A stretch of 64,000 nt of DNA from Longimicrobiales bacterium (GTDB taxonomy: Bacteria; Gemmatimonadota; Gemmatimonadetes; Longimicrobiales; Gaopeijiaceae), in contig OZ220732.1 of assembly GCA_965116905.1 (NCBI GenBank), forward strand, positions 4,128,001 through 4,192,000, given 5' to 3'. Of the stretch, positions 1 to 64,000 are shown piece by piece (position 1 is the first letter of the stretch; every line of letters starts with the position of its first letter). Both the position numbers and the translations under genes were made by a program. A model generated the notes under the pieces. That model did no database searches and was not told where the DNA came from. It was given only the letters and a program-made list of their open reading frames with translations.

Positions 1-130
1 GTACGGCACTTCCAGGGGCAAGATTCTGCAAGACCAAATGGTCGAGGATCGGGTACGCCTCCGTCGCGAAGAAACCCCAGTGCTGGTTATAGGTGCGCGC
101 AAAGGGATCATACGCGTCGTAGCGGGTCAC
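1..130 (-). CDS. Class I SAM-dependent methyltransferase, N-terminal part (runs off window start)
   Basis: Not in ORF track. Manual translation from GTG at 130 gives VTRYDAYDPFARTYNQHWGFFATEAYPILDHLVLQNLAPGSAV, typical of the segment before motif I. AAGGAG RBS upstream. Confidence 0.6.
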   Translation of the reverse strand, partial: MTRYDAYDPFARTYNQHWGFFATEAYPILDHLVLQNLAPGSAV

Positions 131-222
131 TTCGGGATCTCCTTCCGGGAAGGGTGGCAATGGGAATCCGGCGCATTGCTACCTTAACTCAATCGCACGC
201 AACCCGGACGGAAGACCTTCAT

Positions 223-1488
223 ATGAACCATCTACGCTGCTTCGGATTCCTCGTTCTTTTCGCCCCTGTCGCCGGGTGCACCCCGGACGGCTCGGGCGGT
301 TCGGACGGACGGCCAGGTGACGACAGCGACATCGTCAGGACCGCACTGCACGATTTCCGAGTGGAAGCGGTGGCCGACGGCCTGGTGCGTCCGTTCGCCA
401 TGGCCTTCACCCCCGAAGGCGATCTGCTCGTAACGGAGCGGCCGGGCCGACTTCGAATCGTCCGCGACGGGGTCCTCCTTCCTGATTCGGTCGAGGGTCT
501 GCCGCCGATCCGGGCACTCGGGCGCGGTGCCCGTTCCATGAGCGGTTTCGAGCAGGCCGGATTGCGCGACGCGATCCTTCATCCGGAGTTCGAGACGAAC
601 CGCCTCCTCTATCTCAGCTACGTGAAGCCGGGGCCCGACTCGCTGGGCACGATCGCGATCGCCCGGGGCCGGTTCGAGAACGACCGGCTGACGGATGTCG
701 AGGAGCTTTTCCATGCGGATGCGTTCGGGAACGGGACGGACCGGAGTTCCATGTGGGGCGGACGCCTCGTCTTCGACCACGATGGCTACCTGTTCATGAC
801 GCTGGGCGACCGGCAGTGGCCGTCTGCGGGCGACCTGGAGGCGCATCCGGCCCAGGATCTGTCGAACCACAACGGGAGCACGATCCGGATCCACGACGAC
901 GGGCGCGTCCCGGCGGACAACCCGTTCGTGGGCCGGGAGGGGGTCCATCCCGAGATCTGGACGTGGGGCCACCGGAACGCGCAGGGAATGGCGATGCACC
1001 CCGAAACAGGAGACCTGTGGCAGAACGAGCACGGCCCGCAGGGTGGCGATGAACTCAACCTGATCGAGCCCGGCCGCAACTACGGCTGGCCCGTCGTGGG
1101 GTACGGCGTGAACTACCGGACGGGTTCACGCATTCACCCGGGGACGCTCATGGACGCCATGGAGCCGCCAGACCATGTCTGGGTGCCCTCGATCGGCGTC
1201 TCCGGGATGCTCTTCTACACGGGCGACGCATTCCCGGAGTGGCGCGGTGACATGCTCGTCGGCGGCCTCAGCGGACGCCGCCTTGTCCGCCTGCGGCTGG
1301 AAGGCCGTGAGGTGACGGACGAGGAGACGATCCTGCAGGGGATCGGCGGCATCCCCGACATCGGTCGCGTCCGGGACGTTCGGCAGGGACCGGACGGCTT
1401 CATCTACCTCGCCATCGACGGAGAGACACGGGACGTCGACGGGCCGGCGACCGGCATCGTGCGGCTCGTGCCGGCTGGGCGACGATAG
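223..1488 (+). CDS. PQQ-dependent soluble aldose/glucose dehydrogenase (GSDH/YliI family) lipoprotein
   Basis: Motifs LLVTERPGRL, GHRNAQG, EHGPQGGDELN, NYGWP, RVRDVRQGPDG; lipobox VAGC. Start moved to ATG 223. Confidence 0.88.
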   Translation: MNHLRCFGFLVLFAPVAGCTPDGSGGSDGRPGDDSDIVRTALHDFRVEAVADGLVRPFAMAFTPEGDLLVTERPGRLRIVRDGVLLPDSVEGLPPIRALGRGARSMSGFEQAGLRDAILHPEFETNRLLYLSYVKPGPDSLGTIAIARGRFENDRLTDVEELFHADAFGNGTDRSSMWGGRLVFDHDGYLFMTLGDRQWPSAGDLEAHPAQDLSNHNGSTIRIHDDGRVPADNPFVGREGVHPEIWTWGHRNAQGMAMHPETGDLWQNEHGPQGGDELNLIEPGRNYGWPVVGYGVNYRTGSRIHPGTLMDAMEPPDHVWVPSIGVSGMLFYTGDAFPEWRGDMLVGGLSGRRLVRLRLEGREVTDEETILQGIGGIPDIGRVRDVRQGPDGFIYLAIDGETRDVDGPATGIVRLVPAGRR

Positions 1489-1539
1489 CCTATGTTGAAA
1501 GGTTGACCACCGACATCCGTCGTTTCTGGGGACGGGCGC

Positions 1540-4032
1540 GTGAAAACACTGGGTGCTAGTGCGTTTCTGTTGCTCTGGTTCGCCCTCACGGGGCAGCCCT
1601 CGGGGGATCGTGCGTCCGGTCCGGCACCCTCCGTGCACGGCCCGGATGTCGGCGTGGCGGCCATCGGCGACATGGCCGTCGACGACGCGGCAGATCTGAC
1701 CGGCGTCGTGCAACGCTACTGTGTTCGCTGTCACAACGAGCGCCTACTCCGCGGGAACCTCACGCTGGAGGAGTTCGACGTTGCGAGCGCGCAGGAGCAG
1801 GCGCCGACGGCGGAGAAGATGATCCGGAAGCTGCGCGCCGGGATGATGCCGCCGCCGGGCCAGCGGCGCCCGCCCCCGGACACCCTGCGCGCCCTGGTCG
1901 AGACCCTCGAGGCCGTGGTCGACCAGGAAGCGGCCCGTGACCGGAACCCCGGCTCGCGGCGCTTCCAGCGGCTTAACCGGGCCGAGTACGAGCGCGTGAT
2001 CCGCGATCTTCTCGACCTCGAGATCGATGCGAGCCGCTGGCTGCCCGCGGACACATACCTGGGCGCCTTCGACAACATGGCGGACGCTCAGGGGCTCTCG
2101 ACGACGCTCCTCGAGGCGTACCTGAGGGCCGCGACGGAGGTAAGCCGGCTCGCCGTCGGCAACCCGGAGGCGCTGTCGAAGACGGCCAAGTATACGAATC
2201 CGATCGATGTCTCCCAGCATGCGTGGGACCACATCGAGGGCACGCCGTACGGGACGCGCGGCGGAATGGTTGTGACCCACGACTTCCCCGTGGACGGAGA
2301 GTACGTGATCGCGATCGAAACGCTCTTCGGTCAGGGCACCGGCTTCCAGGATGTCGACATCTCCGTCGACGGTGAGGGGGTGGCGCTCCTCGGCCTCGAG
2401 CACGGGGGACGCTCCACGGTGCCGATCCGCACCGAGCCGATCTTCGTGCGGGCAGGCCAGCGCCTGGTCGCGGCCGCGTTCGTGCGGACGATCGAGGGAC
2501 CGTACGAGGATCGCCTGAAGACGCCCGGCTGGTCGTTTGTCGGCGGTGAGGACTCCCAGGCATGGGCGAACTACGGGATCACGGCGCTTCCTCACCTGAG
2601 TGAGCTGATGATCACCGGGCCACAGCGCAGCACGGGGCTTTCGGAGACGCCGAGCCGCAGCGCGATCTTCCACTGCCATCCGGGACGGAGTGTGGCGGTG
2701 GGCGGAGCAGCAGCGGCGGCGACAGATGCGGGAGCGGCGACAGCGGCCGCGGCCCGCGCCTGCGCCGAGTCCATCGTGGCCCGGCTCGCGCGCGAAGCCT
2801 ACCGGCGTCCGGTCACGGACGAGGACCTCGCCGGCCCAATGGCCTTCTACGACCAGGCGGCGGCCGAGGATGGCTTCGAGATCGGCGTTCGGACCGCGCT
2901 GCAGGCGATCCTCGCCGGCCCGTCCTTCATCTTCCGTCTCGAACAGGCGCCACCCGGGGCCGCGGCTGGAGAGAGCTACCGCATCGCGGACATCGACCTC
3001 GCCTCCCGCCTGTCGTTCTTCCTGTGGGCGGCAAGCCCGGACGACGAACTGCTGACGCTGGCGGCGGAGGAGCGGCTTTCGGATCCGGCGGTTTTCGAGT
3101 CGCAGGTGCGCCGGATGCTGGCCGACCCGCGGGCCGAGGCGCTCTCGACGCGCTTCGCCTCGCAGTGGCTGCGGCTTCAGGATGCAGAGGACAACCAGCC
3201 CGAGCCCTATCTCTACCCGGACTTCACCGGTCAGCTTCGCGAGGACCTGGTCCGGGAGACGCAACTTCTCTTCGACCACCTGATCCGGGAAGACCGGAGT
3301 CTTCTCGAACTCTACACGGCGGACTACACCTTCCTGAACGAGCGCCTCGCCGCGCACTACGGGATTCCGGGGATCTCGGGGCCGGGGTTCCGCCGCGTGA
3401 GCTACCCCGACGACAGCCGGCGCGGCGTGATGGGGCATGGAAGCGTGCTGCTCCTGACGTCGATGTCCGCGCGCACGTCGCCCGTCCTGCGCGGCAAATG
3501 GGTGATGGAAGTCCTCATGGGCACGCCGCCGCCACCGCCCCCGCCCAACATCCCCGCCTTCGACGACACCGAGGCCGCGCGGGACGGCCGGCCCCTCACC
3601 ACGCGGCAGCGTCTCGAGATCCACCGGGCGAACCCGACCTGCAATGCGTGCCACAGGTTCATGGACCCGATCGGGCTCGCCCTGGACAACTACGACGTGA
3701 CGGGACGGGTGCGGGTTCGCGAGAACGGCGTCGCGCTCGACACGCGGGGGACCTTCTACGACGGGACCGGGATCAGCACGCCCGCGGGCCTCGTCGACGT
3801 CCTCATGAAGCGGCCGGTCCCGCTGGTCCGCAACTTCACGGCCCACCTTCTGGCCTATGCGATCGGCCGCAGAACCGAGTACTTCGATCAGCCGACGATC
3901 CGGGCCATCGCCCGCGAGGCCGAAGCCGACGACTACAGCATGTCCTCGTTTATCCTCGGCGTCGTGAACAGCGACGCTTTCCGGATGGCGCGTCCGGCGC
4001 CCGCCACGGACAAGCAGGGAGAGACCTCATGA
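1540..4032 (+). CDS. Planctomycete-type cytochrome c protein with DUF1587/1595/1592/1588/1585 (PSD) domains
   Basis: CxxCH at CVRCH and CNACH; RLNRAEY, LASRLSFFLW, TSPVLRGKWV, MDPIGLAL motifs. Confidence 0.9.
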   Translation: MKTLGASAFLLLWFALTGQPSGDRASGPAPSVHGPDVGVAAIGDMAVDDAADLTGVVQRYCVRCHNERLLRGNLTLEEFDVASAQEQAPTAEKMIRKLRAGMMPPPGQRRPPPDTLRALVETLEAVVDQEAARDRNPGSRRFQRLNRAEYERVIRDLLDLEIDASRWLPADTYLGAFDNMADAQGLSTTLLEAYLRAATEVSRLAVGNPEALSKTAKYTNPIDVSQHAWDHIEGTPYGTRGGMVVTHDFPVDGEYVIAIETLFGQGTGFQDVDISVDGEGVALLGLEHGGRSTVPIRTEPIFVRAGQRLVAAAFVRTIEGPYEDRLKTPGWSFVGGEDSQAWANYGITALPHLSELMITGPQRSTGLSETPSRSAIFHCHPGRSVAVGGAAAAATDAGAATAAAARACAESIVARLAREAYRRPVTDEDLAGPMAFYDQAAAEDGFEIGVRTALQAILAGPSFIFRLEQAPPGAAAGESYRIADIDLASRLSFFLWAASPDDELLTLAAEERLSDPAVFESQVRRMLADPRAEALSTRFASQWLRLQDAEDNQPEPYLYPDFTGQLREDLVRETQLLFDHLIREDRSLLELYTADYTFLNERLAAHYGIPGISGPGFRRVSYPDDSRRGVMGHGSVLLLTSMSARTSPVLRGKWVMEVLMGTPPPPPPPNIPAFDDTEAARDGRPLTTRQRLEIHRANPTCNACHRFMDPIGLALDNYDVTGRVRVRENGVALDTRGTFYDGTGISTPAGLVDVLMKRPVPLVRNFTAHLLAYAIGRRTEYFDQPTIRAIAREAEADDYSMSSFILGVVNSDAFRMARPAPATDKQGETS

Positions 4033-5501
4033 ACTTCATCACCGGCACACACCTTTCGCGCCGCACTTTCCTGCGGGGAGCCGGCGCCAGCGTGGCCCTG
4101 CCCCTGCTCGACGCGATGGTGCCGGCGGGACGGCTGCGGGCCGACCCGGGGAGTGCGGCAGACTTCACGCGCCTCGTCTGCATCGAGGAGTCGATGGGCG
4201 TGGCCGGATCGAGCGACTGGGGCGATGCCCGCCACCTGTTCGCGCCTGCGAAGACCGGGCGCGACTTCGAACTGGTCGCGGACAGTCAGCTCAAGCCGCT
4301 GGAGGCGTTCCGCGAGTACATGACGATCGTGAGCAACACGGATTGCCGCTCCGCGGAAGCGTTTCGGGCAGAGGAGATCGGCGGCGACCACGACCGCTCG
4401 ACCGCCGTATTCCTGACGCAGGCGCATCCAAGGCAGACGCAGGGATCGGATATCTTCCTCGGCACCTCGCTCGACCAGCTGCACGCACAACGCTTTGGGC
4501 AGGAAACGGTGCTCCCGTCGCTGGAACTGTGCATCGAGGGCATCGATCGCGGCGGCGGCTGCGCGTACAACTACCATTGCGCCTACACGACCTCGCTGGC
4601 GTGGGCCTCACCCAGCCAGCCGCTTCCGGCAATCAGGGAGCCGCGCGTCGTCTTCGAGCGGCTGTTCGGCGCCGGGGACACGGCCGCGGACCGGGCGGCG
4701 CGGCGGCGCACGGACCGCAGCATCATCGACTGGATCGCGACCGAGGTCGTGCGGCTGAGAAGGACCCTGGGGGCGACCGATCGGGTCGCGCTGGAAGAGT
4801 ACGTCGACCACATCCGCGAGCTTGAGCGCCGGATCCAGCTGGTCGAGGCGCGGAACACGAGCGGCGAGGAGCGGGCGATGCCCGAAGCGCCGTCGGGCGT
4901 GCCGGACTCGTTCGAGGAACACATGCAACTGATGTTCGATCTGCAACTCCTTGCGCTGCAGACGGACCTGACGCGGGTCATCACCTTCAAGACCGGTTTC
5001 GATCAGTCGAACCGGACGTTCCCCGGTAGCGGGACGACGAAGTCCATCCACGGGGCCTCGCACCACGGCAACGTTCCCGACGACATCATGGACTTCAACC
5101 GGATCAACACCTACCGGCTCGGGCAGCTCGCGTACTTCCTCGAAAGGATGCGCGACACCGTGGAAGGCGACGCTTCGCTGCTCGACAAGACGGCCATCGT
5201 ATGGGGCTCGCCGATGGCGGACGGCAACCTCCACAACCACCGGCGTGCGCCGCTGCTCGTGCTGGGCGGGGCGAACGGCGCACTGGAGGGCGGCGTCCAT
5301 CTGCGCGCCCCCAACGGGACCCCGATGGCCAATGCCTTCGTGAGCCTCATGCGCAAGATCGGACACCCGGAGATGGCCACGTTCGGCGACAGCGACGGCG
5401 TGTTCTCGCTCGACCTTGCGGACGGGGTGCCTTCGGGCGGCGTGCCCTCGGGCGGCGCGCCCTCGGGTGAGGGCCCCACGGACGGGAACGGTCCGGCATG
5501 A
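4029..5501 (+). CDS. DUF1552 (HXXSHH) domain protein, Tat-exported
   Basis: ATG 4029 overlaps the upstream TGA; Tat motif LSRRTFLRG; HGASHH; typical partner of DUF1592 genes. Confidence 0.88.
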   Translation: MNFITGTHLSRRTFLRGAGASVALPLLDAMVPAGRLRADPGSAADFTRLVCIEESMGVAGSSDWGDARHLFAPAKTGRDFELVADSQLKPLEAFREYMTIVSNTDCRSAEAFRAEEIGGDHDRSTAVFLTQAHPRQTQGSDIFLGTSLDQLHAQRFGQETVLPSLELCIEGIDRGGGCAYNYHCAYTTSLAWASPSQPLPAIREPRVVFERLFGAGDTAADRAARRRTDRSIIDWIATEVVRLRRTLGATDRVALEEYVDHIRELERRIQLVEARNTSGEERAMPEAPSGVPDSFEEHMQLMFDLQLLALQTDLTRVITFKTGFDQSNRTFPGSGTTKSIHGASHHGNVPDDIMDFNRINTYRLGQLAYFLERMRDTVEGDASLLDKTAIVWGSPMADGNLHNHRRAPLLVLGGANGALEGGVHLRAPNGTPMANAFVSLMRKIGHPEMATFGDSDGVFSLDLADGVPSGGVPSGGAPSGEGPTDGNGPA

Positions 5502-8485
5502 GGACCGTGGCGCTCGCGCTCCTGGTTGCGGCGACCCTGCCCGCGGCCCTGACAGCGCAACAGGCCGTTGCGGGCGACGAGCTGCTGCATGCTGCCCGGC
5601 ACGGCGAGCTGGAGGCGGTCCGCGAGCTGATTGGGCGCGGTGCCCACGTGGAAGCGAAGCGGGGCGACGGGATGACCGCGCTCCACCTCGCCGCCGAACG
5701 CGGGCATGCCGGGGTGGCCCGCGCGCTCATCGACGCGGGGGCGCCGGTTGACGCTGGCACACGCATCGGCCGCTACACGCCGCTGCACCTGGCCGCCCGG
5801 GACGGACACGGCGCCGTCGTCGCACACCTGCTCGAGGCCGGCGCCGACCCCAACGCCGTGACGACGAACAGCGGCGTGACCCCGCTGCACCTGGCGGGGG
5901 GCGCGGGGGCGGGTGCCCCAGGGGCGGTGACCGCCCTGCTCGAGCACGGCGCCGACCCCAACGCCCGGGAGGGGTCGGCGGGTCAGACGCCCCTGATGTT
6001 CGCGGCGGCCGCGAACCGGACGGCCGCGGTGCAGGCGCTGCTCGAGGCCGGCGCCGACCCCGGCATCGCGACCGCCGTGGTCGACGTACTGCCCGATCTG
6101 GCGCTGGACCGTGAGGCCAACCGCCGGTTCCGCGACATCTTGGGCGCCCCACCGGAGATGCTCGGGCTCTACGGGCCCGAGATCGACCCGGAAGCGGAAC
6201 AGCAAGGCGAACCCGCTCCCGCCCACGTCCAGGCGGCCATCCTCGCGCAGCGCGACTTTCTCCGCTCCGGCTACGACGTCGGCGAAGTCACCCCGCACTC
6301 GCTCGGCCGCACGGGGGCGGACTACCCGGGTGGTCCCCGCTTCGTACGGCCCCCGTACCGCGAAGTGCTCGTCGGGCGCACCGGGGGCATGACCGCGCTG
6401 CTGCACGCTGCGCGCGAGGGTCACATCGACGCGGCAACGGCCCTCCTCGACGGCGGCGCGGACATCGACCAGGTCAGCGCGGACGCCACCAGCCCGCTCC
6501 TCATGGCCGCTCTCAACGGCCAATTCGACCTGGCGCTCATGCTCATCGAGCGCGGCGCCGACCCGGACCTCGCCGCGTCGACGGACGGCGCCACACCCCT
6601 GTTCGCCGTGCTCCAGACCCAGTGGGCGCCCAAGTCCAACTATCCACAGCCGCGCGCGCAGGACGTGCAGCAAACCGGGCACATGGACGTGCTCGGCGCC
6701 CTGCTCGAGGCCGGAGCCGACCCCAACCCACGCCTGAACACCCACCTCTGGTACTGGGAATACGGACTCACCAAGATGGGGATCGACCTCACCGGGGCGA
6801 CCCCGTTCTGGCGCGCGGCCTTCGCCCAGGATCTCGACGCGATGAAGCTCCTGGTCGCACACGGAGCGGATCCCCACATCCCGACCCGGTGGCCCGAAGT
6901 CGGGATGCGGGAGCGGCGGCAGCAGGACGGCCGGCAGCAGGAGGACTCCGCACTTCCCTGGATCCCGGAGGGCGCGGCGAACGCCTGGCCGATCCACGCA
7001 GCGGCTGGCGGCGGATACCTGGGGCTGGGCGCGTTCAGCGTACGGAACCGGCCCGACCAGTTCATTCCCGCCGTCAGGTATCTGATCGAGGAACTCGGCG
7101 CGGACGTCAACCAGCGCGACTCCTGGCTCTACACGCCCATGCACTACGCGGCCTCGCGCGGAGACAACGAACTCATCGAGTATCTCGTGTCGCAGGGTGG
7201 GGAAGTCACCGCGATCACGCGCCTGGGCCAGTCCACGGCCGACATGGCCCGAGGTGGCCGGGCCGGGTTCTTTACTCGCGTTCCGTACCCGGCAACCGTC
7301 GAACTGCTGACCGCTCTGGGTTCGACCCTGGAATGCCTCCACACGCACTTCCTGGATACCGGGGATTCCTGCCCCGGAGCGGGCGTCAACGACCCGTGGG
7401 CACCCGCCGCCGCGACGATGGGTGGGATGGATGGCGCCGTCGTGAAGGGCGGAGACGACCGCACTGGCCCGTACGATCCGGTGGCCGGCTGGTGGAAGGC
7501 CGCACCGAACCACGACGACGAGTGGGGCTGGGGTCAGGTCGCCGGCGTAGCGGTGGACCACGCGGACCGCATCATCGTCGTCACCCGCGGCGATTGGCCC
7601 GCCGACCGGTCGGTTCCCCGCGAGGGGCGGTTGCGGCGCACGAACTTCGTCGTCGTGGCCAACGGCGACGGCGAGATCGTCGAGCAGTGGGCGCAGTGGG
7701 ACTCGATCTTCACGCTCCCGCACCAGGTGTACATCAACCCCTACGACCCCGACCGGCATGTGTGGGTGATCGACAGCGGCGGCGGCCAGGGCCACATGCA
7801 GGTTGTGAAGTTCACCAACGACGGCAGCGAGATCGTCATGCGGCTGGGCGAGCGCGATCACCCGAAGACGCGCGCAGCCGCCCGCGCGCGGTTCGACTGG
7901 GGACCCCATACGTACGGCTGGCCGTCGAAGCTGGCGTTCCTCCCGGACGGGAGCTTTCTCCTTGCCGACGGATACTGGAACTCGCGGATCATCAAGTACT
8001 CCGAGGACGGCGAGTTCATCATGCAGTGGGGCGGTCTGGGCACCGGCCCGGGCGAGTTCGATCTCCTTCACGGCCTAGCGGTGGACGAGGACCGAGTCTA
8101 TGTCGCCGACCGTCAGAACGAGCGCCTGCAGCTGTTCACCCACGACGGGGACTTCATTGAGGAGTGGCCGAACATCTTTGATCCGGTGAACATCTGGCCC
8201 GACGAGAACGGCGCGGTATGGGTCCTGGACGCAAGCCTGAACCGCGTGCTGAAGTACGACCGCGACGGCGTCCTCCAGGACTACTGGGGCGCATACGGCG
8301 CGGCCGGTGCGATCGGGCGCGGGACCTGGCCGGGCGGGCTGTCGCTGCCCCACCAGATGGACATGGACGAGAACGGCGCCGTGTACATCGCATCGTACAG
8401 CGGCGGCTGGATCAACAAGTTCACGCCAAAGCCGAACGCGGACCCGGACAGGCTCATGGGGGCCAGGCTGCTGCTCACGCGTTGA
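5498..8485 (+). CDS. Secreted ankyrin-repeat protein fused to a C-terminal NHL/6-bladed beta-propeller
   Basis: Signal peptide; many GxTPLHLAA repeats to ~aa 610; then NHL motifs LADGYWNSRIIKY, VYVADRQNERLQLF, LPHQMDMD. Confidence 0.85.
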   Translation: MRTVALALLVAATLPAALTAQQAVAGDELLHAARHGELEAVRELIGRGAHVEAKRGDGMTALHLAAERGHAGVARALIDAGAPVDAGTRIGRYTPLHLAARDGHGAVVAHLLEAGADPNAVTTNSGVTPLHLAGGAGAGAPGAVTALLEHGADPNAREGSAGQTPLMFAAAANRTAAVQALLEAGADPGIATAVVDVLPDLALDREANRRFRDILGAPPEMLGLYGPEIDPEAEQQGEPAPAHVQAAILAQRDFLRSGYDVGEVTPHSLGRTGADYPGGPRFVRPPYREVLVGRTGGMTALLHAAREGHIDAATALLDGGADIDQVSADATSPLLMAALNGQFDLALMLIERGADPDLAASTDGATPLFAVLQTQWAPKSNYPQPRAQDVQQTGHMDVLGALLEAGADPNPRLNTHLWYWEYGLTKMGIDLTGATPFWRAAFAQDLDAMKLLVAHGADPHIPTRWPEVGMRERRQQDGRQQEDSALPWIPEGAANAWPIHAAAGGGYLGLGAFSVRNRPDQFIPAVRYLIEELGADVNQRDSWLYTPMHYAASRGDNELIEYLVSQGGEVTAITRLGQSTADMARGGRAGFFTRVPYPATVELLTALGSTLECLHTHFLDTGDSCPGAGVNDPWAPAAATMGGMDGAVVKGGDDRTGPYDPVAGWWKAAPNHDDEWGWGQVAGVAVDHADRIIVVTRGDWPADRSVPREGRLRRTNFVVVANGDGEIVEQWAQWDSIFTLPHQVYINPYDPDRHVWVIDSGGGQGHMQVVKFTNDGSEIVMRLGERDHPKTRAAARARFDWGPHTYGWPSKLAFLPDGSFLLADGYWNSRIIKYSEDGEFIMQWGGLGTGPGEFDLLHGLAVDEDRVYVADRQNERLQLFTHDGDFIEEWPNIFDPVNIWPDENGAVWVLDASLNRVLKYDRDGVLQDYWGAYGAAGAIGRGTWPGGLSLPHQMDMDENGAVYIASYSGGWINKFTPKPNADPDRLMGARLLLTR

Positions 8486-8544
8486 CGGCCATCGCCGCCG
8501 TCGGCCGGCCATTCTGGACAGCTGACCGCGACAGGCTAGCAGCC

Positions 8545-8570
8545 GAAACCAACCCCCCGGGCGCACCGTA
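8545..8570 (+). promoter_or_regulatory. Putative ECF-sigma promoter (GAAACC-N16-CGTA) for the efflux operon
   Basis: gaaacc aaccccccgggcgcac cgta, ~80 bp upstream of 8649; resembles the SigW-type consensus. Confidence 0.45.
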
Positions 8571-8648
8571 GTTTCCAGTGCAAAAAAAGCCCTTCGGCGG
8601 CGAATCGGCCGGTTCGCTCGTGGGCGCGACTCGGGCGGAAAGTCAATC

Positions 8649-9740
8649 ATGAAAACCGGCACCAGGATAGTTTTCGGCACAATCGTCGTCGGAGGCCTGG
8701 GAGCCTCGGCGTTCGCAGTACTGACCGCCGGGGACGGCGAGACCGAAGTGGACACGATCCCGGTGGAGAGGGGCGAGATCGTGGACCGCGCTCTCGCGGT
8801 CGGACGCATTGAACCGCTCGTCGAAGTAAGCGTGAAGTCCCAACTCGCCGGCGTCGTGCGTCGGATGTTCAAGGAACCCGGCGAATATGTCCAGCGGGGC
8901 GAGCCTCTGCTCGAGGTCCAGCCCAACCCGACACCGATCGAACTGGTCGAGGCGCGCCGCGCCATCGAATTGCGCGAAATCGAGTTGCAGCAACTCGAGA
9001 GGCGACGTGATCGGCTGGCCGAGTTGCGCGACCAGGAGCTGGCGTCGGAGGAGGAGTTCGAGGACGCAGAGTACTCGTTCAACGAAGTCTCGCTCCAGCT
9101 CCAGATCGCCCGGGAGCGCCTGGCCCTGCTCTCGGAAGGGCGCGTGACCATCGGAGACGAGGCCCTCGAGACGGTCATCCAAAGCCCCATCCAGGGCTTC
9201 ATCCTCGAAAAGATGGTGGAAATCGGAGACCCGGTCGTCCCGCTCACGACGTTCCAGGAAGGGACCGTCCTGATGACGATGGCCGAAATGGACGAACTGC
9301 TCTTCCGGGGAACGGTCGACGAAATCGATGTGGGTCGGCTGACCGAGGGAATGCCGGTCGAGGTCACGATCGGGGCGCTTCCCGACGCGCGCGTCGATGG
9401 GCGACTGATGAAGATCTCGCTTACGGGCCGCGACGAGGAGAACGCCACCATCTTTCCGGTTGAAATCGCGGTTGTACCCGCAGAGGGCACCTTGCTGAGA
9501 GCAGGTTATTCGGCCAACGCACAGGTGATCATCGAGCGCCGCTCGGACATCCTGATCATCCCGGAGCGCGTGGTCAGGTTCGAGGACGGCGGCACGTTCG
9601 TGACGGTTCGCCTGGGGCCCGAGGAAACCGAGGAACGCGAGATCAGGACAGGTCTCAGCGACGGGATCAGTATCGAGGTGCTCGAGGGCCTGACCGAGGG
9701 CGAGCGCGTCATGGAGCCCCCGCGGCGCGAGATCACCTAG
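8649..9740 (+). CDS. MacA-like periplasmic adaptor (membrane fusion protein)
   Basis: N-terminal TM, VSVKSQLAG, coiled coil, IQSPIQG, VDEIDVGRL, LRAGYSANA, RTGLSDG. Confidence 0.9.
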   Translation: MKTGTRIVFGTIVVGGLGASAFAVLTAGDGETEVDTIPVERGEIVDRALAVGRIEPLVEVSVKSQLAGVVRRMFKEPGEYVQRGEPLLEVQPNPTPIELVEARRAIELREIELQQLERRRDRLAELRDQELASEEEFEDAEYSFNEVSLQLQIARERLALLSEGRVTIGDEALETVIQSPIQGFILEKMVEIGDPVVPLTTFQEGTVLMTMAEMDELLFRGTVDEIDVGRLTEGMPVEVTIGALPDARVDGRLMKISLTGRDEENATIFPVEIAVVPAEGTLLRAGYSANAQVIIERRSDILIIPERVVRFEDGGTFVTVRLGPEETEEREIRTGLSDGISIEVLEGLTEGERVMEPPRREIT

Positions 9741-9741
9741 G

Positions 9742-9769
9742 GCAGTCCGTGGACAAAATCCCCCCGGCA
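9742..9769. repeat. Solo end of the MITE-like element found at 14456-14633
   Basis: gcagtccgtggacaaaatccccccggca is 27/28 identical to the reverse complement of 14603-14630. Confidence 0.7.
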
Positions 9770-9777
9770 CTTGACCC

Positions 9778-11010
9778 GTGAGGCTGGTCGACGCCGTCCG
9801 GCAGCTGTGGTCTGACCTCTCCGCGCAGCGTCTGCGTACGGTACTGACCGTCCTCGGGATCACCTGGGGCACCGTGGCGGTCGTCGTTCTGCTCGCTTTT
9901 TCGGTCGGCCTCGAACGGCAGACGATCAAGCGGTTTCACGGGCTGGGCGACCGGATCGTCGTGCTCTTCGGTGGACGGACCGTGCTGGCCCACGCGGGCT
10001 TCAGGGAAGGGCGAACCATCCGGTTGCGCGAAGAGGATGCCCGCATCCTCGCCCGCCAGATCCCCGACATCACGATGATCAGCCCCGAGTACTCGACGCG
10101 CGAGGCCCCCGTCCGCCGCGGCCGGAACGGAGTCAATCCCAATATCACGGGCATTCAACCCGTGTACGGCGAGATGCGGAACATCTTCCCGCTCCCGGGC
10201 GGCCGGTTCATCAACGAGCGGGATCAGGAAGAGCGGCGCCGGGTTGTGTTCCTCGGCGACGAGGTCGCGCGCGTCCTGTTTGCAGACGCAGATCCCGTCG
10301 GCGAGCAGGTCCGGATCGGGGATTCCCCATTCACCGTGATCGGTGTGCTCCAGCCCAAGATTCAGAACAGTTCCTACAACTCGCGCGACGAGGACCGGGT
10401 GTTCATTCCCGCGAGCACGCACGCGGCCCTGTTCGGCTCACGTTTCGTCTCGAATCTGGTCTACCGGACGGCGGACGCCTCGCGCACGGCGTCGGTAGAG
10501 GAGCGGGTCTACGAGGTGCTGGGCAGGAAATACCGCTTCGATCCACAGGACGAGGACGCACTTCAGGTCTGGGACACGGCCGAATGGGAGCGCATGTTCG
10601 GCTTCCTGTTCCTGGGGTTCAAGCTGTTCTTCGCGATCGTCGGCAGCTTCACGCTCAGCGTGGGAGGGATCGGGGTCGCGAACATCATGTACATCGTCGT
10701 GCAGGAGCGCACACGCGAAATCGGGATCAAGCGCTCGGTCGGCGCGACCCGACGGTCCATTCTGTGGCACTTTCTCGCGGAGAGCTTCCTCATCGTGGCT
10801 GTCGGGGCCGCGCTCGGCGTCCTTGCATCGACGGGAATCGTGAAGCTGGCGTCACTGTTCCCCACGAACGATATCGTGGGGACGCCTACGATCTCGCTCC
10901 AGGTGGCCGCCGTGACGATGGCGCTGCTCGCGTTCGTCGCCATGCTCGCCGGCCTGTTGCCCGCTCGTCGCGCTGCGGGGCTGGATCCCGTCGAATGTCT
11001 CCGTCACTAG
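9778..11010 (+). CDS. ABC transporter permease, MacB/FtsX family
   Basis: RTVLTVLGITWG, GRFINERD, GIGVANIMYIVVQERTREIGIKRSVGA, PARRAAGLDPVECLR. Confidence 0.92.
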   Translation: MRLVDAVRQLWSDLSAQRLRTVLTVLGITWGTVAVVVLLAFSVGLERQTIKRFHGLGDRIVVLFGGRTVLAHAGFREGRTIRLREEDARILARQIPDITMISPEYSTREAPVRRGRNGVNPNITGIQPVYGEMRNIFPLPGGRFINERDQEERRRVVFLGDEVARVLFADADPVGEQVRIGDSPFTVIGVLQPKIQNSSYNSRDEDRVFIPASTHAALFGSRFVSNLVYRTADASRTASVEERVYEVLGRKYRFDPQDEDALQVWDTAEWERMFGFLFLGFKLFFAIVGSFTLSVGGIGVANIMYIVVQERTREIGIKRSVGATRRSILWHFLAESFLIVAVGAALGVLASTGIVKLASLFPTNDIVGTPTISLQVAAVTMALLAFVAMLAGLLPARRAAGLDPVECLRH

Positions 11011-11045
11011 CACCGGGGCGCCGCGCCCACAAGGTGGAATGACCG

Positions 11046-12290
11046 ATGTGGAAGATGCTCCTCGAAGAGGTTCTCGGTGACCTGAGGGCCCACCGTACCC
11101 GCACCTTCCTCACGATTTTCGCCATGGTGTGGGGCACGATTTCGATCGTCCTGCTGCTCGCCTTCGGCCAGGGGCTGAGAAACCAGGTTTCGGAGGGCCT
11201 GCTCAATGCGGGAGAACGAATCTTCATGGTCTACGGCGGCCAGACGAGCCTGGAGCACGAGGGGCTCTCGAGTGGACGCCGGATCCGGCTGCGGGAAGAT
11301 GATCTCGACCTGGTCCTGCGTGCGATCCCGGAGTTCGAGTTCGGCAGCCCGTCCTACGGACGCAGCAGGACGCATCTCGAGGCGGGCGACAACCGGACCA
11401 CGACCTACATGGAGGGCGTGAGCCCGATCTTCTCCGAGCTTCGGCGCATGTTCCCGGCCCCCGGCGGACGGTTCATCAATCAGCGCGACATCGACCAGAG
11501 GCGGCGCGTGCTCTTCCTCGGTGACGGGATTGCGGCGCGCCTGTTCGGCGACACGCCACCCGTGGGACAGACGATCCTGCTCGACGGGCTCACCTTCCGT
11601 GTGATCGGAGTCATGGAGTCCAAGTTCCAGGACTCGAGCAACAACGGTCCGGACGAGGACCGCGCCGTGATTCCGGCCTCGACGTTCCGGAGCATCTACG
11701 GCAACGAATTCGTCAATCACCTTCTGGTGAGACCGCGCAACGTGGCCGACGCGCCGGTCGCCAAGAGCGAGCTTTACCGGGTCCTCGGCGGCCGGCACAG
11801 GTTTGATCCGGGGGACGAACGAGCGCTCGGCATCTGGGACTTTATCGAGGATGAGAAGATCGTGGGCCAGATCGGTTTCGGCATCCAGGCCTTCCTCGGG
11901 CTGGTCGGTGCCTTTACGCTGCTGGTCGCCGGGGTCGGCGTCGCGAACATCATGTACGTCGTCGTGCGTGAACGGACACGGGAGATCGGCATCAGACTCG
12001 CCGTGGGCGCGCGCCGAAGGCACATCGTCAACCAGTTCCTGTGCGAAGCAGTCCTCATTGCGGTCGGCGGGGGTCTGCTCGGACTCGCCATCGCCACACT
12101 CCTGGTGACCGGCATCGACAGCATTCCCAGCGACAACCCGGCCATGGAGTACATCCTGAACCCGAAACTCTCCCTCCCGATCGCTTCGATGTGCGTCGGA
12201 ATGCTCATGGCGATCGGGCTCGTGGCCGGAATCCTGCCCGCGCGCAAGGCGGCGCGTCTCGATCCGGTGGAGTCGCTGAGGTACGAGTGA
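11046..12290 (+). CDS. ABC transporter permease, MacB/FtsX family (second paralog)
   Basis: GVGVANIMYVVVRERTREIGIRLAVGA, PARKAARLDPVESLRYE. Confidence 0.92.
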   Translation: MWKMLLEEVLGDLRAHRTRTFLTIFAMVWGTISIVLLLAFGQGLRNQVSEGLLNAGERIFMVYGGQTSLEHEGLSSGRRIRLREDDLDLVLRAIPEFEFGSPSYGRSRTHLEAGDNRTTTYMEGVSPIFSELRRMFPAPGGRFINQRDIDQRRRVLFLGDGIAARLFGDTPPVGQTILLDGLTFRVIGVMESKFQDSSNNGPDEDRAVIPASTFRSIYGNEFVNHLLVRPRNVADAPVAKSELYRVLGGRHRFDPGDERALGIWDFIEDEKIVGQIGFGIQAFLGLVGAFTLLVAGVGVANIMYVVVRERTREIGIRLAVGARRRHIVNQFLCEAVLIAVGGGLLGLAIATLLVTGIDSIPSDNPAMEYILNPKLSLPIASMCVGMLMAIGLVAGILPARKAARLDPVESLRYE

Positions 12291-12351
12291 AGAGGGGGCG
12301 CGTGGGCCGCCGTCGTCGTTCGATTCGGTCTCCGTACCGTATTAGGGGCAA

Positions 12352-12425
<74 letters not shown>

Positions 12426-12516
12426 CAAAGGCCAGAAAAGCTAGAAGCGCGGGGCGATGGCTTCAAGGGCGGCGCTGCGCGAACCCGGCTGCGGACGCCC
12501 CGGCCGACCGCGTCGG

Positions 12517-13314
12517 TCACGCATGCGGCCCCGGCGCCGGACCCTTCCATTTCACGGGCCGCGGACCCGTTCCCGGCGCGGCGACGGCGCCGACCAGCGT
12601 GCCGTCTTCGTCAAGCAGGGTGACCGCCCCGCTCTCCGTCATCCACGCCCGTGCGGCGGCACCTGCCCCCGTGATCACAATCCTGCCTCCCGGCATCAGG
12701 ACGCGCAGGGATTCCCCCCACCACCCCTCCCCCGCCCCACCCTCTGCGACCACCCCACGCGCCACGCCGTCCCGCAGCGGCAACCGCGGCCCCGTGACGA
12801 AGGCACTCACCTCGGCAGCCGCCAGCCCCCGTCCCCCCCACCCCACCACCACCACCTCGATCCCGCTCACCATCCGCGCGAGCGGCGCCGCTTCCTCGCG
12901 GCAGGAGTCCGGCACGACGATCAGCCCGGGGCCGCGGGTGACGCCCAGCGCGGCTGCCAGGCGCAGCGCCGCGTCCGCCGTGCCGGGATCTCGGTCTCCC
13001 GCAGGCGCCCCGCCGCCAGCAGGCTCGCCGGTGATGGCGTCCGGCTCGCCCGCGACGGCCGCAACGCCCTCATCCCCCCCAACCGCCCCACGCGGCTCCG
13101 GCCCATCCGGCTCCGGCCCACACGGCTCCGGCCCACGCGGCGGCGGCCTCAGGTCCCCAAATCCGCCCTCTACCGGGAAGCGGTCACGGCAGTTCGGACA
13201 GCCGAATTCGCCCTGGCGCACGCGGCGGTCGCGCACGTCGCGAGCGAGCAGCACCAGGCCGAAGGGCGGACCGCAGCGCGGGCAGACGAGGTGATCGGTG
13301 AGGACGACGTTCAC
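12517..13314 (-). CDS. Trm112-like zinc-ribbon protein with a degenerate methyltransferase-like C-terminus
   Basis: GTG 13314 overlaps the SDR stop; CPRC...GCPNCRDRFPV; C-terminal LPLRDG...ESLRVLMPGGRIVI. Confidence 0.65.
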   Translation of the reverse strand: MNVVLTDHLVCPRCGPPFGLVLLARDVRDRRVRQGEFGCPNCRDRFPVEGGFGDLRPPPRGPEPCGPEPDGPEPRGAVGGDEGVAAVAGEPDAITGEPAGGGAPAGDRDPGTADAALRLAAALGVTRGPGLIVVPDSCREEAAPLARMVSGIEVVVVGWGGRGLAAAEVSAFVTGPRLPLRDGVARGVVAEGGAGEGWWGESLRVLMPGGRIVITGAGAAARAWMTESGAVTLLDEDGTLVGAVAAPGTGPRPVKWKGPAPGPHA

Positions 13315-14018
13315 GCCCGCTCGATTCTGAGCAGCGGGACGGTCACGGAAGGGGGGAGGCCCGCCACGAAGCTGACCGCACAGGCCACGTCGCCGGCACG
13401 GAGCATCTCGCCTCGGCCGGGCAGGTGCGGGGAGGAATCCGGAGCGTGGATGTCCCAGATCGGCGTATCCACGGCGCCCGGATCCAGGAGGCACGCGCGC
13501 ACACCGGTGCCGCGAATCTCTTCCAGCAGCACCTCGTGAAACCCGCGCAGGCCGTACTTGGACGCCGAGTAGGCCGCGTTCTCCGGGAAGGCCCGCCACC
13601 CGGCCACGGATCCCACGTGGATCACCAGCCCGGACCCGGCGGCCAGCATCGCCGGCAGGAAAGCCCTCGTCACGTTGAACGCGCCCTTGAGGTTCGCGTC
13701 CAGGTTGCGATTCAGCGCGGCGTCGCTGGTGTCCGCCACCGGCGCCAGGTCGAACACGCCGGCTGCGTTGACGAGCACCGCCAACCGGCCGGCGCCGCGC
13801 TCCGCGACCGCGCGCGCCCGTTCCACCTCGGCCTCCGACGTCATGTCGAAGGGCAGCGCCACGCCACCGACGTCCGCCGCCAGCCGCTCCAGGCGCTCCC
13901 GTCGGCGGCCCCCTGCGCAGACACGGAAACCGTCAGCGGCCAGGCGCCGGACGATGGCCTCGCCGATCCCGCCTGTCGCTCCGGTGACCAGCGCGGTGCG
14001 GCCACCGCCATCATTCAC
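13311..14018 (-). CDS. SDR family oxidoreductase
   Basis: TGATGGIG, VNAAG, YSASK. Confidence 0.9.
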   Translation of the reverse strand: MNDGGGRTALVTGATGGIGEAIVRRLAADGFRVCAGGRRRERLERLAADVGGVALPFDMTSEAEVERARAVAERGAGRLAVLVNAAGVFDLAPVADTSDAALNRNLDANLKGAFNVTRAFLPAMLAAGSGLVIHVGSVAGWRAFPENAAYSASKYGLRGFHEVLLEEIRGTGVRACLLDPGAVDTPIWDIHAPDSSPHLPGRGEMLRAGDVACAVSFVAGLPPSVTVPLLRIERA

Positions 14019-14427
14019 CCGAATACTCCACCCAGTGACGCGGGGTTTCGCGCAACACCAGCTTCTCGAGCGTCGCGGGCGGCGGGATGAGGGGCGCGAG
14101 CCGTTCCCAGATGCGCACGACGAGGTTTTCGGTGGACGGGATCAACCCCTCCAGCCACGGCACGTCCACATTGAGGTTGCGATGGTCCAGGTCGTCCAGG
14201 ATCCGGGTGTTGACCAGGTCCTTGAGCTCCTTCAGGTCCATCACGTATCCGGTCTCGGCATCCACGGGACCGGCGACCGTGACCTCGAGATCGTAGTTGT
14301 GGCCGTGCCAGTTGGGATTCGCGCAGTCGCCGAAGACGTGGCGGTTCTTCTCCTCGTCCCACTCCGGCCGGGCCAGCCGGTGCGCGGCGCTGAAGTGGAG
14401 TCGGCGGGTGATTCGCACGTCAGGCAT
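14011..14427 (-). CDS. 6-pyruvoyl-tetrahydropterin synthase/QueD family (PTPS-II type motif)
   Basis: FSAAHRL, CANPNWHGHNY, LDHRNLN, STENL, LRETP; start at ATG 14427. Confidence 0.9.
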   Translation of the reverse strand: MPDVRITRRLHFSAAHRLARPEWDEEKNRHVFGDCANPNWHGHNYDLEVTVAGPVDAETGYVMDLKELKDLVNTRILDDLDHRNLNVDVPWLEGLIPSTENLVVRIWERLAPLIPPPATLEKLVLRETPRHWVEYSGE

Positions 14428-14455
14428 GCGGGCTCCGGTGGCTGGAGGTATCCCC

Positions 14456-14633
14456 CTTGCGCTCCGTGGACAAAGCCGCCCGAGCACCGAGAACGGCGAG
14501 GCGCCGGGCCGGCAAGGCGCGACGAAGGGCCAGTAGCACCGCTACGGGCCCGAGGAGCAACGCAGAGCGAAGCGGTCCGGCACGGATGCATCGCCGTTCG
14601 AATGCCGGGGGGATTTTGTCCACGGGCTGCTAA
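14456..14633. mobile_element. Non-coding palindromic MITE/REP-like element
   Basis: Terminal inverted repeat ccgtggacaaa (14464-14474) / tttgtccacgg (14615-14625); inner arms gaacggcga / tcgccgttc; one end recurs at 9742. Confidence 0.6.
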
Positions 14634-14668
14634 AGCAAGGGTCGGCGCCCGCGAAGGAGCGCCGACCC
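14632..14668 (-). terminator. Intrinsic terminator after 6S RNA
   Basis: Minus strand gggtcggcgctcc ttcg cgggcgccgaccc followed by ttgcttt. Confidence 0.7.
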
Positions 14669-14824
14669 CCGTGTGCCGGAGGGTGTAAAGCTGAAGCCCG
14701 GGCTTAACTTTTGGTGACTCCCCCGCTGCTTTCGCAGTCCCCGTGAACGAGGCATGACGTCCACCGCGGGAGGTAGTCCCGGCTCTTCTAGTGTTGGCTC
14801 AAATACGAGGCCCTCCAGCACGAC
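14667..14824 (-). ncRNA. ssrS: 6S RNA (SsrS)
   Basis: Minus strand closing stem gtgctggaggg / ccctccggcac; 6S-like segments tttgagccaacacta, gtggacgtcatgcc and cggcacacggg; sigma70-like promoter upstream and terminator downstream. Ends approximate. Confidence 0.75.
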
Positions 14825-14827
14825 CGG

Positions 14828-14856
14828 AATATGAGGAGCGACCGCCACCGCCGCAA
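14828..14856 (-). promoter_or_regulatory. sigma70-like promoter of 6S RNA
   Basis: TTGCGG-17 bp-CATATT on the minus strand immediately upstream of the RNA stem. Confidence 0.5.
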
Positions 14857-14991
14857 TAGCCCCTACGGAATCAGTCCCATTCGGACATGCGAACGCCCGC
14901 GCCACCCGCGAACGCCCGCGCCGCCCCCGCCACCCGCGCCCGCCCGTGCTACCCGCGAACGCCCGCACCACCCCGCGCCGCCCGCGCTCCG

Positions 14992-16386
<1,395 letters not shown>

Positions 16387-16467
16387 GATCGTACTCTTGT
16401 AGCAGTTCGGGTGTTGCCTGCGAATGGCCCGTGCAAGGGCCGAGTGAACCGACGAAAGATAGCAACG

Positions 16468-17187
16468 ATGACTCGAGTCGCCCTTGTGACCGGTGGGGGT
16501 GTGAGGTTGGGAAGGGCGATCGCCCTGGCGCTGGCCGATAGCGGTTACGACCTGCTGGTGGGCTACAATACGTCGCCTGCGGGTGCCGCCGAGGTCGAAG
16601 CGGCTGCCCGGCGGGCCGGCAGACGGGCCCACGCGGTGAGCGCCGACCTGTCACGCGAGGAAGACGTGCTCCGCCTCGCGCGCGTCACCCGTGAGCGGTT
16701 CGGCCGCCTCGACCTGCTGGTCAATTCGGCGGCCAGCTTCATCGCCAACGACCTGCTCGATGTCACCGCCGACGAATGGGACGCGGTCATGGCGGTAAAC
16801 CTGCGTGCGCCGTTCCTGCTCATCCGCGAAACCGCCGACCTGCTGCGGCAGGCGCGGGGCGCGGTCGTCAACGTCGCCGACCTGTCGGCGCTGCGGCCCT
16901 GGACGACCCATCCCCACCATGCGGTGTCGAAGGCGGGACTGCTCCACCTCACGCGGGTCGCGGCCAGACGCCTGGCGCCCGACGTGCGCGTCAACGCCGT
17001 CGCGCCCGGCTTCGTGCTGCCCCCGGACGACTACGGCGCGGGCAAGATCGAACGGACGCGGCGGCGCATCCCGCTCGGCCGGGTCGGCACGCCCGACGAT
17101 GTCGTGAACGCGGTGAAGTTCCTGGCCACCGCCGACTACGTCACCGGCGAGGTGCTTGTCGTGGACGGCGGCCTGGGGCTCGACTAG
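16468..17187 (+). CDS. Pteridine reductase-like SDR (FolM/PTR1 family)
   Basis: TGGGVRLG (Arg typical of pteridine reductases), VNSAASF, HAVSKAGL, VTGEVLVVDGG. Confidence 0.8.
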   Translation: MTRVALVTGGGVRLGRAIALALADSGYDLLVGYNTSPAGAAEVEAAARRAGRRAHAVSADLSREEDVLRLARVTRERFGRLDLLVNSAASFIANDLLDVTADEWDAVMAVNLRAPFLLIRETADLLRQARGAVVNVADLSALRPWTTHPHHAVSKAGLLHLTRVAARRLAPDVRVNAVAPGFVLPPDDYGAGKIERTRRRIPLGRVGTPDDVVNAVKFLATADYVTGEVLVVDGGLGLD

Positions 17188-17573
17188 CCCTCGTGGAGCA
17201 CCTTCGCCACCACCATGCCGGCGATCCCGTACATCACGATCGAAACCACGGCGTCGCCGACCACGGTGGTCACCGTGTACATGCCCTCGGTGGTCCCGAA
17301 CATGGTCAGCCCCATCGAGAGGCTGAAGAGCAGGCCCACACCGGCCCCCGCCTTGAAAGCCGCGGCGGGCCCCCCGGCGGCGCGCCAGCTCAGCACGAGG
17401 GCAAGGAGCGCCCCGCTGGCCAGCTGGCCAGCCCCGATGGCCCAGTACGCCGGCGACTCCGACATGGCGTCATTGGCGAAGAAGTCCGCCAGCAGCACCC
17501 CATAGATGACGAACCCGAGCACGAACAGGGTGACGCCACCGGCGACGGTCGCAAGTATGCATTTCTGGTTCAC
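17184..17573 (-). CDS. Small 4-TM membrane protein of unknown function
   Basis: Four hydrophobic segments; RBS aaggag before GTG. Confidence 0.7.
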   Translation of the reverse strand: MNQKCILATVAGGVTLFVLGFVIYGVLLADFFANDAMSESPAYWAIGAGQLASGALLALVLSWRAAGGPAAAFKAGAGVGLLFSLSMGLTMFGTTEGMYTVTTVVGDAVVSIVMYGIAGMVVAKVLHEG

Positions 17574-17668
17574 GGGATCTCCTTGGTGGGCGAGAACGGT
17601 TCGCTGATGCGGTCAACGTGGGGGTCAGTGGTTGGATCCGCAAACGGGCCGGCTCTGTCCGCGAACCG

Positions 17669-18634
17669 CTACTCCCCGTGCGCCAGAAATCGCTCCGCCT
17701 CCAGCGCCGCCATGCAGCCCGTGCCCGCCGCCGACACGGCCTGGCGGTAGTAGTCGTCCATGACGTCGCCGGCCGCAAAGACGCCCGGGACGTTGGTCTC
17801 GGTGCGCCACGGGGTGGGCAGTTGCACGTAGCCGTTGTCCTTGAGATCGATCTGACCGCGCAGGAAGGCCGTGTTGGGGTCGTGGCCAATCGCAACGAAC
17901 ATCCCGCCCACGGCCAGCTCCGAATCTTCCCCCGTCACCGTGTCCCGGACCCGGATGCCGGTGATGACGTCGTCCCCGAGCACTTCGACGACGACCTTGT
18001 TCCACAAAAATCGGATCTTTTCGCTGGCAAGGGCACGATCCTGCATGATCCGGGAAGCCCGCAACTCGTCCCGGCGATGGATGACCAGAACTTGACTAGC
18101 AAACTTGGTCATGTAGAGGGCTTCCTCCATGGCGCTGTCGCCGCCACCCACGACGGCGATCACCTGGCCGCGGAAGAACGGCAGGGCCCCATCGCACACG
18201 GCACACGCCGACACGCCGCCGCCGCTCTGCGCAAGCCGCTCCTCGCCGGGGACGCCCAGCCAGCGCGCGTTGGCTCCGGTCGCGAGCACGACCGTGCGGG
18301 CCCGAACCTCCTGCCCACCCGACGACCGCAGCAGGAACGGCCGGGCGGAGAAATCGACCTCGGTGATGTCCTCGGTGAAGACGCGGGTGTCGAAGCGGAG
18401 GGCCTGGTTCTTGAAGTGCATCATCATGTCGATGCCGCCGATGCCGTCGGGAAAGCCCGGATAGTTCTCCACGTCCGTGGTGAACATGAGCTGGCCGCCC
18501 GGGATCATGGTGCGGCTTCCGGCGCCCTCGAAGACGAGCGGGGCGAGGCTCGCGCGGGCCCCGTAGATGGCGGCAGTCCAGCCGGCGGGTCCGGAACCGA
18601 CGATCACGAGGTTCTCGATACTGTTGTCGGACAT
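17669..18634 (-). CDS. trxB: Thioredoxin-disulfide reductase
   Basis: [40 protein letters not shown]. Confidence 0.95.
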
Positions 18635-18682
18635 GGGGGTTCAGGGGTTGAGCGTGAGAAGTTGTGCAGGCGACCTGCCCGC

Positions 18683-19957
18683 CTATTGGGACGGGACTTC
18701 TTCCTCCGTGTACAGCGTGGAGCTTCGGTAGCGGTCCAGGCCCCGCACGAGAAGCAGCTTCGCGCCCACCGCGACCGGCACGCCGATCAACAGGCCCGCA
18801 AAGCCGAAGAAGAAGCCGCCGAGAGACAGCGACAGAACGATCCAGACGGGGTGCAGCCCGACCGACTCGCCCACGATCCGGGGGCTGATCACCGTGCTCT
18901 CGAGCGCCTGTGCGGCACCGTACACGGCCGCGACCTTGACGAGCGAGAGACCGATGTTATCGCTGACCAGCGCGATGATGATCGCCGGCACGAGCGACAC
19001 CCCCACGCCCAGATAGGGCACGATCCCGAGTACGGCGACGGTCGCGCCCAGCAGGAAGGAATACGGAAAGCCGACGATCAGAAGGCCGAGCCAGGTGATG
19101 GCACCCGTCAGGAGCGACGCCGATACCTGGCCGCGCAGGTAGCGGGACAGCAGCGCGTCGTACTCGCGCAGGAAATCGGTCGCGCCGGGGCGGATTCTGG
19201 CTGGAAGGAGGTCGCCGACGCGCGCCACGATGCGGTCGTAGTCGCGCAGCACGTAGAACATGAGCACGGGGGTCAGGACGATATAGCCGAGGATCACGAG
19301 CAGGGAGCCGAAGCCACGCCCGAGCCCGAGGACCGTGGCCCAGGCCCGTTCGGTGAGGTCGGCGCGCCTCGATTCCAGGAATTCGGCAATCATCTGTCCG
19401 TCGATCGCCTGGACGCGGGCCAGCAGGGTCGCCTCGTCGACGAACGGGATGTCGAACCCCAGCGACGCTGCGGTCAGCCCCTGCATCCAGGTGGTGAACG
19501 CGTTGAGAGCCCGGGGCGTCTCGCCGATCAGCGCGCGCACCTGCTGCACGATCTCCGGCACGCCGAAGACGACCGCCAGGGCGCCCACAGCCAGGAACGG
19601 GACCAGGATCAGGAAGATGGCGAGGGTGCGTCCAATGCGCGGGTGCGCGGAGACCCGGTCCGCCAGGGGGTCCAGGATGTAGGCGAGGACGAAGGCCAGG
19701 AAGAACGGCGCGAGGAGTGAGCCCGCCGTGTCGAGCACCCACAGGGCCACGAGGATCGTGGCCACCGTGACCGTGAGGGCGTGTCCGCGCACCCCGCGAA
19801 ACGGAGCCAGCAGCGCGATGAACACGCAGTAGATGAGGAACGGGTTGAGGAGGGTGCGCAGGCTGTACAGGAAGTAGCCGGCGACCAGTACCAGTACCGC
19901 CGCCTGCGCGATCCGCCAGGATCCTCCGGTGCCGCCGCCCGCATCGTTGCTCACCAT
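18683..19957 (-). CDS. AI-2E family transporter
   Basis: PFFLAFVLAYILDP, YLRGQ, IVPYLG, SPRIVGESVGLHP. Confidence 0.9.
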   Translation of the reverse strand: MVSNDAGGGTGGSWRIAQAAVLVLVAGYFLYSLRTLLNPFLIYCVFIALLAPFRGVRGHALTVTVATILVALWVLDTAGSLLAPFFLAFVLAYILDPLADRVSAHPRIGRTLAIFLILVPFLAVGALAVVFGVPEIVQQVRALIGETPRALNAFTTWMQGLTAASLGFDIPFVDEATLLARVQAIDGQMIAEFLESRRADLTERAWATVLGLGRGFGSLLVILGYIVLTPVLMFYVLRDYDRIVARVGDLLPARIRPGATDFLREYDALLSRYLRGQVSASLLTGAITWLGLLIVGFPYSFLLGATVAVLGIVPYLGVGVSLVPAIIIALVSDNIGLSLVKVAAVYGAAQALESTVISPRIVGESVGLHPVWIVLSLSLGGFFFGFAGLLIGVPVAVGAKLLLVRGLDRYRSSTLYTEEEVPSQ

Positions 19958-20391
19958 CCCGCCTCCGTGATCTTCGCGTCCGAACGCAGCACGACATCGC
20001 GGGTCTCCTTGTAGCGGACCCGGGACGCGGCATCCGGGATCGGGAGCCACGCACAGGCGCTGATCCCTTCGTCGCGCTGCGGGACGGGCTGGCCCAGTCG
20101 GCTGCGCATGAGAAAGAACGTACAGTACTTGTGAATGGTTCTGTCCCCCTGACGGAACTTCCAGTCGATGGTGTCGATTTGCGGGCCAACGACCTCCGGC
20201 GTGATCCCGGTTTCCTCCGCAACCTCGCGCAGAGCCGCCTCGCGCAGACTCTCGCCGCCCTCAATATGACCCTTCGGCAACGACCAGTGACCATAGGGGT
20301 CCCTGATCAGGAGCGCGTGCCATACGCCGGCCACAGGGCACACGACGACGCCGCCCGCACTGCGCTCGACCGTCGCCGTCTCGCCTGACAT
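19951..20391 (-). CDS. NUDIX hydrolase (Ap4A hydrolase-like)
   Basis: SAGGVV, WSLPKGHIEGGESLREAALREVAEETG Nudix box. Confidence 0.9.
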   Translation of the reverse strand: MSGETATVERSAGGVVVCPVAGVWHALLIRDPYGHWSLPKGHIEGGESLREAALREVAEETGITPEVVGPQIDTIDWKFRQGDRTIHKYCTFFLMRSRLGQPVPQRDEGISACAWLPIPDAASRVRYKETRDVVLRSDAKITEAGW

Positions 20392-20395
20392 CGGG

Positions 20396-21385
20396 CTACT
20401 GGAAGATCGAGAAGCTCAGGTAGCGGCGCGGGTTCTGCTGGATGTCCCGCAGCAGGTCACGCATCTGTACGACCGCGTCCAACGCGCCTTCTGCCAGCGT
20501 CGGATCCGCCAGCAGGCGGCCCAGCGATCCGCCCTCGTCCTGCACGGCGGTCAGCAGGGCGTCCAGGCTCGCAAAGGTCGCGTCGGCCTGACGCGCGGCG
20601 GTCTGGAGGTCCGAGAGCGAGGCGTCCATGGTCTCGGTCAATCTCCTCAGGTTCTCCACACCGGCGCCCGCGTCGGCCAACAGCTTCTGGACCTGGCCAT
20701 CCGCGACGATGGCGTCGACCCGCTCGAACGACATCCGGGCCGCGCGCGCGGCGGCACCCAGCTCACGCGTGGATGCGTCGACGCCCTCTGCAAGCGCGTC
20801 GAAGCGCTCGGCCTGCTGGTCGATGATCTCGGAGAACTGGTCGCTGACTTCGCCGAGGTTGTCGATCGCCCTGCCGAGATTCTGCGCCGTCTCCTCCGTG
20901 AACGCGACCTCGAACCGCTCCGAAATGGTCGTCAGGTTCTGCGCGATCTCGTCCGCGGTGGCCGTGAGGCGCGAGAAATCGGGAAGCGCCACTCCGGGGA
21001 GCACACCCTCTTCCGGGTATTCCAGGTAGGGATGCGTACCGTAGTCGTCCCGCCGGATGATCTCGGCCTGCCAGTCGCCGAACATGGATTCGGGCGCGAT
21101 CAGGACCGCCGCGTCGGGAGGAATGATCAGGTCCGGGCGAACCGACATGTCGATGAGCACCGCCTCGCCGCTCGGCACCACCGCCACCGACTCCACCCGA
21201 CCGACCGCGACCCCGCGAAACTTCACCGACGCTCCCTCGACAAGCTGCCCGACGCCGGTCGACGCCGCCCGCAGCGATACGCGGTCCCGGCCCCATCCGT
21301 CCTGCAGCCAGATGGTGCCCACCACGCCGACCGCGATCCCGAGCATCACCACCAGTCCCACCATGATCTCTCGTCTACGGTCCAT
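20396..21385 (-). CDS. mlaD: MlaD/MCE family protein
   Basis: N-terminal TM, LVEGASVKFRGVAVGRV, helical tail ending NPRRY; downstream of mlaEF. Confidence 0.85.
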   Translation of the reverse strand: MDRRREIMVGLVVMLGIAVGVVGTIWLQDGWGRDRVSLRAASTGVGQLVEGASVKFRGVAVGRVESVAVVPSGEAVLIDMSVRPDLIIPPDAAVLIAPESMFGDWQAEIIRRDDYGTHPYLEYPEEGVLPGVALPDFSRLTATADEIAQNLTTISERFEVAFTEETAQNLGRAIDNLGEVSDQFSEIIDQQAERFDALAEGVDASTRELGAAARAARMSFERVDAIVADGQVQKLLADAGAGVENLRRLTETMDASLSDLQTAARQADATFASLDALLTAVQDEGGSLGRLLADPTLAEGALDAVVQMRDLLRDIQQNPRRYLSFSIFQ

Positions 21386-22145
21386 GATCTCCCCGTCCTT
21401 TCAGTCCATAGTACAAGCCCGGGTCACCCTCAACGAACCCGCGCAGCACGTCGTCGCGCGCGGCGCGCACCTCCGCAGGTGTACCCGTGAAGCGGGCCTT
21501 TCCTTCATGGAGAAGGGTAATCCTGTCGGCGACGCGGAACGCGCTGGTCATGTCATGCGTCACGACGAGTCCGGTTACCCCCAGCTCGTCGCGCATCCGG
21601 AGCACGAGCTGGTCGATCACCGAAGTGGTGACCGGGTCCAGTCCGGTCGTCGGTTCGTCGTACAGCAGGTACTTGGGCGAGGCGGCGATCGCCCGCGCGA
21701 GCCCGGCGCGCTTCTTCTGGCCTCCGCTCAGTTGCGAGGGGTAGCGCTCGCCCATCCCCTCGAGGTCGACGAGCGCCAGACACTCTTCCACGCGCTGACG
21801 GATCCTGTCGGGACGCCAGCCCGGCAGGCGCTTCAGCCCCATTCCCACGTTGTCGGCGACCGTCATCGAATCGAACAGGGCCGCGAACTGGAAGACGTAG
21901 CCGACGCGTCTGCGAAACCGCGCGAGGTCCCGTCTGCCCAGGTCGGGAACCGATTCGCCGTCCACGAAGACGGATCCCGTGTCCGGTCGCACCAGTCCCA
22001 CCAGGTGCTTCAGCAGGACTGACTTGCCGCTTCCCGACGGCCCCACGATCGCCGCGGTCGCGCCCTCGGCGACCTCCAGCGAGAAGCCGCGCAGGACCTC
22101 CTTCGGGCCGAACGCCTTGTGGAGTTCGGCGATCTGAATGCTCAT
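21375..22145 (-). CDS. mlaF: MlaF-type ABC ATPase
   Basis: GPSGSGKS, FQFAALFDSMTV, LSGGQKKRAGLARA, YDEPTTGLDP. Confidence 0.9.
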   Translation of the reverse strand: MSIQIAELHKAFGPKEVLRGFSLEVAEGATAAIVGPSGSGKSVLLKHLVGLVRPDTGSVFVDGESVPDLGRRDLARFRRRVGYVFQFAALFDSMTVADNVGMGLKRLPGWRPDRIRQRVEECLALVDLEGMGERYPSQLSGGQKKRAGLARAIAASPKYLLYDEPTTGLDPVTTSVIDQLVLRMRDELGVTGLVVTHDMTSAFRVADRITLLHEGKARFTGTPAEVRAARDDVLRGFVEGDPGLYYGLKGRGDHGP

Positions 22146-22924
22146 AGCAACGTCGCCGCCCAGAAGGCGTCCAGGCAGAGGATGATCATGCTCGCGATCA
22201 CCACGGTCTGGGTCGCGCTGCGCCCGACACCCTCGGCACCGCGCTCGGTCTGAAGTCCGTAGAAGCAGCCCACGCCGGTCACGACCGCACCGAAGGAAAC
22301 GGACTTGATCACGGCGAACCACACGTCCCAGGGCTCGAAGAGGAGGCGCAATCCCTTCACGAATTCGGGAGACGACATGTCCAGCAGCTGGAGTGCGGTG
22401 AACCAGCCGGAGACGATGCCCGTGGTCATCGCGAGGATCACCACGATCGGGAACATCACGATTCCGGCAATGATCCTGGGTACCACCAGGTACGCGAGCG
22501 GATCGTAGGCAAGCGTCTCGAGCGCGTCGACCTGCTCCGTGACGCGCATCGTCCCCAGCTCGGCGGAGATGTTCGCCCCGACGCGTCCTGCCAGCGTGAG
22601 CCCCGTGAGGACGGGGCCGAGCTCCAGCATCATCGTCTTGCCCACCAGGGTGCCGACAAAGTAGAGCGGTATCGTACCCGTCAGCGTATAGGACGCCTGG
22701 AGGGACATGACAATGCCGGTGAAGGTCGCGATGAAAAGCGCGATCGGGACCGACGCCACCCCAATACGCGCCAGCTGGGGGAACAACTGCGGACCCCAGA
22801 TGCCCGGATGGCGCAGTGCACCGGCCGTGCCGGCGAAGAGAATCCACGCGCGCCCCACCGAACCGAGGGCCCCGACCGTGCCGCGTCCGGCCGAGGCGAG
22901 GGGTCTCGCCACAAAGTCAAGCAT
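22142..22924 (-). CDS. mlaE: MlaE-type ABC permease
   Basis: ELGPVLTGL, AGRVGA..AELGTMRVTEQVDAL, YLVVPR, GAEGVG. Confidence 0.9.
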   Translation of the reverse strand: MLDFVARPLASAGRGTVGALGSVGRAWILFAGTAGALRHPGIWGPQLFPQLARIGVASVPIALFIATFTGIVMSLQASYTLTGTIPLYFVGTLVGKTMMLELGPVLTGLTLAGRVGANISAELGTMRVTEQVDALETLAYDPLAYLVVPRIIAGIVMFPIVVILAMTTGIVSGWFTALQLLDMSSPEFVKGLRLLFEPWDVWFAVIKSVSFGAVVTGVGCFYGLQTERGAEGVGRSATQTVVIASMIILCLDAFWAATLL

Positions 22925-22986
22925 TGAGAATAATAATGGATGTGGCGGTCTGGCCCCGCCGTGGGCTCGGCCGGCCGGCCCGCCTG

Positions 22987-23331
22987 CTAGCGAAACGCCG
23001 TCAGAGTGAACGAGACGCGGTCCAACAGGGGATCGGTTCCCTCCGCGCCGCGCCACTGCACCTCGATCTCGCCGACCTGACCCGCCTCCGCCCGGAAGAC
23101 GATCTCCACATGCAGATCCTGCTCCCGGCTCTCGATCATGGTCCTGACCAACCCTACCTCGGGTCGCTCCCGGACCCTCGCCGGGTTCCGGAAGAGCGTC
23201 CTGGTCGACTGCCGCCCGGTGGGGAGGCGGCGCGTCACGCGGATCCGGTCCAGCCAGTCCGGTTGATAGCTGATGCGGTAACGGAAGCCGCGCTGATCAA
23301 CGCCCGTGGCATCCCGATTGTGTCTGGCCAT
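22987..23331 (-). CDS. Hypothetical protein
   Basis: ATG immediately after the protease stop; good codon usage; no recognised motif. Confidence 0.55.
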   Translation of the reverse strand: MARHNRDATGVDQRGFRYRISYQPDWLDRIRVTRRLPTGRQSTRTLFRNPARVRERPEVGLVRTMIESREQDLHVEIVFRAEAGQVGEIEVQWRGAEGTDPLLDRVSFTLTAFR

Positions 23332-23332
23332 T

Positions 23333-24352
23333 TCAGAGCTGCAACGGTGCGGGTGAAAAGCTGAGGAAGAAGATCGCAACGGCGACCCAGCCCAGGATCG
23401 TGCGGCCCGTTTCCAGCGGCACTTCCTCCATCAGCACCGGCGGGTGGGCGAGCCTGCCCCGGCCGACCACCAGCGCGACCGCGCCCCAGAGCCACCATCC
23501 CCACCATACGAACCCCAACGGTATCATCAAAAGCACGAAGGCCATCGCGAAGGCACGCTGCCTCGGTCCCGCGAGCGCGTAGAGGATGTGCCCACCGTCC
23601 AGCTGCCCCAGGGGCACCAGGTTGAGCGCCGTGACGAAGATGCCGAGCCAGCCGGCGAACGCCAGCGGATGCAGCAGCACGGTGTTGCCGCTCTCGAATC
23701 CGGGCACGGCAATCAGGGTCGCGGCATGGAGAACGACGTTGCTCCCGATCTCGATCGGCGTATCCAGGAAACGCACCAGAAACGGATGGAGGCCGGAGTC
23801 GGTGGTGGCAACGGTTTCCGACAGGCCCAGGCCGATCAAGAGCAGCGGCAGCGACAGCACAAAGCTCGCCACCGGCCCGGCGACGCCGATGTCGAAAAGC
23901 ACCGATCTCCGGACCATGGGGCCGTGCAGCCGGATGAATGCCCCGAGGGTGCCGATAAGCGAAATGTAGGGCGGGCAGGGCAGGAAATACGGGAGTGACA
24001 CCGGGATCCGATGCCGGCGTGCCGCAAAGTAGTGTCCGAGTTCGTGACCGAGAAGGACGCCGATGAACGCCACCGCAAAGGGCAGCCCCGCACCCAGGGC
24101 CGAGACCCTCACACTCGTCGGCACCGGGAACCACTGTCCACCGATCTGCCGGGAAACCGTATCGAGGACATCGGTGCCGGCGAGGAATCCGCCCGCCACC
24201 ATCGTGCTGGCGAAGGCCAGCAGAAAGAGGGCCGCGTGCAGCACCAGGCGCGTCGGAGGCGCAGGTGTCTCGCGGCGCAATGCCACCAGCCGCGCGGCGT
24301 CTCCTTGCCGGTGGGTGTGGACTTGGTCGGCCCACTCCGCCACTTTTAGCAT
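23333..24352 (-). CDS. Site-2 protease (peptidase M50)
   Basis: HELGH, GTLGAFIR, FDIGVAGP, NLVPLGQLDGGH; start uncertain. Confidence 0.9.
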   Translation of the reverse strand: MLKVAEWADQVHTHRQGDAARLVALRRETPAPPTRLVLHAALFLLAFASTMVAGGFLAGTDVLDTVSRQIGGQWFPVPTSVRVSALGAGLPFAVAFIGVLLGHELGHYFAARRHRIPVSLPYFLPCPPYISLIGTLGAFIRLHGPMVRRSVLFDIGVAGPVASFVLSLPLLLIGLGLSETVATTDSGLHPFLVRFLDTPIEIGSNVVLHAATLIAVPGFESGNTVLLHPLAFAGWLGIFVTALNLVPLGQLDGGHILYALAGPRQRAFAMAFVLLMIPLGFVWWGWWLWGAVALVVGRGRLAHPPVLMEEVPLETGRTILGWVAVAIFFLSFSPAPLQL

Positions 24353-24559
24353 ATCTTCCTCGGAGACATCGTCCCGCACCTGCCCGCGCACGACCTGGTA
24401 CCCGCCAGCTCTGCCAGCCCCGTGGTTCGTCAGAATGCTCGCCCACGGCGGATCGGGATGGGGAACTTTGGCCTCCACGGACACGCTTCAGTCTTTTCGG
24501 ACCCCGGTGCGGGTGCTCCTTCTCGAGCCATCGATGCCGGCTCCATTCCCGACTTCCCG

Positions 24560-25813
24560 ATGGAAATCGCCGACCTCAAGAACAGAACGGTAGCGGAACT
24601 CCAGGGGTATGCGGAAGCGCTGAACATCCCCAACGCCGGCAGACTCCGCAAGCAGGATCTGATCTTCATGATCTATCGCGGCCTCGCGGAGCAGGATCAG
24701 GTCCCGCAATCCGAGGGCGTGCTCGACATCCTGCCGGACGGGTACGGCTTCCTCCGCTCCGCGAGCTGGAACTACCTGAACGGTCCCGACGACGTGTACG
24801 TCAGCCCCGCCCAGATCGCGTCGCTCGGCCTTCGCCGGGGCGACACCGTGGCCGGCCCGGTTCGTGCACCCGGCCGCCGGGAGCGGTACGTGGCCCTGGT
24901 CAGCGTCGACACCGTCAACGGGCTTGGGCCGGCGGCCGCGAAAGAGCGCCCCAAGTACGACGACCTGCGTCCGTTCTATCCCCAGCAGCGCCTGTCGCTC
25001 GAGGTGCCGGGCGGCGAAATGGACATGCGCATCATGGATCTGATCGCACCGGTGGGACTGGGTCAGCGGGGCCTCATCGTTTCTCCGCCCAAGGCCGGCA
25101 AGACCACGATCCTGCGCAACATGGCCAATGCCATCAGGACGAATCACCGAGACGTGGAGCTCGTGGTGCTGCTGATCGATGAACGCCCGGAAGAGGTCAC
25201 GGAGATGGAGGAGACCGCCGGCGCCAGCGTCTTCGCATCCACGTTCGACGAGCCGGCCAGCCGCCATCGGCAGGTCGCCGAAATGGTCCTGGAGCGAGCG
25301 AAACGGCTGGTCGAACAGGGGCGCGATGTCGTGATCCTCCTGGACTCGATCACGCGCCTCGCCCGGGCCTACAACATCCTCGCGCCACACTCCGGGAGGA
25401 TCCTCTCGGGCGGCGTCGACGCCTACGCGCTTTCGAAGCCAAAGCGGTTCTTCGGGTCGGCCCGCAACATTCACGAGGGTGGATCGCTCACCATCATTGC
25501 AACGGCGCTGGTGGAGACCGGAAGCCGCATGGACGAGGTGATCTTCGAGGAGTTCAAGGGAACCGGGAACATGGAGCTGGTCCTGGATCGCGAAATCGCG
25601 GACAACCGCGTGTATCCTGCGATCGATTTGAACCGGTCGGGCACCCGGCGGGAAGAGTTGCTGCTCTCGGAGACCGAGCTGAACCGCGTGTATCTGCTGC
25701 GCAGTTTCCTCGCCGACATGCCCGCTCCCGATGCGATCCAGTTTCTGATGGACCGCATGAGGCGCCACCGCACCAACGCCCGGTTCCTCGACGCGATGGT
25801 CGCGGGGGAGTGA
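24560..25813 (+). CDS. rho: Transcription termination factor Rho
   Basis: DGYGFLR, DVYVSPAQI, PPKAGKT, LIDERPEEVT, DSITRLARAYN, EEFKGTGNME. Confidence 0.96.
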   Translation: MEIADLKNRTVAELQGYAEALNIPNAGRLRKQDLIFMIYRGLAEQDQVPQSEGVLDILPDGYGFLRSASWNYLNGPDDVYVSPAQIASLGLRRGDTVAGPVRAPGRRERYVALVSVDTVNGLGPAAAKERPKYDDLRPFYPQQRLSLEVPGGEMDMRIMDLIAPVGLGQRGLIVSPPKAGKTTILRNMANAIRTNHRDVELVVLLIDERPEEVTEMEETAGASVFASTFDEPASRHRQVAEMVLERAKRLVEQGRDVVILLDSITRLARAYNILAPHSGRILSGGVDAYALSKPKRFFGSARNIHEGGSLTIIATALVETGSRMDEVIFEEFKGTGNMELVLDREIADNRVYPAIDLNRSGTRREELLLSETELNRVYLLRSFLADMPAPDAIQFLMDRMRRHRTNARFLDAMVAGE

Positions 25814-25855
25814 TGGCCGCGGGGGAGTGATGGCCGCAGGGGAGTGACGGCCGCG
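25797..25855. repeat. 3.5 x 17-bp tandem repeat of the rho stop-codon region
   Basis: tgg(t/c)cgc(g/a)ggggagtga at 25797, 25814 and 25831. Confidence 0.85.
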
Positions 25856-25872
25856 CGGGCTGCGACCGCCCG

Positions 25873-25914
25873 CGGTTGCTGGCCGTCCAGATCCGGTTGC
25901 TAGCCGTCCAGATC
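25873..25914. repeat. 2 x 21-bp tandem repeat of the PRTase stop-codon region
   Basis: cggttgct(g/a)gccgtccagatc at 25873 and 25894. Confidence 0.85.
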
Positions 25915-26436
25915 CTCGTAGCGGGGGTTGACCACCAGGCTGTCGCCCTCGAAGACCTTGCGGTCCCACGGATAGACCAGCGTGGCATCCGTAACGAGCG
26001 CATGGTAGTCCGGCGCGAAGCCCCGGGTTCGCGCGAAGCTCGTGGCCGTGCGCACCTCCGCCGGGCCGACGTCCCGGACCGCGGCCAGAGCCAACCGCAG
26101 CGTTTCACCCGAGGTCGTGATCTCATCGACGATCAGTATTCGCTTGCCGCGCGCCTGCCTTGGAGCCGCGGACAGGATGGAGGGACGGTGCCGCACGACG
26201 CGGCCGCCCTCGCGCCGCGTGATCTTCAGGGAGAAGAAGTCCCGGCGCATGATGGAGGCGATGACCGCCCCGGGAATCACCCCCGCCCTCGCAACTCCGA
26301 TGACGATCTCGGGGTCGTAGTCGGCCGCTACCTTGAGCGCCAGTGCGCGGCAGAGTTCGCCGAACATCTCCCACGAAAGCTCCATGAAGTCTTCGGACGG
26401 CATGACGTCGCGCTGGTCGAAGGAACGGCTCAGCAT
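25900..26436 (-). CDS. Type I phosphoribosyltransferase (Gpt/Hpt-like)
   Basis: IIGVARAGVIPG, PRPP loop ILIVDEITTSGETL, VYPWD; strong RBS before ATG 26436. Confidence 0.85.
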   Translation of the reverse strand: MLSRSFDQRDVMPSEDFMELSWEMFGELCRALALKVAADYDPEIVIGVARAGVIPGAVIASIMRRDFFSLKITRREGGRVVRHRPSILSAAPRQARGKRILIVDEITTSGETLRLALAAVRDVGPAEVRTATSFARTRGFAPDYHALVTDATLVYPWDRKVFEGDSLVVNPRYEDLDG

Positions 26437-26470
26437 TGTGTTCTCCTCTCCGCGCTTTAGACTTTCCGCC

Positions 26471-26917
26471 ATGACGACCGATCTCCAGGAGAAGGCCGAC
26501 GCCCGCTTCGCCGCAGCTCTCGCCGCCAGCGGTGCCCGCGACCCCAGGGAATACTATCGCACGCAACTTCGGGAGTTGAAGCGATCCAACCCCGAGGGGT
26601 ACGATCAGGCCGTCGGATATTATCAGGACGAGCTGGTCCCGTCCATTGCCGAGCGGGACGCCGATCCCATGCAGGCATGGCAAGCCTACGGTCTTCTCAT
26701 CGCCCAGCTGGCCGCTCCCGGGCGTGCCGTGGCGATCGATCCCAGCGGCCGGTCACAACCCCTGGAGTCCTCCGCCGGCCTCGAAGACATGGTTCTGCAC
26801 CTGCCGGATGCCCGAAACGCGCCGGCGCTCCTGGTGGGGCTGCCTCCGAAGCCATCGCCCGCGCAAATGGCCACGCACAGATGGCTGGTCTCGGGGCGCC
26901 GGGCTCTCGGAGACTAG
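26471..26917 (+). CDS. Hypothetical protein
   Basis: Protein-like ORF (ARDPREYYR...LVGLP) filling the gap between neighbours. Confidence 0.65.
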   Translation: MTTDLQEKADARFAAALAASGARDPREYYRTQLRELKRSNPEGYDQAVGYYQDELVPSIAERDADPMQAWQAYGLLIAQLAAPGRAVAIDPSGRSQPLESSAGLEDMVLHLPDARNAPALLVGLPPKPSPAQMATHRWLVSGRRALGD

Positions 26918-26969
26918 CCGCACATTCACGCTACACGGCGCCCGTCCGACGCGGCGACTTGCCCCCAGG

Positions 26970-28826
26970 CTAGTCCTCTACCATGTAGGCAATGCCCCAC
27001 GCCCCCGGTCCCAGGTGGGTCGAGATCGTGGGCGTGATCGGCGAAACCAGCGTCTCGGCGTCGCCATAGCGCTGCCGCAATTCCTCGCACACCTGGCTCG
27101 CGATCTCGGGCGCCGCAACATGCACAACCCCGAAGCGGACCTTCCGGACGCCGGGCGGGATCTCGGCCGCGACCTTCTCCATCATCAACCTGCGGGCGCG
27201 CGTGGGGCCCCGGGCCTTGCCGTAGGCCTTGATCCTGCCGTCCGGGCCCACCCCCAACACCGGCTTCAGGTCCAGAATGCCTCCGAACCAGCCGGCGAAC
27301 TGGCTCACCCGCCCGGACGCGATCAGCCGGTCCAGGTTTCGTACCGTGAACAGAATACCCGACTGGCGCCGGACCCGCCGCACCTCCGCAACGATGTCGT
27401 CCGCGGACCAGCCCGCCTCGGCCAGCTCCGCGGCTTTCAGGGCCAGCAGTCCGACCAGCAGAGAGGCCGCCTCCGAGTCGACAAGCCGGATATCCAGCTG
27501 CGGAACCATGCGCGTCGCATTCTCGGCAGACCGGTAGATGCCACTCAGCGCCGCGGCCACCAGCACCCCGATCACCACCTCCGATTCGCTCGAAGCGCGT
27601 TCGAACGCGGCCATGAAGTCGCCGGGAGGGGGTTGCGACGTCGAGGGCAGCGTCCGACCGCTCTCCAGCCGCGCGTGAAACTCCTCGGCGGTCACGTCGA
27701 TGCCGTCCCTCAGGGTCTTGCCGTCCTCGATGAGAAGCAGCGGGACCACATGGATCCCGTGCGCCCGAACCACCGTCTCGGGAAGATCCGAGCCCGAATC
27801 GACCAGGATCCCGACGGGGCGCCGCACGGCGTCCTCCCCCGCGCGCCGCGCCGCTTCGAACTGGGCCAGCATGTCTTCGGCCTTGTGGGCGGTCACGGTC
27901 CCCACGGTCGCGCAGTAGTCGATCGCCGCCTGCGGTTCGTCCGTGTGCAGGTGGACCTTCAGGATTTCCTCGCTCCGTATGACCAGGAGCTCCTCCGTGC
28001 CCTCGGACAGCGCCGCGCGCACCGTCTTCCCGGAGGGGAGGTTCGGCCCCTCGACCAGGATCTCGGTGCAGTAGCGCCTGCTGCCGTGCGCGAAAGGATG
28101 CGAGACGCCTCCGATCGGGGACCAGTCGGCGCGCGACAGGTCGGCGACGAGATCCTCGGCGACCTGCTCCTGGACAGCGGCCTCGTGATCCCCTTTCTCG
28201 ATCAGGCTCACGACGCCTTCCAGCATCTGCACGAACCCCATCGCACCCGCGTCCACGACGCCAGCCTCGGCAAGAACCGGAAGCAGGTCGGGGGTGCGGG
28301 CAAGCGACTCCCGGGCCGTCTCGAGCACGCGAGCCATCGAGTCGGCGAAGTCTCCCGCCCCGTCTTCGCCCCCTTCCTCGACCGCCCTGGTGGCCGAGTC
28401 GCGCACCACGGTGAGGATCGTGCCCTCGACCGGGTCCTCGACCGCGCCGTCGAGCGAACGCGCGCCCGCCATCAGGGCCAGCGAAACGTCGGTGAGGGAC
28501 GCGCGCGCCCGCCCTTCCAGTCCTCCGGAAAAGCCCAGGAGGAACTGCGACAGCATCATCCCGCAATTGCCGCGAGCGCCCAACAGGGCCGAACGGGCAA
28601 CGGCCGCCGCGACCTTGTCCACGCGCCGTTCCAGGGATCCGGCCAGGTCACTGGCGACGGCGTCCAGCGTGAGCGACAGGTTGGTACCGGTGTCGCCGTC
28701 GGCCACGGGAAAGACGTTGATCCGGTTGAGCTCGGCCTTGACCTGCTGTCCATGGTCGCACGCTGCCAACACGGCGCGCCTTAGACGGCGACCATCCACG
28801 TAAGCGATCTTGGACCTGTCGGACAT
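26970..28826 (-). CDS. DAK2 (FakA-like) - DegV (FakB-like) fusion protein
   Basis: LNRINVFPVADGDTGTN, GARGN, PVEGTILTV, GVVDAG; then VDSGSDL, TSQPPP, LIASGR, THLGPG. Confidence 0.9.
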   Translation of the reverse strand: MSDRSKIAYVDGRRLRRAVLAACDHGQQVKAELNRINVFPVADGDTGTNLSLTLDAVASDLAGSLERRVDKVAAAVARSALLGARGNCGMMLSQFLLGFSGGLEGRARASLTDVSLALMAGARSLDGAVEDPVEGTILTVVRDSATRAVEEGGEDGAGDFADSMARVLETARESLARTPDLLPVLAEAGVVDAGAMGFVQMLEGVVSLIEKGDHEAAVQEQVAEDLVADLSRADWSPIGGVSHPFAHGSRRYCTEILVEGPNLPSGKTVRAALSEGTEELLVIRSEEILKVHLHTDEPQAAIDYCATVGTVTAHKAEDMLAQFEAARRAGEDAVRRPVGILVDSGSDLPETVVRAHGIHVVPLLLIEDGKTLRDGIDVTAEEFHARLESGRTLPSTSQPPPGDFMAAFERASSESEVVIGVLVAAALSGIYRSAENATRMVPQLDIRLVDSEAASLLVGLLALKAAELAEAGWSADDIVAEVRRVRRQSGILFTVRNLDRLIASGRVSQFAGWFGGILDLKPVLGVGPDGRIKAYGKARGPTRARRLMMEKVAAEIPPGVRKVRFGVVHVAAPEIASQVCEELRQRYGDAETLVSPITPTISTHLGPGAWGIAYMVED

Positions 28827-28907
28827 GCGGAGTAGACTCCCACAAGGAGCCGCGGCCGGAGGAACACTGCCTGCACAGTACTACCGACCCCGAAAGAGTG
28901 CCAAGGA

Positions 28908-29621
28908 GTGCCGAACTTGAAACCACTGCGCGACGGAATCGCCTGCGTCTGGGAAGGACGGCTCGACGCCGGACCCGCAGTGACGGCGGCGGCCCGGGCG
29001 CTGCTGTCTCCCAGGGAGCTGGCGCGCGCCGACCGGTTCGTCTACGACCACCACCGTCGGCGGTACACGGTCGCGCAGGCCCACCTTCGGCGTGTGCTGG
29101 CGGACCTGACCGGAGACGACCCGGCCGCCATTCGCTTCCGGTACGGAGAGCACGGCAAGCCGTTTCTGGCCGGTGGACCCGTGTTCAACCAGTCCCATTC
29201 ATCGGAGAGGGTCATGATCGCCGTTGCCACCGAAGGCCGCCTGGGGATCGACATCGAGAAGAGGAGGACGGTGCGCCTGATGTCCGAGATCGCCCGCAAG
29301 AACTTTGCATCGGCCGAGGCCGAACTCTTCCGAAGGACTCCCGGCCCCGACCGCCAGCACGTCTTTTTCCGGCTGTGGACGTGCAAGGAGGCCTTCCTCA
29401 AGGCACTCGGGGTCGGGCTCACCGAACCACTTCGTTCCTTCTCGGTCGATCCGTCCCGACATCCGCGGAGCGCCCTCGTCCAAGCAAGCGCCCACGGGGA
29501 ACACCCGGCGGACTGGCACGTCGCCAACATTCCCTGCTCAGGCGGCGCCACGGCGGCGATCGCGATCGACCGCCCGGACATCGCAGTGGAGCCGCTCGGC
29601 TACGATCCCGCCGGTCTCTAG
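28908..29621 (+). CDS. Sfp-type 4'-phosphopantetheinyl transferase
   Basis: GEHGKP, FNQSHS, LGIDIE, FFRLWTCKEAFLKALG. Confidence 0.92.
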   Translation: MPNLKPLRDGIACVWEGRLDAGPAVTAAARALLSPRELARADRFVYDHHRRRYTVAQAHLRRVLADLTGDDPAAIRFRYGEHGKPFLAGGPVFNQSHSSERVMIAVATEGRLGIDIEKRRTVRLMSEIARKNFASAEAELFRRTPGPDRQHVFFRLWTCKEAFLKALGVGLTEPLRSFSVDPSRHPRSALVQASAHGEHPADWHVANIPCSGGATAAIAIDRPDIAVEPLGYDPAGL

Positions 29622-29648
29622 GGCGCCCACGGACTCCCGGGCGCGACG

Positions 29649-30620
29649 TCAGCCGCAGGTGTCGACGGTGCCTTCGCCGCAAGCGCCCACCGCCACGGCA
29701 CCCTCATCGCACGGACTCGAGCCGCTCGATTCGCCCGTGCCCGTGGTCGCATTCGAGCAGATCGCGCCGTTCTCGTAGCAGGTGTAGCAGGCCGATTCCG
29801 CCAGCGGCGCGCGCATTCGGACCGCCTCCGCGAGCGTGTCGGCGAGGCGCGCACTCGGATAGTCGAGCAGGATCGGGCAGGCGTAGACCCCGGCCGCCGT
29901 GACAAGCCGCGCACGCGTGCAGAGCAGCTGGTCGAGATCGTAGCCGTGCAGCATCTCGTGGGTGACACGCTCGGACGCGCGGTACGGCCGGTTCCGCTTC
30001 GCCTCCTCGCCGATCAGGAGCGGCGGCAACACCTTCAGCCGCGGCTCATCGTACCCGACGGTGCCGAGCGCGTCCCGAAACGCCTGCAGCATGCAGGGCA
30101 TCTCCTCGCAGGGCCAGCTCTGCATGGTCGTGATGATGGGCCGGAAGCCGGCAGCCACCAGATGCCCCACGCCCTCCATGGCGCGGTCGAAGGTGCCCTC
30201 TCCCCGGATCGGGTCGTTGATCTCGGCCGACGGGCCGTCCACGCTCACGCGCAACTCGAGCGCGTGCGCACTCGCGTCCTGGATCCGGCGAAGCTCCTGC
30301 ACCCGGCGCGGCGGGAAGAGCGTGGCGTTGGTCAGCACCGTGGCCGGCCCATAGGCCAGCGTGTCCTCGAGAATGCCCTCGATCTCGTTGTTCATGAAGG
30401 GCTCGCCGCCCGTGAAGTAGTACTCCTTCACCCCCATGCCGGCGGACTCCTTCAGCGCGACGCGCACCTGTTCCCTGGTCATGAACCAGAAGGAGTGGTT
30501 GTCGGGCGAGCACGAGATGAAGCAGTGACTGCAACGCAGGTTGCAGACCGTACCGCTCACCTGTATCCAGAGCTGGTCCAGCGAAGCGAGCGGGACGGTG
30601 GGGGTCAGGGGCGCAATCAT
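29649..30620 (-). CDS. Radical SAM protein with Cys-rich C-terminus
   Basis: CNLRCSHC, FTGGEPF, LTNA, VSVDG; C-terminal C..ACP..CYTC..C. Confidence 0.88.
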   Translation of the reverse strand: MIAPLTPTVPLASLDQLWIQVSGTVCNLRCSHCFISCSPDNHSFWFMTREQVRVALKESAGMGVKEYYFTGGEPFMNNEIEGILEDTLAYGPATVLTNATLFPPRRVQELRRIQDASAHALELRVSVDGPSAEINDPIRGEGTFDRAMEGVGHLVAAGFRPIITTMQSWPCEEMPCMLQAFRDALGTVGYDEPRLKVLPPLLIGEEAKRNRPYRASERVTHEMLHGYDLDQLLCTRARLVTAAGVYACPILLDYPSARLADTLAEAVRMRAPLAESACYTCYENGAICSNATTGTGESSGSSPCDEGAVAVGACGEGTVDTCG

Positions 30621-30666
30621 GACCCGAAACTAGCCCTGATCAATCGGAGCGGATAGGGTATTCCCC

Positions 30667-32037
30667 ATGGGATTCACGACGATCAACCCCGCCAGCGGCG
30701 AAATGCTGCGCAGGTACCCCTTCATGTCCGGCGACGCGCTGGACACCGCCCTCACCACCGCGCAAAAAGCCCAGCGGGCCTGGGCCGCGATACCGGTGGA
30801 GGAGCGCGCCCACACCGTAGCCGGTCTCGCGGCACACCTCCGCGCTCACGACAGCAAGCTCGCCCAGATCGTCACCATGGAGATGGGCAAGCCCCTGGGC
30901 GAGGCCGTGATGGAGGTCGACAAGTGCGCCTCCGGGTGCGAGCACTATGGCGAGATGGGTCCCGGCTATCTGCGCGACCAGGCGGTCGAGACCGAATCGC
31001 ACCGGAGCTACGTCACCTTCCAGCCCCTCGGACTCGTTCTGGCGATCATGCCGTGGAACTTCCCCCTCTGGCAGGTGATCCGGGCAGCCGTCCCGGCCCT
31101 GATCGCCGGAAACGGCGTGCTCCTCAAGCACGCGCCCAGCGTCCCCTGTTGCGCGCTGGAGCTCACCGGGCTTTTCCGGGCGGCGGGGCTCCCGGAAGGG
31201 CTGTTCACCAACGTCTTCATCGACCTGCCGGCCACCGCCGACCTGATCCGCGACGCACGCGTCCAGGCGGTCACCCTGACCGGCAGCACCCGCGCCGGCC
31301 GCGAGGTCGCGCGCCTTGCCGGATCGGAGATCAAGACGTGCGTGCTGGAACTCGGCGGCAGCGACCCCTACATCGTGCTCGAGGACGCCGACCTGCCCCG
31401 CACCGTCGAGGCGTGCGTGACCGGCCGCCTCATCAACGCGGGCCAGAGCTGCATCGCGGCCAAGCGCATGATCGTCCACGAGACGGTGGCGGACGAGTTC
31501 ACCGAAATGGTGATCGCGCGAATGGGAGCCACCCGCGTGGGCGACCCCATGGCCGAGATGACCGATGTCGGGCCGCTCGCGCGCGAGGATCTGCGCGACC
31601 ACCTTGCCGGACAGGTCGCCCGCAGCATCGAGGCCGGTGCCGAGTGCCCGCTGGGCGGCAAGGTGCCCGACGTGCCGGGGTGGTACTACCCGGCCACGGT
31701 GCTGGCGGGCGTGAAGCCGGGGATGCCCGCCTACGACGAGGAGATGTTCGGGCCGGTTGCCTGCATCATCCGCGCCGAGTCCGAGGAGGAGGCCATCCGC
31801 ATTGCCAACGACACCGCGTACGGGCTCGGAGCCGCGGTCTTCACGCGGGATCTGGAGCGCGGAGAACGCATCGCGCGAACCGGAATCGAGGCCGGGTCCT
31901 GTTTCGTGAACGACTTCGTGAAGTCCGACCCGCGACTGCCTTTCGGGGGGGTCAAGTCCAGCGGCTTCGGGCGCGAGCTGGCGGATTTCGGGATCCGCGA
32001 GTTCGTCAATGTGAAGACGGTAAGGGTCGAGCGTTAG
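30667..32037 (+). CDS. NAD(P)-dependent succinate-semialdehyde dehydrogenase (Sad-like)
   Basis: IMPWNFPLWQ, LTGS, LELGGSDP, NAGQSCIAAKR, EEMFGP, PFGGVKSSGFGRE. Confidence 0.9.
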   Translation: MGFTTINPASGEMLRRYPFMSGDALDTALTTAQKAQRAWAAIPVEERAHTVAGLAAHLRAHDSKLAQIVTMEMGKPLGEAVMEVDKCASGCEHYGEMGPGYLRDQAVETESHRSYVTFQPLGLVLAIMPWNFPLWQVIRAAVPALIAGNGVLLKHAPSVPCCALELTGLFRAAGLPEGLFTNVFIDLPATADLIRDARVQAVTLTGSTRAGREVARLAGSEIKTCVLELGGSDPYIVLEDADLPRTVEACVTGRLINAGQSCIAAKRMIVHETVADEFTEMVIARMGATRVGDPMAEMTDVGPLAREDLRDHLAGQVARSIEAGAECPLGGKVPDVPGWYYPATVLAGVKPGMPAYDEEMFGPVACIIRAESEEEAIRIANDTAYGLGAAVFTRDLERGERIARTGIEAGSCFVNDFVKSDPRLPFGGVKSSGFGRELADFGIREFVNVKTVRVER

Positions 32038-32089
32038 ACGCACGCCGCGGCCCGCATCCCCACCTGGCGAACGGGCGCCTCGGCCCGAA

Positions 32090-33640
32090 CTACCGTCGTT
32101 TCAGCACGCTCCCGGGCGTCGCACCCGTCACCGCACCGGCCTCGTACACGACCACGCCCGCCACCCACACGCGCTCGATGCCCTCGGCCGTCAGGTGCGG
32201 CTCGGAGGTCGTCGCCCGGTCGATCACCGTCGCCGGGTCGAAGAGCACCATGTCCGCGGGCGCTCCAGCCACGAGAACCCCCCGCCCCGACAGCCCCACG
32301 TGGGCCGCCGCCAGCCCGGTCATCTTGTGGACCGCCTCCTCCACGCCGAGCCGCCCCTCCTCGCGCACGTAGCGTCCCAGCACCCGCGGGTAGGCCCCGA
32401 ATCCACGCGGGTGCGCACCCCGCAGCCCCCCGTCGCTCGACACGTTGGTATGCGGCCAGGCCATGAGCGTGGCGATGTCGTCGAAGGTCATGCTGGTCCC
32501 GACGATACTCTCGCCCCCACGCCCGCTCTCCCGCCCGGCCCGCGACTCCGCGATCAGATCGAGGTACGTCGTGACCGCGTCCGTCCCGCGCTCTTCGGCG
32601 ATCTGCGCCAGCGTCTTCCCCTCCAGCGCCGTATCGGCCTCGAAGCGCCCGATCAGCATCCCCTCGGGCGCGACCAGCTCCTCCAGCGCGTACCGGGCAG
32701 CTTCCCGATCGGTAAAATCGCGCTCCGGAAACAGCACCGTCATCGTCGACTGCCAGTACTCGTACGGATAGACGTCGGCCGTGATGTCGAGGCCCGCAGC
32801 ACGCGCCTCGTCGAGCCGCGCCAGCACGTCGGCCGCCTGCCCCCAGAGCCCCCGCGCCGCCAGCTTGAAGTGCGAGATCTGCACGGGCAGCCGCGCCCGC
32901 TCCGCAATCTCGATCGTCTCCTCGATCGCCTCGTGCAGGGCCCGGTCCTCGCTGCGCATGTGCGAGATGTAGCGGCCCCCGAGCGCGGCGGCCGTCTCGG
33001 CAAGCGCGACCACCTCGTCCGTCGACGAATAGATCCCCGGGTCGTATTCCAGGCCGGTGGACAGCCCCAGCGCGCCACTCGCCAATTCGATCCCCAGCAG
33101 CATCTGCATCGCCGCGATCTCCTCCGACGTGGCCTCCCGGCGGAAGTCGTCGCCCATGATCTCCCGCCTGAGCGTGCCGTGCCCCGCGTACGACGCCACG
33201 TTGACCGCCGCCGGCGTCGCCTCCAGCGCCGCGAAGAAGTCCGCTACGGGGAAGCGCGACCCCCCGTCCTGCCCCGCGACAATCGTCGTGATCCCCTGGC
33301 TGACCGCGGCCAACGCCGTCAGCTCCTCCAGCAGCCCTCCGTCGTGGTGGCTGTGGGTGTCGATAAAGCCGGGCGCAAGCACAAGTCCGCCGCCGTTGTG
33401 GACCGGCTCGCCGTTTTTGGGGGAGAGAGCGTCGTCCGCGTCGGCGGCGGCCACCTCGACAATGACCCCGCCCTCCACGCGCACGGCGCCGAGGAAGCCG
33501 GGGCTCCCCGTCCCGTCGACGATCGTGGCGCCCCGGACCAGGAAGGACTCGGCTTCCGGCGGCGCGGCCGCGTCGCCACAGCCGGACAGAAGCGGAAGCC
33601 ACGCGGTCACCAGCAGGGCCAAACCGGCACGCCGACCCAT
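32090..33640 (-). CDS. N-acyl-D-amino-acid deacylase family amidohydrolase (lipoprotein)
   Basis: APGFIDTHSH, GLSTGLEY, SHMRSE, ADVYPY, HPRGFGAYPRVL; lipobox LSGC. Confidence 0.88.
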   Translation of the reverse strand: MGRRAGLALLVTAWLPLLSGCGDAAAPPEAESFLVRGATIVDGTGSPGFLGAVRVEGGVIVEVAAADADDALSPKNGEPVHNGGGLVLAPGFIDTHSHHDGGLLEELTALAAVSQGITTIVAGQDGGSRFPVADFFAALEATPAAVNVASYAGHGTLRREIMGDDFRREATSEEIAAMQMLLGIELASGALGLSTGLEYDPGIYSSTDEVVALAETAAALGGRYISHMRSEDRALHEAIEETIEIAERARLPVQISHFKLAARGLWGQAADVLARLDEARAAGLDITADVYPYEYWQSTMTVLFPERDFTDREAARYALEELVAPEGMLIGRFEADTALEGKTLAQIAEERGTDAVTTYLDLIAESRAGRESGRGGESIVGTSMTFDDIATLMAWPHTNVSSDGGLRGAHPRGFGAYPRVLGRYVREEGRLGVEEAVHKMTGLAAAHVGLSGRGVLVAGAPADMVLFDPATVIDRATTSEPHLTAEGIERVWVAGVVVYEAGAVTGATPGSVLKRR

Positions 33641-33647
33641 GTCGCCC

Positions 33648-35225
33648 TCAGCCCCGATCCACTTCCGGCACCGCCCTGTCCATCTCGGCCGCCACGTCCT
33701 GCGGATCACGCATCTGCGTCAGGTCCAGCTCGTAGTCCGGCACCTCGCGCGGCACGAGTTTCTCCTTGAGCTCGCGGATCTCGCGGCCCGACAGGCCCAG
33801 CCCGGCGAGCTCGGCGTTCGTCAGCCCGGTCCCGCTGCGGGCGGCCAGCCCATCGTCACCGACCGACACGAGCCGGGACAACGCCGCGATCTCGGCACCG
33901 GAGAGCTTGTCGCCCATGACCTGGTAGTCGACCCAGGCCTCGTAGCTCAGGGGCGCGACGCGCTTCACCATCCCGGCCATGACCCGGCCGTACTCCTGGA
34001 TCTCCCACTGCGCGTGGTCGTCGACCCGCAACGTGAGGAAGTGGAGCAGGTTGTGGAGGTCGATCTTCCAGTACCACTGCGTGTACGTGGACAGCGGCAG
34101 GTCGATGCGGGCCAGCTCCCGGGCCACGTTCTCGCCCACCAGCCAGCCGTAGTCGTCCGCCGCCCGGGCGCGAACCTCCTCCCAGCGGCGCATCGCTTCG
34201 CGGTAGAAATCGGGATCGACGGAACCCGGCGCCCTCCCCTGGTTGCTTGTCGCGCTCTGCAGCGAGAACTGGTCCTGCTCGGGGCTGTAGAAGAGGAGCG
34301 GCATGAGGCTGTACCTGCCGCTGTATTCGTTGACTGAGTTGTGCGTCACGATGCCGTTGGCCACGAAGTTGTGGTGCGGGCCCTCCACCTCGAGGTCGTA
34401 GGTTTCCCGTTCTCCCACGTATTCGAAGCGGGCGATGCGCACGAGTTTGGCCTTGTAGCGGACCTGGTCCCAATCGAGCTTCTCCGCCGCCCCGTTGACA
34501 CACACGAAGTAGTCGCCGTGCCGCCACACCGCGCGTCCGCGTGTCTCCCGCACCCCCGTGGCCCCCCGGAGCGTGTCCCAGCCCCCGGCAAACAGGAACT
34601 GGTGATCCGCCGTGGCCTCGATCGACTTGCCGTCTTCCAGGACCATGCGGAACACCGGCTTGACGCCGTTTCGGTAGACATCCACGATGCGCGTGTGCTG
34701 GAAAGTGAGCGTGTCTTCGTCGACCTGCCTCAGCTTCATCCGCTGCACGCGGTCGCGGCGGAAGAAGGGATTGCGCTGCTTGTCCGGCCGGGTCCTGTTG
34801 CGGGTCGGCTGAAAGCGCCGCCAGATCTCCTCGATGGGCAGCTTGTACAGCTGCCGCCTCCCTCTCGCCTCGGCGCCAGGCAAGTCGAAGTAGACTTCGG
34901 TGCCCTCCGCCAGACACGCCGTCCGGTGCCGTATCCACTGCCTCGCCACGAACATCGGCATCGCGCAGTGGAACTTGAACTCGACCATCTCGGACGGCGT
35001 CGTGTGGAGGTGGCGGCGCAGGTAGCGGATCAGCCCCCGCGTGGCCGAGACCTTGCGCGTGCCGTAGCCGTAACTCACGCGGGCCGCGCGCTCCACCGAA
35101 TCGTCGGTCCCCATGTAGTCGACCAGCGCGACGAAGCCGTGGTCCAGCACGGGGAAGTAGCCCCCCAGGATCTCTTCGGCGGCGGGGACGGTGGGGCGGC
35201 GGGTGGGGTGCGAGGTCGGTTCCAT
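33648..35225 (-). CDS. thyX: Flavin-dependent thymidylate synthase, intein-containing
   Basis: AARVSY, HTTPSE, FVARQWIRHRTA | intein | SVNEYSGRY, ARELARIDLP, HFLTLR..HAQWEI. Confidence 0.93.
   Translation of the reverse strand: MEPTSHPTRRPTVPAAEEILGGYFPVLDHGFVALVDYMGTDDSVERAARVSYGYGTRKVSATRGLIRYLRRHLHTTPSEMVEFKFHCAMPMFVARQWIRHRTACLAEGTEVYFDLPGAEARGRRQLYKLPIEEIWRRFQPTRNRTRPDKQRNPFFRRDRVQRMKLRQVDEDTLTFQHTRIVDVYRNGVKPVFRMVLEDGKSIEATADHQFLFAGGWDTLRGATGVRETRGRAVWRHGDYFVCVNGAAEKLDWDQVRYKAKLVRIARFEYVGERETYDLEVEGPHHNFVANGIVTHNSVNEYSGRYSLMPLLFYSPEQDQFSLQSATSNQGRAPGSVDPDFYREAMRRWEEVRARAADDYGWLVGENVARELARIDLPLSTYTQWYWKIDLHNLLHFLTLRVDDHAQWEIQEYGRVMAGMVKRVAPLSYEAWVDYQVMGDKLSGAEIAALSRLVSVGDDGLAARSGTGLTNAELAGLGLSGREIRELKEKLVPREVPDYELDLTQMRDPQDVAAEMDRAVPEVDRG
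34338..34916 (-). mobile_element. Mini-intein (193 aa) in ThyX
   Basis: Block A CLAEGT, block B IEATADHQF, blocks F/G TYDLEV..HNFVANGIVTHN, +1 Ser; no endonuclease domain. Confidence 0.92.
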
Positions 35226-35332
35226 GGCTCCCAAGCTAACCCGTTGCTCCGAGAACGGGCGAGACCGGTTTGCGTCCGCACGCGGGGTGCGAGTATGGGT
35301 ACTTCCACAACTCGGAACCCGAGGAGGATTCC

Positions 35333-37072
35333 ATGGCATTTGTCACGCCGCCCATTCGGCGGACTCCGACCGCCGTAGTAGCCGCGGTCGCCGCCGCAGC
35401 CATCGCCCTGCTGTCCTGCAGCGCACCACCCGAAACCCCCGCGCCCCGCGGCATGGTCACCGGCACCACCGGAGCGCAGGCCATCGAGGGGGGCGTCGAG
35501 ATCCTCAGGGCCGGGGGCAGCGCCGCCGACGCCGCCATGTCGACCGCGCTCACCCAGATCTGCATGGCCGCCGGCTCGTGGGTCAGCTACGCCGGCCTCA
35601 TGACGATGGTCTACTACGACGCAGAGAGCGGCGAGGTGCACAACCTGAACGCGGCCTACAACACGGTGGCCGCCGAGACCGACCCCCTGACCATCCCCGG
35701 AATCGACCTCAGCGGCGGATTGGGCGGCTTCGAGGCCGAGCCCAACGGCCGCACCGTCCTCGTTCCGGGGTTCATGAAAGGCGTCGAGGCCGCCAACGAG
35801 CGCTTCGGCAAGCTCCCCTTCCAGGACCTGTTTACGTCGGCCATCGCGTGCGCCGAAGATGGGTTCGAATACCAGGACGGCAACGCGGGTCAGTATGCTT
35901 ATCGAGAACAAGTGTTGAGTCGTCTGCCCGAAACGAAGGCAATCTTCACAAGGGCAGACGGATCGCCCTACGAAGCCGGCGACATGTTCACCCAGCCCGC
36001 GCTGGCCGAAACGCTGCGCAGGGTGGCCGAACAGGGCGCGGACTACATGTACAGGGGTCCCTGGGCGGAGAAGCTCGTCGAATTGGTCGGCGACATCGGC
36101 GGGCGGATGACCGTCGAGGACCTCGCCAACTACGAGGTCGTCTGGAGCGAGCCCGCCCGCGGCAGCTACCGCGGCTTCGACCTCTACGCCCACGGCAGCC
36201 CGGCCGAAGGCGGCATCGGCCTGATCGAGGCCATGAACCTGGCGGAGCTGGCCGGCGTCTCCGACCATGGCCACTACGGCGACTCGCCCGAGGCGCTCTT
36301 CTGGCTGACCCAGATCGCGCGGCCCGGCCTCACCTTCGCGATCGGCGGCAAGGAGGCCGCGGACGGCATAGCGGCGATGATCGGCGCCGACCTCACGCAC
36401 GAAACCCGCGTGCAGAAGGAGACATCGGCCAGGCTCTGGGGGGCCATCCAGGACGGGTCCTTCCCCGGCGTGGTCGTCCCGGGGGGTGGTGCCGCCCCGC
36501 ATTCGGACGCCGTCGTCGCCATCGACCAGTGGGGCAACATCGCCGCGGTCGTGCACTCCATCAACACGGTGAGCTGGGGCACCACCGGCATCTTCGTGGA
36601 CGGCATCTCGATCCCGGACTCGGGCATCTTCCAGCAGGGCATGATGGCCCAGATCGAGCCCGGGAGCCGCCTTCCCGACCCCACCAACCCGGGCCTGGTC
36701 CTGAAGGACGGCAGGCCGTTCATGGGGTTCAGCTCGATCGGGTCGGGGCTTCACCAGCGCACCATCGGCGGCCTCATCAGCGTCCTGGATTTCGGGCTGA
36801 CGCCGCGCGAGGCGGTCGACAAGCCCGCCCTGGGATCGTTCTCGTTCAGCGCGCTCGTGGAGGGTGCGACGGGCCCCGCCGCGCAGGAGGTGGGCGTGGG
36901 CGACTACCCGCCCGAGTTCATCGCCGAGGTCGAGGCGCTGGGCCAGCCGATCGTGGAGAACGACGCCACGCGGGGCTACTGGATCGCGATCATGATCGAC
37001 CCCGCGACGGGCGACTTCCACGGCGCCTCGATCCGGGGTCTGGAGCTGGGTGGGCGGGCGGTCGGGTACTGA
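35333..37072 (+). CDS. Gamma-glutamyltransferase-family Ntn hydrolase (lipoprotein)
   Basis: GGSAADAA, VLVPG, RFGKLP, QPALAETL, EDLANYE, AIDQWGN; lipobox LLSC. Confidence 0.85.
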   Translation: MAFVTPPIRRTPTAVVAAVAAAAIALLSCSAPPETPAPRGMVTGTTGAQAIEGGVEILRAGGSAADAAMSTALTQICMAAGSWVSYAGLMTMVYYDAESGEVHNLNAAYNTVAAETDPLTIPGIDLSGGLGGFEAEPNGRTVLVPGFMKGVEAANERFGKLPFQDLFTSAIACAEDGFEYQDGNAGQYAYREQVLSRLPETKAIFTRADGSPYEAGDMFTQPALAETLRRVAEQGADYMYRGPWAEKLVELVGDIGGRMTVEDLANYEVVWSEPARGSYRGFDLYAHGSPAEGGIGLIEAMNLAELAGVSDHGHYGDSPEALFWLTQIARPGLTFAIGGKEAADGIAAMIGADLTHETRVQKETSARLWGAIQDGSFPGVVVPGGGAAPHSDAVVAIDQWGNIAAVVHSINTVSWGTTGIFVDGISIPDSGIFQQGMMAQIEPGSRLPDPTNPGLVLKDGRPFMGFSSIGSGLHQRTIGGLISVLDFGLTPREAVDKPALGSFSFSALVEGATGPAAQEVGVGDYPPEFIAEVEALGQPIVENDATRGYWIAIMIDPATGDFHGASIRGLELGGRAVGY

Positions 37073-37097
37073 GGGCAGGAACGGCAAGGAGGAGGAC

Positions 37098-38036
37098 ATG
37101 AGCAGGGGAATTCTCGCGGGAGCGGCCGCGGCGGCCATCGTGGCCCTTGGCCTGGGTTGCGTCGGTGCCCGGACCGACGCCCCGCCGGGCGAAGCGGATC
37201 CGTCTGGAGGCCCGGGGCACGATGCCTTCGAGATCTACGACTCGGAAGCCTTCGTGATGAGTTCGACCAACGTCGGGGACGACTTCCTCATCGCGGTCAG
37301 CCTGCCTGCCAGCTACGGTACCGGTGAACAGTCCTACCGGCTCGTCTACGTGCTGGACGCCAACATCTCGTTCGGAATGACGGCCGAGATCGCGCGCCTG
37401 TTCCAGGTGGATCTGATCCGCCCGGGAGTGCCCGAGATGGTTCTCGTCGGCATCGGCTACCCGGACCCCGCTCGCGCCGGCACCCTGCGTGCGCGCGACC
37501 TGACCCCGGAGGGCTCGCTCTCGGACGAGTTCGACCAGCTCCTCCGCTCCGCCCCGGTCTTCGACGGCCTGGGAGGCGCGGCCGCGTTCCTGCGCTTCAT
37601 CGAAGACGAACTGCACCCGCGCATCGTCGGCGACTACCGTGTCGAGACCGAGGGGGTCGGATTCCTGGGCGATTCCTTCGGCGGACTGTTCACCGCATAC
37701 GCCTTCCAGCAACGGTCTCCCGTCTTCGACCGCTACTGGATGGGCAGCCCCGGACTCCTTCCGGCCAACGAGCTTCTCGAAGGGCTCCCCGCCGCGATCG
37801 AGCAGGGCTTCGAGCGCGACACGCGCGTGTTCATCACGCTGGGCGAACTGGAGGAGACGGGAGCCGTCGACATCTACAACGATCTTGCCGTGGGTACGCG
37901 ACGACTCATCGAGATCTTCGAGGCCAACCCCGCGAACAACCTGACGGTCACATGGAAGGTCTACCCCGACGCGACCCACATCACGACCGTGCCCCCCGCC
38001 CTGACGGACGCGTTTACGGCGTTGTTCATGAACTGA
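37098..38036 (+). CDS. IroE/BesA-like alpha/beta hydrolase (putative esterase), lipoprotein
   Basis: VYVLDAN, VGIGY, RARDLTP, FLRFIEDEL, GDSFGG, terminal His. Confidence 0.85.
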   Translation: MSRGILAGAAAAAIVALGLGCVGARTDAPPGEADPSGGPGHDAFEIYDSEAFVMSSTNVGDDFLIAVSLPASYGTGEQSYRLVYVLDANISFGMTAEIARLFQVDLIRPGVPEMVLVGIGYPDPARAGTLRARDLTPEGSLSDEFDQLLRSAPVFDGLGGAAAFLRFIEDELHPRIVGDYRVETEGVGFLGDSFGGLFTAYAFQQRSPVFDRYWMGSPGLLPANELLEGLPAAIEQGFERDTRVFITLGELEETGAVDIYNDLAVGTRRLIEIFEANPANNLTVTWKVYPDATHITTVPPALTDAFTALFMN

Positions 38037-38116
38037 GGGGCGCGACGTTGCTCGGGCTCGCCAGCCCGGCGTCACCGTGGTCCCCGGACTCGCCAGCCCA
38101 GGCTTTCGCGTCCGAA

Positions 38117-38145
38117 TTGCGTAAAATACATAAAATACGTATTCT
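38117..38145 (+). promoter_or_regulatory. sigma70 promoter/operator of the Phd-VapC operon (leaderless)
   Basis: TTGCGT-17-TATTCT ending 6 nt before ATG 38152; TAAAATAC direct repeats and an AATACGTATT palindrome overlap it. Confidence 0.65.
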
Positions 38146-38151
38146 CTCGGC

Positions 38152-38454
38152 ATGCCCAAGCCATCGAATTCGTCCAGGGATCGCGCCGTCAGCGCCACGT
38201 ACGCGGCCAGAAACTTTGCGTCCCTGGTCAACCGGGTTCGGGAGGAGCGCGCGGCCTACGTCGTCGAGCGTAGCGGTAAGCCGGTCGCCGAGATTCGTCC
38301 CGTGGAGGACCGCGATGTCACCGTGCGCGAATTCGTCGGGCTCTTCCCCTCGGACGCTCGCCGGCCTGCCGACGAGGAATACCTGCGGGCAGTGGAGGAG
38401 GGGATCGCCTTCCTCAACCGGGCAGAGATTCCGGAGAATCCGTGGGACTCCTGA
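38152..38454 (+). CDS. Phd/YefM family antitoxin
   Basis: VSATYAARNFASLVNRV...VERSGKPVAEI; overlaps the PIN gene. Confidence 0.85.
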   Translation: MPKPSNSSRDRAVSATYAARNFASLVNRVREERAAYVVERSGKPVAEIRPVEDRDVTVREFVGLFPSDARRPADEEYLRAVEEGIAFLNRAEIPENPWDS

Positions 38455-38843
38455 TCGACTCGAGCGTGCTGATCGCGGTGGAGCGCGGCCAGCTCCGGGC
38501 GGATGACGTTGCGGGGGCCGCACGCCCCGACGAGCCCGTGGCGATCGCGGCAATCACCGCTTCCGAACTGCTACACGGCGTTCAGCGGCTGGCTGGGGCG
38601 CGGCGAGTCCGGACCGAGCGGATTGTCACACGATGGCTTTCAGAGCTTCCGGTCATCCCCTTCAGCATCGACGTGGCGAGGGTCCACGCGGCTCTCGCGG
38701 CCCAGCACAGGCGCCGCGGGAGGCCCGTCGGAAGCCACGACCTGATGATCGCGGCAACGGCGGTGCACCTGGACTACCGGGTGGCCACGCGCGACCGCCG
38801 CAGCTTCGCGCGCATCGACGGGCTGGCGGTGGAGTACCTGTAA
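38442..38843 (+). CDS. vapC: PIN-domain VapC toxin
   Basis: LIDSSVLI, ITASEL, HDLMIAATA, ATRD..F. Confidence 0.9.
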   Translation: MGLLIDSSVLIAVERGQLRADDVAGAARPDEPVAIAAITASELLHGVQRLAGARRVRTERIVTRWLSELPVIPFSIDVARVHAALAAQHRRRGRPVGSHDLMIAATAVHLDYRVATRDRRSFARIDGLAVEYL

Positions 38844-38849
38844 ACCGCC

Positions 38850-40712
38850 TCACCCCCGCCGCGACCGCGCCGCCTTCCTCCGCCGGCTCGCATCCAGTTC
38901 CCGCTTTCGCAACCGGATCGCGTCGGGTGTGATCTCGATCAGTTCATCGTCGTCGATGAAGTCGAGGGCCTGTTCGAGCGTCATGCGCAACGGCGGCTCC
39001 AGGCGGACGTTCTCGTCGGCGGCGGTGGTGCGCATGTTGGTGAGCTTCTTGGTGCGGGCGATGTTCACGTCCATGTCGCCGGGGCGCGCGCACTTGCCGA
39101 CGATCATGCCGCCGTAGCAGTCCAGCCCCGGCTCCACGAACATCGTGCCTCGCTCCTGCAGCCCGAAGATGGCGAACGCGACGGCCTTGCCCGCGCGATC
39201 CGCGACCATCGCCCCGCGTCCCCGCCCGCGGATCTCGCCCGCCCATGCATCCCACCGGTCGAAGCGATGGTGGAGGATGCCGTCGCCCTTCGTGTCGGTC
39301 AGGAACTCGGTGCGATAGCCGAAGAGTCCCCGCGCGGGGACGCTGAACTCGAGGCGGGTCGTGCCCGAGTCGCCCATCGGCTTCATCGAGACCAGCTCGC
39401 CGCGGCGCCGCGCGAGTTTGTCGATCACGGTGCCGGCCAGCCCTGACGGGACCTCCGCCATGACCTCCTCGAACGGCTCCAGGCGCGCCCCGCCGCCATT
39501 CTCACGCGTGATCACCCGCGGACGCGACACCTGAAACTCATAGCCCTCGCGCCGCATGGTCTCCATCAGGATGGTCAGGTGCAGTTCGCCGCGGCCGCTC
39601 ACCGCGAAGGTGTCGGGACGGTCCGTAGCCTCGACGCGCAGGGCCACGTTGCGCTCCAGCTCACGCCGCAGCCGATCCCGTAGCTGCCGGGTCGTCACGT
39701 ACTTCCCCGCCCGTCCCGAAAAGGGGGAATCGTTCACGACGAAGTCCACCGAGATCGTCGGCTCCTCGACCGTGATGCCGCCAAGCCGCTCGGGGAAGCG
39801 TGGGTCGGTCAGCGTATCGCCGATCTCGACGCCGTCGGTGCCTGCCAGTCCGACAATGTCGCCCGCCAGGGCCTCCTCGATGTCGATCCGGTCCAGGCCG
39901 TTGAAGGTGTAGAGTCCGGTGACACGCGCCGTACGTCCGGCATCGGCCACCGCTGCGCTCTCGGCAGCTCCACCCCCCGTGTCCCCATCGGCCGGCGACA
40001 GCCGCGCCACCCGGTGTCCCACGCTCACCACCCCCCGCTCCACGCGCCCGATCGCGATCCGTCCCACATAGGACGAGTGGTCCAGCGTCGAGACCAGCAT
40101 CTGGAAGGGCCCGTCCGCATCGACCGGCGGCGGCGGGATGTGCTCGACCACCGCCTCGAAGAGCGGCGTCAGGTCGGGCCCGCACGCCGCGGGTTCCTCG
40201 GCGACCCAGCCCTCCCGCCCCACTCCGTAGAGAAACGGCGCGTCGAGCTGCCCGTCGCTCGCCTCCAGGTCCATCAGCAGCTCCAGGACTTCGTCGTGCA
40301 CTTCCTCCGGGCGCGCGTCCGTGCGGTCCACCTTGTTGATCACGATCACCGGCGCCAGCCCGAGCACGAGCGCCTTGCGCGTGACAAAGCGCGTCTGCGG
40401 CATCGGACCCTCGGCGGCATCCACCAGGAGGAGCACGCCATCGACCATGCGGAGGATGCGCTCCACCTCGCCGCCGAAGTCCGCGTGGCCAGGCGTGTCG
40501 ACGATGTTGATCTTGGTTTGTCCCCACTCCACCGCAGTGTTCTTGGCCAGAATCGTGATGCCGCGCTCGCGTTCCAACGGGTTCGAATCCAGCACCCTCT
40601 CCATCACCTCCTGCCCCGCCCGAAAGACCCCGGCCTGTCGGAACATCTGGTCCACGAGCGTCGTCTTGCCGTGGTCCACGTGCGCGATGATCGCGACGTT
40701 GCGCAGTCTCAT
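38850..40712 (-). CDS. typA: Translational GTPase TypA/BipA
   Basis: [53 protein letters not shown]. Confidence 0.96.
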
Positions 40713-41956
40713 CCGTCCATTCGCGTGAACGTGTACGTCCCGATCGGCTCGTCCGAGAACGGACTGACGCCCTTGAGGCTGCTGATCGGCTGCTTGGGGG
40801 ACGAGTCGGCGTTCGCGGAGCGGTAGGACGCCCCGTCGTCGGTGCCGGAATCGTAGGGGTAGAGCACGACCTCCAGCTCGTCGACCCACTGCCCGAACTC
40901 GTCCTGCAGCGACTGGCCGGCCACGCCCACGAACCAGTCCGGACTGGGCGCGATCATCGTGACCAGCGTGACGAGGGGGTGGTCGAGGCTGACTTGAACG
41001 TTGCTGATGGTGGTGCTCGCCGGGCTGCCGATCCCGCGGCCGTTGATGACGGACAGCGCGTTGCCGGGGATGTGTGCGCGTATCTCCCGGGTCAGGTTGC
41101 TGGTCCCGCCGGTCTCGGCCATCTGCTCGATGCCGGGGCTGGCGATCTCGCCCGAAGCCCAGAAGCTGACACTGTCGTTGTGGACCGCCCCGATGAGCGG
41201 GGAGAAGTGCGGACCCGGCGGGAAGTCGGTGGGGTGCGTCGTCGCGCTCCAGGTGGCGTTGAAGACGATCCGGTAGACGGCGGTTTCCGATGGCGGGGGG
41301 ACTTCACCCGCGACGGCCCTGACCTCTGTGGAGACGTCGGCGGCCGCGGATGCCACAAGCGACTGAATCCCCGATACCTCGCCGAGCGTCCAGCGGGTGC
41401 TGGCCATTCCGGCCGGATCGGTAACGGCGGACGGCGGATCCGCGGCGCCGTTCCCCTCGGCGGCCGCAAAAGACACCGTGACATCCGCGACCGGCGAGCC
41501 GCCCGCGTCGTCGACGCGCACGACAACGGGTTCGGGCAGCGGGCGCCCCGCGAGGCCCTCCTGCGCACCTCCCGACGTCACCGCCACCGCCGCCGGCGCC
41601 TGCGCCACCGTGACCTGCGCCGTCGCGCTGAGCGCCTCGACGGTCGCCGTGAGCGTTCCCGACCCGTTCGCGACCGCGGTGACCTCGCCGACGAAGGACA
41701 CCGTGAAGACCCCGTCGTCGCTGGTGGACCAGGTGATGGGGGCGGCGAACGGGTCGCCGTACTGGTCGGTGACCGCCGCGGTGAACGAGGCCGTCTCTCC
41801 CAGCGAGGAAAGCGTCGCCGACTGGGGCGATATCGCGACCGCCGCCGCACGGGGCGGATCGCGAACCGGCTCGCTTCCGGACTCGCCGCACGAGGCGAGT
41901 GTGCACAGCGCCAGGGTCACCAACGTTGCGTGGCGCGTTGAATGGTAAATCTGCAT
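40709..41956 (-). CDS. Lipoprotein with Ig-like (Big_2) domains and a C-terminal Spondin_N domain
   Basis: Lipobox LASC; ITWSTSD...VTAVANG; ATWSATTHP, HFSPLIGAVH, AETG, MIAPSPDWFVG, YDSGTD. Confidence 0.85.
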   Translation of the reverse strand: MQIYHSTRHATLVTLALCTLASCGESGSEPVRDPPRAAAVAISPQSATLSSLGETASFTAAVTDQYGDPFAAPITWSTSDDGVFTVSFVGEVTAVANGSGTLTATVEALSATAQVTVAQAPAAVAVTSGGAQEGLAGRPLPEPVVVRVDDAGGSPVADVTVSFAAAEGNGAADPPSAVTDPAGMASTRWTLGEVSGIQSLVASAAADVSTEVRAVAGEVPPPSETAVYRIVFNATWSATTHPTDFPPGPHFSPLIGAVHNDSVSFWASGEIASPGIEQMAETGGTSNLTREIRAHIPGNALSVINGRGIGSPASTTISNVQVSLDHPLVTLVTMIAPSPDWFVGVAGQSLQDEFGQWVDELEVVLYPYDSGTDDGASYRSANADSSPKQPISSLKGVSPFSDEPIGTYTFTRMDG

Positions 41957-42134
41957 CGAATCCTGACTCCTGACCGTGGGACCGGCGGCAAAAGCTAGCG
42001 TGATTTCGAGCCCGGCGGCTACGGGCTCCCCTTGCGATACACGGAGCCGGCGGCGCGGATCCCGCTTGCCCTACCCGGCGGTTCATGGCATATGAGTGGG
42101 CGACGCCACGAGCACTCAAGCCCAGAGCACCGCC

Positions 42135-44282
42135 ATGTCCACCAGGTCCAGACCGTCCCGCCGCCGGCAGAGCCTCCTTTTTGCCACAGCCGCTGTCCTC
42201 GTCGCGGCCCTCGCCCTTTACGCCACCACCCGGCAACCCGCCCTGACCGGCTTCACCGGCGACCGCGCAGAGCAGCAACTGGCCTGCGAGGCCCGCTTTC
42301 TCGAACTGCCCCGCAGCGAGTCCTTCCGCGAGCATCTCCGCACGATCACCGCGGAGCCCCACCCGGCCGGGTCCGCCGCGCAGGCCCGCGTCGGGGATTA
42401 CATCGCGGGCGCCATGGAGCAGGCGGGCCTGGAGGTCACCGGTCATCCCTACGACGTGTACCTGCCCGAGCTCACCGACGACGTCGAGGTCCATATCGTC
42501 ACGCCCGTCGCGATGCAGCTCTCCAACCGCGAACCCGCGCTCGCCGAGGACCGCTTCTCCGGCCATCCCGGCCTGCTCAACGGCTGGAACGCCTTCTCCG
42601 GTTCGGACGACGTGACCGGGGAAGTCGTCTACGCCAACTTCGGGCGCCGCGAGGACTACCTTGCGCTGGACTCGATGGGCGTCGCCGTCGCCGGCAAGGT
42701 CGTGATCGCCCGCTACGGTGGGAATTTCCGCGGCTACAAGGTCAAGTTCGCCGAGGAGCGTGGCGCGGCGGGCGTGGTCATGTTCAACGACCCCGGATTC
42801 TCGCAACTCGACGCCTACCCGGAAGGCCCGATGATGAACGGGCAGACGATCCAGCGGGGTTCCGTTCTGACGCTCCCGTGGACCGGCGATCCGCTCACCC
42901 CCTTCATCCCCGCCCTGCCCATCGACGGGGACGTACAGGTCGAGCGCCTCGATCCGTCCGAAGTCCCCCTCCACACCATCCCCGTGCTCCCCATCGGCTA
43001 CGAGGCGGCAAGCGAGATCCTGTCGCGCATGACCGGCAGGGAAGTTCCGCCCGGATGGGACACCGGCATGGAGCTGGACCACCGTCTGACCGGCGGCCCG
43101 GACCTTACCGTGCGCGTGCGCGTCAACCAGCCCAAGAAACTCACGCGCGCGACCAACGTGGTCGGCACCCTGCGCGGCACCGAGTTCCCGGACGAGTGGT
43201 TCATCCTGGGCGCGCACTACGACCCCTGGGGATTCGGCGCGATCGACCCCAACGGCGGCACGGCCATGCTCCTCACCCTTGCCGAAGCGCTCGGCGAACT
43301 GGCCCGGGACGGTGCGTGCGCTCCCCGCCGGTCGATCATGATCGCCCACTGGGACGCCGAGGAATACGGGATCATCGGGTCCACCGAGTGGGTGGAGGAG
43401 TTCCGGGACGAGCTGGAAGCCAACGCAATCGCCTACATCAACGCCGACGCGGCGGTCTCCGGGGCCAATTTCGGGGGGTCGTCGTCTCCGTCGCTCAAGG
43501 GGCAGATCCTCGAGGCGACCAGGGCGGTCACGTACCCGGAAACCGAGCAGTCGCTCTACGACTGGTGGTTTGAGCGGGCACCGGCCGATGCCGACGAGCC
43601 GGCGCTGGGCAACCTCGGCGGGGGATCGGACCACGTCGCCTTCTACACCCACGCCGGCGTACCCTCGGCGGGCCTCTCCACAGGCAATCCCAGCGGCGTC
43701 TACCACTCGAACTACGACAATTTCGCCTGGTACGAGCGCTTCGGAGACAGCACCTTCGTCTTCGGGCCGATGGTCGCCCGCGTCGACGGGATCATTGCGC
43801 TGCGCTTCGCCAACGCCGATGTGCTGCCCTACGACGCCGCGCGCTACGCCACCGACACCCGCACGCACGTGGAAACCCTGTACCGCATCGCCGAGTCGCG
43901 CCGACTCGACGTGGATCTCTCGGCCCTGGTGGAGGCGAGCCGGGAACTGGACGGGGCGGCCGCCAAGTTGGTGGCGGCCCGCGACCGCTGGATCCGGTCC
44001 GGTAATATCGACTCCGAGGCCGCCGAGGCCGTGAACCGTGCACTCATCGGGCTGGAGAAGGCGTGGCTGAACGACCGCGGGCTGCAGGGACGCCCGTGGA
44101 GCCGCTCCATCTACGTGTCACCGGATCCGTTCAGCGGCTACGCGTCGTGGATGCTGCCGGGCCTGCGCTACGAGATCGAGACCGACGACCGGGCGGACCT
44201 TCCGGGCTGGGAGCGCGTCTATGTGAACGCGATCGGGGACCTGGCACAGCGGATGCGTGGCGTGGCGGAGATGATGCGGTAG
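42135..44282 (+). CDS. Peptidase M28 glutamate carboxypeptidase II-like (PA and TfR-dimer domains)
   Basis: PHPAGS, VYANFG, IQRGSV, GAHYDPW, DPNGG, WDAEEYG, GSDH, YHSNYD. Confidence 0.9.
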   Translation: MSTRSRPSRRRQSLLFATAAVLVAALALYATTRQPALTGFTGDRAEQQLACEARFLELPRSESFREHLRTITAEPHPAGSAAQARVGDYIAGAMEQAGLEVTGHPYDVYLPELTDDVEVHIVTPVAMQLSNREPALAEDRFSGHPGLLNGWNAFSGSDDVTGEVVYANFGRREDYLALDSMGVAVAGKVVIARYGGNFRGYKVKFAEERGAAGVVMFNDPGFSQLDAYPEGPMMNGQTIQRGSVLTLPWTGDPLTPFIPALPIDGDVQVERLDPSEVPLHTIPVLPIGYEAASEILSRMTGREVPPGWDTGMELDHRLTGGPDLTVRVRVNQPKKLTRATNVVGTLRGTEFPDEWFILGAHYDPWGFGAIDPNGGTAMLLTLAEALGELARDGACAPRRSIMIAHWDAEEYGIIGSTEWVEEFRDELEANAIAYINADAAVSGANFGGSSSPSLKGQILEATRAVTYPETEQSLYDWWFERAPADADEPALGNLGGGSDHVAFYTHAGVPSAGLSTGNPSGVYHSNYDNFAWYERFGDSTFVFGPMVARVDGIIALRFANADVLPYDAARYATDTRTHVETLYRIAESRRLDVDLSALVEASRELDGAAAKLVAARDRWIRSGNIDSEAAEAVNRALIGLEKAWLNDRGLQGRPWSRSIYVSPDPFSGYASWMLPGLRYEIETDDRADLPGWERVYVNAIGDLAQRMRGVAEMMR

Positions 44283-44289
44283 GACGGGA

Positions 44290-44772
44290 TCATGTGAACA
44301 GCCGTTCGTCCCACCACACCGGCTCTTCGGGACCGGGTGCGAGTCGTGAGAACTCCGGGTGATTCGCATTGATGATGATGTTCCGCTCCAGCCGAACGAC
44401 GACGGAAGGGACGATCAGGACAAGGCTCCGCCCTTCGGCGTACCATTGGTGGCCAAACCTCCGGGCCGACGGGCTGTCCGGAAGCTGCCAGCCTGGCAGC
44501 GTATCGGTATCCGCGATTTCGCAGCTCGTACCCGCAGGGATCTCGGTCCTGACAAAATGCTGGTTTCCGGGCGGAGGACCGTTCCATCGGACCAGCGTCT
44601 CGAGCATTGCCGTGGAGTAGCGCTCCGAGGCGTAGATGACCTCGTCGCCCACATCGTGCCAGCGTCCGGAGACCCGTCTGGCACCTTCGGGACTGAAGAC
44701 GGGCCACCGGCCCTGCGAGTCACCGATTCGATAGGCAGTGAGCGACTCCGTGAGGCGATGTCGAACGGTCAA
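44290..44772 (-). CDS. RES-domain toxin (NAD+ phosphorylase family)
   Basis: AYRIG, GARRVSGRWH, IYASE, AMLE, VPSVV, ERNIIIN, WDERLF. Confidence 0.9.
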   Translation of the reverse strand: MTVRHRLTESLTAYRIGDSQGRWPVFSPEGARRVSGRWHDVGDEVIYASERYSTAMLETLVRWNGPPPGNQHFVRTEIPAGTSCEIADTDTLPGWQLPDSPSARRFGHQWYAEGRSLVLIVPSVVVRLERNIIINANHPEFSRLAPGPEEPVWWDERLFT

Positions 44773-45236
44773 ACGGCGACGCCGGCCTCGGCCCGCCAGA
44801 CCAGATTCAGCACGGCGTCCGCACCGGGCGAAGACGCGAGTGCCAGTTCCAGGGGTGATTCGCCACCCAGCAGTGGATGGGGGCGAAAGAGGAAGTCGTG
44901 GATCCTGGGCACGTCCCCGTGAAATGCCGTTCCGATCGCATCAAGCACCCGCGCCAGGTCGTAAAGCCGCTCGCTGTGGGACCGGGACAGGGTCCGACCG
45001 CTTTTCCTGCGCCGATGAAGCGTGGCCTCGGAAGCGACCTTCCCCTCGATGCGGGCGCGCCCGACAAGTTCTCCAAGTGCATTCACGGCACTGACCGGCA
45101 ACCCCTCGGCGACCATTCCTGCAAACGCCAGCTCGTCGAGCTGTTCCGATTCGTCCAGATCCAGAAGCCGGGCAAGCCTGCGGGCGGAAGTCGCAGGCAG
45201 GCGGCCCGGTTCAGCGTAGGCGGCAAGGGCGTTCAA
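44769..45236 (-). CDS. Xre/MbcA/ParS antitoxin
   Basis: GLP, TLHRRRK..LS..SERL, PHPLLGGESPLELA; RBS ggag before TTG; overlaps the RES gene. Confidence 0.88.
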   Translation of the reverse strand: MNALAAYAEPGRLPATSARRLARLLDLDESEQLDELAFAGMVAEGLPVSAVNALGELVGRARIEGKVASEATLHRRRKSGRTLSRSHSERLYDLARVLDAIGTAFHGDVPRIHDFLFRPHPLLGGESPLELALASSPGADAVLNLVWRAEAGVAV

Positions 45237-45251
45237 TTCGCGCTCCGATCT

Positions 45252-45294
45252 TTCATATGACTAGCAAAATACCAGTCATTTGACAATCATGCAA
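45252..45294 (-). promoter_or_regulatory. Promoter/operator of the Xre-RES operon
   Basis: TTGCAT-17-TATTTT on the minus strand; palindromes GTCATTTGAC (45275-45284) and TTCATATGAC (45252-45261). Confidence 0.6.
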
Positions 45295-45329
45295 CCTGCG
45301 CACCGCCCGCCTGCGGCGCCGGCTCCGAG

Positions 45330-45714
45330 TCTGAGCGCGAGTGCTTTGTCTTCGTCGTCCTGCCGGACACGACCGACTTCGTGGTCGCCGGCCGCTTCCG
45401 GGTGTCGGCAACATCCGATGGCGTCCCCGTGGGCGAGTTCGTCTATGGGCGCAGCTACCTGAGCCGTGGCATCGCGGCGGGATCTGGCCATGACCTGCGG
45501 TCCCGACGGCCGCTGGGCCAACCGGGCCAACCTGCTCGGCGCCGCGGGCCGCTTCCTCCTGGATCGCGCTCAGGCCACGGCCGTCTTCGACCGGATCACC
45601 ACGACCATGCGGTCCTCCTGGCGGTCGGTCATGCGCGACGCCGGCGTCAGCGAACGGGACTGCGACCGGGTCCGCCACGCCATCCTCTACGACGGACTCT
45701 TCCACGAGGCGTGA
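45330..45714 (+). pseudogene. hipA-family toxin remnant with the kinase core deleted
   Basis: N-terminal SERECFVFVVLPDTTDFVVAGRF...FVYGRSYL (no start codon) joined out of frame to C-terminal RRDLAMTCGPDGRWANRANLL...GVSERDC. Confidence 0.65.
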
Positions 45715-45786
45715 CATAGCGGCGAGCCGAGAGCGCCCCTACACTACCACTCCGGATCCGCTTGTCCCCCACCCGAGAGGTCTCCC

Positions 45787-48606
45787 ATGTCCGGCACCCG
45801 CGCCGCCATCGCCCTCACGATCCTCGTTGCGACCGCGCTCATGCCCCGCGCCGTGGTCGCCCAGGAGGATGAACGTCTGGTGAACCGGAGCGACGACCCC
45901 ATCCTGCGGGCGTTCTCGTGGCGTTCGGTGGGTCCCTTCGGCCAGGGGGGGAGGGTAGACGACCTCGCGGTGCACCCCGGCGACCCGCACACGTACTACG
46001 TCGGCTTCGCGACGGGCGGACTCTGGAAGACCACGAACAACGGCACCACCTTCGAATCCATCTTCGACAGCTACGGCACGCACTCGGTCGGAGACCTCGC
46101 AATTGCGCCGTCTGACCCCGATATCGTCTGGGTGGGCACGGGCGAGCCGAACAACCGGCAGAGTTCGTCGTTCGGCGACGGGATCTACAAGTCCACCGAC
46201 GGCGGCGACACCTTCACGCACATGGGCTTGCGCGAGACACAGACGATTTCGCGCGTGATCGTACACCCCGAGAACGCCGACGTGGTCTGGGTCGCGGCGA
46301 ACGGTCATCTCTTTGGGGCCAACCCCGAACGCGGCGTCTACAAGACCACCGACGGCGGCCGCACATGGACCCTGACGCTCGGCGTGGACGACGACACCGG
46401 CGCGACGGACCTCGTCCTCAATCCCTCCAACCCCAACACACTCTTCGCGGCCACCTACCAGCGGCGCCGGACCGCGTGCTGCTTCGTCGGCGGAGGACCC
46501 GGCAGCGGCATCTGGCGCTCGGACGACGGCGGCGACACCTGGACCCGGCTCAGGGGCAACGGGTTGCCGCGGGGGACCATGGGGCGCGTGGCGCTGGCGG
46601 TGACCCCCGCCGATCCGGACGTCGTGTACGCCCAGATCGAGGTCGCGGCGGACAGGGAGGAACCTCTGACAGCGGATGAACGGCGCGAACTCGAGAGCCT
46701 CGCCGAGCAGGACGAGCCGCTCCCCCTGGACCCCGAATACAACGGCATCTGGCGGTCGACGGACGGGGGCGCCAACTGGGAGTTCCGCAGCAACGAAAAC
46801 GGGCGGCCCATGTACTTCAGCCAGATCCGCGTGGACCCGAACGATCCGGACCTTGTGTACGTGGTCGATCAGCGCGTCCACAAGTCGAGGGACGGCGCAA
46901 GAACGTTCGAGGTGCTGAGCGGCTACGGGCACGTGGACCAGCACGCGCTCTGGATCAATCCCGCGGACAGCGACCACATCATCCTCGGCAACGACGGGGC
47001 GATCGACGTCAGCTACGACCAGGGCGAGACGTGGGAGGCGTTCCGGCGCTGGGCGGTGGGGCAGCCCTATCACGCCTCGGTGGACATGCGGCGCCCCTAC
47101 TACGTGTGCACGGGACTGCAGGACAACGGCAGCTGGTGCGGGCCGAGCGCCGTGCGAACCGGCGACATCCTGAGCGAGGACTGGTACCGCGTCGGCGGCG
47201 GGGACGGCTTCTACACCGCCGTGGACCCGACCGACCACACGGTCGTCTACTCGGAGTCGCAGAACGGCAACCTCCGGCGGCTCAGCCTGGCGACCGGCGA
47301 ACAGGTCAGCATCAGGCCGCGTGCACCGACCGACAACAACTCGCGCACGAACATCGTGCCGGTGCCGGAGATGAACACCGAGATCCGCTGGAACTGGAAT
47401 ACGCCCCTCGTGTTGTCGCCGCACAACCCCGATGTCGTGTACGCGGGCGGGAACCGTCTGTTCCGGTCGTTGGACCGCGGCGAGACGTGGACGATGAGCC
47501 CGGATCTGACGCGGAACGTTGACCGCGACAGGGTAGAGATCATGGGCTACGCGAACGCACTGGGCCGTTGCAACCGGCTGGATCGGGGCCGGCAGTGCAT
47601 TCTGTCGCGGAATGATGGCGTGAGCCGCTTCAGCACGATCGTGTCGCTGGCTGAGTCCCCCCTGGTGCCGGGGCTGCTGTGGGTCGGCACGGACGACGGG
47701 AACATCCAGGTCAGCCAGGACGGCGGGGCGACGTGGAGCGAGGTGGGCCGCAACATCCGGGGCGGGACGATGGGCTACTACATCTCGCGCGTCGAGGCGT
47801 CGCACTTCGACGCGGCGACCGCATATGTCTCGGTCGACGGTCACAAGAGCGACGACCTGAGGCCCTACGTGTACGTGACCCGCGACTACGGCCAGAACTG
47901 GACCAACATCACCTCGAACCTGCCCGAATACGGCAACGTGAACACGGTCCGGCAGGATCCGGTGAATGAGCGCCTGCTCTATGCGGGCACCGAGTTCGGG
48001 TTCTTCGTGTCGCTCGACGAAGGCGGCACGTGGCGGCCGTTCATGAGCGGCCTGCCGGTCGTGCGCGTCGACGACGTGGTGGTGCATCCGCGCGACAGCG
48101 ACCTCGTGCTCGCAACGCACGGGCGCAGCGTGATGATCATGGACGACGTGACGTCGCTCCAGCAGCTCACCGACGAGGTGATGGCGGCGGACATGTTCCT
48201 GTTCGAGCCCCGGGAGGCCGTCCAGTGGAAGCAGGACCGCCGGCTGTCACGCTCGGTGACGGGCGACAAGGTGCTCCGCGGCGACAACGCCGCGCCGGGC
48301 GTGGCGATTCAGTACTGGCTGCGCGAGGCGTCCGGTGACGTGCAACTCACCGTGACCGACGTTGCGACGGGCGAGCTCTTCCGCGATCTCACCCCGATCG
48401 GGAACTCGGGGATCAACCGCGTGCAGTGGAATCTGCGCGGGAATCGCCGCGAGCGGCCCGGTGGGGGCGGCCCGTTCCGCCAGTTCGGCGGCGGCCAGGG
48501 GCCGATGGCCCAGCCGGGGCTGTACCGGGTCACGCTGACGGTGGACGGACTCGAGACATCGCGCGTGGTGACGGTGCTGGAGGATGTCTGGATGGAGGTG
48601 CGGTAG
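45787..48606 (+). CDS. Secreted BNR/sortilin(VPS10)-like beta-propeller protein (putative glycosyl hydrolase)
   Basis: WRSVGP..GGR, repeated KSTDGGxTW Asp-boxes, HVDQHALWINP, GLQDNG, ATHGR. Confidence 0.88.
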   Translation: MSGTRAAIALTILVATALMPRAVVAQEDERLVNRSDDPILRAFSWRSVGPFGQGGRVDDLAVHPGDPHTYYVGFATGGLWKTTNNGTTFESIFDSYGTHSVGDLAIAPSDPDIVWVGTGEPNNRQSSSFGDGIYKSTDGGDTFTHMGLRETQTISRVIVHPENADVVWVAANGHLFGANPERGVYKTTDGGRTWTLTLGVDDDTGATDLVLNPSNPNTLFAATYQRRRTACCFVGGGPGSGIWRSDDGGDTWTRLRGNGLPRGTMGRVALAVTPADPDVVYAQIEVAADREEPLTADERRELESLAEQDEPLPLDPEYNGIWRSTDGGANWEFRSNENGRPMYFSQIRVDPNDPDLVYVVDQRVHKSRDGARTFEVLSGYGHVDQHALWINPADSDHIILGNDGAIDVSYDQGETWEAFRRWAVGQPYHASVDMRRPYYVCTGLQDNGSWCGPSAVRTGDILSEDWYRVGGGDGFYTAVDPTDHTVVYSESQNGNLRRLSLATGEQVSIRPRAPTDNNSRTNIVPVPEMNTEIRWNWNTPLVLSPHNPDVVYAGGNRLFRSLDRGETWTMSPDLTRNVDRDRVEIMGYANALGRCNRLDRGRQCILSRNDGVSRFSTIVSLAESPLVPGLLWVGTDDGNIQVSQDGGATWSEVGRNIRGGTMGYYISRVEASHFDAATAYVSVDGHKSDDLRPYVYVTRDYGQNWTNITSNLPEYGNVNTVRQDPVNERLLYAGTEFGFFVSLDEGGTWRPFMSGLPVVRVDDVVVHPRDSDLVLATHGRSVMIMDDVTSLQQLTDEVMAADMFLFEPREAVQWKQDRRLSRSVTGDKVLRGDNAAPGVAIQYWLREASGDVQLTVTDVATGELFRDLTPIGNSGINRVQWNLRGNRRERPGGGGPFRQFGGGQGPMAQPGLYRVTLTVDGLETSRVVTVLEDVWMEVR

Positions 48607-49141
48607 GCGGAGGCGGAATGCCAGGGCTGACTATGTCCTTCTTCAACAGGAAGAGGTATTCGCCGCCCAACCGGTATTCGCTCGCGAAACAGTCCCCGCG
48701 CTGTCCCGCCGGGCGTACCACCCGGTACGGCACCGGGTCCTCGTTGAAGTCGTCCCCGTCCACCAGGTCTCCCTGCAGCCAGAACTCTCGATTGGGGAAG
48801 GGACCGCGCAGGATCTCGGTCGGACGGAAGCGGATCCAGCCACGATACTCGTAGGGCAGTGCCGCGATCGAGTCGACCGCGACCGCGCGCACCACGGCAT
48901 CGGTCTGGCTCACGAACTGACGGATCTGTCCTTCCGTGTAGCGGTAGCCGTCCTGATACCGAAGCACGACGACGCTGCATCGGCGCTCGACGGGCTCGAC
49001 AGCCGCACCCGAGACGGACATCGGCAGCAGGGACTCGCTGCCGCCGGATAAACGAACCTGCGCGGAGAGCGGGGTGGCTGCCACCGCCACGGCGGCGATG
49101 GCGACCACCCCTGCACTCAGGTGTCTAGGGCTCCCGCTCAC
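48530..49141 (-). CDS. Hypothetical secreted protein, 3' end possibly truncated or read-through
   Basis: Signal peptide; protein-like to EYLFLLKK, then a Pro-rich tail overlapping the convergent gene by 77 bp. Confidence 0.55.
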   Translation of the reverse strand: MSGSPRHLSAGVVAIAAVAVAATPLSAQVRLSGGSESLLPMSVSGAAVEPVERRCSVVVLRYQDGYRYTEGQIRQFVSQTDAVVRAVAVDSIAALPYEYRGWIRFRPTEILRGPFPNREFWLQGDLVDGDDFNEDPVPYRVVRPAGQRGDCFASEYRLGGEYLFLLKKDIVSPGIPPPPTAPPSRHPPAPSPRAMSRVRPPSA

Positions 49142-50330
49142 CCCGCCGCTCCGGTGCGGCGCTCGCGGTGTCTCCGCTATTGTCCCGGAGGACCGTGATC
49201 GAGGCTCGGCCGATGTAGTTGCCGCCCGCGCGGGTGGCCCGGACCTGAATGGTCCCTGACCCCGTTCCGGTCGCGGTCACGAGACCATTGCTGTCCACCG
49301 TCACCACGTGCGGGTGGCGGGCGGTCCAGATGTAGTCGGTGTCCTCGACTTCGTTGCCGTTGGCGTCACGCGCCACCGCGGTCAGCCGGATGGTGTCTCC
49401 GACGACCTCCAGGGTGTCCACTTCCGGCGTGACATCGACGCCGACTGCCAGTTGCGCCACGCTGATCGACGCCGAGTCGGCCAGCGCTCCTGTCTCTGCA
49501 TAGATATTCGTGCTTCCGGTACGCACCGACGTAACCAGCCCGGACATGTCGACGGTTGCAATCCCGCTGTTTTCCGAAGCCCAGGTGACGCTGATGCCGG
49601 GAACCGCATTTCCGTTGGCATCGAGAACTTCGGCCGACAGACGCACTGTGTCGCCGACCGAGAACATCGTGTGGGCGGATGGCGACACGTCCAGTGCGAC
49701 GGCCTCCACGGTCACCATCAAATCCGCCGTGGCGCGAACCCCTCCGGCCCCGGCCGCAATCTCCGCGCTTCCAATGCCCGTGGAGGTGGCCAGGCCGGTC
49801 GCGTCCACGGTCGCGACGGAGGTGTTGGACGAACTCCACGTGAAGCTGGCGTCGGCAACCGCGTGTCCGTTGGCGTCGAAGGCCTCGGCCGTGAACTGCA
49901 CCGTCTGACCGATCGAACTGAGCGACGCGGTGCCGGGCGAGACATCGATCCGGACCGGCTGCTGCGCAACGGTCACGTTGGCGCTCCCGGAGGCACTGCC
50001 GGAGGTCGCCGTGATCGACGCGGGTCCGTTCGCGACCGCTGTCACGGTCCCGTTGGAACCCACACTGGCAACCGCAGGGTCACTGCTTCCCCATGTCACC
50101 GATACGCCCGCCATGGGCTGCCCACGCTGGTCCAGCACGGTAGCGGTCAGCTGCACCGTCGCCCCGATCGATGCCAACTGGGCAGTCGCGGGGGTGACGT
50201 TGATGGTCGTGGCGACCGGAGGGTCGACCGGGTCCGTTGGTGTTGGCCCAGGTTCGTCGCCGCCGCACGCGGCGTTGAAGATCAGCACGGTGACGGCAAG
50301 TGCGCCGGTCCACGGCTCTAGTCTACGCAT
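49125..50330 (-). CDS. Lipoprotein with four tandem Ig-like (Big_2) domains
   Basis: Lipobox NAAC; four repeats of T(V/I)xLxA..D.NG...TWxS...VATVD..GLVT. Confidence 0.88.
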   Translation of the reverse strand: MRRLEPWTGALAVTVLIFNAACGGDEPGPTPTDPVDPPVATTINVTPATAQLASIGATVQLTATVLDQRGQPMAGVSVTWGSSDPAVASVGSNGTVTAVANGPASITATSGSASGSANVTVAQQPVRIDVSPGTASLSSIGQTVQFTAEAFDANGHAVADASFTWSSSNTSVATVDATGLATSTGIGSAEIAAGAGGVRATADLMVTVEAVALDVSPSAHTMFSVGDTVRLSAEVLDANGNAVPGISVTWASENSGIATVDMSGLVTSVRTGSTNIYAETGALADSASISVAQLAVGVDVTPEVDTLEVVGDTIRLTAVARDANGNEVEDTDYIWTARHPHVVTVDSNGLVTATGTGSGTIQVRATRAGGNYIGRASITVLRDNSGDTASAAPERRGEREP

Positions 50331-50638
50331 GCCCTTATCCCCCTGGTGATGAGACGTCACGGGGTTCGCAGGTTGCGCCCCTTTATTATAACCCCCACGC
50401 CCAGACGTGTGCCCCCTCCAGTTGTGCCGGTGATCGGCAGGAGAGTCCGGGCCGTCGATTTCGGGGGTTCCCGATGGAGCCGGGGGATCGTGTCACCTCC
50501 GCGGGTGGCAAGCGCGTGAGCGTCGGCGCGATGTAGCTGACGGTCCTGGCGGGCGGGCGCCAAGGCTCGCGGCAGCGGGCAGGCCACCCCTGGTTGGCGG
50601 GCGGCGTCGAGTGGGCAGACTGGGGGCGCCCATAGGAG

Positions 50639-50675
50639 CATGCCGGTGTCCCGGGATTTGCCGCGGAAACGTGGG
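50639..50675. repeat. Left inverted repeat flanking the DUF222-HNH gene
   Basis: catgccggtgtcccgggatttgccgcggaaacgtggg; 34/37 identical to the reverse complement of 52538-52574. Confidence 0.85.
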
Positions 50676-51086
50676 GTGACGATCCGAGGCAGCCGCCACC
50701 TCGGTGCCCCGCCAGCGGCAGGCCAGACTGAGGCAACATCCGTTAGCCCACTGGCCCATCTCCGCAGCCCATCGCCGGACCGATCCCGGGACCGCGCTTT
50801 CCAACCCCCCGCTGTCCCAAACCGTCGAAACACAGGCCGATCCTGCTATAGACGGGTTTTGAAACGGCGGTTTCGGCGAGGTCCGGGACCCGCTGGCGGA
50901 TGACCCCCAGGAGCCACCGGCGGCCCGCTGGCGGGCGATCGGGCATCGGCGACCCTTCCACGTCATCCCGACCCGAGATCGTGCGTCCTGGGCCATCACA
51001 GAGGGCCGGAAATCGGCCGTTATCTTTCAGGTGCACGGAAGCACAATTCACATAAGCCGTTGCCGGACTTGAACCTGGAGGATCAC

Positions 51087-52535
51087 ATGAACACCACGCA
51101 ACTCGGAGAACGGATCGCCGAACTCGCCGCCCGGATCAACATCGCCACCCACGAGATGCTCACCCTCGTCGCCGAGTTCGACCGCCGCGAGGGATGGGCC
51201 GACGCCTTCGACTCCTGCGCCGAGTGGCTCGCCTGGCGGACCGGACGCACGGTCGCCACCTGCCGCGAGAACGTACGCGTCGCGCATGCGCTCGAGGACC
51301 TGCCCGCCACCTCGGCCGAGATGAAGGCCGGGCGCCTCTCCTACGCCAAGGCGCGGGCCATCACCCGGGTGGCCACGCCCCGGACCGAGGCCGAACTCCT
51401 CGACTACGCCCGCAAGGGCTCGGCCGCGGCGGTGGAGCGCATGGTGCGGGGGGTGAAGCACCTGTCGCGCGACGGCGAGATCGGGGCCGAAGAGGCCCGG
51501 CACCGGGCCCGCACGTTGTCGGTCGTCATCGCCGCGGACGGGACGTACGTGGTGCGGGGCCGGCTCGAGCCCGAGGCCGGAGCCGTGCTGATGCGGGCCA
51601 TCGAGGCCGCGAGCGACGCGCTGTACCGGGGCGAGGACCCCGATGCGCGGCCACGGAGCCGCCAGCGCAGGGCCGATGCGATGGGGCTCGTCGCCGAGCG
51701 GGCGCTGGCGGCGGGGCTGGGAGCGGGGGCCGATGCGAGAGAGGAGGCCGACGCGGGGGAAGCGATCGCGGAAGCGACGCCGAGCGGGACGCGGGCCGAG
51801 CGGTACCAGGTGACGGTGCACACCGAGATGGCCACGCTGGAGGAGGGCGGCGCGGGGGGCCGGTCGGAGCTCGACGGGGTGCGGGTGAGCGCCGAGACCT
51901 CGCGGCGCATGGCGTGCGATGCGTCGCTGGTGGGGATGCTGCACCGGGAGGGCAAGGTCGTCAGCGTGGGGCGGAAGACGCGGACCATCCCGCCGCACCT
52001 CCGCCGGGCGCTCGAGGAGCGGGACCGGGGCTGCCGGTACCCGGCCTGCGGGAGCCGGTTCACCGAGGCGCATCATGTCCGGCACTGGGCCGACGGCGGC
52101 GAGACGAGTCTGGCGAACACGGTGCTGCTCTGCCGGCGGCACCACCGGCTCGTGCACGAGGGCAGGGTCCGGATGGCGCTCGACCGGCACGGCCGGGCGG
52201 TGTTCTTCGCGCGCAGCGGGGCGGCGGTCGCGAGCGCGCCCCCGCTGCCGGAGCCGAAGCTGCCCCTGCCGCCCCCGCCCCCGCTTGGGCCCGGCGAGAT
52301 GTACAACGGTGCGGCACGACTCCTGGACTCGGCGATCCCATGGGAGATCGAGGCCGCGGCACGGGAGGCGGTGGAGGCGGCACCGGAGGCGGGCGAGGTG
52401 GGCGAGCAGGCCGGCGAGCCGGGCGAGGTGGTGGAGCAGGCCGGCAGGGCCGACCGCAGAACCGACCGCAGACGCGAGGACCCGGACCGCCGCAGACGCC
52501 AGGACAATCCGCCACCACCCGCCCAGGCCGCCTGA
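51087..52535 (+). CDS. DUF222 (13E12-like) domain HNH endonuclease
   Basis: FDRREGW...SCAEWLAWR, GRLSYAKARAITRVA, QRRADA, RRMACDA, RDRGCRYPAC..AHHVRHWADGGETSLANTVLLCRRHHRLVHEG; RBS ggagg. Confidence 0.9.
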   Translation: MNTTQLGERIAELAARINIATHEMLTLVAEFDRREGWADAFDSCAEWLAWRTGRTVATCRENVRVAHALEDLPATSAEMKAGRLSYAKARAITRVATPRTEAELLDYARKGSAAAVERMVRGVKHLSRDGEIGAEEARHRARTLSVVIAADGTYVVRGRLEPEAGAVLMRAIEAASDALYRGEDPDARPRSRQRRADAMGLVAERALAAGLGAGADAREEADAGEAIAEATPSGTRAERYQVTVHTEMATLEEGGAGGRSELDGVRVSAETSRRMACDASLVGMLHREGKVVSVGRKTRTIPPHLRRALEERDRGCRYPACGSRFTEAHHVRHWADGGETSLANTVLLCRRHHRLVHEGRVRMALDRHGRAVFFARSGAAVASAPPLPEPKLPLPPPPPLGPGEMYNGAARLLDSAIPWEIEAAAREAVEAAPEAGEVGEQAGEPGEVVEQAGRADRRTDRRREDPDRRRRQDNPPPPAQAA

Positions 52536-52537
52536 GT

Positions 52538-52574
52538 CCCGCGTTTCCGCGGCAAATCCAGGGACACCCGCATG
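52538..52574. repeat. Right inverted repeat flanking the DUF222-HNH gene
   Basis: cccgcgtttccgcggcaaatccagggacacccgcatg, starting 2 nt after the stop codon. Confidence 0.85.
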
Positions 52575-52646
52575 TCGGGATGGGACAGGGACCGGCCGCA
52601 CAACGACCCCGGAAGCCGGCAGCCGGGCAAGCGGTGCCACGCATGA

Positions 52647-52727
52647 TCGGCCCGCCACGGACGCTCGGCCCGCCACGGACGCTCGGCCCGCCACGGACGC
52701 TCGGCCCGCCACGGACGCTTGGCCCGC
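52647..52727. repeat. 4.5 x 18-bp perfect tandem repeat
   Basis: tcggcccgccacggacgc x4 plus a partial copy, no spacers. Confidence 0.9.
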
Positions 52728-52776
52728 TGCGGGCCCACGACCTCTGCGGGCGACCGGGCCTGACCCCGTAGCTCGC

Positions 52777-54318
52777 TTACCAGCTCCAGGCCGGGTCCAC
52801 CGCCTTTACCGCGAGCCCAAGCGCTTCCAATTCGCGGTCGCGGCGGTCCGACGCATAGGCTGCGGGGGAGCGGTGGCTTTGCACCACCATGACCAGGTCG
52901 CGCGACGGAACGATATAGGTGCTCTGGTTCCCGGCACCGAGCGCGAAGTACGCATCGAGCGGCAGGGTCGGGACCCGATCGCCGCGACCGCTCTCGTCCG
53001 GCGTATTCACCCAGAACTGCCCGCCATAGACCGGCGGGTCCCAGGCCGGCGCCGGCGAACTCACGAATTCGACAAACTCCTCCGGCAGCAGCCGCTCGCC
53101 GTTCCACATGCCACGCTGCAGGTAGAGCAGCCCGAGCCGCGCCCAGTTCCGGGGCGTGCCGTAGTTGTACCCGGTCAGGATGAAGTTGCCGTGAATGTCA
53201 GTCTCCATGATGAACCGGCGGATTCCGATCTTGTCGAAGAGCGCCCGCTGGGGCCAGGACAGGTATTCCTCGCCAAGCTCGTTTTCGACCGTGCGCCGCA
53301 CGATGTACCCGAGTGTCCACGGGTCCGAGTTGCGGTAGCGGCCGACCGTATTGGGCGGGAACTCGGGCTCTCGCGTCGTCGAGAACCTGAATACGTCGAT
53401 CGGCGCTTCGTAACCCATCCAGTGATCCCACTGCCCCGGCACGAACGCCGACGCCATCTGTTCCGGGGTTGCTCCCGAGTTGGTGAAGCGGAGGCCGCTC
53501 GACATTCGAAGCAGGTCCGCAATCCGGATCACGGCGCGCGGATCGCCGGCTGAATTCTGCCACTCCGGCACCGGCGCCGCCTGCCAGAGCTCGAGATGGC
53601 CCATCTGGATGAGACGGCCGATAAGCGTGGCCGTCATGCTCTTCCCCATCGACCAGCTCTCGAGCTGCGTGTCCTGGTGCACGCCGGGACCGTACTGCTC
53701 GGCGACGAGACGCCCGCGATGCACCACCACAAAGCCGGCCCGGTTGTCCCCGGGAGTGAGCATGACCCGCACCGCTTCCGCCAGCAGTCCGCCGTCCACA
53801 TCGTCGGGAAGCGGCCCTTCCGGGAGAAGATCGCCCATCGGCCACGGCGTGGACGCCGCGTCGGGCAACGCGCTCACCACCTCGCGCGGGGTGAAGAACA
53901 CGTTATCGGTCCAGGGTGGCAGGATGACGCACCCCTGGTCGCCAACGTGCCGCGCTCTGCCGGACACTCTGCCGGACGCTCTGCCGGACGACCTGCCGGA
54001 CCCTCCATCCCGCGTCGTGGTCACGATGCGCCGCTCCTCGTCCACTTCGAAGGCAAAGTGGCCGGCCTCGTAGTCGCTCACGTCTTCATCGGTGAGGAGA
54101 ACGCTCTGGTAAAGCGCGTCACTCCGGTCGCGTTCCGAGACCCAGATGGCCGAGCAGAACCGTTTGGCGAATCCGTTGAGCGCAAACTCGGGCGGCGGCA
54201 CGGGGGACGCAGCGACCGTACCAGCGACCGCGCCAGCCCCGGGCGCTTCAGCCGCCTCGCAGGCAAAGCCGACGACGGCCAGAGCCGCAACCGTGCCGAG
54301 ACTTGTGATCGTCTTCAC
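52777..54318 (-). CDS. Serine hydrolase, beta-lactamase/class C-like (lipoprotein)
   Basis: SxxK SWSMGKS, LLRMSSGL, YRN, LFDKIG, WARLGLLYL, YGGQFW. Confidence 0.88.
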   Translation of the reverse strand: MKTITSLGTVAALAVVGFACEAAEAPGAGAVAGTVAASPVPPPEFALNGFAKRFCSAIWVSERDRSDALYQSVLLTDEDVSDYEAGHFAFEVDEERRIVTTTRDGGSGRSSGRASGRVSGRARHVGDQGCVILPPWTDNVFFTPREVVSALPDAASTPWPMGDLLPEGPLPDDVDGGLLAEAVRVMLTPGDNRAGFVVVHRGRLVAEQYGPGVHQDTQLESWSMGKSMTATLIGRLIQMGHLELWQAAPVPEWQNSAGDPRAVIRIADLLRMSSGLRFTNSGATPEQMASAFVPGQWDHWMGYEAPIDVFRFSTTREPEFPPNTVGRYRNSDPWTLGYIVRRTVENELGEEYLSWPQRALFDKIGIRRFIMETDIHGNFILTGYNYGTPRNWARLGLLYLQRGMWNGERLLPEEFVEFVSSPAPAWDPPVYGGQFWVNTPDESGRGDRVPTLPLDAYFALGAGNQSTYIVPSRDLVMVVQSHRSPAAYASDRRDRELEALGLAVKAVDPAWSW

Positions 54319-54475
54319 AATGTTCCTCCGGTATGCGCCGACGCCGGGCCGGGTGTGCGCCAGGTGGCGCCGGGTGGCGCGGAACCCCGATCCGAGCGGT
54401 GTGGCGCGTCTGTAGGCGGTTTGATTTCTGCGGTGAGGCCATCAACATTGGCACCCCACCCTGCCTTGAAGCCAG

Positions 54476-54526
54476 CCGGGACATCGCACTACCCGGGACA
54501 TCGCATTGCCCGGGACATCGCAAGCC
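54476..54526. repeat. 3 x 17-bp tandem repeat just upstream of the S9 peptidase RBS
   Basis: ccgggacatcgca core at 54476, 54493 and 54510. Confidence 0.8.
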
Positions 54527-54541
54527 CGAAGGAGGCCCTCG

Positions 54542-56572
54542 ATGCAAACACCGCGCTCGCTCCTCACCACCTCTCTCCTCTCCGTCGCACTTGTCCTGCC
54601 GACCGGAGCATCCGCCCAGCAGCCCACCGGCCTCCTCGACATGGACACCTACATGGAGATGGAATCGGTCGGCAACCCGCGCATCTCGCCGGACGGGAAC
54701 CACATCCTGTTCACGCGCGGCAGCGTGGACAAGATGAACGACCGGAACCAGAGCCACCTCATGCTCATGGACCTGGCCACGCGCCGGATCCGCGAGCTGG
54801 AGACCGGGAGCTTCGAGGTGTCGTCGCCGATCTGGTCGCCCGACGGTACCAGGATCGCCTTCCTGTCCGACAAGGGCGGGACAAACCAGATCCACATGAT
54901 GTGGCTCGACACGCGCGAGACCGTGCAGTTGACCAACGTCGACCGCGCTCCGGGCGGAATCCGGTGGTCGCCCGACGGCACACGGATCTCGTTCACGATG
55001 TTCCTGCCCGAGACGGGATCGCCGCTGCCGATCAAGATGCCGGCCTTCCCGAGGGGTGCGAACCTCGCCAAGCCGGCCGTCGTCGAGGACCGCATGGGCT
55101 GGCAGCGCGACGGGCGCGGGTACACGCGCAGGGGGAACACCCAGATCTTCATCGTCGACGCGGAACTGGGCGGAACGCCCCGCCAGATCACCTCCGGCGA
55201 AAACTCGCACAACAACCCGCGCTGGGCGCCCGACGGCACGAAGCTCTACTTCAGCGCCGACCTGATCCCCGAGGAGGGCTATGAGCGCGGCAACTCGGAA
55301 GTGCACGCCATCGACCTCGCAACCCTGGAGATCACGACGCTGACCCACCGGCTCGGCCCCGACAACGGCCCGGCCCCGTCGCCCGACGGCAGCATGATCG
55401 CCTACACCGGCTACGACCAGAACGAGAACTACAGCAACCTGTCGAACCTGTACCTGATGGATGCCGACGGCCGCAACAGCCGCATGATCGCCGGCAACCT
55501 CAAGAACTCGCCCAGCGGCATCACCTGGGCGCCCGACGGCTCCGGCCTCTACTTCACGCTCGGCGAAGAGGGCTCGTCGAACCTCCATTTCGTGTCGACC
55601 GACGGGCAAATGGAGCAGGTCACCCACGGCGTCCACTACATCACGGGCGTCTCGATCGCAAAGACCGGGCGGGTCGCGGCCACGAACTCCACCTTCTATC
55701 GACCCAACTACCTGATCACCTTCGACCTGGACGACGCGAGCGAACTCGAGACCCTGGTCGACTACAACGAAGATGTCCTGAGCAACATCAGGCTCGGCGA
55801 GGTCGAGGAGATCTGGACCGAGTCCAGCGACGGCTGGCCGGTGCAGGGCTGGCTCATGAAGCCGGCCAACTTCGAGCCCGGCCAGAAGTACCCGCTGCTG
55901 CTGTGGATCCACGGCGGGCCGGTCGCGATGTACACCGTCCGCTGGAACTGGAATTGGCAGAACTTCGCGGCCGACGGCTACGCGGTCCTGTGGATGAACC
56001 CCCGCGGCAGCACCGGATACGGCCAGGACTTCATCAACGGCATCAACTACCTCTACCCCGGCAACGACTTCCACGACCTCATGGCCAGCGTGGACGCCGC
56101 CATCGACCGCGGCTTCATCGACGAGGACAACATGTTCGTCACCGGAAGCAGCGGGGGCGGCGTTCTCACCGCCTGGATCGTCGGCCACACGGATCGTTTC
56201 CGCGCCGCCGTGTCCCAGCGGCCGGTGATCAACTGGCACTCCTTCGTCGGCACCACCGACGGATCGGGCTGGTACCGGCGCTTCCGCTCCTTCCCCTGGG
56301 AGGACCCGATGGAGTACGCCGAGCGCTCTCCCCTCCACTACGTCGGCAACGTGACCACGCCGACCATGCTGCTCTCCGGCGTCGAGGATCTGCGCACCCC
56401 GATGCCCCAGGCCGAGGAGTTCTACCGGGCGCTCAAGGTCCTGGGCCAGGAGACCCTGCACGTCAAGATCCCCGACGAGTATCACGGATCCCGCTCGGTA
56501 TCACACAGAATCATGACCCAGCTCTACCTGAAAGCCTGGTTCGACAAGTTCCGGGACAAACCGGTGGCGTAG
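54542..56572 (+). CDS. S9 family (acylaminoacyl/dipeptidyl) peptidase
   Basis: WSPDG propeller repeats, IHGGP, NPRGSTGYG, GSSGGG, DLRTP, EYHG. Confidence 0.92.
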   Translation: MQTPRSLLTTSLLSVALVLPTGASAQQPTGLLDMDTYMEMESVGNPRISPDGNHILFTRGSVDKMNDRNQSHLMLMDLATRRIRELETGSFEVSSPIWSPDGTRIAFLSDKGGTNQIHMMWLDTRETVQLTNVDRAPGGIRWSPDGTRISFTMFLPETGSPLPIKMPAFPRGANLAKPAVVEDRMGWQRDGRGYTRRGNTQIFIVDAELGGTPRQITSGENSHNNPRWAPDGTKLYFSADLIPEEGYERGNSEVHAIDLATLEITTLTHRLGPDNGPAPSPDGSMIAYTGYDQNENYSNLSNLYLMDADGRNSRMIAGNLKNSPSGITWAPDGSGLYFTLGEEGSSNLHFVSTDGQMEQVTHGVHYITGVSIAKTGRVAATNSTFYRPNYLITFDLDDASELETLVDYNEDVLSNIRLGEVEEIWTESSDGWPVQGWLMKPANFEPGQKYPLLLWIHGGPVAMYTVRWNWNWQNFAADGYAVLWMNPRGSTGYGQDFINGINYLYPGNDFHDLMASVDAAIDRGFIDEDNMFVTGSSGGGVLTAWIVGHTDRFRAAVSQRPVINWHSFVGTTDGSGWYRRFRSFPWEDPMEYAERSPLHYVGNVTTPTMLLSGVEDLRTPMPQAEEFYRALKVLGQETLHVKIPDEYHGSRSVSHRIMTQLYLKAWFDKFRDKPVA

Positions 56573-56594
56573 GGTCACAGCGAAAGGAAGCACC

Positions 56595-57122
56595 ATGACA
56601 TTCCCAACCATGGCCATTGCAACGCTTGCCCTCCTCGCCGCCGCCTGCGCGCCACAGCCGGAAGCACCCGGGGCCGAAGCCGAGACCGAAGCCGAGCCCG
56701 AGACCATGCCCGACCCCGAGGAGGCCGCGGTCGTGGCCGCCGTCGAACAGCTCTTCGAGGCGATGCGCACCGGCGACAGCGAGATGGCGAGAGCGGTGTT
56801 TCACCCCGACGCCCGACTGGGCCGCGCCGGCGAGGACGGCATCAGCTTCCGGCCCGCCGACGGCTTCATCGAGATGATCGGCCAGCCCCGCGACGAGGTC
56901 TACGACGAGCCCGTCTGGGACTGGACCGTCCAGATCGACGGCCGCCTCGCCCAGATGTGGACCCGGTACGCGTTCTACCGCGACGAGGAGTTCTCGCATT
57001 GCGGCTGGGAAGGCTTCCAGCTCTACAAGGGAGACACCGGCTGGCAGATCACCCAGCTCATCGACACGATGTACCGTGGCGAGGACTGCTGGTATCCGCC
57101 GGGACGCGAGCCTGCGGCGTGA
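56595..57122 (+). CDS. NTF2-like fold lipoprotein
   Basis: Lipobox AAAC; LFEAMRTGD, IDGRLAQMW, FSHCG..FQL, WQI. Confidence 0.75.
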   Translation: MTFPTMAIATLALLAAACAPQPEAPGAEAETEAEPETMPDPEEAAVVAAVEQLFEAMRTGDSEMARAVFHPDARLGRAGEDGISFRPADGFIEMIGQPRDEVYDEPVWDWTVQIDGRLAQMWTRYAFYRDEEFSHCGWEGFQLYKGDTGWQITQLIDTMYRGEDCWYPPGREPAA

Positions 57123-58945
57123 GAAAAGAACTCCCGGCCACCAATCCCGTCCTTTCGGCGGCCGCCGCCGCGCTGGTCGTGTCCGCGTGCGCGGCCCCGT
57201 CGGTCGCGCCCACCACCGCAGAGGTCGAAGCCCTCGCACAGTCGGTCAAGGACGCGATCACCACCGACGCGCTCATGACCTTCTCCGCGGCGATCACGGA
57301 ACACGTCCGCCCGTCGGGGAGCCCCGGCGAGAACGCCGCGATCGACACCATCGTGGCCACGCTGGAGGCACACGGCGTTCCCGTCGTTGTGCACGAGCTC
57401 GACGCCTACGCCAGCGACCCCGTGTCGGCCTCCGTAACCATTCCCGGCACCGATTTCGCGCCCGCGGCGATCACCATGTCCTACTCGGCCCCGAGCGCCG
57501 GCACCGTCGGCGAGGTCGTCGACATGGGAACGCTCGCGGATCTGCCGCGGCTCGAGGTCGGCACCGGCGAGCGCCTCGTGATCGAGGGCGAGGAGTTCGG
57601 CGCCGAACTAACCGATTTGAACGGCAAGGTGGCCATCGTCGACGGCCAGCCGCGCAACGTGCCGACCATCGCGATGGAACGCATGGGCGCGGCGGCGGTC
57701 GTCTTCGTCAACCCCGAGGAGCGCCTCAACGAACTGATCGTGACGTCGACCTGGGGCAGTCCGTCCCTGATGAACCACCACCGGCTGCCGACGATCCCCG
57801 TGGCGCAGGTGGCCCGCAGCGCGGGTGAGGAGTTGCGCGCCCGCATGGCGGCAGGCCGGGTCGAGCTGCGCGTCGAGACCGAGGTTGCGACCGGGTGGAA
57901 GCCGATGCGGCTGGCCGTGGCCACGATCATGCCCGCCGGCGACGAGGACGCGCCGTACGTGGTTCTGGGGGGGCATATCGACGGGTGGCACCACGGCGCG
58001 ACCGACGAAGCCGCCTCGAACGCGGCCATGCTGACGATGGCGCTGGCGTTTCACGAGGTGCGCGACCGGCTTCGCCACGGTCTGGTGGTCGCGTGGTGGC
58101 CCGGGCACAGCAACGCGCGCTACGCGGGGTCGACCTGGTTCGCCGACGAGTTCTTCACGGATCTGCGCACCCGCGGACTCGCCTACATGAACATCGACGG
58201 GGTCGGTCAGATCGACGCCAAACGCTTCGGGGCCTCCGCGTCCGAGGCGTTCGGGCCCTTCGCGGTGCGCGTGGTGTCGGAGACTCAGGGCGAAGCCATC
58301 TCACCGACGAGGCCGGGGCGCAATTCGGACCAGGCGTTCAACGGCGTCGGACTTCCCCTGCTCCAGTTCAACCACACCCGGCTCGCGGAAGACGGCGGCT
58401 ACTGGTGGTGGCACACAACCGAGGACACCTTCGACAAGATCGACCCCGAGGTCCTGAAGACCGACACGGACATCTACGCGCACGCGCTGGCCGAGATGCT
58501 GGCCGGGGCGGCCTACCCGGTGAGTCTGGGCGCGCAGGTCGAGGCGCTGGCGGCGGCGACCGCGGCCCGTGACGAGGCGGCCGGTGGGGCCCTGCAGCTG
58601 GCAGGGCACCTCGGCGATCGGATGGAGCGCCTCCACCGGGTCGCCGCCGAACTGGACGAGCGCGCCGCCGCGGGTACGATCGGGCCTCTCGATCAGCTGG
58701 CCTTCCTGCGGCCTCTTCACCGCGTCATGTACGTCCCCCTGAACAACTACCACCCCGATCCGGGCGTCAGCCTGGGCCCGCTGCCCGGCCTGGCTCCGGC
58801 ACGGATTCTCGCCGAGGAAGACGCTGGCGGCGACCGACGCGGCTTTGCGCTGCCGGTGCTGGTGCGGGAGCGGAATCGCCTGATCGAAGCGGTGGACGAG
58901 GCGTTGCTGGTCGGCGGTTCGATCAGAGGGGAGCGCGCTCGGTAG
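57119..58945 (+). CDS. Peptidase M28 family lipoprotein
   Basis: RPSGSPGE, GHIDGW..GATD, WPGHS, SDQ, WWHT; GTG overlaps the upstream stop. Confidence 0.82.
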   Translation: MRKELPATNPVLSAAAAALVVSACAAPSVAPTTAEVEALAQSVKDAITTDALMTFSAAITEHVRPSGSPGENAAIDTIVATLEAHGVPVVVHELDAYASDPVSASVTIPGTDFAPAAITMSYSAPSAGTVGEVVDMGTLADLPRLEVGTGERLVIEGEEFGAELTDLNGKVAIVDGQPRNVPTIAMERMGAAAVVFVNPEERLNELIVTSTWGSPSLMNHHRLPTIPVAQVARSAGEELRARMAAGRVELRVETEVATGWKPMRLAVATIMPAGDEDAPYVVLGGHIDGWHHGATDEAASNAAMLTMALAFHEVRDRLRHGLVVAWWPGHSNARYAGSTWFADEFFTDLRTRGLAYMNIDGVGQIDAKRFGASASEAFGPFAVRVVSETQGEAISPTRPGRNSDQAFNGVGLPLLQFNHTRLAEDGGYWWWHTTEDTFDKIDPEVLKTDTDIYAHALAEMLAGAAYPVSLGAQVEALAAATAARDEAAGGALQLAGHLGDRMERLHRVAAELDERAAAGTIGPLDQLAFLRPLHRVMYVPLNNYHPDPGVSLGPLPGLAPARILAEEDAGGDRRGFALPVLVRERNRLIEAVDEALLVGGSIRGERAR

Positions 58946-59067
58946 CCACGCGGGTCCCGCCCGACGGGATCACCCCGGCCCACCCGGTTGACCCGCACAG
59001 TTGCCCCGTCTCGGCTCGGGCACACTATTGGTGCAGGTGCAGTCACACACACGAACGCATTGCCGCA

Positions 59068-61032
59068 ATGCCGCGAACGAGATCGAAGACGAAGCTCTCC
59101 AGGCTCCTCTCCAGGCTCCTTCCCCGTTTGCTCCCGGCCCTCGTCCTGGCAGCATCCGCCGGCGCCTGTACGTCGGCCGATGCTCCATCCCACGGAACCG
59201 GCGACTGGCCCGCGTACGGACGCGACGCGGGCGGCACCAGGTTCTCGCCGCTCGACCGGATCACTACGGAAAACGTCGGCGCCCTCGAGGTCGCGTGGCA
59301 GTGGGAGACGGACGAGGTGCCCATCGCGGGTCCGGTCGCTCCGATTCGGGGTCAGCAGGTGCGGCCCGGCAACTTCGAGACGACCCCGGTCGCCTACAAC
59401 GACACGCTCTACTTCACGACTCCGTACAACCGCGTGATCGCGCTGGACGGCAGCACCGGCGAGACGATCTGGGACTACGACCCCCGCACCGTCGAGTGGG
59501 GGCAGCCCCCGAACGGGACGGGCTTCGTGCACCGCGGGGTCGCGGTGTGGAACGGGCGCGCGGGACGCCGCGTTTTCCTCAACACGCGCTGGCGGCTGAT
59601 CGCGCTGGACGGAGCCACCGGCGAGCCTGTCGAGTCCTTCGGGCACCGGGGCGAGATCGACCTTACCGAGAATCTCCTCTGGCGCACGAACCGGCTCCAT
59701 TACACGCAGACGTCGCCGCCGGTCGTCTTCGAGGACCTGCTGATCATCGGCAACGGCGTCTGGGACGGCTTCGTCTACCCGCGCGACCCGCCCGGCAACA
59801 TTCAGGCGTTCGACGTTCACACCGGCGAGCTGATCTGGTCCTTCAACCTGATTCCGCAGCCCGGCGAAGCGGGGAACGAGACCTGGGAGGACGGCAGCTG
59901 GGACTACACGGGTCATACCAACGCCTGGGCGCCGATGGTAGTGGACGAGGAGCGGGGGCTGCTCTTCGCCGGGATCGGGACGCCGTCCAACGACTACTAC
60001 GGCGGCCACCGGAAGGGCGACAACCTCTACGCGGAGGCGCTGGTCGCGCTCGACGCCCGCAGCGGCACGCTGGCGTGGCACTACCAGACGGTGCACCACG
60101 GGCTGTGGGACTTCGACCTTCCCGGCGCGCCGGTACTCTTGACGATCGAGCCGGACGGCGCGCCGCTCGACGCGGTGGCGGTGGCCGGCAAGACCGGCTT
60201 CGTGTACACCTTCGACCGCGATACCGGTGAACCCGTCTGGCCCATCGAGGAGCGCCCCGTGCCGGCGAGCGACGTGCCCGGCGAGGTCGCCGCCGCCACG
60301 CAACCCTTCCCTACCCGTCCGCCCCCGTTCGCCCGGCAGGGATTCACGCGCGACGACCTGATCGACCTCACCCCCGAGTTGCGCAGCCAGGCGGAAGCCC
60401 TGACCGCGGGATACCGGTTCGGCCCCCTCTTCGAACCGCCGTCCCTGGAGGGCACGATCACGATGCCGGGCATTCTCGGGGGCGGAAACTGGGGCGGCGC
60501 GGCCTTCGATCCCGGCACGGGCGTCCTCTTCGTCAAGTCGTCGGAAGACCCGAGCCTGCTGACGATCGGGCCGGCCGATCCCGAGACCACGGTCGCCGAC
60601 TACGCCATCGACCGGGGCGCGCCCCGCACCCTGCGGATCGGCAACGTCCCCATCACCAACCCGCCGTGGGGCACGCTGACCGCCATCGACATGAACGCCG
60701 GCGAGATCCTCTGGCAGGAGGCAGTGGGCGAGCGGCCCGAGGTACGGAGCGACCCGGCGCTGGCGGGGGTGGCGTTGCCGGCGCGGCTCGGCGTTGTCGG
60801 TCCGCCCGGCCCCTTTGCGACGGCCGGCGGGCTCGTGTTCCTCACCGGAGGATCGGACGTGCTGTACGCGTTCGACGCAGCCGGCGGCGAGGTGCTGTGG
60901 GAGGGCCGGCTGCCGGCACGTGGCTACGCGAACCCGATGACCTTCCGTACGCGGCAGGGGCGTCAACTCGTGGTGATCGCGACCGGTGGCCCCGAGGGCG
61001 GCACGCTGATCGCGTTCGGTCTGCCGGAGTAG
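59068..61032 (+). CDS. PQQ-dependent dehydrogenase (quinoprotein glucose dehydrogenase-like)
   Basis: DWPAYG, RFSPL, HRGVA, TSPP, WHYQTVHHGLWDFD, GGGNWGG, PPWG, ANPMT. Confidence 0.9.
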   Translation: MPRTRSKTKLSRLLSRLLPRLLPALVLAASAGACTSADAPSHGTGDWPAYGRDAGGTRFSPLDRITTENVGALEVAWQWETDEVPIAGPVAPIRGQQVRPGNFETTPVAYNDTLYFTTPYNRVIALDGSTGETIWDYDPRTVEWGQPPNGTGFVHRGVAVWNGRAGRRVFLNTRWRLIALDGATGEPVESFGHRGEIDLTENLLWRTNRLHYTQTSPPVVFEDLLIIGNGVWDGFVYPRDPPGNIQAFDVHTGELIWSFNLIPQPGEAGNETWEDGSWDYTGHTNAWAPMVVDEERGLLFAGIGTPSNDYYGGHRKGDNLYAEALVALDARSGTLAWHYQTVHHGLWDFDLPGAPVLLTIEPDGAPLDAVAVAGKTGFVYTFDRDTGEPVWPIEERPVPASDVPGEVAAATQPFPTRPPPFARQGFTRDDLIDLTPELRSQAEALTAGYRFGPLFEPPSLEGTITMPGILGGGNWGGAAFDPGTGVLFVKSSEDPSLLTIGPADPETTVADYAIDRGAPRTLRIGNVPITNPPWGTLTAIDMNAGEILWQEAVGERPEVRSDPALAGVALPARLGVVGPPGPFATAGGLVFLTGGSDVLYAFDAAGGEVLWEGRLPARGYANPMTFRTRQGRQLVVIATGGPEGGTLIAFGLPE

Positions 61033-61038
61033 CGCGCG

Positions 61039-62280
61039 ATGGTCGGGGTCAGGCACCGCACGAAGGCCGGGTTCGCGGCGGGAGCGCGGCTGGCGGCCTG
61101 TGGACTGCTCGCCCTGACCGTCCCGGGCTGCGGGGGCGACACGGCGGTCTCCGCGCCGGATGTCGCCACGGTCGATATCGAGCCCGCGGAGATGCTGCTG
61201 GTCGGCGTGGGCGACGGCGCGAGCTTCACCGCGACCGCGCGCGACGCCGACGGCTTCTTCGTCGCGGCCACCGCCGAGTGGTCGATCGACAGGCCCGCGG
61301 TCGCGACCATGTCGGAGGCCGGCTTCGCCTCGGCGATCTCCGCCGGCACCGCGACCGTCACCGCCACGATCGGCGGGGTGAGCGCCACGGCCCGGCTCGA
61401 GGTCTACGTTCCCGCGAGGATCGGTCACTACACGGTCGGCCAGAGCTACTACGGCCGCCGGGACTACGTGGAGTACATACCGGGCACCCTGCCCGTGATC
61501 CTGTCATCGTCGCACGGCGGCGCCATGACGCCGACCGAGATCCCCGACCGGAGCTACGGTGTCGTTCGCAATGACCTGAACTCGCTCGAGCTGACCGTGG
61601 CCATGCGCCAGGCGCTGATCGACCTGACGGGCCAGGCTCCGCACGTCATTTACTCCCACCTGCACCGCAGCAAGCTCGACGCCAACCGCGAGATCGTCGA
61701 GGCGGCCCAGGACAACCCGTATGCCGAGCAGGCGTGGGAGGAGTTCCACGACTGGATCATGGTCGCACGGACCGCCGTCGCCGCGGACTACGGCAAGGGC
61801 ATGTACTTCGATATTCATGGTCACGGCCACGACATCGAGCGCCTCGAACTCGGCTACCTCCTGACCTCGGAGGAACTGAACCGGCCCGACATCGCCCTCA
61901 ACTCGCTCGCGGTGGTCGCCGAGACGAGCATCCGGGATCTGGGCCGCACCTCTCCGATCCCGTTTTCGCAGCTGCTGCGCGGACCGAAGTCGCTGGGGGG
62001 TCTTTTCGCGGAGGAGGACATCCCGTCGGTGCCCAGTCCCACCGACCCCGGGCCCGGCGATGCCCCGTATTTCCGCGGGGGATACAACACGCGCGAGTAC
62101 GGCTCGTTCCAGGACGCCGAAGTGGTCAGCGGCATTCAGATCGAGCATCACTACCGCGGCGTGCGCGACACCCCCGACAACCGGTTCGTCTACGCGGCCA
62201 GGGCCGCAGGGGTCATCCGGGATTTCATGCTCGAGCACTACGGGTTCTTCGAGACGGGAGGCGTGGCGCCGGCACGGTGA
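61039..62280 (+). CDS. Lipoprotein with a Big_2 domain plus an N-formylglutamate-amidohydrolase-like domain
   Basis: Lipobox VPGC; PVILSSSHGG, LHRSKLDANRE, FH, DIHGH, YFRGGYNT, IQIE. Confidence 0.75.
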   Translation: MVGVRHRTKAGFAAGARLAACGLLALTVPGCGGDTAVSAPDVATVDIEPAEMLLVGVGDGASFTATARDADGFFVAATAEWSIDRPAVATMSEAGFASAISAGTATVTATIGGVSATARLEVYVPARIGHYTVGQSYYGRRDYVEYIPGTLPVILSSSHGGAMTPTEIPDRSYGVVRNDLNSLELTVAMRQALIDLTGQAPHVIYSHLHRSKLDANREIVEAAQDNPYAEQAWEEFHDWIMVARTAVAADYGKGMYFDIHGHGHDIERLELGYLLTSEELNRPDIALNSLAVVAETSIRDLGRTSPIPFSQLLRGPKSLGGLFAEEDIPSVPSPTDPGPGDAPYFRGGYNTREYGSFQDAEVVSGIQIEHHYRGVRDTPDNRFVYAARAAGVIRDFMLEHYGFFETGGVAPAR

Positions 62281-62284
62281 CGCG

Positions 62285-62310
62285 GCAACCTTTCCCGGTC
62301 CATGGTGTCC
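62285..62310 (+). promoter_or_regulatory. Putative ECF-sigma promoter
   Basis: GCAACC-N16-GTCC ~45 bp upstream of the vWA gene. Confidence 0.35.
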
Positions 62311-62352
62311 TACTTAACAGAGCCCGTGCCCCAGGTACCAAAGGTCCGACCG

Positions 62353-64000
62353 ATGCGATCCTTGATAGCCGCCGCCCGAAAACCGTACGCCGCAGTCGTC
62401 ACCGCACTCGCGTTGGGGCTCGTACCGCCTGCCGCCCATGCGCAGACGGGCGGCATCGTGGGACAGGTCACTGAAGCGAGCACCGGACAGCCGCTCTCGG
62501 GTGCCCGGGTGGCGGTGGAGGGAACCGGGCATCTGACCCTGACCAACGATGCCGGACGTTACATGCTGGAGGGTGTGCCCGCCGGCGAGCGAACCGTGAC
62601 GGTCGAATTGTTCAGCTACGCGCCCCAGCGAATGCAGGTGACGGTCTCAGCGGGCCAGACGACCGTGCTCAACCTCGTGCTGAGGCCGCAAGCGGTGGAG
62701 CTGGACGAACTCAGAATCAGGACGGGACAGCCCCGGGCCGAGGCGCTGGAGCGCGCGCGGACCGACCCGTCGGTGGTGGCCGTCCAGTTCGCCAGGGCTC
62801 TGGACTTCAACACGGAATCGTACGCGCACATCGAGGAAAACGACTTCCGCCTCGTCAGCGCGTCTCCGCTGTCCACCTTCTCGATCGATGTCGACCGTGC
62901 GTCCTACGCGAACATCCGCCGCTTCATCCAGGCCGGCGACCGGCCGCCGATCGACGCGGTGCGCATCGAGGAGATGATCAACTACTTCCCCTACGACTGG
63001 GGCAACGTGACGGGTGATCATCCCTTCTCGGTAACCACCGAGGTGTGGGAGGCCCCCTGGAAGCGCGACCACCGGCTGGTCCGCATCGGTCTGCACGCCG
63101 AGTCGATCGACACCGCGGACCTGCCGCCCGGCAACCTCGTTTTCCTGCTCGACGTCTCCGGCTCGATGACGCCGCCGGACAAGCTGCCGCTGCTCAAGAA
63201 GGCGTTCGGGCTGCTGGTGGATCAGCTGCGGCCGGTGGACCGGGTCGCGATCGTGGTGTATGCGGGCGCGGCGGGACTCGTTCTGCCGTCGACCCCCGGC
63301 GATCGGAAGGGCGAGATCCTGGCAGCGCTGGACGATCTGCAGGCAGGCGGCAGCACCGCGGGTGGGGCCGGGCTCAGGCTGGCATACGACGTGGCGCGCA
63401 AGCACCACATCGACGGTGGGAACAACAGGGTGATACTCGCGACGGACGGCGACTTCAACGTCGGCGCGTCGAGCGACGCCGAGATGGTACGCCTGATCGA
63501 GACGGAGCGTGAGAGCGGCACCTTCCTCACGGTTCTCGGGTTCGGCACGGGCAATCTCAAGGACTCGAAGATGGAGCAGATCGCCGACCACGGGAACGGC
63601 AACTTCCACTATGTGGACGGGCTGCTCGAGGCCCGCAAGGTGCTTGTGGAGGAGATGGGAGGGACGCTACTGACCCTCGCGAAGGACGTGAAGCTCCAGA
63701 TCGAGTTCAACCCGGCCCGGGCGGCCGGGTACCGGCTGATCGGCTACGAGAATCGCCTGCTTGCCGACGAGGATTTCAACGACGATACAAAGGACGCGGG
63801 CGAACTGGGGGCCGGGCACACGGTCACGGCGCTCTACGAGGTCGTGCCCGCGGGGGTCGAGGTGCCGCGGGGCGATGTCGATGCCCTGCGATACCAGCCG
63901 CAGCCCGACGACCCGCCGCTATCCGATTTCGACGACGAACTGATGTACGTGAAGGTGCGCTACAAGGACCCCGACGGCACGCTGAGCAAGCTCCTGCAGC
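62353..64000 (+). CDS. YfbK-like vWA protein with an N-terminal carboxypeptidase-regulatory-like domain (runs off window end)
   Basis: Absent from the ORF track (no stop in window). Manual translation gives STFSIDVDRASY, RIEEMINYF, FLLDVSGSM, NRVILATDGDFNVG, KDVKLQIEFNP, YRLIGYENR. Confidence 0.9.
   Translation, partial: MRSLIAAARKPYAAVVTALALGLVPPAAHAQTGGIVGQVTEASTGQPLSGARVAVEGTGHLTLTNDAGRYMLEGVPAGERTVTVELFSYAPQRMQVTVSAGQTTVLNLVLRPQAVELDELRIRTGQPRAEALERARTDPSVVAVQFARALDFNTESYAHIEENDFRLVSASPLSTFSIDVDRASYANIRRFIQAGDRPPIDAVRIEEMINYFPYDWGNVTGDHPFSVTTEVWEAPWKRDHRLVRIGLHAESIDTADLPPGNLVFLLDVSGSMTPPDKLPLLKKAFGLLVDQLRPVDRVAIVVYAGAAGLVLPSTPGDRKGEILAALDDLQAGGSTAGGAGLRLAYDVARKHHIDGGNNRVILATDGDFNVGASSDAEMVRLIETERESGTFLTVLGFGTGNLKDSKMEQIADHGNGNFHYVDGLLEARKVLVEEMGGTLLTLAKDVKLQIEFNPARAAGYRLIGYENRLLADEDFNDDTKDAGELGAGHTVTALYEVVPAGVEVPRGDVDALRYQPQPDDPPLSDFDDELMYVKVRYKDPDGTLSKLLQ

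Follow-up and report, generated by a model that had tools for sequence, protein, structure and literature searches.

The window analysed here is a stretch of 64,000 nucleotides from a Longimicrobiales bacterium, in which a gene for a DUF222-HNH protein is enclosed by inverted repeats. The question is what such an arrangement represents. A reading made from the letters of this DNA only (the sequence-only reading) had taken it for a mobile or repeat-associated element, similar either to an insertion sequence (IS) or to a RAYT/REP pair. According to our analysis, it is real and likely represents an old DUF222-HNH cassette that has end repeats of its own, spreads slowly and homogenises its own copies.

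The layout described in the sequence-only reading was confirmed. The arms (50639-50675 and 52538-52574; 37 nt, 92% complementary) are the longest inverted repeat within 49500-53500. They enclose 411 bp of non-coding leader and one open frame of 482 aa (alternative TTG start upstream, at 51060), and the right arm begins 2 nt beyond the stop codon, which ends at 52535. A CCCAT match noted outside each arm is real, but it is not a separate feature: comparison with relatives shows that the full end repeat has 49 bp (50627-50675 and 52538-52586) and includes it. The two 49-bp ends of the window unit are identical at 39 of 49 positions. The inverted-repeat alignment score is 59, compared to values below 34 in all reversed-sequence controls at 57 homologous loci (selected from 80, with 23 duplicates or truncated loci left out). 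The features are:

50593..50626, plus strand: G-rich ragged left flank, common to one other copy (copy D)
50627..50675, plus strand: left 49-bp end repeat, with a GTCCC-type pentamer, CATG, GTCCC and TTTGCCGCGG; left-end class
50676..51086, plus strand: non-coding leader, 411 bp between left arm and ATG
50814..50889, no strand assigned: inverted pentamer pair in the leader (GTCCC at 50814-50818, GGGAC at 50885-50889)
51087..52535, plus strand: DUF222-HNH gene, 482 aa, open reading frame under purifying selection
51132..51476, plus strand: predicted ParB/Noc/KorB-type helix-turn-helix DNA-binding domain (residues 16-130, structural model)
51885..51899, plus strand: codons for VSAET; most homologues have a parS-like palindrome here, which is not formed in this clade
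52041..52157, plus strand: HNH nuclease domain, in which Cys, His and Asn are present at the conserved positions
52538..52586, minus strand: right 49-bp end repeat, inverted; its outer edge is the limit of likeness among the four copies of the genome
52636..52727, plus strand: 18-bp tandem array of 5.1 copies, outside the right end

The left boundary of the unit is not sharp. The leader is conserved across the genus from 50814 onward, and four of the five pairs of its inverted pentamers are invariant in all 13 aligned leaders, which makes this pair a candidate for extra binding sites. The density of GTCCC near the unit is barely higher than the background of its own genome (about 4 versus 3.3 per kb). 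A structured leader RNA is not supported, as there is no Rfam match and consensus folding (-7.7 kcal/mol) shows no covariation. Neither is a hairpin within the repeat, as the four strands fold no better than shuffled sequences (z-scores -1.14 to +0.57). A Sigma-70 promoter search found none. The array at 52636-52727 is absent from the other three copies of the genome and is thus probably outside the unit; it is deleted in a contig of one sequencing run. Short degenerate tandem arrays (16-19 bp) are frequent just outside the repeats of many copies, and some of them are made of the terminal word of the repeat. Elsewhere in the window (44290-45236), an ordinary RES-Xre toxin-antitoxin pair is encoded.

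The unit is multicopy, as is often the case for genes of this type. The complete 4.2-Mb genome has four copies of this 2-kb unit with 90-94% DNA identity: the window copy, another that is full-length, a third with part of its interior deleted and a fourth (copy D) split by about 3.3 kb. A degenerate pattern of the repeat has exactly eight matches in the genome, each of them at an end of one of the four copies, and none when the pattern is read backwards. The repeat is thus linked to the DUF222-HNH genes, which was one of the two outcomes envisaged in the sequence-only reading, the other being a randomly dispersed repeat. On the right, the four copies are alike up to the outer edge of the repeat and no farther; on the left, the likeness ends raggedly. 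The insert of copy D (L003:5960-9300) carries two genes without a Pfam match, and its left junction opens with the terminal word of the repeat, TGTCCCAT.

The same genome codes for two further DUF222-HNH proteins, which have 41-44% identity and represent a second family (L004:4871-6408, L005:5113-6709). This family is bounded by an unrelated 22-bp palindromic motif, found at about 18 other places in the genome, many of them between 2.2 and 2.4 Mb. The dispersed 22-bp motifs could alternatively be the sites of a regulator. Two copies of the motif are fused to the palindrome of the DUF222-HNH family (GTTTCAGCTGAAAC) in a manner resembling collapsed elements. The contigs L284 and L310 carry the 49-bp repeat, and their flanks are located no more than about 1.5 kb from the site of the second-family element in L004, a hint that both families use the same regions.

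How far does the unit extend beyond this genome? Protein matches were obtained in 24 of 41 genomes, and the related records are labelled Longimicrobiales or Gemmatimonadota. Sequencing runs that contain this DNA are largely sponge metagenomes (runs with a small share were left out). The repeat pattern has 8-32 matches per genome in ten genomes of the genus and none in the reversed control. An order-wide draw returned the repeat from 9 of 121 genomes, all of this genus; the search had no match for the 49-bp repeat in 102 genomes from other genera, and the repeat is absent from the viral collection searched. The end repeats fall into a left class of 52 distinct sequences and a right class of 53, in both of which conserved blocks are fixed and the variable spacers have constant length. 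In the loci examined in relatives, the repeats face inward around the gene and are often stacked two or three deep. In G014 and G065, the shared sequence extends 100-170 bp past the repeats, which are subterminal there. Long inverted ends occur in only 5 of the 57 homologous loci and were rejected as a family-wide trait on this count.

Some further observations concern individual relatives. A 21-bp palindrome, ACCCTGACGTWACGTCAGGGT, is found at the far left end of many of their copies (L037-L043, L060-L063, L240-L253). The window's own genome has 18 such sites, and the palindrome is found at 4 of 30 element sites, with 0.21 expected; it resembles operators of the MerR type. In L055, from the distant host G018, the element clusters with its counterparts in G014 and G065 and has a site in common with them, possibly by regional transfer. 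L132, a 2.8-kb contig from a bin labelled Chloroflexota, has a copy with 90% protein identity and is probably misbinned.

The relatives also contain shortened forms: deletion derivatives of 605-857 bp, solo repeats (some beside the ends of unrelated genes) and a six-copy tandem array. Gene-less repeat pairs, a possibility raised in the sequence-only reading, do exist, with lengths of 130, 238 and 280 bp in G020. The derivatives look like decay in place, because they are mutually different and one of them shares its site with a longer copy of another genome. The 130-bp gene-less pair (L097, G020) and a solo repeat (L109, G009) occupy the same site, beside a gene that we recognised by eye and take to be recA. 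Six repeat copies in G001 (L057:4929-6161, L058, L059, L061, L105 and L107) are interrupted by an IS110-family element (1542 bp where complete), which is located at the same base of the 49-bp repeat. One end word of this element also has a single match in the genome of the window.

Inverted ends, gene-less pairs and cargo-interrupted copies would also be found if the cassette were non-autonomous, with another transposon or recombinase acting on the repeats in trans and the HNH gene being a passenger. We consider this very unlikely. All eight repeats of the complete genome bound DUF222-HNH copies, and the repeats at the loci examined in relatives bound such genes, their remnants or nothing. A target duplication is not seen (see below), and the sole transposase identified is that of the IS110 element, which is inserted into the repeat and not bounded by repeats.

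Attention now turns to the protein encoded by the unit itself. Both domains are found by Pfam above the curated cut-offs (DUF222, PF02720, E 4.5e-22; HNH, PF01844, E 2.3e-6). Beyond these and some sub-threshold HNH matches, Pfam and NCBIfam assigned nothing to the 482-aa protein, and no DDE transposase was detected. The predicted structure has a mean pLDDT of 83 over the full length and of 97 for the N-terminal 130 residues. Structure searches with this N-terminal model have ParB, Spo0J, Noc and KorB DNA-binding domains at the top, the first four rows being of the ParB family. The best match is a ParB DNA-binding domain (Z 9.1, rmsd 2.8 over 101 residues), which is moderate for a helical domain. 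In Foldseek, the first 17 rows shown all belong to the ParB/Spo0J/Noc/KorB family, but with E-values of 0.07-1. With ParB proteins from the phylum, HHalign gives a weak match (probability 6.5%, score 22.2; 30 shuffles reached 18.0 or less). The N-terminal domain is thus predicted, on the structural model, to fold like the DNA-binding domain of ParB and Noc. An N-terminal CTP-binding (ParBc) domain has no Pfam match, and the protein begins with the helix-turn-helix-like domain. By sequence, the solved structures that match best are the HNH portions of IscB, over about 50 residues (E 4.5e-5). The gene is under purifying selection: over 209 codons and 19 pairs, dN/dS is 0-0.19 within genomes and 0.20-0.37 between them. 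The family is very large, with 24,788 representatives at 50% identity matching the window protein; a plasmid search yielded only three weak matches.

A domain of this type raises the question of which DNA it may recognise. ParB and Noc bind palindromes such as TGTTTCACGTGAAACA (PMC7383237). In the DUF222-HNH family, the 57 homologous loci have 44 instances of the palindrome GTTTC-N4-GAAAC within the gene or close to it and one in the 230 kb farther out; the same half-sites at spacings of 0-3 or 5-8 do not occur at these loci. The locus search selected for the peptide at that position and not for its codons. In the second family, the palindrome is kept although the amino acids vary there. Alignment of the helix region at 130 loci reveals two groups. 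The palindrome is missing in 39 of the 42 loci with the 49-bp repeat (the other three are IS110 junctions) and present in 65 of the 88 without it. Asn at residue 62, in the predicted recognition helix, is found in 40 of the 42 repeat-bearing loci and in none of the 88 others. The repeat of this genome holds one intact half of the palindrome (GAAAC), and even that has been lost in the genomes of three relatives. The exchange of palindrome for repeat is confined to a single clade and counts as one event. It suggests, without proving it, that the 49-bp repeat may have replaced the parS-like palindrome as the address of the protein.

With respect to the genome as a whole, the family palindrome was considered as parS and rejected, the actual parS pair being adjacent to parB near the skew minimum. 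The genome has 27 GTTTC-N4-GAAAC sites, compared to 1-6 at other spacings. Most have an AGCT core, they lie between and inside genes, and one coding site is conserved in four relatives.

Has the unit moved? At the window site, an element, a remnant or a repeat is present in 5 of 21 relatives. The sequence-only reading had envisaged an empty site in relatives; the unit is indeed missing in the other 16, but a precise empty site was found at none of the 14 sites and 15 loci compared, because the intergenic DNA is too diverged for junctions to be read to the base. Ten of the 16 have a DUF1028 gene at this site, and one close relative has a 16-bp gap. The carriers placed on the host tree form one clade (one marker region; two carriers were left off the tree), so the window unit was probably gained once, with the DUF1028 gene replaced or later lost. 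The comparison shows that the unit was inserted at the window site after the genus had diversified, long ago. Many sites that are filled in relatives are empty in this genome, and all four sites of this genome have copies or remnants in close relatives. The 92 mapped flanks collapse into 30 sites, many of which are common to several species.

A recent insertion was not found. From both flanks, related strains have contigs that continue into the repeats, and no strain-level empty allele of the window site was among the 15 listed of 31 joints from four sequencing runs. A weak joint from 50561 to 52230 (21-nt side) was not trusted as an empty allele. Flanks taken from metagenomes match this genome at no more than 91% and carry no strain-level information. 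The sequence-only reading was correct in seeing no clear target-site duplication: across 49 loci, the two junctions have a longest common word of 4.78 nt on average, compared to 4.79 nt in 294 mismatched pairs, although old insertions could have lost a duplication.

These data bear on the idea that the DUF222-HNH protein excises and integrates the unit in the manner of a new transposase, be it by cut-and-paste or by copy-out/paste-in. The right end, which is sharp in all four copies of this genome, and the distinct classes of left and right ends would be in accord with it. A target duplication is lacking, however, the left end is ragged and the repeats are subterminal in two relatives. Neither an excision footprint nor a circle junction at the central CATG had a strict match in this genome; beyond it, there was one doubtful footprint match among the relatives' loci analysed, and one site in five relatives. 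In addition, HNH domains are hydrolytic and not strand-transfer enzymes. We regard a transposase role as improbable.

What can be seen clearly is that copies are overwritten. In a tree of 33 copies, these group by genome and not by site (one genome is unresolved), and four same-site clades were rejected (p-AU 1.5e-5 or lower). The patchwork is visible in the window copy, which is 98-100% alike to copy C from alignment column 200 on and 62-75% before, where it follows copies B and D. The copies are thus homogenised within each genome. Whereas the host G001 groups with this genome, its copies are placed with those of G014 and G065 (p-AU 0.016), a discordance that weakly hints at horizontal replacement. 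Copying from one end to the other within a copy, an idea derived from one shared change in copy C, is not supported, as the ends of the same copy have 11.8 differences in a set of 43 copies, compared to 11.0 between copies.

At about even confidence, we propose that the unit is a selfish DUF222-HNH (13E12-type) cassette, which would bind and nick its own ends and copy itself by recombination. The encoded protein could plausibly read the end repeats, to judge from the modelled domain. It would bind the 49-bp repeats through the predicted ParB-type domain, and the HNH domain would nick DNA at or near the repeat. Other small HNH enzymes are strand-specific nickases (PMC3592412). Host repair would then copy the cassette, rarely into new sites and often over sister copies. 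Copying would be recombinational (nick-primed template switching or gene conversion) and not cut-and-paste. Such nicking and repair would account for the missing transposase and target duplications, for ragged or stacked ends, for deletions lying between the ends and for overwriting. The repeat brackets the gene across the genus and was not found in the genomes searched from other genera, which argues for this cassette. Several observations argue against it: neither a recent insertion nor a precise empty site was found, the shared sites are old, the fold match is moderate, the repeats are subterminal in two relatives, long inverted ends are confined to 5 of 57 loci and the intact GAAAC half-site is lost in three genomes. 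Passive RecA conversion alone, which can homogenise paralogues (PMC13061034), also counts against it.

The last point leads to the main rival. The repeats may be operators for the protein itself or for a host regulator, the copies would stem from old host duplication in variable regions, passive RecA conversion would keep them alike, and the nuclease would have no role in spread; the gene may even serve the host. Old shared sites and purifying selection fit well with this, as do the solo repeats beside unrelated gene ends and the lack of a strain-level empty site. For 13E12 loci, conversion is documented, and the accessible part of the source does not show a role of the nuclease in it (PMC13061034). 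An operator, however, needs no inverted twin past the stop codon, and the right-end class is kept in 53 distinct copies. Furthermore, the end motif of the second family in this genome is a separate, unrelated one, gains occurred at unrelated sites along the host tree, and the tree of the units departs from that of the hosts. On balance, we find the operator explanation rather unlikely.

It is tempting to go one step further, and we do so tentatively, since this wider proposal is possible but to be doubted. DUF222-HNH cassettes might be a separate class of mobile elements without a transposase, in which an HNH nickase would be directed by a ParB-type domain to the end signals of its own element, with host repair doing the copying. 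This clade would then show how an address was rewritten from an in-gene parS-like palindrome to paired 49-bp repeats, with a change in the recognition helix. If true, this would be a new route of DNA mobility and provide a small, sequence-addressed nickase. DUF222-HNH is a very large family, which includes the mycobacterial 13E12 repeats; these repeats have lately been linked to inversions and to conversion, without an assigned function. In this clade the ends are defined, the smallest pair has 130 bp and specificity may have been switched naturally, so that it is a good test system, from a marine bacterium, for a possible mobility without a transposase.

How does the cassette relate to known systems? 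Classical IS elements and MITEs share the single gene between inward-facing repeats and the internally deleted derivatives. Membership among IS elements, as suggested in the sequence-only reading, does not hold: the unit has no DDE enzyme or other transposase, no target duplication, and ends that are ragged or subterminal (the repeat is terminal on the right in this genome and subterminal in G014 and G065). Its derivatives are mutually different and, unlike MITEs, not amplified.

The RAYT/REP-like alternative was not upheld either. RAYTs are single-copy HUH/Y1 transposases of about 500 bp, and REP repeats occur in hundreds (PMC3337134). Both systems (including REPINs) link a nuclease gene to a repeat family of its own, include inverted doublets without a gene, persist for a long time at shared sites and have repeats that are targeted by an IS110 element; some IS110 elements target REP sequences (PMC8450116). 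The window unit differs by having an HNH and not an HUH/Y1 enzyme, four gene copies, a repeat that is not a hairpin and only 8-32 repeats per genome. The gene-less doublets of its genus look like decay products and, in contrast to REPINs, are not amplified.

Free-standing HNH homing endonucleases and IscB share the HNH domain. The IscB model scores 18 bits on the protein (cut-off 175), and neither a RuvC part nor a guide RNA was found. Homing endonucleases serve one homing site, whereas the unit occupies many non-homologous sites. With ParB-parS, Noc-NBS and KorB-operator systems, the protein shares the predicted helix-turn-helix fold, and the family palindrome, CGTTTC-N4-GAAACG, resembles parS (TGTTTCACGTGAAACA) and NBS (PMC7383237). 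In contrast to ParB and Noc, the window protein has no CTP-binding domain and is fused to a nuclease, and its clade has lost the perfect palindrome.

The closest counterparts are the REP13E12 loci of mycobacteria, which also have DUF222 and HNH domains, are dispersed in multiple copies and show conversion between copies. These loci convert often, without a defined function (PMC13061034), they drive inversions via recombination between copies (PMC13157036) and they appear in searches for transposon ends (PMC10589994). LexA-dependent or DNA-damage induction has been reported for mycobacterial 13E12 members (PMC13157036). Among the listed publications on DUF222, 13E12 or REP13E12, no title or abstract opening deals with end repeats or mobility, most subscription journals being outside the search, and a search for literature on HNH elements without a transposase returned nothing. 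In the accessible parts of the sources, REP13E12 is described without end repeats, a binding site or a mobility mechanism. The window unit, by contrast, has 49-bp inverted ends, derivatives and site gain, and its relatives are labelled Gemmatimonadota.
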